A stretch of DNA of 27,090 nt from the NCBI GenBank assembly GCA_028691335.1, contig JAQUZK010000001.1, positions 1-27,090 of the forward strand, read 5' to 3'. The translations under genes and the position numbers were made by a program. Below the pieces are notes generated by a model. The model searched no databases and was not told the origin of the DNA. It saw only the letters and a list, made by a program, of their open reading frames with translations. The DNA comes from Candidatus Izemoplasmatales bacterium (GTDB lineage: Bacteria; Bacillota_I; Bacilli_A; Izemoplasmatales; Hujiaoplasmataceae). Below, piece after piece: positions 1 through 27,090 of the stretch; within the stretch, counting starts at the first letter, position 1, and each line of letters begins with the position of its first letter.

Positions 1-1718
1 CCACTAACTTTTTCTTCATAAACATACGTACCATACACATAATAAATCGCTCCGTTATTTACTAAATAATCTGTCCCATTTAGATTGACAAAACTATCTA
101 ATGTTAACCCAAATGATTGCAACTTATCTGTAATATCAGTAATCATTTCATAATTAAGAACATACACTTTATCTTTGTTTGTCGACGCTAAATAACTTTC
201 GCCATTATTATAGATTTTAATGAAATACTCATCTTCAGGTAATAAGGTTCTATAGTTGAAAAGTTCATCATAATCATAGAACTGATATAAATTACCTTTG
301 TCTGTAATCATCAACTCACCACTACTCATGTCTAAAATTAATTCATCTTCATCTATAGGTAAATTTGCCTCAAATACCTCATTAGTCATTTCAGCTTTAT
401 AAAGCCCACTTTCAGTTATATATCCATAGCCTTCTTGGCTATAGGCTATAAACACAACAAACTTTTCTTCCACGTTTAAAACCTTATTAGCATCTTCAAA
501 AATACCTAGACCTTCCGTATTGTCTAATAAATAAGAAATAGCTTCAGTTCTAACAAAAAATCTTTTGTTTGTGCGATAATATACTCCACTTACTCCATTA
601 TACTCTAAGAATGAATCTTTGATAAAATACTCATCGGCTGCTAAATTAAAATCATTTGTTAATTCAAGCGGAACATTATCATCTAGTTCTCCTTCAGGGA
701 ATATACCCCAAAAGAAAACTCTTGATTTATTAGTAGAAATAATAATGTGATAATCTGTTATAACTCCTGAAACAACTTCTTCATCACTATCAAGGTTTAA
801 TTCTTGGTCTAAATCTACAGAAGTTATCATATCAACATTATTATCAAGCATAATATTTTCATAGTTTTCTCCATATATAATGGTTCTTCCTAAAGAAGTT
901 TTTAACATTACTATATAATCAGAGAAAGCAATTACATCTACTATTACTTCTTGAAACTCTAAATCGAGTTTATCATTGATGTTTAGATAGACATTTACAA
1001 ATCTTTCTTTTTCAAAATCAAAATACGTTCCACTATCCATATCATAATCTAGAGTATATAATTGTCCATCAATAGTTAAAGCGTATTCATTGAACAACAT
1101 AGTTACATCAAGTTCTGATATATTATTATAGCCTATGTATAATATATCTGAATCTTTAACAAACACTTCTAAATCAGTTGTTACAACTTGATCAGGAGAT
1201 ATTTGAATGGTAAAACCAGAATCTAAATAAAATCCCGCAAATCCTTCAAGTAAGTCTTCATCTAAATAGTTTTCAAAATCAGCTGGTGTAATCCCATATG
1301 GAATGGTAATTTCAATCACTTCACCATATACGAAATTAATACTTACTTTTAACGTCTTTAAAGACCATTTAGCATATAATGTTAAATCTTCATTAACTTG
1401 TGTTTTAAAATCAAACTCTTTTGTTAGACCTGAGTCAGTAAACCAGCCTCCAAAGATGAAACCGATTCTAGAAACAGCTGGTTCTTGAATCATACTTCCA
1501 GGGCTGATAACTAAATCTTCAACATCAGTCCCCATGTTTTCAACAAAAGTTACTTTGACCATAGTTTGGTCATTACTTGAACTATTGATATCTCCTGTAG
1601 TCGTAATCACAGTTCCTTCAGTAGCGTCAGTAGTTCCATTAAAATTTAAAAAATCACATCCAAGCAGTCCAAATAGTAAAAAAACAAAGACTAAAGAAAT
1701 TTGTAATTTTTTGTTCAT
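1..1718 (-). CDS. Surface lipoprotein with InlB B-repeat and degenerate RCC1-like repeats (3' end runs off the window)
   Basis: Not in the ORF track; translated by hand. GGAGG RBS precedes ATG at 1718. MNKKLQISLVFVFLLFGLLGC (lipobox LLGC), a T/S-rich linker, then VTFVENMG...GFIFGGWFTD...VNEDLTLYAKW (InlB B-repeat). The frame is open to position 3 with no stop. Confidence 0.9.
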   Translation of the reverse strand, partial: MNKKLQISLVFVFLLFGLLGCDFLNFNGTTDATEGTVITTTGDINSSSNDQTMVKVTFVENMGTDVEDLVISPGSMIQEPAVSRIGFIFGGWFTDSGLTKEFDFKTQVNEDLTLYAKWSLKTLKVSINFVYGEVIEITIPYGITPADFENYLDEDLLEGFAGFYLDSGFTIQISPDQVVTTDLEVFVKDSDILYIGYNNISELDVTMLFNEYALTIDGQLYTLDYDMDSGTYFDFEKERFVNVYLNINDKLDLEFQEVIVDVIAFSDYIVMLKTSLGRTIIYGENYENIMLDNNVDMITSVDLDQELNLDSDEEVVSGVITDYHIIISTNKSRVFFWGIFPEGELDDNVPLELTNDFNLAADEYFIKDSFLEYNGVSGVYYRTNKRFFVRTEAISYLLDNTEGLGIFEDANKVLNVEEKFVVFIAYSQEGYGYITESGLYKAEMTNEVFEANLPIDEDELILDMSSGELMITDKGNLYQFYDYDELFNYRTLLPEDEYFIKIYNNGESYLASTNKDKVYVLNYEMITDITDKLQSFGLTLDSFVNLNGTDYLVNNGAIYYVYGTYVYEEKVS

Positions 1719-1915
1719 AGTAGCCTCCAGCTCTATTGTTATAGTTTAGATAATATTATCATATACATGTATAATTTAATAGAGGTCTAGAAAAAAAATT
1801 TTAGAGTTTAATCATATTTTTCTGTATTTTATAAAAAGAGTTAATACATCGGTATATAGTACCTCTCTTTCCAACATGAACAAATCCTAGACTATTATAA
1901 GAAACATTAAACACT

Positions 1916-1950
1916 AAAAAAAACACAACATTTAAAAAGTTGTGTTTTTT
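1916..1950 (-). terminator. Intrinsic terminator after the ATPase gene (potentially bidirectional)
   Basis: AAAAACACAAC-loop-GTTGTGTTTTT hairpin with A/T tracts on both sides. Confidence 0.75.
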
Positions 1951-2024
1951 GATTAAAAATTATAATAGTCTAATGAAGTCAAAGATTCAATTACTCTATA
2001 ACCATCTTCTTATTTAATAAACGA

Positions 2025-2813
2025 TTAATCTTTTAAATATCTTAAAAATTGTTCCTTATTATTTAGAAACTGTTTCAACATCTTAATACTTTCAATAGAA
2101 TCATAGTTTGATTTAATAAAATTATTGTCTTTAATTTCATAGACTATACTTTCTGGGATAGCTGGTAGTATCGGAGAGTGAGTAGCTATTATAAACTGAC
2201 AATTTCTTTTAGTAGCTTCAATTATCATAGCTGTGAGAGTAAGTTGATTTTGAACAGAAAGTGGTGTTTCTGGTTCATCTAAAAGATAGAGTTGATTATC
2301 TTTAATTCTTGAGGCAAAAAAGTCTAAGTAAGCTTCGCCGTGAGAAGATTTAGCTAAATCAACTGAATACATGTTTTCCAACTCTGATATTGTTCTATTA
2401 TATGGTGTCTTAGCCATTATTTTTGCATAATTAGATCTTTTCTTATATTCAACATCTATTCTTTTAATATGTTCTTTAGAGTCTATGATTTCTTTTTTAA
2501 TATATTCAATATAGTTAACAAAAGTTAGGCTTTCAAAAAAGAAACCTTTAATTTTTCCGAAATTCGGAAAAATAGCTACACTTCTGCTATCAACTTCTTC
2601 ATGATCATCAAAATTCCCAGGGATATGTATTTTAACCAGATTCAGTTTTTCCTGAATTAGTTTTAATAAAGAAGATTTGCCACTACCGTTTTCACCTAAA
2701 ATTATTGTGACTGGAGAATTCACATCAAGCTCAATGTCTTTTTTAAAAAGTTCAAGATTAAAAGGGTATGAACTATTAGACTTATAATTTATTTTTATTT
2801 TTTCCACTAACAT
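2025..2813 (-). CDS. Predicted ABC/AAA-type ATPase (COG3910-like)
   Basis: Walker A GENGSGKS, family signature SHGEAY, Walker B YLLDEPE, switch ATHSP; starts YPFNL as in this family. Confidence 0.85.
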   Translation of the reverse strand: MLVEKIKINYKSNSSYPFNLELFKKDIELDVNSPVTIILGENGSGKSSLLKLIQEKLNLVKIHIPGNFDDHEEVDSRSVAIFPNFGKIKGFFFESLTFVNYIEYIKKEIIDSKEHIKRIDVEYKKRSNYAKIMAKTPYNRTISELENMYSVDLAKSSHGEAYLDFFASRIKDNQLYLLDEPETPLSVQNQLTLTAMIIEATKRNCQFIIATHSPILPAIPESIVYEIKDNNFIKSNYDSIESIKMLKQFLNNKEQFLRYLKD

Positions 2814-2921
2814 TCTTTTAGCTCCTAATAGTTATATTTTTTTATCTTATCCTTAATTATACCAAAAATTATTTAAACATATTTAGTTTTTAAAAATATC
2901 TTTTTAAATAAACCGATTTAT

Positions 2922-2950
2922 TTGAATATTTAGTTATTTTTTTATATAAT
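2922..2950 (+). promoter_or_regulatory. Sigma70-type promoter for the 167-aa membrane protein
   Basis: TTGAAT (2922-2927), 17-bp spacer, TATAAT (2945-2950), followed by an AGGAGG RBS. Confidence 0.7.
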
Positions 2951-2972
2951 GTGTTCATAGGAGGGTAAACAA

Positions 2973-3476
2973 ATGATAATTAAAGTACAAAAGTTTTTAC
3001 CTTTAGTCTCATTAGTCTTTAGTCTGTTTTTATTGTTTTCGGCTTTATTTACAGTTTTGTCTATTAATGATCAAGCGATTATGACAGGTTTAGAAGCCAT
3101 TTTCGGCGGCGAAATAGCTTCAATAGCTGGTTTTGCGAGTGCGGATGTTAATTTTAGTTTTCTAAACTTCATAGCATTTTTCTTACCTGCTTTATTAACG
3201 ATAGGGATAGCTATTTATGGTATGAAAAATCAAGAAACAAACACAGTAAAATCGATATTAGGAATAGTTTTAACAATTGTTTTTATTTTGTCAATTATCC
3301 TGATTTCAACAATGGCTAATAACACAACAGCTACTTTAAGCGTAATGGGTTCAGATACCACATTTAGCTATGAAGGTGCTAATTTAGCTATCGGATCAAT
3401 CTTAGCTTTAATATTCGCTATTTTAGGCACTGTTAGTTCTACTCTTTATTCGGTAATGCAATTTGCGAAAAAATAG
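2973..3476 (+). CDS. Hypothetical membrane protein (about 4 TM segments)
   Basis: AGGAGG RBS, own promoter and terminator, four hydrophobic segments; no family recognised. Confidence 0.85.
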   Translation: MIIKVQKFLPLVSLVFSLFLLFSALFTVLSINDQAIMTGLEAIFGGEIASIAGFASADVNFSFLNFIAFFLPALLTIGIAIYGMKNQETNTVKSILGIVLTIVFILSIILISTMANNTTATLSVMGSDTTFSYEGANLAIGSILALIFAILGTVSSTLYSVMQFAKK

Positions 3477-3494
3477 TTTTAAAAAATCTTTATT

Positions 3495-3520
3495 AGGAGA
3501 CAGTAAAGTCTCCTTTTTTT
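3495..3520 (+). terminator. Intrinsic terminator between convergent genes
   Basis: AGGAGAC-AGTAAA-GTCTCCT followed by a T run. Confidence 0.8.
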
Positions 3521-4364
3521 ATTTGGCTAAATTGTAATTTTCTGAAAGAAAATAAAGCATCTTATCATATAAAGCTCTATCATAAAAATATCCATAGATA
3601 TCAGCTAGTTTTCTAGAAAAGCAGTCAAATAACTCTAAAGTTTGAAATAAGCCAGATTTAATACTATTTATTTTAATACTAGCATACGTATTTAAGTATT
3701 TTTCATAAATCTCTTTTGGTAGTAACTCTTTATACTTTTTTTTCATCTTTCCAACAGAAATCTTATAATCATGGTTATAACCTATCCACCAATCAAGTAT
3801 ATTATCCAGTTCTTCCCTTATGATATTTAAATGCTTATAAGCATAAATCACTTCATTTCTTGATAGTCCTTTAGCTACATAAGGTAAAACCCAAAAAAAT
3901 TCATTAACTGTAAATGAAAAATCTTTTTCATTTATCTTTTCAACATAATAACTAGATTCATTAGGATTAGAGTTAAAACCATAATTATCCTTATCGAGAA
4001 TTATCTTAGATAAAGAATCCTTCTTTATAGCTTTATCAATATTCTTTATATCTACAATATTCAAATCTAATCTTGTGCCATCAAAGAATTGTAACATATA
4101 GATATATGAGTTAGATGATTCATCATAATCTCTCTGTTCTTTAGAACATTGAGACACAAGAGGCTTATCAAAATCATTTTTCCATGATTCATCTTTAAGA
4201 AAAGCTTTAAAATTTTTAACATAAAAGACAATATCAAAGTCTTGGTATTGGTCTTTAGTTATATTAGGATTAACCCTAGAACCATTCATCTCAACTACTC
4301 TGACATTTTCAGTTCTTTTTGCTAGATCAATTATTTTATCAAATAAAACTTGGTTTTTATCCAT
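3519..4364 (-). CDS. Aminoglycoside 6-adenylyltransferase family protein (AadK/AadE/ANT(6)-like)
   Basis: N-terminal MNGSRVNPN...DQYQDFDIV nucleotidyltransferase motif, FFDGTRLDL, NEFFWV and a 281-aa length all match the AadK family. Substrate is not established. Confidence 0.85.
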   Translation of the reverse strand: MDKNQVLFDKIIDLAKRTENVRVVEMNGSRVNPNITKDQYQDFDIVFYVKNFKAFLKDESWKNDFDKPLVSQCSKEQRDYDESSNSYIYMLQFFDGTRLDLNIVDIKNIDKAIKKDSLSKIILDKDNYGFNSNPNESSYYVEKINEKDFSFTVNEFFWVLPYVAKGLSRNEVIYAYKHLNIIREELDNILDWWIGYNHDYKISVGKMKKKYKELLPKEIYEKYLNTYASIKINSIKSGLFQTLELFDCFSRKLADIYGYFYDRALYDKMLYFLSENYNLAK

Positions 4365-4473
4365 AAAAATTTATACCTTTCATTTAATATGTTATTTATT
4401 GTCAAGTATAATTATAACAATTTTTTTAAAGAACAAGAAAGTTTTTAAAGGATTAGTAGATATTAATTAGATA

Positions 4474-4502
4474 TTGACTTCTACCTTTTTTAGGAGTAAA
4501 AT
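4474..4502 (+). promoter_or_regulatory. Sigma70-type promoter for the TSUP gene
   Basis: TTGACT (4474-4479), 17-bp spacer, TAAAAT (4497-4502). Confidence 0.7.
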
Positions 4503-4513
4503 TTTCTTTGTGG

Positions 4514-4533
4514 TTATTGACTAATGTCAATAA
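4514..4533. promoter_or_regulatory. Candidate operator palindrome TTATTGAC-N4-GTCAATAA
   Basis: Perfect 8-bp arms with a 4-bp spacer just downstream of the predicted transcription start. Confidence 0.6.
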
Positions 4534-4556
4534 AAACAGATAGGAAAAGAAGGATA

Positions 4557-5342
4557 ATGACTGAATATTTTTTGATGGCTGCGATTTTAATTATTTCTAT
4601 TACCATGGCAATGGTAGGCAAAGGTGGAGGTAATTTTTATGTAATAGCGATAGTGCTATCTGGAGTTTCTATGCATCAGGCTGCTTCTAGTTCACAAGCT
4701 ATTATGTTAGCCACCAGCTTAGCTGCTATGCTTGTTTTTATGAAAAGCAAAAAAATAGATTGGAAGTTGGCTTTAATTATAGATCCAGCTACTGATGTCA
4801 TGGCTTTTGTCGGTGGTTATTTTTCTAGTAGAATAACTGGAACTTCATTAAAAACTGTTTTTGCGATTTGTTTAATTCTTGTTTCAATCTTTATGTTGAT
4901 AAAAGTAAAAGAAAAACCTATATCAAAAACAAAAAGATTTGGTTACTGGCATAGAGAATTTGGTGGATATAAATATACAGTTAACCTATGGATTGCATTA
5001 CCAATAACTGCTTTAGTGGGACTTTTCGCAGGAGCGGTAGGTATTAGCGGTGGAGCCTTTAAAATACCATTAATGGTAATGCTATGTGGTATACCAATTG
5101 AAATCGCTATTGGAACATCAAGTGCAATGGTCGCTGTAACTGCACTCATGGGATTACTAGGCCATAGTTTAAATGGTAATTTTGATATAAATTTTGCGAT
5201 TCCGTTGGTGATTTTAGCTTTAATAGGCGGTTTGATTGGTGGAAAATTAGCTTTAAGAAATAAACCAAAAAATTTGAAAGTCATCTTCGCTTTAACTAAC
5301 TTAATAGCCGCAATCGTTATGCTAATTAATATATTCTCTTAA
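4557..5342 (+). CDS. Sulfite exporter TauE/SafE (TSUP) family membrane protein
   Basis: Two repeats of the GxGGG..VP-like motif (GKGGGNFYV; GISGGAFKIP), A.GTSS and about 8 TM segments. ATG 4557 is preferred because ATG 4524 lies inside the operator palindrome. Confidence 0.85.
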   Translation: MTEYFLMAAILIISITMAMVGKGGGNFYVIAIVLSGVSMHQAASSSQAIMLATSLAAMLVFMKSKKIDWKLALIIDPATDVMAFVGGYFSSRITGTSLKTVFAICLILVSIFMLIKVKEKPISKTKRFGYWHREFGGYKYTVNLWIALPITALVGLFAGAVGISGGAFKIPLMVMLCGIPIEIAIGTSSAMVAVTALMGLLGHSLNGNFDINFAIPLVILALIGGLIGGKLALRNKPKNLKVIFALTNLIAAIVMLINIFS

Positions 5343-5350
5343 ATAAAGTA

Positions 5351-5386
5351 AAGGCCCTAAGTAATTTTCCTTTTGGCCTTTTTTTT
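5351..5386 (+). terminator. Intrinsic terminator between convergent TSUP and oxidoreductase genes
   Basis: AAGGCC...GGCCTT stem followed by a T run; the loop is long. Confidence 0.6.
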
Positions 5387-5401
5387 GCTTAATTTAAAAA
5401 C

Positions 5402-6997
5402 TTATTTTCTTATTTTATCTAAAATCTTGTAAGCTACTTTTATACCATCTATTGCCGCAGATACAATTCCTCCGGCATATCCAGCGCCTTCACCAGCAGG
5501 ATATAGATGCTTAAATGAAATACTTTCTAAAGACTCCATATCTCTTTTAATTCTTACTGGAGAGGATGATCTTGTTTCTACTCCAGTTAAAATTGCATCT
5601 TCATGATCAAAGTTAAAAAGGTCTCTTCCCATTTTCTTTAAAGCTTCAATTATTGCTTCATTAATTTCCTCTGAATAAATACTTCTCAGATTAGAAAGAG
5701 TTATACCAATAGGATAACTTGGTATAACACTACCAAGTTTTTCTGTTGATTTATTCAAAATAAAGTCACCAACTCTTTGAATAGGTGCGTTATAGTTCTT
5801 ACCGCCTAAAGCGTAAGCTTTTCTTTCTAAATCTCTTTGGTAATACATTCCCGCTAATGGATGAGGACTTCCAAAGTCTTTTTCATCAACTGTAACTATT
5901 AAAGCGCTATTAGCATTTTCTTTGTCTCTTTTATACTCACTCATGCCATTAGTTACTAATAATCCTTCTTCAGAGGCTGAAGGTACAACAATCCCTCCTG
6001 GGCACATACAAAAAGTATAAACACCTCTCTCATTTTTAGCTTTATAGGTAAGCTTGTATTCAGCTGGGCCTAATAATAAGTTAGTTTCTTCAAAACCAAA
6101 CTGTGATTTATTAATCATTTTTTGATTATGTTCTATTCGAAATCCAACCGCAAATGGCTTTTGATTAATTACGCAATTATTGTTATATAGCATTTCAATC
6201 GTGTCTCTACTGCTATGACCAATAGCTAAAATACAGTAGTCATAATGCTCAGTTTTACCATTCACAGTTAAAACTATGCCTTTATCATCGGGCATAATGT
6301 GCTCAACCCGAGAATTAAAATTAACAGTAGATCCTAAAGAGATAATCTCTTGACGGATGTTCTTAACTATACCTATCAACTTATCAGACCCAATATGTGG
6401 ATTTGAATCATAAAGAATTTCTTCAGGAGCTCCGGCTTTAACAAATTCATCAAACAGCCATTCCCATAAAGGATCTTTCTTTCTATTAGTAAGTTTACCG
6501 TCCGAGTAAGTCCCAGCTCCCCCTTCACCAAATTGAATATTTGACTCAGGGTTTAAAATTCTTTCTTTCTCAAATTTCTTGATTGTCTCAATTCTTTTAT
6601 CAACTTCTTCCCCGCGTTCATAAACAGTCACATTAACTCCCGCTCTAGCAAAAGTTAAAGAACTGAAAATTCCCGCAGGTCCAAACCCAATAACAGCTAT
6701 TTTCTTATCTTTTAAATACTCATAATTAAAATATGGTATCTCACTTTTTTCATCATTGTATCTAGTTACATTAGAAATCTTTTTTGATAGAATAAAACTT
6801 TCGTTTTTAACCTCCGCTAGAATGTTAAAAACTAATTTTATATCTTCTTTTTTTCTAGCATCAATAGACTTTTTTAAAATCTTATACTCTATAATCTTAT
6901 CTTCATTTACTCTTAAATATTTTTTTATATATGGGGTTAAATCAGAAGACTTCTCATATTCATTTAAACTGACTTTAACTTGATTGATTAATAACAT
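5402..6997 (-). CDS. FAD-dependent oxidoreductase/dehydrogenase (COG2509-like)
   Basis: Rossmann VIGFGPAG, SNIQFGEGGAGTYSDGKL, YTFCMCPGG, ETRSSSPVRI and GEGAGYAGGIVSAAIDG; AGAGG RBS. Confidence 0.9.
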   Translation of the reverse strand: MLLINQVKVSLNEYEKSSDLTPYIKKYLRVNEDKIIEYKILKKSIDARKKEDIKLVFNILAEVKNESFILSKKISNVTRYNDEKSEIPYFNYEYLKDKKIAVIGFGPAGIFSSLTFARAGVNVTVYERGEEVDKRIETIKKFEKERILNPESNIQFGEGGAGTYSDGKLTNRKKDPLWEWLFDEFVKAGAPEEILYDSNPHIGSDKLIGIVKNIRQEIISLGSTVNFNSRVEHIMPDDKGIVLTVNGKTEHYDYCILAIGHSSRDTIEMLYNNNCVINQKPFAVGFRIEHNQKMINKSQFGFEETNLLLGPAEYKLTYKAKNERGVYTFCMCPGGIVVPSASEEGLLVTNGMSEYKRDKENANSALIVTVDEKDFGSPHPLAGMYYQRDLERKAYALGGKNYNAPIQRVGDFILNKSTEKLGSVIPSYPIGITLSNLRSIYSEEINEAIIEALKKMGRDLFNFDHEDAILTGVETRSSSPVRIKRDMESLESISFKHLYPAGEGAGYAGGIVSAAIDGIKVAYKILDKIRK

Positions 6998-7157
6998 ATT
7001 TACCTCTTATTTTTTTAGTTTAACATCCATTACTATTTTATCATAATAACTAACTACCAACTAAAAAACTTTTATTTTATCACTAAAATATTGTATAATA
7101 CATTAGTACAAGTTTCTTAGTAAATAAACTCATAAAAATGATTTCAAAGGATAAAAT

Positions 7158-8192
7158 ATGAAAACAACTGTATTCAGCACTTCTGATTTAGAAAAAAAAG
7201 AAGTTCAAAAGAAAATTAAATACAATCTAGAAAATGATGAGTTAGTAGTTTTCCCTACAGAAACTGTTTACGGAATCGGCGCTAACGCTTTATCAGAAAC
7301 AGCTGTTAAGAAAATATTTTCTGTAAAAGGCAGGCCTAGCGATAACCCATTAATCGTACATTTAAGTAAAGCAAAAGATGTATACAAATATGTTAATAAT
7401 GTTTCAAAACACGCTGAAATTTTAATGGATGCTTTTTGGCCCGGACCATTAACATTAGTCTTTGAAAGTAAAGGTATTTTTTCACCAGTGGTCACAGGTG
7501 GACTGAAGACAGTTGCTATAAGAGTTCCATCTCATAAAACCGCAAAAAAAGTTATTGAACTTAGCGGTGTGCCAATTTGCGCTCCATCCGCAAATATCAG
7601 CGGTAGACCTTCTTCCACTTTGTTTTCTCATGTCTTGGAAGACTTCGATGGAAAAGTATCGATTATTATCGATGGAGGCCCTACTGATATCGGCTTAGAA
7701 TCTACTGTTTTAGATCTTACCGTTGATATTCCTACAATCTTAAGACCTGGAAAAATAACTAAAGATATGATTGAAAAAGTATTAAATATCTCTATAATCA
7801 ATCATACAGAAGTCCAAAATGGTTTAGCTCCTAAATCTCCTGGTATGAAATATAAACATTACGCTCCTAAAGGAAATGTTACCTTAATAGATGGCAGTTT
7901 TGAAGAAACCATTGAATACATCCAAAAACAACTTTTTGATAAAAGACAAAATAAGTGTGCTGTCTTATGTCCAGATGAATTCGCTGATATGTTAAATGGA
8001 GACACAATAATTAAGCTTGGATCTTTAGATAATCTTGAATCAATAGCCACAAACCTTTTTAAATCGCTTAGATTGATGGACGAAATGAATATTGACTATA
8101 TTTATATCCCAGCAGTAAGTTACGAAGGCTTAGGCCAAGCTATTATGAATAGACTACTTAAAGCAGCTAATCAAAATCTTATTAAGCTTTAA
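7158..8192 (+). CDS. sua5: L-threonylcarbamoyladenylate synthase, Sua5 type (YrdC plus SUA5 domain)
   Basis: FPTETVYGIGA, KGRPSDNPLIVH, FWPGPLT, APSANISGRPS, GLESTV, SPGMKYKHYAP. Confidence 0.95.
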   Translation: MKTTVFSTSDLEKKEVQKKIKYNLENDELVVFPTETVYGIGANALSETAVKKIFSVKGRPSDNPLIVHLSKAKDVYKYVNNVSKHAEILMDAFWPGPLTLVFESKGIFSPVVTGGLKTVAIRVPSHKTAKKVIELSGVPICAPSANISGRPSSTLFSHVLEDFDGKVSIIIDGGPTDIGLESTVLDLTVDIPTILRPGKITKDMIEKVLNISIINHTEVQNGLAPKSPGMKYKHYAPKGNVTLIDGSFEETIEYIQKQLFDKRQNKCAVLCPDEFADMLNGDTIIKLGSLDNLESIATNLFKSLRLMDEMNIDYIYIPAVSYEGLGQAIMNRLLKAANQNLIKL

Positions 8193-8195
8193 AAG

Positions 8196-8239
8196 AAAAA
8201 GCCCTTAAAATCTTTCATAGGTTTTTAAGGGCTTTTTTT
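8196..8239. terminator. Bidirectional intrinsic terminator
   Basis: AAAAGCCCTTAAAA...TTTTAAGGGCTTTT between convergent sua5 and nuclease genes. Confidence 0.85.
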
Positions 8240-8247
8240 AATTTATT

Positions 8248-10167
8248 TTATCCGATAATTCCCCAAACTAATTCTACATAGCCAGGATTATCAATATAAG
8301 GATTTCTATTCTTTTGATACTTGTAGATTACTTCATTTCTATTTCTTTCAAAATCATCCACAGGATCGATTATATGCCATTGCATCAAAACATCTAAATC
8401 ACCTAAATTATCAATGTTAAGGGCTGGATACATCGTCGCCATGTAGAATAAAATTCTTGCGACATCTCCTTTTACATCATCATGTGGTTCATAAACTCCA
8501 CTACCGCTCATATAACCAAAAGGCAAGTTTCCTCTTCTGCTATTTTCAGCTACATCGGCTGGTTTTAAGTTATGCATATCTGCTTTTTGACCAGATGCTA
8601 AAAGTTTTGATTGTGGCCAAGTATGTTCTCTATTCCAATTTGGATAATTCCATTTTCCAGGTACTGATTCTCTAGTATAAACTAAAATCACATTATTAGG
8701 ATTACTTGGATCACGATCAGACTCTTCTAAAACCCATTTAGCATCATCATATGACAATTGTTTAAATCCATTATTAATGATTCTATTTAACTCATTGAAA
8801 AGTGCCATTCCGCTTAAACCTTCAGCGGAATCATAGTATGCTAAATCAGAAGTTTCATTTCCTAAAGCTTTGACAGTGATATCAATATCAACAACCATAG
8901 GAACTTCATCATTCAAACTTACTCTTACTTGGATATATCCAGATATATCCCCTGTCGCTTCTTCAGGTCTTGTAACAAGCAATTTAGAATTAAGGAAACT
9001 TACATAATCCTTTAAAGATTCACTTACAAAAACAACTTCATAAGTAGAACCATAAAAACCTGCTTCAAAATCATAATCACTATAAAGATTCTTAGATTCT
9101 GGTAAGTTCAAAACATCTTTTTCAAGCGCTTCAGAATCTTCAAGTTCAGCTATATCAATATGCGATTGATTTCCTTGAAAAGCATATCTTTCTACTTCAT
9201 CTCCAACTGCATAATATAACAAATCTACAGTTACGATTTCTCCTTGATAGGCTTTAATTGATTCGATAGATTTTTCTAAAGATTTATAGTAGATTTCCGC
9301 TACTTTTTGATTTCCTACATATAAATAAGCTGTATCATATGTACCTTCAATTCTTACTTCTCCAGTAATTCTATAAACTTTTCCTGGAACTAAATCAGTC
9401 ACGCCAAACTCATAGTTTATAACTTCTTGGTTGATTTCTTGTTCAAAAAGATTAGTTTCTAATATAACTGGATTCTTTATTTGTTTTACTTCTCTATAGG
9501 TAGTAAGTTCACCCTTTACTACAACTCTAGATCCTAACTCTACATCTGGAGCTGTTCTATCTGTAAAAATAAATAGATTAGCTGTATCATCTTGGATATA
9601 ATATCCGTTTTGTGTCATATAATAAACAACGCCGCTTACTTCGATTTCTTCACCATCATTCATTGTATGAACAACACTTAAATCTAAGTAATCATCATAA
9701 TAATCATTATTTACTTCTTGCCAATGAGCATACAAGGTAATGCTTTCATCAACAGGGGTATTCCCGAAAATAGGTTCATTATTTTCTGTAAACCATCCTA
9801 AAAATGTATATCCATCTTTAATCGGTATTACAAGGTCTAAATATTCACCTAAATATATTGATTGACTATCTACATTGCTTCCACCCATTGAATCAAAACT
9901 AATTGTAATAACTTTTAACTCTTCAGTAGTTGTCGTTTCTTGAGCAGTTGTTTCAGTAGTTATTGTACTTTCAATTGTAGTAACAGTACTATTTGTAGTG
10001 ACAGTTCCTGAAGTACTACTTCCGTCTAATGTAGTAGTAGTTGAAGAAACTTCACTGCTCGAAATATCAGTTGAAACAGGATTCGTTGTTTTCGTGGTCA
10101 ATTGATCACAGGCAATTAGCACCAACGAAAATGCTAAAATAATAAAGCTTGCAAGTAATTTTTTCAT
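8248..10167 (-). CDS. Surface lipoprotein nuclease: S/T linker, InlB B-repeat, OB-fold(s), endonuclease I (His-Me finger) domain
   Basis: Lipobox LIAC; S/T-rich tract; GYTFLGWF...ITLYAHW repeat; OB-like VSGVV...GYYIQD...GSRVVVKG; C-terminal NREHTWPQS, DMHNL, NSRRGNLPF, KGDVAR, RNPYIDNP. Confidence 0.88.
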   Translation of the reverse strand: MKKLLASFIILAFSLVLIACDQLTTKTTNPVSTDISSSEVSSTTTTLDGSSTSGTVTTNSTVTTIESTITTETTAQETTTTEELKVITISFDSMGGSNVDSQSIYLGEYLDLVIPIKDGYTFLGWFTENNEPIFGNTPVDESITLYAHWQEVNNDYYDDYLDLSVVHTMNDGEEIEVSGVVYYMTQNGYYIQDDTANLFIFTDRTAPDVELGSRVVVKGELTTYREVKQIKNPVILETNLFEQEINQEVINYEFGVTDLVPGKVYRITGEVRIEGTYDTAYLYVGNQKVAEIYYKSLEKSIESIKAYQGEIVTVDLLYYAVGDEVERYAFQGNQSHIDIAELEDSEALEKDVLNLPESKNLYSDYDFEAGFYGSTYEVVFVSESLKDYVSFLNSKLLVTRPEEATGDISGYIQVRVSLNDEVPMVVDIDITVKALGNETSDLAYYDSAEGLSGMALFNELNRIINNGFKQLSYDDAKWVLEESDRDPSNPNNVILVYTRESVPGKWNYPNWNREHTWPQSKLLASGQKADMHNLKPADVAENSRRGNLPFGYMSGSGVYEPHDDVKGDVARILFYMATMYPALNIDNLGDLDVLMQWHIIDPVDDFERNRNEVIYKYQKNRNPYIDNPGYVELVWGIIG

Positions 10168-10267
10168 TGTTCTCTCCTTTTTGTCATGTAGATTGATTTT
10201 ACCACATTTAAACGAGTTTTACTAGAATAAATTTTTAACGAATAATTTCTCTTTGAAATATATTTTT

Positions 10268-10305
10268 AAAAAAAATGTCCAACTTTAAGTTGAACAATTT
10301 TTTTT
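10268..10305 (-). terminator. Intrinsic terminator after tetR
   Basis: Minus strand TGTTCAAC-TTAAA-GTTGGACA hairpin (one G-U pair) followed by a T run. Confidence 0.75.
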
Positions 10306-10316
10306 ATGTATTTTTT

Positions 10317-10892
10317 TTATAAAGTCCGATAGATTTCATTATAGATTAGTTCTAATAGTTCGTCTCTTTTAATATCGATTTTATTATCAACATATTGGAA
10401 CATTAACCCGCTGATTATTGATTGAATTACATTAGAGCGGTATGGTCTGTCATCAATACTAATCTCACCATTAACAAGACCTAATTTGAAAATATCATTA
10501 AATCTATCTGTCATGTTTTTTTGTATTAGCTCAATTTTTTCAGAACAAGGATTGAACCTTAAAAACCCTAATTTTGTTGTAGTATTCATAATAACTTCCA
10601 TTATTATTTTTACATCTTCCATTACTTCTAGAATTTTAGAAAGTTGTTCAATCATCGCCTCTTTAAAAGTCTTGTTTTCTATCTTGGATATAAGAATAGT
10701 GTGATACTTATCTAGCAAATGAAAATAAGCTTCTTCAATTAACGCATCTTTATTTTCAAAATACTCATATACTGTCGATTTTCCGATATCTGCGATTTTT
10801 GCGATATCAGAAATCGACACTTGATTTAAACTAGGATCAATCTTAATAAAACCAATAGTCGCATCAAGAATTCTATCCCTCGTTGATTGCAT
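10317..10892 (-). CDS. TetR/AcrR family transcriptional regulator
   Basis: N-terminal HTH SISDIAKIADIGKSTVYEYFENKDAL; 191 aa; overlaps the RND 3' end by 20 nt. Confidence 0.92.
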   Translation of the reverse strand: MQSTRDRILDATIGFIKIDPSLNQVSISDIAKIADIGKSTVYEYFENKDALIEEAYFHLLDKYHTILISKIENKTFKEAMIEQLSKILEVMEDVKIIMEVIMNTTTKLGFLRFNPCSEKIELIQKNMTDRFNDIFKLGLVNGEISIDDRPYRSNVIQSIISGLMFQYVDNKIDIKRDELLELIYNEIYRTL

Positions 10893-13800
10893 TTACTTGA
10901 CCTTCTTCCTTAATCTTTTTACGGTTTAGCATTGCGTAAACTGTAGGAACTACCACCAAAGTAAGAATAGTCGCGTAAATAAGTCCTCCAATCGCTGTTA
11001 CAGCCATAGGTTGTAATAGCTCTGAACCTTCACCAAATCCAATCGCTGTCATTATTAAAGCTAAAATAGTTGTTAGTGCAGTCATTAAAATTGGCCTTAA
11101 TCTAGTTTTACCAGCTTCAACTATAGCATCTTTAATCTTATAGCCTTTTTCTCTTAACTTATTAATATAGTCAATCAATACAATACCATTATTAACGACT
11201 ATACCAATTAAAATAATAAAGCCCATTAATGAAACCATACTAAGATTCATATCTGCGATTAATAAAGCGATTAATCCTCCAGTAAAAGCTAACGGAATAG
11301 TCATAAGAATGATCAATGGATAAACCAGTGATTGGAACTGAATTGCCATAACCATATAAACTAATAGAATAGCCACTAAAGCTGCTAAAGCTAAGTCACC
11401 CATCGCATCAAGGATTTCTTCATTTTCTCCTTGTAGGTTAATGTCATATCCTAATCCATAATCTTTAAAATCATTATCCATATATTCTTCAACCGCTTGC
11501 GTTACTTCACTAGAAACTAAAGTTACATTATAATCTTTTTCAATCGCAGCTGTTACATTGATATATCTTTGATTTCCATCAGTGTTTATAGTCGCAAAAC
11601 CAGTTACTTTCTCTACAATTGTTACACTATCCTCAGTGTTTTCCAGATTATACAAAGGCGCTAATGCCAGTGATGAAAGTGTTGGCAAAGCCATGTTCAT
11701 TGGATCAAAAATAATCTCTTGATCATTGTTAATACGTAAGAATGGGTTAATGATAAATACTATAGGGTCGCCTACTTGATAAGTAGGTAAGACAGCGTTA
11801 TATAGATAAACGCTATTTCCTGATTCAATACTTACATCATTTTCTTCGATGTACTTATCAATCATAGCTTGAGTGGATTGATCAAACAACATTACACCAC
11901 TTAAAAATGTAAGATAATCCCCAAATACACTGAAATTAATATCACCTATTGTATCATTAGGAATTTCGATATCATAATCAACACCTTCAATTTCAACAGA
12001 AAGTGTTTCTGATGATGTAATGCTTTCTAAGTTCTTATATAAATAGTTTAAATTATTTAAAACATCTTGATTAGTTAAACCATATTCCATCGCAACGTTA
12101 TTATCAACAGTTATTTTAACCTGATCGGCTCCTTGATCGATACCGTTAGAAATATCTTCAACGTGCTCGATATTTTCAAGTATTTCTACTAAATCATTCC
12201 CTATTTTTTCTAAAGTTAATAAATCATAACCGCTAACTTTAATATTAACTCCAGATGTACCAGCTAATGACATAGTAGAATTTTGAGCTGAAACTTCATA
12301 ATCAATAATATCATTAGCTGATATATCGATTAGCTTAGAGTAATCAATGTTTTCCACAATATCTCTAATAATAACTTCATTTTCCAAAGTTGAATTTTTA
12401 CGATTATCTTTTAAATTTATTGTCAACGAAATATCTTCGCCGCTAGACATCATGCTCATCATTTGAAATCCTGAGGCATTAGCCCCAACACTGCCTGAGA
12501 CTGTTTCTACGTCTTCAATAGTCATAATTTCTTCTGTTAAATAATCTGCTAGTTCTGCTTTTCCTTGGAAGCTTGTTAATCCTTCAGTTTCGATACTTAT
12601 ACTAATTGTTCCTTCATCAGAACTTGGCAAAAGTACGAATCCTTTACTATAAACTAAAGCAAAAGTTCCAAATAACAATAAGAAAACAACTGCTAAAGTA
12701 ATAATTTTATGTTTAATAGTAAATAGTACGGATGTCTGATACCAAGATTTCATCTTAGCCATAATTTTTCCTTCTTTTTTGATGTGTTGATCATCTAAGA
12801 ATTTAGCACTCATTGAAGGAACTAAGGTTAATGATATAATCAAACTGGCACCTAAGGAATAAGCAATTGTTAAAGCCATCGAAATAAACACATCACTAAT
12901 CATACCCTCTACGAAAACTATCGGTAAAAATACCGCTACAGTTGTTAGGGTAGAAGCTGTGATAGCTCCCGCTACTTCTTTAGCACCTTCTATCGCTGCT
13001 TCTTTTTTAGTTTTACCTTCATTGATCATCCGATAAATATTTTCAATTACTACCACCGCATTATCTACAAGCATACCAATACCCAATGCTAACCCGCCCA
13101 TAGATACTAAGTTTAAAGAAACATCCGTAAAATACATCAACATAAAAGCAGCTATTACAGAGATAGGTATAGCCAAACCAACTATAATTGTTGGTTTAAT
13201 GTTTCTTAAGAAAACAAACAGAATTGCAATCGCTAATAAACCACCAATAATTATGTTCTGTAAAACTGTACTTATAGATTGATTAATGTATTCTCCTTGA
13301 TCAAGTAAAACTAAATATTCTGCATCTGGATAGTTTTCTAAGACACTATCTAACTTAGCATAAATCTTTTCCGTTGCATCCGTGATTCCTACATCACTTT
13401 GTTTTTGAAAAGAAATTTGAATTCCTTGACGACCATTAATCTTTGAATAACTTTCTTCAGCGGAATTGATATATTTAATTCCGTTTTCAATTGTAAGATC
13501 TTCTAAAGTAATTATGTTTCCTGCATCATTTAAAACTGGTAAATTCTTTATTTCTTCAATAGTTTCTGGTTCATCTCCTAGATAAACCATTCTTATTTCT
13601 CCGTTATCTAAAGCAACACCAATTAATCCTCCGACATTCTGTCGTTCGATTATTGATAATACTTCATTTTGAGTTAACCCGAAACTAGAAACAACTGATT
13701 CATCTAAATCTATTTGAAAAATAGTATCTGAAGCACCTGATATACTAACATCAGCTATACCTTCAATACTATTTAACTCATCAAGAATCTCAGTATTAAT

Positions 13801-14277
13801 CCATTCTGTGTTTTTAATAAGTATCTCTTCATCTGTTAGATCTTCATCATAAACATTTGATAAGGTAATTGTCATTACCGGTAACATGTCTGGAGAAATT
13901 CTAAGAATTCTTGTATTGCCAACACCTTCTGAAAAAGTGATATTATTTATGTTTTCTCTCATCTCAATTACTACTGTATCCATATTTGTTTGTTCAGCGA
14001 AAGTTATTATCGATACTGCAAAATTATCATAACTCATCGATTGTACTTCAGAAAAATTACCGATTGTCTGAACCGAAGCTTCAATTTTCTCTGTAACTTC
14101 TCTTTCGATTGTTTCCGGATTTTCACCAGCATAGGTAGTAATTGTAACTACGTATGGAAGATTAATATCCGGAAAAAGTGATAGCGGTAATTTAGTAACC
14201 GAGTAAATTCCCAGTACAATAACTATCAATATTCCCATCAAAACTGTAATTGGTCTTTTAACACTATATTTGCTCAT
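10873..14277 (-). CDS. RND efflux transporter permease (AcrB/SwrC-like)
   Basis: SVKRPITV, PLSLFPDINLP, GMLVDNAVVVIENI (TM4), GIVVNNGIVLID (TM10), RLRPILMT (TM11); two large extracytoplasmic loops. Confidence 0.93.
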   Translation of the reverse strand: MSKYSVKRPITVLMGILIVIVLGIYSVTKLPLSLFPDINLPYVVTITTYAGENPETIEREVTEKIEASVQTIGNFSEVQSMSYDNFAVSIITFAEQTNMDTVVIEMRENINNITFSEGVGNTRILRISPDMLPVMTITLSNVYDEDLTDEEILIKNTEWINTEILDELNSIEGIADVSISGASDTIFQIDLDESVVSSFGLTQNEVLSIIERQNVGGLIGVALDNGEIRMVYLGDEPETIEEIKNLPVLNDAGNIITLEDLTIENGIKYINSAEESYSKINGRQGIQISFQKQSDVGITDATEKIYAKLDSVLENYPDAEYLVLLDQGEYINQSISTVLQNIIIGGLLAIAILFVFLRNIKPTIIVGLAIPISVIAAFMLMYFTDVSLNLVSMGGLALGIGMLVDNAVVVIENIYRMINEGKTKKEAAIEGAKEVAGAITASTLTTVAVFLPIVFVEGMISDVFISMALTIAYSLGASLIISLTLVPSMSAKFLDDQHIKKEGKIMAKMKSWYQTSVLFTIKHKIITLAVVFLLLFGTFALVYSKGFVLLPSSDEGTISISIETEGLTSFQGKAELADYLTEEIMTIEDVETVSGSVGANASGFQMMSMMSSGEDISLTINLKDNRKNSTLENEVIIRDIVENIDYSKLIDISANDIIDYEVSAQNSTMSLAGTSGVNIKVSGYDLLTLEKIGNDLVEILENIEHVEDISNGIDQGADQVKITVDNNVAMEYGLTNQDVLNNLNYLYKNLESITSSETLSVEIEGVDYDIEIPNDTIGDINFSVFGDYLTFLSGVMLFDQSTQAMIDKYIEENDVSIESGNSVYLYNAVLPTYQVGDPIVFIINPFLRINNDQEIIFDPMNMALPTLSSLALAPLYNLENTEDSVTIVEKVTGFATINTDGNQRYINVTAAIEKDYNVTLVSSEVTQAVEEYMDNDFKDYGLGYDINLQGENEEILDAMGDLALAALVAILLVYMVMAIQFQSLVYPLIILMTIPLAFTGGLIALLIADMNLSMVSLMGFIILIGIVVNNGIVLIDYINKLREKGYKIKDAIVEAGKTRLRPILMTALTTILALIMTAIGFGEGSELLQPMAVTAIGGLIYATILTLVVVPTVYAMLNRKKIKEEGQVNAINEG

Positions 14278-14297
14278 ATTTTCACGCTCTCTTTCAT

Positions 14298-14315
14298 CGA
14301 CCGACCGGTCGGTCG
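14298..14315. promoter_or_regulatory. Perfect 18-bp palindrome CGACCGACCGGTCGGTCG, likely TetR operator
   Basis: Self-complementary; lies between the -10 box (14325-14330) and the RND start codon (14277). Confidence 0.75.
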
Positions 14316-14324
14316 GATGAAATA

Positions 14325-14353
14325 ATTATATCAAATCACCTAAACATTATCAA
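14325..14353 (-). promoter_or_regulatory. Promoter of the RND-tetR operon
   Basis: TTGATA (14348-14353), 17-bp spacer, TATAAT (14325-14330) with TGn extension. Confidence 0.75.
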
Positions 14354-14422
14354 CAAAAATAATGTGATATTTTAGTGAAATTATTTGAAAGCCTTATCAT
14401 TTAGTTTAATAAGAATAATCTG

Positions 14423-14451
14423 TTGACAAAACCATTCCCCACTGCTATAAT
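14423..14451 (+). promoter_or_regulatory. Consensus promoter of T-box-metNIQ
   Basis: TTGACA (14423-14428), 17-bp spacer, TATAAT (14446-14451) with TGn extension. Confidence 0.85.
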
Positions 14452-14459
14452 TTTGTTTA

Positions 14460-14754
14460 ATATCAAAGACTATGACCTAGAAGAGTAGTTGATGAAAAAC
14501 ATTTTAGAGAGCTTCTTATTGGTGAAAAAGAGGCATGTAATAATCAACGAACATGATCTAGATGAGTTGTTAATCTGAAAAACTTTGCTTTAGTAGGATT
14601 AATCGGGTATGCCCGTTAAAGCATTAGAGTATAGATTCCTATTTTGGTTGAGTACTTGAAGAGGTGAATAATGTGAATTATTCACGAAAAAAGGTGGTAC
14701 CACGAGTATAAATTCTTGTCCTTTACATATTAATTGTGTAAAGGACTTTTTTTT
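14460..14754 (+). ncRNA. T-box riboswitch, Met-specific (specifier AUG)
   Basis: Stem I CTAGA...TCTAG with AGTA, AGAGAG and GGTGAA motifs; specifier GAAC-ATG-A (14553-14555); T-box AAGGTGGTACCACG (14691-14704, UGGU bulge fits A73); terminator GTCCTTTAC...GTAAAGGAC-T run (14718-14754). Confidence 0.92.
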
Positions 14755-14777
14755 ACGTTTAAAAGGAGGAAAGAAAG

Positions 14778-15761
14778 ATGATTTCACTAAAGAATATCTC
14801 AAAAAAATACAAAAATAGCGGCGATGAAATCGCGCTAAAGAATGTTTCAATTGATTTTAAAAAGGGATTAATTCACGGCATTATAGGCATAAGTGGTGCT
14901 GGCAAAAGCACATTGATAAGGCTTATCAACACTCTTGAAACTTATGATGAAGGAAATTTAAGTGTTTTTGAATATACTGATTTAAAAAAGTTAAATAAGG
15001 AATCTACTCGAATGTTAAGAAAACGAATTGGTATGATTTTTCAAACTGATCATTTATTATCTAGAAAAACTGTTTTAGAAAATGTTCTCTTACCAATATC
15101 AATTCAAAGAAAACATACTTTAGAAGATATAAACTATGCAAAGGACTTGTTAAATGAGGTTGGTTTAAAAGATTATCATAACCGGTACCCATCTCAACTT
15201 TCAGGAGGGCAACGTCAAAGAGTAGGAATCGCTAGAGCATTAATTAATAGACCTGAATTATTAATATGCGATGAACCAACAAGTGCTTTAGATGTAATAA
15301 CAACCGCTCAAATTCTAACTCTTATCAAAACAATCTCTAAAGAACATCATATCGATGTTTTGATAGTAACACACGATATGCTTGTAATAAAAGAAATCTG
15401 CGATACTGTAACTGTTATGCAAAACGGAGAAATAGTAGAAAGCGGTATATTAGATGATATATTATTCAAAGCTAAACACCCTCAAACACAAGCGTTTGTA
15501 AGAGAAGTCGGACTTGATTTATCATATATTCGCAAGCTTTATAACTCTAAAGATTTATTACTTTTAAAGTTTGATGAGAGTTTAGTTCAAGAAAATATTA
15601 TTGCGGATATGATTAATATCTTAAACATCGATATCTCAATTATTTACGCAAACATTACACCTCATAGAAAAGGGATAATGGTCATTCAAGCTGAAGACAA
15701 ACAAAAAGAAATAATTGATTTTCTAAAAGACAAAAAGGTGGTGATAGATTATGTTGTTTAA
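14778..15761 (+). CDS. metN: Methionine ABC transporter ATP-binding protein
   Basis: GISGAGKS, YPSQLSGGQRQRVGIARAL, CDEPTSALD, C-terminal NIL-like region; Met T-box upstream. Confidence 0.92.
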   Translation: MISLKNISKKYKNSGDEIALKNVSIDFKKGLIHGIIGISGAGKSTLIRLINTLETYDEGNLSVFEYTDLKKLNKESTRMLRKRIGMIFQTDHLLSRKTVLENVLLPISIQRKHTLEDINYAKDLLNEVGLKDYHNRYPSQLSGGQRQRVGIARALINRPELLICDEPTSALDVITTAQILTLIKTISKEHHIDVLIVTHDMLVIKEICDTVTVMQNGEIVESGILDDILFKAKHPQTQAFVREVGLDLSYIRKLYNSKDLLLLKFDESLVQENIIADMINILNIDISIIYANITPHRKGIMVIQAEDKQKEIIDFLKDKKVVIDYVV

Positions 15762-16407
15762 TTTAGAGATAAGTGAATATCTAAAAGCTTTACTAGATAC
15801 TTTATATATGACAATATTAAGCACAGTATTCGTATTTATATTTGGGCTTATTCTTGGATCTATTCTCTACGTTACTGATAAAGATGGTTTATGGGAAAAT
15901 AAAACAATATATAAAACATTATCAATCATCACATCTAGTTTAAGAAGTATTCCATTTCTAATTCTCATAGTTTTGCTTATACCATTTACTAGAATTATTA
16001 TTGGAACTATTTTAGGTCCCACTGCTGCTTTACCAGCTCTAATAATAGGGGCTACCCCATTTTATGCAAGACTAGTAGAAAATTCACTTCATGAAATCGG
16101 AAAAACCTTACAAGAAACAGGACTTTCTTTTGGAGCGAAAAAATCAAAAGTTTTAACAAAAATAATTATTCCGGAGGCATTACCTTCACTATTAAGAGGT
16201 ATAACCGTAACTTCTATCGCCATAACTGGCTATACTTCTATCGCTGGAGCTATAGGCGCTGGTGGTCTAGGAAATCTCGCTTATTTATATGGTTATGCTA
16301 GAAATAAAATAGGTGTTACCATCATCGCAACATTACTAATAGTACTATTGATATTATTGATTCAACTAATCGGCGACATGGTCGTCAAAAAAATAACAAT
16401 AAAATAA
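15751..16407 (+). CDS. metI: Methionine ABC transporter permease
   Basis: LRSIPFLILIVLLIPFTR, PFYARLVENSL, GAIGAGGLGNLAY.YGY; 218 aa. Confidence 0.93.
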   Translation: MLFNLEISEYLKALLDTLYMTILSTVFVFIFGLILGSILYVTDKDGLWENKTIYKTLSIITSSLRSIPFLILIVLLIPFTRIIIGTILGPTAALPALIIGATPFYARLVENSLHEIGKTLQETGLSFGAKKSKVLTKIIIPEALPSLLRGITVTSIAITGYTSIAGAIGAGGLGNLAYLYGYARNKIGVTIIATLLIVLLILLIQLIGDMVVKKITIK

Positions 16408-16420
16408 AAAGGAGAAAAAA

Positions 16421-17230
16421 ATGAAAAAAATTATCACAATAATTGCATTATTAACTATAATTACCCTTACAGGTTGTCAAAATGAACAAGTATACAAAGT
16501 AGGTGCTTCACCCATTCCCCATAAAGAAATTCTTGAACATGTAAAACCAATACTAGAGGAACAAGGCTATGTGTTTGAAATTATCGAGTTTACAGACTAT
16601 GTCTTACCTAACTCAGCGCTTGCATCCGGAGAATTAATTGCGAACTTCTTCCAACATATTCCTTATCTTGAAGAACAAATCGATGAGTATGATTATGATT
16701 TCGTAAATGTCGGTGGTGTTCACATTGAACCAATAGGCCTTTATTCTAAAGAGTATTCTTCTATTTCCGAATTACCAGACACTTTAGAAATCATCATATC
16801 AAACTCTCCAACAGATAGGCCTAGACTTTTAGGGGTTTTAGCTGAAAATAATATCATTACAATCAATTCTGGTGTAAACATGGAAGATATTATTAATTCT
16901 ACAGTAAATAATCTTCCAAACCTTTTTACATCAGACTATACAATTACTTTTTTTGAAGTAGCCGCTGAATTATTATTCACAAACTACAATAACTCAGAAG
17001 GTGATGCAGTTCTTATTAACGGAAACTTCGCTTTAGACAATGGTTTGAACCCATTAACTGATAGTATTATTCTTGAAGGTAGTGAGTCTTCTTATGTGAA
17101 CATTCTTGTTAGTACTACTAACAATCAAGATAATGAGTTTGTTCAAGCATTAATAAAAGCTTTACAATCAAATGAAGTCCAACAATGGATAAAGTCTAAT
17201 TATGGGGGAGCCGTTGTCCCAGCTGCTTAA
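16421..17230 (+). CDS. metQ: Methionine ABC transporter substrate-binding lipoprotein (MetQ/NlpA)
   Basis: Lipobox LTGC; VGASPIPH.EIL, EFTDYVLPN.AL, ANFFQH.PYL, HIEPIGLYS, INGNFAL, YGGAVVPA. Confidence 0.93.
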   Translation: MKKIITIIALLTIITLTGCQNEQVYKVGASPIPHKEILEHVKPILEEQGYVFEIIEFTDYVLPNSALASGELIANFFQHIPYLEEQIDEYDYDFVNVGGVHIEPIGLYSKEYSSISELPDTLEIIISNSPTDRPRLLGVLAENNIITINSGVNMEDIINSTVNNLPNLFTSDYTITFFEVAAELLFTNYNNSEGDAVLINGNFALDNGLNPLTDSIILEGSESSYVNILVSTTNNQDNEFVQALIKALQSNEVQQWIKSNYGGAVVPAA

Positions 17231-17241
17231 AAAAGTTAATT

Positions 17242-17305
17242 AAAAAAAGATGCTAGAGTTTCACATAATACTTCTTATGTGTCTACTGGCATCTTTTCTT
17301 TTTTT
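17242..17305. terminator. Long bidirectional terminator hairpin between metQ and the AI-2E gene
   Basis: AAAAGATGCTAG...CTGGCATCTTTT outer stem with inner CACATAA/TTATGTG stem; A/T tracts on both sides. Confidence 0.75.
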
Positions 17306-18494
17306 AGTTTAATTCTTTTTTAGGTTTATGTTTCTTCTTTTGATTTAACTCTTTAAAGTACTTAGCGACTACTTTTATAGTACCTGCTATTGGAACCGCT
17401 AAGATTAAACCAACTAGTCCAAATACAGCTCCAAAGAATAGAAAACTAGATAAAACAGCTAAAGGATGAATTTGAACTTGTTTAGAAAAAGCTTTTGGTT
17501 GTATTATTGTACTTTCTAATAATTGTTCGATAATATTTAATACCAAAACCATAATAATTCCAATTATATAAACTAATCCTGGGTCAGTAGCTTCAAAATG
17601 AAGGGTCAAGAATAACATAATTGGCATTGCCATACTAATCCAAACACCAATGTATGGAAAGATGCTGAAAAGGCCCATAATCAACGCAAATAACAATGCG
17701 TGTAAAATACTAAATCCAGGAATGAAAAACGATAATATAACATAGCTCAAAGTAAAGAAAATTGTAATAAAGATTATTATCATTCCTTGTCCCACAAAAT
17801 ACCCTTTAATAACTTTATTACTGCCTATAGCTAAGTTTTTTAAATGTTCTTGTGATTTTTCAGGAAACACGTGAAGTATTCCATCAAAAATAACTAAGCG
17901 ATCTTTAACCATATAGTACAAGAATACAGGAGTTAAAATAAATGTAAATCCTATGCTTATCAAAGCACTAGCTCCTGATTTGATACTAGAAAATACTGTA
18001 CCAAATCCATTAAGAATAACTTCTGTAGTTAAACCATATTCTTCAAATTCGGCTACAACCGAAATTAAATTATTAAAATCGATACTTTTTTCAATCAATT
18101 GCATAATAGTATCAAAAAAGCTTCTCATAGTCTCGTTATCAAGAATATCTACAAGTTTAACAATCACTGTTATTAATTGTGTAATAATAAAAGTAAGAGT
18201 TATTGATAGTAAGCCTAAAACGAAAATCATTCCAATAACAATCGCAAAAATGATACTTATACTTCTTTTTATCTTCAACTTTTTTTCAAAAAAATCCGCT
18301 AGTGGCGCAATCAAATAACTCAAGAGAAAAGCAATAGAGAATGGGATTATGACACTTTTAGCCGCTTGAGAAATCACACCAAAAAATCCTGATGATATCT
18401 TTCCTAAAAAATATATTCCTATAACTGTAACACTTAGAATTGATACAATTAAAAGAATTCTAATCAATTGTTCTTTAGTTAATTTCTTTTTCAT
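17304..18494 (-). CDS. AI-2E family transporter (PerM/UPF0118)
   Basis: IPFSIAFLLSYLIAPL, FLYYMVKD, YFVGQ, FSIFPYIG, ESTIIQPK, IHPLAVL, GLVGLILAVP. Confidence 0.9.
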   Translation of the reverse strand: MKKKLTKEQLIRILLIVSILSVTVIGIYFLGKISSGFFGVISQAAKSVIIPFSIAFLLSYLIAPLADFFEKKLKIKRSISIIFAIVIGMIFVLGLLSITLTFIITQLITVIVKLVDILDNETMRSFFDTIMQLIEKSIDFNNLISVVAEFEEYGLTTEVILNGFGTVFSSIKSGASALISIGFTFILTPVFLYYMVKDRLVIFDGILHVFPEKSQEHLKNLAIGSNKVIKGYFVGQGMIIIFITIFFTLSYVILSFFIPGFSILHALLFALIMGLFSIFPYIGVWISMAMPIMLFLTLHFEATDPGLVYIIGIIMVLVLNIIEQLLESTIIQPKAFSKQVQIHPLAVLSSFLFFGAVFGLVGLILAVPIAGTIKVVAKYFKELNQKKKHKPKKELN

Positions 18495-18590
18495 ACTTAA
18501 ATCACCCTTTAATTTTCTTATAAATAATCACTTATAATTATACCATTTATATTTTTAAGATAATTTAAACTCCTAAAAAAAGTATTAATA

Positions 18591-20270
18591 TTATTTGATT
18601 TTCACAAAATCTTTTAAATTATCCGTATATATATATAATTCATCATTTGGCATATCACTCCACGTAAATATGCAAGATTCATAAACTTCTTGATTAACAT
18701 AAATAACAAAATCATCATTTATTTTAACATTTAATCGAGAATTAGAATCAACCATATTAGAGATATATATTATGAAACTTCCCGCATACATATCAGCTGG
18801 TTCTCCATCTTCTAATGCATAATATACTTTCTTTAACCCATGACATTGAAGAAAAGCTCCTGTATCAATTAATTTAAGTGAGCTTGGTAAGTAAAGTTCT
18901 TCAAGTTCAAAACAACATACAAAAGCTTTACTACCTATTTCTTCACAACCTTCATCTAAATAAAGTGTTTTAAACTTAGAGGCATAATAAAAACTATTTT
19001 GTTCAATAATTCTTGAAGATATCCTCAATGATTCTAAAGAAGAGTAATAAAAAGCATTTTCACTAATTATATCTGAATTAATTGTCGCATCAGTAATGCT
19101 TGAAAAACTAAAAGCATATGGATCAATTTGAATTATATTATTTGGAACAATTAAGTTAGAAAAACTTCTACCGGAAAAAGCATAACTACCGATAGATGAA
19201 AAAGCATCAAAATCACTGAAGTCGCTTGAACCAATGATAAGCTTTTTTTCTTCATTAATCTCTAATGCTAAAGCTTTATTTATCACATCATATTTAGATT
19301 CGCTTGCCACACTTAGGTTTTCAATAGAAGAGTTTCTAAAAGCTGCTGGATTTATATATGCTAAATTTCCAAAATCAATTGAAGAAAGATTAATACAATC
19401 GCCGAAAGAATCATCTTCAAAAGTTGTAGATACACCAATAAAAGTAATATGTTTAAGTTCAGTGTTGTCTTTAAAAGCTCCTCTTTTCACAAAAACATAA
19501 TCTTTAATTTCAAGATTTTCAAGACCTGTATTACTAAAACTAAGTTCTCCTATTTCTTCTAAAGAATCAGGTAAGTTTATTTCTTTAAGGTTAAAACAAT
19601 CAGAAAAAGCTTTATCTCCAATAATCTTTAAGTTATCAGGAAAAACAACACTAACTAAAGATGAACAGCTATGAAATATGCTTATTGGAATTTCAGAAAA
19701 ACCATTTTTAAATACTACCGATGTAACTGAAGTATTTCCAAAAGCAAATTCTTTGACTGTAACATTGTCTAATATTATATTCCCACTTAAATCAGTACTG
19801 AAAAACGCCCCTTCTCCAATGTAATTAATATCTTTGGGTAAACTGAAATTACTAGGATTATAAGCAAAAGCTTCCGCGCCGATATGTTGAATTGTTGAAG
19901 CTAAAGTAACTGTTTCAAGTTCTATTTCGTAAAAAGCTAAATCACCAATCTTTAAAATCCCTTCTTCAATAATTAATGATTTAATAGGTAAACTGTATTT
20001 ACCACCCCAAATACCTCTTTTCATTTGAAAAGAATGATCCTTAATGACTGTTACTGGTTTGTTTTTATGAGTTGAGGGAATAACTAAATTCTCTACGGAT
20101 AATCCAGAAAAACCATTCACTTGATATGTATCATCCTCTAACAATTCAAATTCAAGGTATTCATGAGGATTTGTGCTATCGCTATATTTTCTACCTAAGC
20201 ATGAGGAAAATGTTAAAGAAGCTATTAATATAAACAAAATCAGTATGTATTTAATTACCTTTTTCTTCAT
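18591..20270 (-). CDS. BspA-type leucine-rich repeat surface lipoprotein
   Basis: Signal ending FSSC; LVIPSTHKNKPVTVI; many L.lP.sL..IG..AF repeats (LRR_5). Start may be ATG 20270 or TTG 20276. Confidence 0.9.
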   Translation of the reverse strand: MKKKVIKYILILFILIASLTFSSCLGRKYSDSTNPHEYLEFELLEDDTYQVNGFSGLSVENLVIPSTHKNKPVTVIKDHSFQMKRGIWGGKYSLPIKSLIIEEGILKIGDLAFYEIELETVTLASTIQHIGAEAFAYNPSNFSLPKDINYIGEGAFFSTDLSGNIILDNVTVKEFAFGNTSVTSVVFKNGFSEIPISIFHSCSSLVSVVFPDNLKIIGDKAFSDCFNLKEINLPDSLEEIGELSFSNTGLENLEIKDYVFVKRGAFKDNTELKHITFIGVSTTFEDDSFGDCINLSSIDFGNLAYINPAAFRNSSIENLSVASESKYDVINKALALEINEEKKLIIGSSDFSDFDAFSSIGSYAFSGRSFSNLIVPNNIIQIDPYAFSFSSITDATINSDIISENAFYYSSLESLRISSRIIEQNSFYYASKFKTLYLDEGCEEIGSKAFVCCFELEELYLPSSLKLIDTGAFLQCHGLKKVYYALEDGEPADMYAGSFIIYISNMVDSNSRLNVKINDDFVIYVNQEVYESCIFTWSDMPNDELYIYTDNLKDFVKIK

Positions 20271-20396
20271 AATCAATCAAACCACCTATAAGAGTATTAT
20301 TTTATATAAATCAAAAAATATAAACATTAGATTCATTATATCAAAAACCTAAGTAAATGTAATTGTATTTTTAATAAATATAAAATTATCTAAATT

Positions 20397-20421
20397 AAAA
20401 AAAGCCATAAATGGCTTTTTT
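20397..20421. terminator. Intrinsic terminator after the small ORF
   Basis: AAAAAAGCCA-TAAA-TGGCTTTTTT. Confidence 0.8.
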
Positions 20422-20437
20422 CTCTAGTTTTTATATA

Positions 20438-20659
20438 TTAATTTTCGATTTGTCCATATTGATTTATAACAAAACAATTAATTAACTTATTGTTTATAAT
20501 TGTATTAGAAGCTTCTAAAACGGAATTGAATACTAAGGCTTTTCTTAAAAAGTCTGAAAAAAGTGGTTGACTAGTATTTGTCTCATTAGACAATAGTTCT
20601 TGTCCCGTGTAATACTTTTTCAAGAATCCATCCTTAGTGATAATGTAGAAGGCAGGCAT
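20438..20659 (-). CDS. Small hypothetical protein (73 aa)
   Basis: GAGGA RBS 5 nt before ATG 20659 (MPAFYII...), terminator directly downstream, fills an otherwise empty gap. Confidence 0.65.
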   Translation of the reverse strand: MPAFYIITKDGFLKKYYTGQELLSNETNTSQPLFSDFLRKALVFNSVLEASNTIINNKLINCFVINQYGQIEN

Positions 20660-20836
20660 ATATATCCTCATTTCTGTATGCTATCACATCTATTTTTGGA
20701 TTTTAAAATAAGAATTCAAGAAATAGTATATAAAAACTAGCTACATTTATATTATACCATAGCTATTATAAAAACCCTTGTCTTTATTTACAGTATTACT
20801 AGTATATGTAATTATTACTCAGTTTAATGGAAAAAA

Positions 20837-21748
20837 TTAAAAATTTTTGTCAATTAAATATATTGATATATTCACTTTAGGTTTGCCAAAATCATCTTCT
20901 TCTATATTTTTTACTTTACAGGTTATATATCCCGATTTAAACTCTATGAAATAATCAATCTCTTCTTCTACTTTTTCATTCACTTTGCCGAGTTCATTAT
21001 ATTGACTATCTAATAAAACATATCCCTCATATGAATCTTCTTCAACTATAAGAATATCATTGATTTCTAAATCTAACTGGGCATCTAATCGTTCTTCATA
21101 CTCTTCTTTATCATAATTATTGTAAATCTTTGTTTCAATAGTTTTCACTTTATTAGAATTATCTAAATCGATATATTTATAAAATGCAAGAGCTACTTCT
21201 ATCGACTTATTTTCTTCATCTACTTTATTAATAATCATTACTGGTTTATAATCCTTTGATTTAAAAAAATATTTTTTAACCATATCTCTGATATTACCTT
21301 TATAAAGATAACCAAGTAAAGACTTATCTTTATAAAGTGCTATTGTCTCTTCGTCATATTCGTTATTTGGCTCCTCATTGAAAATGAGGTTATCTTGATT
21401 TCCTGGTTTTATAACTGAAAAGTTTTGAGGTAAAGCTAAATCAATATTATATTTCCACTTTAAGATATAGCTATCAAAAAAAACAGGAAAAACATCTCTA
21501 TAGTCTTTTGACAAAGTATCCTGTTTAGTCTCCTCTTCAAGTTTTTTTGGTTTTGTCCATACATAGGCTACAATCAAAAAGATAATTGAAACTACGAAAA
21601 TAAAACTAAAAATAGTATTAATCGTTTCAAGTTCAGCTTTATTTGAGGTTGAGTAAAATACAATTAAAGAAATTGTAGTTATAGCAATTAAAGCATATTT
21701 GATGATATTTTGGGTTCCTTTTGGCAAATTTAAAAACTTCTTTTTCAT
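20837..21748 (-). CDS. Membrane-anchored HIRAN-domain protein
   Basis: Two N-terminal TM helices, then LIFNEEPNNEYDEETIALY...LLGYL (HIRAN core EP.N.YD..A/T...lGYl); GGAGG RBS 8 nt before ATG 21748. Confidence 0.75.
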   Translation of the reverse strand: MKKKFLNLPKGTQNIIKYALIAITTISLIVFYSTSNKAELETINTIFSFIFVVSIIFLIVAYVWTKPKKLEEETKQDTLSKDYRDVFPVFFDSYILKWKYNIDLALPQNFSVIKPGNQDNLIFNEEPNNEYDEETIALYKDKSLLGYLYKGNIRDMVKKYFFKSKDYKPVMIINKVDEENKSIEVALAFYKYIDLDNSNKVKTIETKIYNNYDKEEYEERLDAQLDLEINDILIVEEDSYEGYVLLDSQYNELGKVNEKVEEEIDYFIEFKSGYITCKVKNIEEDDFGKPKVNISIYLIDKNF

Positions 21749-21771
21749 TGTCATCTCCTCCATTTATTTTT

Positions 21772-21800
21772 ATTATAAACTAAAATTTTATTATTATCAA
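21772..21800 (-). promoter_or_regulatory. Promoter of the HIRAN gene
   Basis: TTGATA (21795-21800), 17-bp spacer, TATAAT (21772-21777). Confidence 0.7.
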
Positions 21801-21924
21801 ACTAAAGAGGTTTTAGTTCAAAAAAAGATAAATAAATAAGTTCTAGATGGTTTATTTAATTTGTTTTACGACTGTGCTATAATGTGTATAAAATCACAAA
21901 TTATATGAAGGGAAAGTGAATTAA

Positions 21925-24018
21925 ATGAATCTTACTTTGGCAATTGTTTTTAGTATTGTTATTTCTTTGGCTGCTTTTTTAATGGCCGGTTGGCTTTACT
22001 TGTGGATTAAAAAGCAAGATAGTAGTAATGTTAAAATTAAAACTATTAGCGATTTAATCAAGAGTGGGGCTAATACTTTTTTAAGAAAAGAATACACCAT
22101 ATTAGCTAAGTTCGCTGGTGTAGCTTTCATATTGATTTTAGTATTTTTACCAAAACCAATTTGGAATCAACCTGATTTTAATGCAATTTTAAGTAATAAT
22201 ATTGCGATGAGTTTAGCTTATGTCTTTGGTACAGTGTTCAGTGGAATGGCAGGAAAAATTGGTATTTTTGTAGCTACAATAGCTAACAAGAAAACTGCTG
22301 AAGCTGCCACAAGAGGTATCGCTCCAAGTTTCTTAAACGGTTTTAGAGGTGGAGCTGTAATGGGTATGGCTGTTGTTGGATCAAGTTTACTTGGAGTAGC
22401 TTTATTCTTCTGGATCACTGAAAATCCAACAATGCTTTTAGGGTTTAGTTTTGGAGCTTCATCATTAGCTTTATTCGCAAAAGCTGGTGGAGGCATTTAC
22501 ACAAAAACAGCTGATATTAGTGCTGATTTAGTTGGTAAAGTTGAGTTAGGAATTGCGGAAGATGATCCTAGAAATCCAGCAGTTATTGCGGATAATGTTG
22601 GCGATAATGTTGGTGATGTAGCCGGTATGGGAGCGGACCTTTTTGACTCTCATGTGGCTTCTTTAGCAGCCGCTTTAGTAATGGCTGCTTCAATTGATTC
22701 GGCTTCAAACTCTCATAATGTAGAGATGGTTTTCATCTTCGCTGCACTTGGTTTGTTATCCTCAATAATAGGTGTTGTTTTTGCTAAAATGGGAAAAAAA
22801 GAAAATCCTACCAGAGCACTTAATCTTAGCACTTATATTACAACTGGAATTTTTGCAGTATTAACTTTGTTAGCGACGTTTTTATTTAAGTTTGAATGGC
22901 GTTTATATATAGTCACTGTATTAGGATTATTAGTAGGCGTTATTATTGGTATTACTACTGACTATTTTACAAATGATGAAAAAACACCGGTAAGAAAAGT
23001 TGCTAAAGCAAGTGAGAGCGGACCTGCATTAACTATCATATCTGGTACATCTTATGGTTTCTTATCAGTTCTACCCGCTATGATAGGTATTGCGATTTCC
23101 GCTTTTATATCATACAAAATAGCCGCACCATTGGGTGATGGTTATGCTTTATTCGGAATATCAATTGCAGCTGTTGGTATGTTGTCAATCGTAGGAATGA
23201 TAATATCTAACGATGCTTATGGTCCTATTGTAGATAACGCTAGAGGATTAGCTGAAATGGGTGGATTAGGTGAAGATGTAATTAGAATTACTGATGAACT
23301 TGATTCAGCTGGTAATACTGTTAAAGCAGTTACTAAAGGCTTTGCGATAGCAGCTGCTGGTTTAACTGTTATTTCTCTATTAGCTGCATTTATAAGTGAG
23401 GTTAATGACGCAGCTATAGAACTAGGGGTAGCCGGTATTGAAGGTTTTGATATTATGAATCCAGCGGTATTTTTTGGATTATTAATAGGAGCTGCTGTGC
23501 CTGCAGTTTTCTCTAGTTTATTGATGCTAGGAGTAAATAAAAACGCTGAAAGAATGGTTGCGGAAATCCATAGACAATTTGACGAAATACCTGGTCTCAA
23601 AGAAGGTTTGGAAGGTGTTATGCCTGAATCAGATAAATGTATTGATATCGCAACTGAAGGTGCTCTTAAAGAACTTCTTCCAGCAGGGGCTTTTGCTATA
23701 ATAATCACTATAATCGTTGGCTTAATCGGTGGTGTTCACGCAATAGGTGGCTTCTTAGCTGGAAATATAGTTTCCGGTGTTCTCCTTGCATTGTTCATGT
23801 CTAATAGTGGTGGTTTATGGGATAACGGTAAAAAATACATCGAAGCCGGCCATCATGGCGGAAAAGGTTCAGACGCTCATAAAGCAGCTGTTGTTGGAGA
23901 CACAGTCGGTGATCCTTTCAAGGATACTGCTGGCCCATCAATCAACACTCAAATTACAGTTGTAAGTCTTGTAGCTTCTTTATTCGCAGTAATTTTCTTA
24001 ACATTCCATTTATTCTAA
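21925..24018 (+). CDS. hppA: Membrane-bound ion-translocating pyrophosphatase, K+-independent signature, atypical gate
   Basis: GGGIYTK.AD..ADLVGKVE, EDDPRNPAVIADNVGDNVGD, DAYGP..DN, GNTVKAVTKG, WDN.KKYIE, GDTVGDPFKDTAGPS; about 16 TM segments. Confidence 0.95.
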   Translation: MNLTLAIVFSIVISLAAFLMAGWLYLWIKKQDSSNVKIKTISDLIKSGANTFLRKEYTILAKFAGVAFILILVFLPKPIWNQPDFNAILSNNIAMSLAYVFGTVFSGMAGKIGIFVATIANKKTAEAATRGIAPSFLNGFRGGAVMGMAVVGSSLLGVALFFWITENPTMLLGFSFGASSLALFAKAGGGIYTKTADISADLVGKVELGIAEDDPRNPAVIADNVGDNVGDVAGMGADLFDSHVASLAAALVMAASIDSASNSHNVEMVFIFAALGLLSSIIGVVFAKMGKKENPTRALNLSTYITTGIFAVLTLLATFLFKFEWRLYIVTVLGLLVGVIIGITTDYFTNDEKTPVRKVAKASESGPALTIISGTSYGFLSVLPAMIGIAISAFISYKIAAPLGDGYALFGISIAAVGMLSIVGMIISNDAYGPIVDNARGLAEMGGLGEDVIRITDELDSAGNTVKAVTKGFAIAAAGLTVISLLAAFISEVNDAAIELGVAGIEGFDIMNPAVFFGLLIGAAVPAVFSSLLMLGVNKNAERMVAEIHRQFDEIPGLKEGLEGVMPESDKCIDIATEGALKELLPAGAFAIIITIIVGLIGGVHAIGGFLAGNIVSGVLLALFMSNSGGLWDNGKKYIEAGHHGGKGSDAHKAAVVGDTVGDPFKDTAGPSINTQITVVSLVASLFAVIFLTFHLF

Positions 24019-24042
24019 AAATAACAAAAATATAAAAGTTTT

Positions 24043-24076
24043 AAAACCGCTAATTATTTAAATTAGCGGTTTTTTT
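24043..24076 (+). terminator. Terminator of hppA overlapping the GNAT 3' end
   Basis: AAAACCGCTAATT...AATTAGCGGTTTT followed by a T run. Confidence 0.8.
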
Positions 24077-24781
24077 GTAAATGTATGAATTTTGTTCTAA
24101 ATCAGGAAAACTCCTCCAAGTAATTTTTTCAGTAGGTTTAAATCCTAGTTCTTCAAATATTTTTTTATTAAAACTATCTAATTCGTGGATTTCTACAATA
24201 AATGATTTTATTAAAAATAATTTTTCTAGATAACTCATAATGAATTTAGTTAGGTTTATTTTTAATTCTTGGTTGATATACTCTAGATCATGGATAACTA
24301 AATGTATTATCGCTTCTTTATTTTGAATATTATAACTAGTAACTCCTATAGGAACATTGTTCTTCTCAATAATAAATACATGTGATTTTGATGATATACG
24401 CTCTACTATGAATTTATGTGTATCTTTAAGAGTTGTTTGATAGCCACATGGAAAACCATGTCTTTTCATAACCGAAGTATCATTATGCCACTTATTTAGT
24501 AAATTACAGTCTTTTTTTGTGATAGTTCTCAGAATAAAGTCTTTTTCATTGATGTATATGTAATCACTAACTTGATTTTTCTTTAAATAACCAATTAACG
24601 CTAGATCATTTGTTTCAGTAGACAAAGAACCATCTTCTTCAACAATAACATCTGCCCACATATCATTTATTAAGACCACACTATAATCAGTTATATCTTC
24701 AATCGGTAAAAGGTATTCTTTAATAAGTTTTTTAGGAACACTTACTCTAGTTTTTTCATTATCATTAGAATAATCATCCAT
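24050..24781 (-). CDS. GNAT family N-acetyltransferase (RimJ/RimL-like) with N-terminal extension
   Basis: ILRTITKKDC.LL.KWHND, FIIEKNNVPIG, N...K.FE.LGF; about 75 extra N-terminal residues; start codon uncertain. Confidence 0.75.
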   Translation of the reverse strand: MDDYSNDNEKTRVSVPKKLIKEYLLPIEDITDYSVVLINDMWADVIVEEDGSLSTETNDLALIGYLKKNQVSDYIYINEKDFILRTITKKDCNLLNKWHNDTSVMKRHGFPCGYQTTLKDTHKFIVERISSKSHVFIIEKNNVPIGVTSYNIQNKEAIIHLVIHDLEYINQELKINLTKFIMSYLEKLFLIKSFIVEIHELDSFNKKIFEELGFKPTEKITWRSFPDLEQNSYIYKKTANLNN

Positions 24782-24830
24782 CTTCTTTATAATTTCCTTT
24801 CTAAAAAAATTATCGACTTCTTATAACAAA

Positions 24831-24859
24831 ATACTAGCACAGCCTAACTATATTTACAA
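24831..24859 (-). promoter_or_regulatory. Candidate promoter of the GNAT gene
   Basis: TTGTAA (24854-24859), 17-bp spacer, TAGTAT (24831-24836) with TGn extension. Confidence 0.5.
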
Positions 24860-24883
24860 GATATGAAGAAAAACTATTAGCTA

Positions 24884-26056
24884 TCATTGCGATTTTAAAT
24901 ATTTTTCAATACTTTCAACATCCTTATCGCCTCTACCAGAAAGATTAACTATAACACTTTTATCTTTTGGAAGTTTCTTAGCTAACTTCATTGCATAAGC
25001 CACTGCGTGAGCTGATTCTATAGCGGGGATTATTCCTTCTGTTTTTGATAAAACTTGAAAAGCTTCGACAGCTTCCCTATCAGATATAGCAAAATAGTTA
25101 ACTCGATTTGTTTCCTTTAAATATGCGTGTTCTGGGCCTACACCGGGATAATCTAACCCTGCACTAATAGAATAAACTTCTTTGATTCTATCATGTTCAT
25201 CTAGTAAAACTTTAGTTCTCATACCATGAATTACGCCTGTTCTTCCGAGGCTTAATGTAGCTGCGTTTTGGTTGGTCTGTAATCCTTTACCAGCTGCTTC
25301 AACTCCGATTAAATTTACACTTTGATCTTCTAAAAATTCATTAAAGAAGCCCATCGCATTCGATCCTCCACCAACACAAGCTACCAAATAATCTGGAAGT
25401 TTATTTTCTTTTTCAAAAAATTGTTGCTTCGTTTCTTCACCAATTATTTTTTGAAAATATTTAACAATAGTCGGGTATGGATGTGGACCAACTACACTTC
25501 CTAATAGATAAAAAGTATCATCGATCCTTTTTACCCATTCATCTATAGCTACATCTACTGCATCGGCTAAAGACTTAGAACCTTGATTAACTCCAGTAAC
25601 CTTAGCACCTAGCATTTCCATTTTGAAAACATTTAGCTTTTGTCTTTCAATATCTAAACTTCCTTGAAATATCTCACATTCCATACCAAACATAGCTGCG
25701 GCAGTAGCTGTGGCTACTCCATGTTGTCCAGCTCCAGTTTCGGCTATAATTTTCTTTTTACCCATTCTTTTAGCTAATAAAATTTGACCTATTGTGTTAT
25801 TAATCTTATGTGCTCCAGTATGATTCAAATCTTCTCTTTTTAAAAATATTTTCGCTCCACCGCATATATCACTTAGATTCTTTGCAAAATACAAAGATGA
25901 AGGTCTTCCTACATAATCTTTCAAATAATACAAATACTCATTTATAAACTCTGGATCTTTTATTGCATCCTGAAAAGCTTTTTCTAATTCATCCAATGCT
26001 TTTTTTACTTCTTCGGGTACGAACTGCCCGCCAAATTTCCCAAATTGAAATTTCAT
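24884..26056 (-). CDS. trpB: Tryptophan synthase beta chain (TrpB1 type)
   Basis: [25 protein letters not shown] (PLP Lys), [39 protein letters not shown]. Confidence 0.97.
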
Positions 26057-26140
26057 AATTTTTTTCTCCTTATATTATTTTGTTTTTTTAACTGACATTT
26101 TTTTTCTTCTCTTCAAGGTCCCATATTAATTATCTCCTAA

Positions 26141-26400
26141 ATAAAAAAAGCCCCTACAGAAAAATCTGTAGAGGACGATTTAAACTCGTGGTGCCACCTC
26201 ATATTCAGCTTTTAATTAAAAAAGCCCTTGTTCAAGTACAAAAAATATACTCTAGCTCTTGATAACGGAAGCTTCCGTGACGCCCTACTATTTTACTTCA
26301 AGCATCCTCTAACAAACCCATTCAGAAATAATCTTAGTTACTAGTTTTCACCAAACACTAGTTCTCTAAAAACAAAATTATCTCTTACTCACTTTTGTTT
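26141..26400 (-). ncRNA. T-box riboswitch, Trp-specific (specifier UGG)
   Basis: Minus strand: stem I AACAAA...TTTGTT with GAGTA, AGAGA and GGTGAA motifs; specifier GAA-TGG-G (26318-26320); T-box GAGGTGGCACCACG (26187-26200, UGGC fits G73); terminator CCTCTACAGA...TCTGTAGGGG-T run. Confidence 0.92.
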
Positions 26401-26417
26401 TAAACGATTTAAAAGAT

Positions 26418-26446
26418 ATTGTATTCTATCCATAACCTTTTGTCAA
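26418..26446 (-). promoter_or_regulatory. Promoter of T-box-trpB
   Basis: TTGACA (26441-26446), 17-bp spacer, TACAAT (26418-26423). Confidence 0.8.
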
Positions 26447-26524
26447 CAAACTTTTTTAAATCTTTTATCTATCATGTTCAATTTCATCGATTTAATGGTA
26501 TAATATACTAAAGTGAGGTGGAAT

Positions 26525-26815
26525 ATGTATAAATCAAAATTCGCTAATGAAGATGTAGACCATTTGTATGAGGCTATTTTAAAACTAGAAAACTTAGAGG
26601 AGTGTTATCGTTTCTTTGAAGATCTTTGTACTATCAAAGAAATCCAAGATATGACTCAAAGATTAAAAGTCGCAGAGATGCTGCAGGTTAAAAAACCTTA
26701 TCAGGAAATAGTAAATAAAACAAAGGCATCTACCGCTACTATCGCAAGAGTAAATAAGTATTTAGTATATGGGGCTGAAGGGTACCATTTGATGTTTGAG
26801 AAATTTAAAAAATAA
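26525..26815 (+). CDS. YerC/YecD family TrpR-like DNA-binding protein
   Basis: LYEAIL.L...EECYRFFEDLCT..E...M.QRL.VA.ML...Y..I...T.ASTATI.RV...L.YG; GAGGTG RBS before ATG 26525; TGgTATAAT at 26496-26504. Confidence 0.9.
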   Translation: MYKSKFANEDVDHLYEAILKLENLEECYRFFEDLCTIKEIQDMTQRLKVAEMLQVKKPYQEIVNKTKASTATIARVNKYLVYGAEGYHLMFEKFKK

Positions 26816-26837
26816 TTTAATTAAATCTTTTAAAAAT

Positions 26838-27090
26838 GGGACTGTAAAGAAATGAAGAATTAAATCTCTTCATGGACTACACAGTCCTTTTTTCTTTATA
26901 AATGTGTATAACTCTCTAAAAATATCCGTTTTTGAGCATACTAAAAAGAGATTAGGTAAAACTTTTAGTTTTTCTAGTGGATAATTATTCTATGATTCTA
27001 TATCTTTTCTTATGATATTTCGCTAAATTATAACCGATTGCGATTAACGTAAGCTCAAACTTAACATTTTGAATACCACGACGCTTAAAT
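26838..27090 (-). mobile_element. Right end of a probable IS1182-family insertion sequence (continues off the window)
   Basis: Transposase-like C-terminus plus a hairpin GGACTGT (26839-26845)...ACAGTCC (26881-26887). The terminus at GGGACTGT is inferred; the other end is not visible. Confidence 0.6.
26985..27090 (-). CDS. C-terminal 34 aa of a probable IS1182-family DDE transposase (5' part outside the window)
   Basis: Not in the ORF track. FKRRGIQNVKFELTLIAIGYNLAKYHKKRYRIIE* matches the F..RG...V..E..L.a..yNl.K tail typical of these transposases. Confidence 0.72.
   Translation of the reverse strand, partial: FKRRGIQNVKFELTLIAIGYNLAKYHKKRYRIIE

Follow-up and report, generated by a model that had tools for sequence, protein, structure and literature searches.

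Analysis of a 27,090-nucleotide stretch of a Candidatus Izemoplasmatales genome (the window, read on the forward strand) identified a membrane-bound pyrophosphatase (mPPase), P0001, which combines an intact hydrolytic centre with a rebuilt ion gate. This gate lacks the Lys and the Glu that all relatives studied so far possess. P0001 belongs to a deep branch of K12.46-bearing mPPases for which no earlier description was found in the searchable literature. Alignments and trees showed a coordinated rebuilding of the gate on the stem of this branch, in which R5.50 became Lys, E6.53 became Asp, K16.50 became a small uncharged residue and I/P16.47 became Thr. We consider it somewhat probable that P0001 is a K+-independent PPi-energised cation pump in which the gate salt bridge is now formed by K5.50 and D6.50/D6.53. 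The features of the gene are as follows.

21875-21883, + strand: candidate extended -10 promoter element TGCTATAAT, a by-eye consensus match only
21907-21916, + strand: candidate ribosome-binding site GAAGGGAAAG, 8 nt upstream of the ATG, found by eye
21925-24018, + strand: hppA-like gene for the membrane-bound pyrophosphatase P0001, 697 amino acids, from the open reading frame list and translation
22459-22482, + strand: TM5 gate/funnel segment, with S179 (5.43) kept and K186 (5.50) replacing the usual Arg, from alignment to Vigna radiata (Vr) S235/R242
22636-22659, + strand: TM6 gate segment, with D238 (6.50), D241 (6.53), S242 (6.54), H243 (6.55) and A245 (6.57, no Glu), from alignment and codon check
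23323-23337, + strand: TM12 cationic centre, with K467 (12.46), T470 (12.49) and K471 (12.50), from GNTVKAVTKG aligned to Vr GNTTAAIGKG
23944-23958, + strand: TM16 gate segment, with N674 (16.46), T675 (16.47, clade-specific) and T678 (16.50, replacing the gate Lys), from the ungapped match of GPSINTQIT to Vr GPSLNILIK

The gene ends in a TAA stop codon (24016-24018) and its product matches the H_PPase profile of the membrane-bound pyrophosphatase family (PF03030, TC 3.A.10) end to end, scoring 762 bits where the cut-off is 29.7 and aligning over profile positions 2-645 of 645, as well as the solved structures 4A01 (1e-135), 8B37 (3e-132) and 4AV3 (2e-118). It encodes the sole mPPase of the 1.45-Mb genome and is under strong purifying selection, with a dN/dS of 0.054 against a relative at 89% identity. 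A scan for promoter-like sites found no excess over shuffled sequence. Gene neighbourhood was not conserved between the window, where the flanking genes encode a membrane protein without a Pfam match and a GNAT protein, and homologue locus L002, where they are MFS transporter and NADH-dehydrogenase-like genes. Two compost runs labelled 'transcriptomic' were flagged as probably DNA and covered the gene in patches only.

The residues of the hydrolytic centre are all present (K194, D197, D201, E212, D213, D214, D223, D227, D231, D430, D437, N464, K471, D633, K636, K637, D659, D663, K666 and D667), each aligning to its V. radiata counterpart and each invariant in a 13-member clade alignment; the set was scored at positions 5.58, 5.61, 5.65, 5.76, 5.77, 6.35, 6.39, 6.43, 11.57, 12.43, 12.50, 15.61, 15.64, 16.31, 16.35, 16.38 and 16.39. 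The original prediction, made by eye, that the PPi/Mg-binding motifs are present was borne out by alignment to 4A01, in which every residue was found. The PPi, Mg and nucleophile machinery is complete, and the enzyme is intact and maintained by selection. K467 had likewise been proposed as the Lys of K+-independence, and it does occupy 12.46, with T470 at 12.49, in GNTVKAVTKG. As K12.46/T12.49 is the K+-independence signature (PMC10897367, PMC6882861), P0001 by alignment bears the signature of K+-independent mPPases.

Assignment of the gate residues agreed between an ungapped HMMER alignment to 4A01, two MAFFT alignments and a codon check. K186 (codon AAA, 22480-22482) corresponds to Vr R242 at 5.50; D241 (GAC, 22645-22647) corresponds to Vr G297 and Thermotoga maritima (Tm) E246 at 6.53, with Asp replacing the semi-conserved Glu; A245 corresponds to Vr E301 at 6.57; and T678 (ACA, 23956-23958) corresponds to Vr K742 at 16.50. 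Alignment to solved structures and the codon check thus confirmed the departures from consensus first noticed at K186, D241 and T678, as well as the lack of a compensating Glu at the Vr E301 position, and the reference numbering given at that stage (Tm R191/K707, Vr R242/K742) agrees with PMC6882861 Table 3. Across the family R5.50 is conserved at 86% and K16.50 at 94.5% (PMC6882861 Table 3), and both the funnel Arg and the gate Lys are absent from P0001. The codon check found no Lys or Arg in the C-terminal helix after K666, and none anywhere in TM16, so alternative alignments are unable to place a gate Lys and none can be aligned at 16.50. The semi-conserved gate Glu is missing from all three of its sites (6.53, D241; 6.57, A245; 5.43, S179), with a carboxylate still present at 6.53 as Asp, and the coupling funnel is complete except for R5.50K. 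Glu at 6.53 had been described as the state of Na+-PPases, which is true of those enzymes, but canonical K+-independent H+-PPases have it too (PMC10897367). Sequencing error at the three codons was considered, each being one base from the canonical residue, and was rejected, as the pattern recurs in all homologues and metagenome contigs contain zero variants at these codons.

The K/D/T gate pattern occurs in 120 of the 120 nearest homologues (73-100% identity), and the branch extends through Izemoplasmatales-like Bacilli, Clostridia, Anaerolineae, Asgard archaea, Bathyarchaeia and Paceibacterota. Enzymes with K5.50, D6.53 and a non-Lys 16.50 form one side of a branch supported at 98/99 in the careful tree (SH-aLRT 94 in a 126-row tree), which separates them from K12.46-bearing representatives with R5.50, E6.53 and K16.50. 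They are separate from the canonical K+-dependent enzymes too, and rooting the tree within the latter makes them sister to those K12.46-bearing representatives. This upholds the earlier suggestion that the enzyme belongs to a subfamily of its own, with a gate chemistry unlike the usual one. K5.50 was found in 12 of 13 non-redundant clade members (92%) and in none of 108 other representatives; D6.53 is invariant in the clade, compared with Glu in about 87% of other representatives; 16.50 is T, A, C, V or Y, compared with Lys in 92% of other mPPases; and T16.47 is present in 92% of the clade and 3% elsewhere. Together with the further signatures A12.56 and L13.46 and position 584 (M to L), these make up the full list of clade-discriminating columns; the rest of the membrane core was examined for a newly conserved basic residue, and none was found. 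Other mPPases are at least 80% conserved at 144 columns. The clade departs from their consensus at only 4 of these, and three of the four (5.50, 6.53 and 16.50) fall among 12 gate/funnel positions set beforehand (p = 0.0017). D6.50, D6.53, S6.54, N16.46 and S5.43 are invariant in the clade across bacterial and archaeal phyla, and the coupling funnel apart from 5.50 is likewise kept. Across the sampled mPPases, loss of K16.50 requires at least seven separate events; its association with loss of the gate Glu is a trend only, with 3-4 of 7 independent contrasts concordant and 0-1 opposite (p ~0.125).

In the mechanism we favour, the canonical TM16-TM6 salt bridge of K16.50 with D6.50 and E6.53/6.57 would be replaced by a TM5-TM6 pair, in which a flexible K5.50 bridges to D6.50/D6.53, and uptake and release of the transported ion would take place at D6.53. 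In its host, an anaerobic fermenter with a small genome, the pump may serve to recover energy from the PPi that biosynthesis produces. K186 is a plausible replacement gate charge, and among sampled mPPases K5.50 was seen in this clade alone. One clade member, P0268, combines Q5.50 with A16.50, indicating that K5.50 is not strictly required. H243 (6.55), which had also been suggested to replace the lost charge, was rejected for this role: His is confined to the nearest subclade (107 of the 120 nearest homologues, the other 13 having Asn), and Y, F, K, L or D is found deeper in the clade. The charge of the gate changes from two positive and two negative residues in canonical enzymes to one positive and two negative in the clade, which favours a permanently bound cation and is a point against our preferred explanation.

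The pumped ion is most likely H+, an assignment in which we have roughly even confidence, because the characterised K12.46 enzymes all pump H+; K+-independent Na+-PPases are said to be absent from nature (PMC9408878). Five related genomes hold a clade-type mPPase together with a canonical A12.46/E6.53/D16.46 (Na+-PPase-like) paralogue, suggesting that the two types are non-redundant, and in a Eubacteriales host that has no mPPase other than the clade type, the F-type c subunit is without Na+ ligands. However, published models give K16.50 a central part in gating and also in keeping the Na+ site of H+ pumps blocked (PMC5150537, PMC10897367), and its loss could open a Na+ site or uncouple the pump.

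Opening of the site would make P0001 a natural K+-independent Na+ (or Na+/H+) pump, which is possible but which we think unlikely. The ion would be held by D6.50, D6.53, S6.54, N16.46 and possibly T16.47 in a net negative site that is never blocked without K16.50, and would be expelled upon PPi binding or hydrolysis. The Goldman-group model, in which K16.50 destroys the Na+ site of H+ pumps (PMC10897367, PMC5150537), argues for this given the absence of K16.50 and the loss of one positive charge from the gate, and engineered A12.46K Na+-PPases still move Na+, so that K12.46 is compatible with Na+ pumping (PMC9408878). The host genome encodes a soluble PPase of family I, along with an F-type ATP synthase and a V/A-type ATPase. 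A Na+ pump would be compatible with the F-type c ring of the host, since its c subunit carries the full Na+-binding motif Q...ETT..Y, with the Na+ rings 4BEM, 3ZK1 and 1YCE as best PDB matches. Between genera of the host's order, moreover, the clade (KD) type and the canonical Na+-PPase-like enzyme replace one another. Nevertheless, no natural K12.46 Na+ pump is known (PMC9408878), the Glu ligand is shortened to an Asp that may fall short of the Na+ ion, and the variation of 16.50 among T, A, C, V and Y implies that it is not a conserved ligand. Retention of both enzyme types in the five genomes also argues against Na+ pumping, as does one host genome with H+-type F and V c subunits only. A general tie between the clade and Na+-type ATPase c rings was rejected as inconsistent: the host has a Na+-type F c subunit, whereas Q32 and S66 are missing from the F c subunits of the Eubacteriales host and of Clostridium prolinivorans, whose cultured strain PYR-10 has an orthologue of P0001 (locus L008). 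A V-type c subunit that resembles NtpK and carries a TQ...E motif is also encoded by C. prolinivorans. We would advance only tentatively the claim of a first natural K+-independent Na+ (or Na+/H+) PPase or, more generally, of a primary pump that gates without the TM16 Lys, which every current mPPase mechanism takes to be the moving part of the gate.

Uncoupling appears improbable. An uncoupled or weakly coupled P0001 would have lost its vectorial gate and would simply hydrolyse PPi, or would act as a regulator or ion leak under the control of PPi. In favour of this, pumping has been said to require both K16.50 and the semi-conserved Glu (PMC5150537), near-gate mutations in plant enzymes separate hydrolysis from pumping (PMC6882861), and, given a soluble PPase in the genome, bulk removal of PPi does not depend on the mPPase. 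However, this 16-TM protein is under strong purifying selection; a soluble PPase would be far cheaper for mere hydrolysis; the invariance across phyla of the funnel and of D6.50, D6.53, S6.54, N16.46 and S5.43 is hard to explain without transport; and the gate substitutions are specific and co-conserved, not degenerate. It is very improbable that P0001 is an ordinary member of the characterised K+-independent H+-PPase clade with conservative, inconsequential gate changes, since, although R to K and E to D are conservative, K12.46/T12.49 is present and NCBIfam model NF001960 is passed, the 98/99 branch sets the clade apart from canonical K+-independent representatives, K16.50T/A/C/V is not conservative, NF001960 is a catch-all that canonical enzymes pass too, the divergent Na+-regulated subfamily is listed with its semi-conserved Glu at 6.53 (PMC6882861), and the searchable literature, with key subscription papers partly outside it, contained no description of a K+-independent enzyme without K16.50.

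Within that same scope, no paper or specific NCBIfam model describing the K5.50/D6.53/non-Lys16.50 branch was found, and the pattern matched no characterised clade. NF001960 was considered as a clade-specific model and rejected, as canonical K+-independent representatives also clear its threshold and score at least as high; with NF001950, the most divergent model, P0001 scores 212 bits against a cut-off of 826. Automatic annotation labels clade proteins either 'K(+)-stimulated sodium pump' or 'sodium-translocating pyrophosphatase'; at least the K+-stimulated part is probably wrong.

Current models of coupling and selectivity in mPPases centre on the K16.50-E6.53/6.57 pair (PMC5150537, PMC10897367). 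Li et al. 2016 drew a parallel between the motion of K16.50 and the Arg that is essential in F- and P-type ATPases (PMC5150537), and according to Strauss et al. 2024 no residue pattern yet accounts for selectivity across mPPase subclasses (PMC10897367). The clade amounts to a natural experiment in which catalysis is kept and R5.50, E6.53 and K16.50 are replaced together, widely and under purifying selection; because the rebuilt gate marks a whole unstudied branch, it offers a natural test of mPPase gating and ion choice. If the clade pumps H+, the TM16 Lys is dispensable and the models need revision; if it pumps Na+, it represents a class said not to exist in nature. Its hosts are anaerobes living on limited energy, for which conserving energy through PPi is important.

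Among known systems, the canonical K+-independent H+-PPases (Pyrobaculum aerophilum PaPPase, 8B37; the Rhodospirillum rubrum and Streptomyces coelicolor type) share with P0001 the PF03030 fold (3e-132 over residues 8-693), K12.46/T12.49, D6.50, S6.54, N16.46, S5.43, a carboxylate at 6.53 and the absence of Glu at 6.57. P0001 differs from them in having K5.50 (for R), D6.53 (for E), T16.50 (for K) and T16.47 (for P); PaPPase itself has R182 and K691. The K+-dependent H+-PPase of V. radiata (4A01) is the top-scoring solved relative (457 bits), with a hydrolytic centre and funnel identical to those of P0001 except at 5.50, but it has A12.46, G6.53 and an E6.57-K16.50 gate salt bridge where P0001 has D6.53, A6.57 and T16.50. 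The Na+-PPase of T. maritima (4AV3/5LZQ) shares an acidic 6.53 together with D6.50 and S6.54, both Na+ ligands in that enzyme, and differs in E6.53, D16.46, K16.50, A12.46 and R5.50; among the three solved relatives it scores lowest, at 400 bits. P0001 lacks the signature of K+-dependent Na+-PPases and Na+,H+-PPases (A12.46, G/A12.49, E6.53, K16.50), having K, T, D and T instead.

Identity of P0001 to canonical mPPases is 40-47%. For the divergent Na+-regulated H+-PPases (Chlorobium limicola, Cellulomonas fimi), Luoto et al. 2015 reportedly gave 23-34% identity to canonical enzymes. Like P0001, these belong to a non-canonical K12.46 lineage with a full hydrolytic centre; they are listed with E6.53 (PMC6882861 Table 1), in contrast to the D6.53 of P0001. 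This Asp, the 40-47% identity to canonical mPPases and the low NF001950 score argue indirectly against placing P0001 among them. A precedent for the relocation of a key gate residue to TM5, the logic proposed here for the positive charge of K5.50, is found in the Flavobacterium johnsoniae-type H+-PPases, in which the semi-conserved Glu has moved to 5.43 with pumping kept (PMC10897367), although these enzymes are K+-dependent, keep K16.50, and have moved the acid, not the base.

P0001, the 697-residue product of the gene studied here, is a membrane-bound pyrophosphatase (mPPase) by fold and catalytic centre, yet it lacks three gate/funnel features of all studied pumps. It matched Pfam PF03030 (H_PPase) end to end (762 bits), and its closest solved structures were the Vigna radiata (Vr) H+-PPase (4A01, 1e-135), the Pyrobaculum aerophilum (Pa) K+-independent H+-PPase (8B37, 3e-132) and the Thermotoga maritima (Tm) Na+-PPase (4AV3, 2e-118). 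Reviews recognize seven mPPase subfamilies, all with K16.50 (numbered as TM helix.position) and a semi-conserved Glu at 6.53, 6.57 or 5.43 (PMC6882861; PMC5150537). At rest, K16.50 closes the gate together with D6.50/E6.53 in Tm or E6.57 in Vr (PMC5336470); motion of this lysine has been proposed as the unifying gating movement, and it abolishes the Na+ site of H+ pumps (PMC10897367; PMC5150537). The HMMER alignment of P0001 to 4A01 contained no gaps through TM5-6, TM12 and TM16, and HMMER alignments, MAFFT alignments and a codon check gave concordant assignments:

S179: 5.43
K186: 5.50, counterpart of Vr R242
D238: 6.50
D241: 6.53, counterpart of Vr G297 and Tm E246
S242: 6.54
A245: 6.57, counterpart of Vr E301
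K467/T470: 12.46/12.49, K+-independence residues
N674: 16.46
T678: 16.50, counterpart of Vr K742

The original prediction had thus correctly placed K186, D241 and T678 at the gate, K467 as the K+-independence Lys, and no Glu at the Vr E301 position. Its reference numbers (Tm R191/K707, Vr R242/K742) match Table 3 of PMC6882861, where the Pa counterparts are R182/K691. The PPi/Mg-binding motifs it described as present are so: all hydrolytic-centre residues and the remaining coupling funnel are complete in the alignment to 4A01, and both sets are invariant in an alignment of 13 clade members. A Lys alignable at the TM16 gate position, which it had named as counter-evidence, was not found; the codon check detected no Lys or Arg C-terminal to K666 in P0001, so that no realignment could supply a gate lysine. 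Its reading of E6.53 as a Na+-PPase state was too narrow, because canonical K+-independent H+-PPases share this residue (PMC10897367).

K5.50, D6.53 and T16.50 were present in 120/120 nearest homologues (73-100% identity). A search of 1.84 billion cluster representatives yielded 126 full-length representatives for alignment, 16 of which carried the signature S-K-D-D-S-x-A-K-T-N-[T/A/C/V/Y] (positions 5.43, 5.50, 6.50, 6.53, 6.54, 6.55, 6.57, 12.46, 12.49, 16.46 and 16.50), plus one Q5.50 variant. Signature carriers formed one group in a quick tree of 126 rows (SH-aLRT 94) and one side of a 98/99 branch in a careful IQ-TREE analysis of 64 rows including named loci, bearing out the suggested subfamily whose gate chemistry differs; its members share the K/D/non-Lys pattern (the rebuilt-gate clade). 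Across that branch lies the odd sequence P0186, followed by K+-dependent enzymes and, beyond them, the Q5.50 and canonical K+-independent groups. The mPPase root is usually placed among K+-dependent enzymes; if it lies there, all K12.46 lineages would form one clade, with the rebuilt-gate group as its earliest branch and the gate state derived.

Clade hosts include Izemoplasmatales, Acholeplasmataceae, Clostridia (Saccharofermentanales, Oscillospiraceae, Christensenellales and the cultured Clostridium prolinivorans PYR-10), Anaerolineae, Bathyarchaeia, Heimdall- and Thorarchaeota and Paceibacterota, a scatter that implies horizontal transfer among anaerobes. One Bathyarchaeia MAG (G350) holds three rebuilt-gate copies, two complete and one partial (loci L124, L125, L119), which could be paralogues or a strain mixture.

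The remodelling is gate-specific and selected. Among 144 alignment columns at least 80% conserved in non-clade representatives, the clade has lost the consensus at only four: Arg gives way to Lys at 5.50, Glu to Asp at 6.53, Lys to T/A/C/V/Y at 16.50 and Met to Leu at position 584. Three of these fall among the 12 eligible gate/funnel positions, which were fixed beforehand from PMC6882861 (hypergeometric p = 0.0017). A complementary scan added T16.47, A12.56 and L13.46, and no novel basic residue in the membrane core was found among clade-specific residues. H243 (6.55), earlier put forward as a possible substitute charge, does not fit this role across the clade: His is confined to the nearest subclade, the Clostridia subclade has N, and deeper members carry Y/F/K/L/D. 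The sampled family shows at least seven losses of K16.50, the gate Glu being altered alongside in 3-4 of 7 contrasts and opposite in 0-1, a trend that is not significant. A separate K12.46 clade carries Q5.50 with H16.46 (proteins P0171, P0201, P0222, P0234 and others), and P0172, P0258 and P0263 have a base at neither 5.50 nor 16.50.

Judged from the sequences sampled, the family varies more in its gate electrostatics than one would gather from reviews. Holmes et al. put the conservation of K16.50 at 94.5% and that of R5.50 at 86.4% (PMC6882861), so exceptions are present in databases, though undiscussed. We found no description of the rebuilt-gate clade in searchable full text, although earlier mention in subscription papers is possible, and NCBIfam holds no model specific to it. 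NF001960, the sole NCBIfam model that P0001 passes, was rejected as clade-specific, because canonical enzymes pass this catch-all model too.

The gene and its window neighbours are as follows:

21925-24018, plus strand: mPPase ORF, 697 open codons
21875-21883, plus strand: extended -10-like element TGCTATAAT upstream of the mPPase, consensus match only
8 nt 5' of the mPPase ATG, plus strand: candidate ribosome-binding site GAAGGGAAAG, consensus match only
20837-21763, minus strand: divergent 308-aa ORF directly upstream of the mPPase, no Pfam match at E <= 0.001
10317-14277, minus strand: TetR-family regulator gene adjoining a 1134-aa RND (AcrB/MMPL) transporter
8248-10167, minus strand: 639-aa protein with Endonuclease I domain and Listeria-Bacteroides repeat
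3519-4364, minus strand: 281-aa ORF, streptomycin adenylyltransferase family PF04439, full length, 248 bits
3-1718, minus strand: second repeat protein, running past the window end

The mPPase is flanked by genes for a membrane protein without Pfam match, a GNAT protein, a PLP enzyme and a BspA-type LRR protein, all unrelated, so it stands alone; it is under strong purifying selection (dN/dS = 0.054 against a relative at 89% identity). Both repeat proteins are probably surface or secreted. The 639-aa protein is probably a nuclease, which would fit the extracellular DNA degradation proposed for Izemoplasma-like bacteria. The 281-aa ORF is a candidate aminoglycoside nucleotidyltransferase, and the RND transporter is unusual cargo in a wall-less or monoderm small-genome lineage.

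Named homologues of P0001 indicate that the host is an Izemoplasmatales-like member of the Bacilli, detected in landfill, digester, sludge, manure and marine sediment metagenomes. P0001 is the only mPPase in its 1.45-Mb assembly (82% complete), a search of which gave no family II PPase DHHA2 domain. The genome does carry a soluble family I PPase, so bulk PPi need not be cleared by the mPPase, and keeping the pump fits PPi-based energy conservation in a small-genome fermenter. Two rotary ATPase c subunits are also encoded:

Host contig C97, L086 1489-1767, minus strand: F-type ATP synthase c subunit, complete Na+-binding signature GIGQG ... AVAETTGLY
Host contig C198, L087 1246-1695, plus strand: V/A-type c subunit of a second rotary ATPase operon, single hairpin, Thermus K-subunit-like

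The F-type enzyme is probably Na+-coupled by its sequence, its c subunit matching best, in the PDB, the Na+-specific rings of A. woodii (4BEM), F. nucleatum (3ZK1) and I. tartaricus (1YCE); the V/A-type (LGEGVAIYG, no Thr or Gln ligands, ~70-aa N-terminal extension) is probably H+-coupled.

We give roughly even credence to H+ as the pumped ion. H+ is pumped by every characterised K12.46 enzyme, which counts for this reading, and Baykov et al. state that natural K+-independent Na+-PPases do not occur (PMC9408878). In 5/61 related genomes (G009, G012, G020, G024, G032) the rebuilt-gate type is kept together with a canonical A12.46/E6.53/D16.46 paralogue, which is Na+-PPase-like; this suggests different jobs and favours H+. 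So does a Eubacteriales host whose sole mPPase is of the rebuilt-gate type and whose F- and V-type c subunits lack Na+ ligands. A Na+ or dual pump seems less likely. In its favour, the K16.50 that blocks the Na+ site is absent, the gate has an extra negative charge, the complete Na+ motif of the host's F-type c subunit and its closest PDB matches are those of Na+ rings, and the two mPPase types substitute for one another between genera of the host's order. Set beside the invariant funnel, an uncoupled clade is improbable; that P0001 is an ordinary or already known type is, given its own branch, highly doubtful.

The second type in the host's order is canonical, with A12.46, E6.53, D16.46 as in TmPPase, and K16.50 (genomes G004, G009, G012, G039, G043, G047, G053 and G055; loci L098, L104-L112). 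In a subgroup, position 12.49 is Glu (pattern S-A-E-D-K), and a ~20-aa insertion near residue 322 breaks protein matches in two.

With D6.50, D6.53, S6.54, N16.46, S5.43 and the K+-independence lysine conserved, we infer that P0001 would still be a coupled, K+-independent pump. In electrostatic terms, the canonical gate has two bases (R5.50, K16.50) and two acids (D6.50, E6.53), and that of P0001 would have a single base (K5.50) beside two acids (D6.50, D6.53); on the simplest reading the base has shifted from TM16 to TM5. Being more flexible than Arg, Lys at 5.50 might form a pair with D6.50 and with D6.53, whose side chain is shorter; D6.53 may be the uptake/release site of the transported ion. 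One clade member combines Q5.50 with A16.50; together with the few Q5.50-clade sequences that have a base at neither site, this makes K5.50 as gate base plausible on sequence grounds, not compulsory. The proposed shift of the base resembles Flavobacterium-type pumps, whose gate Glu has moved to 5.43 (PMC10897367).
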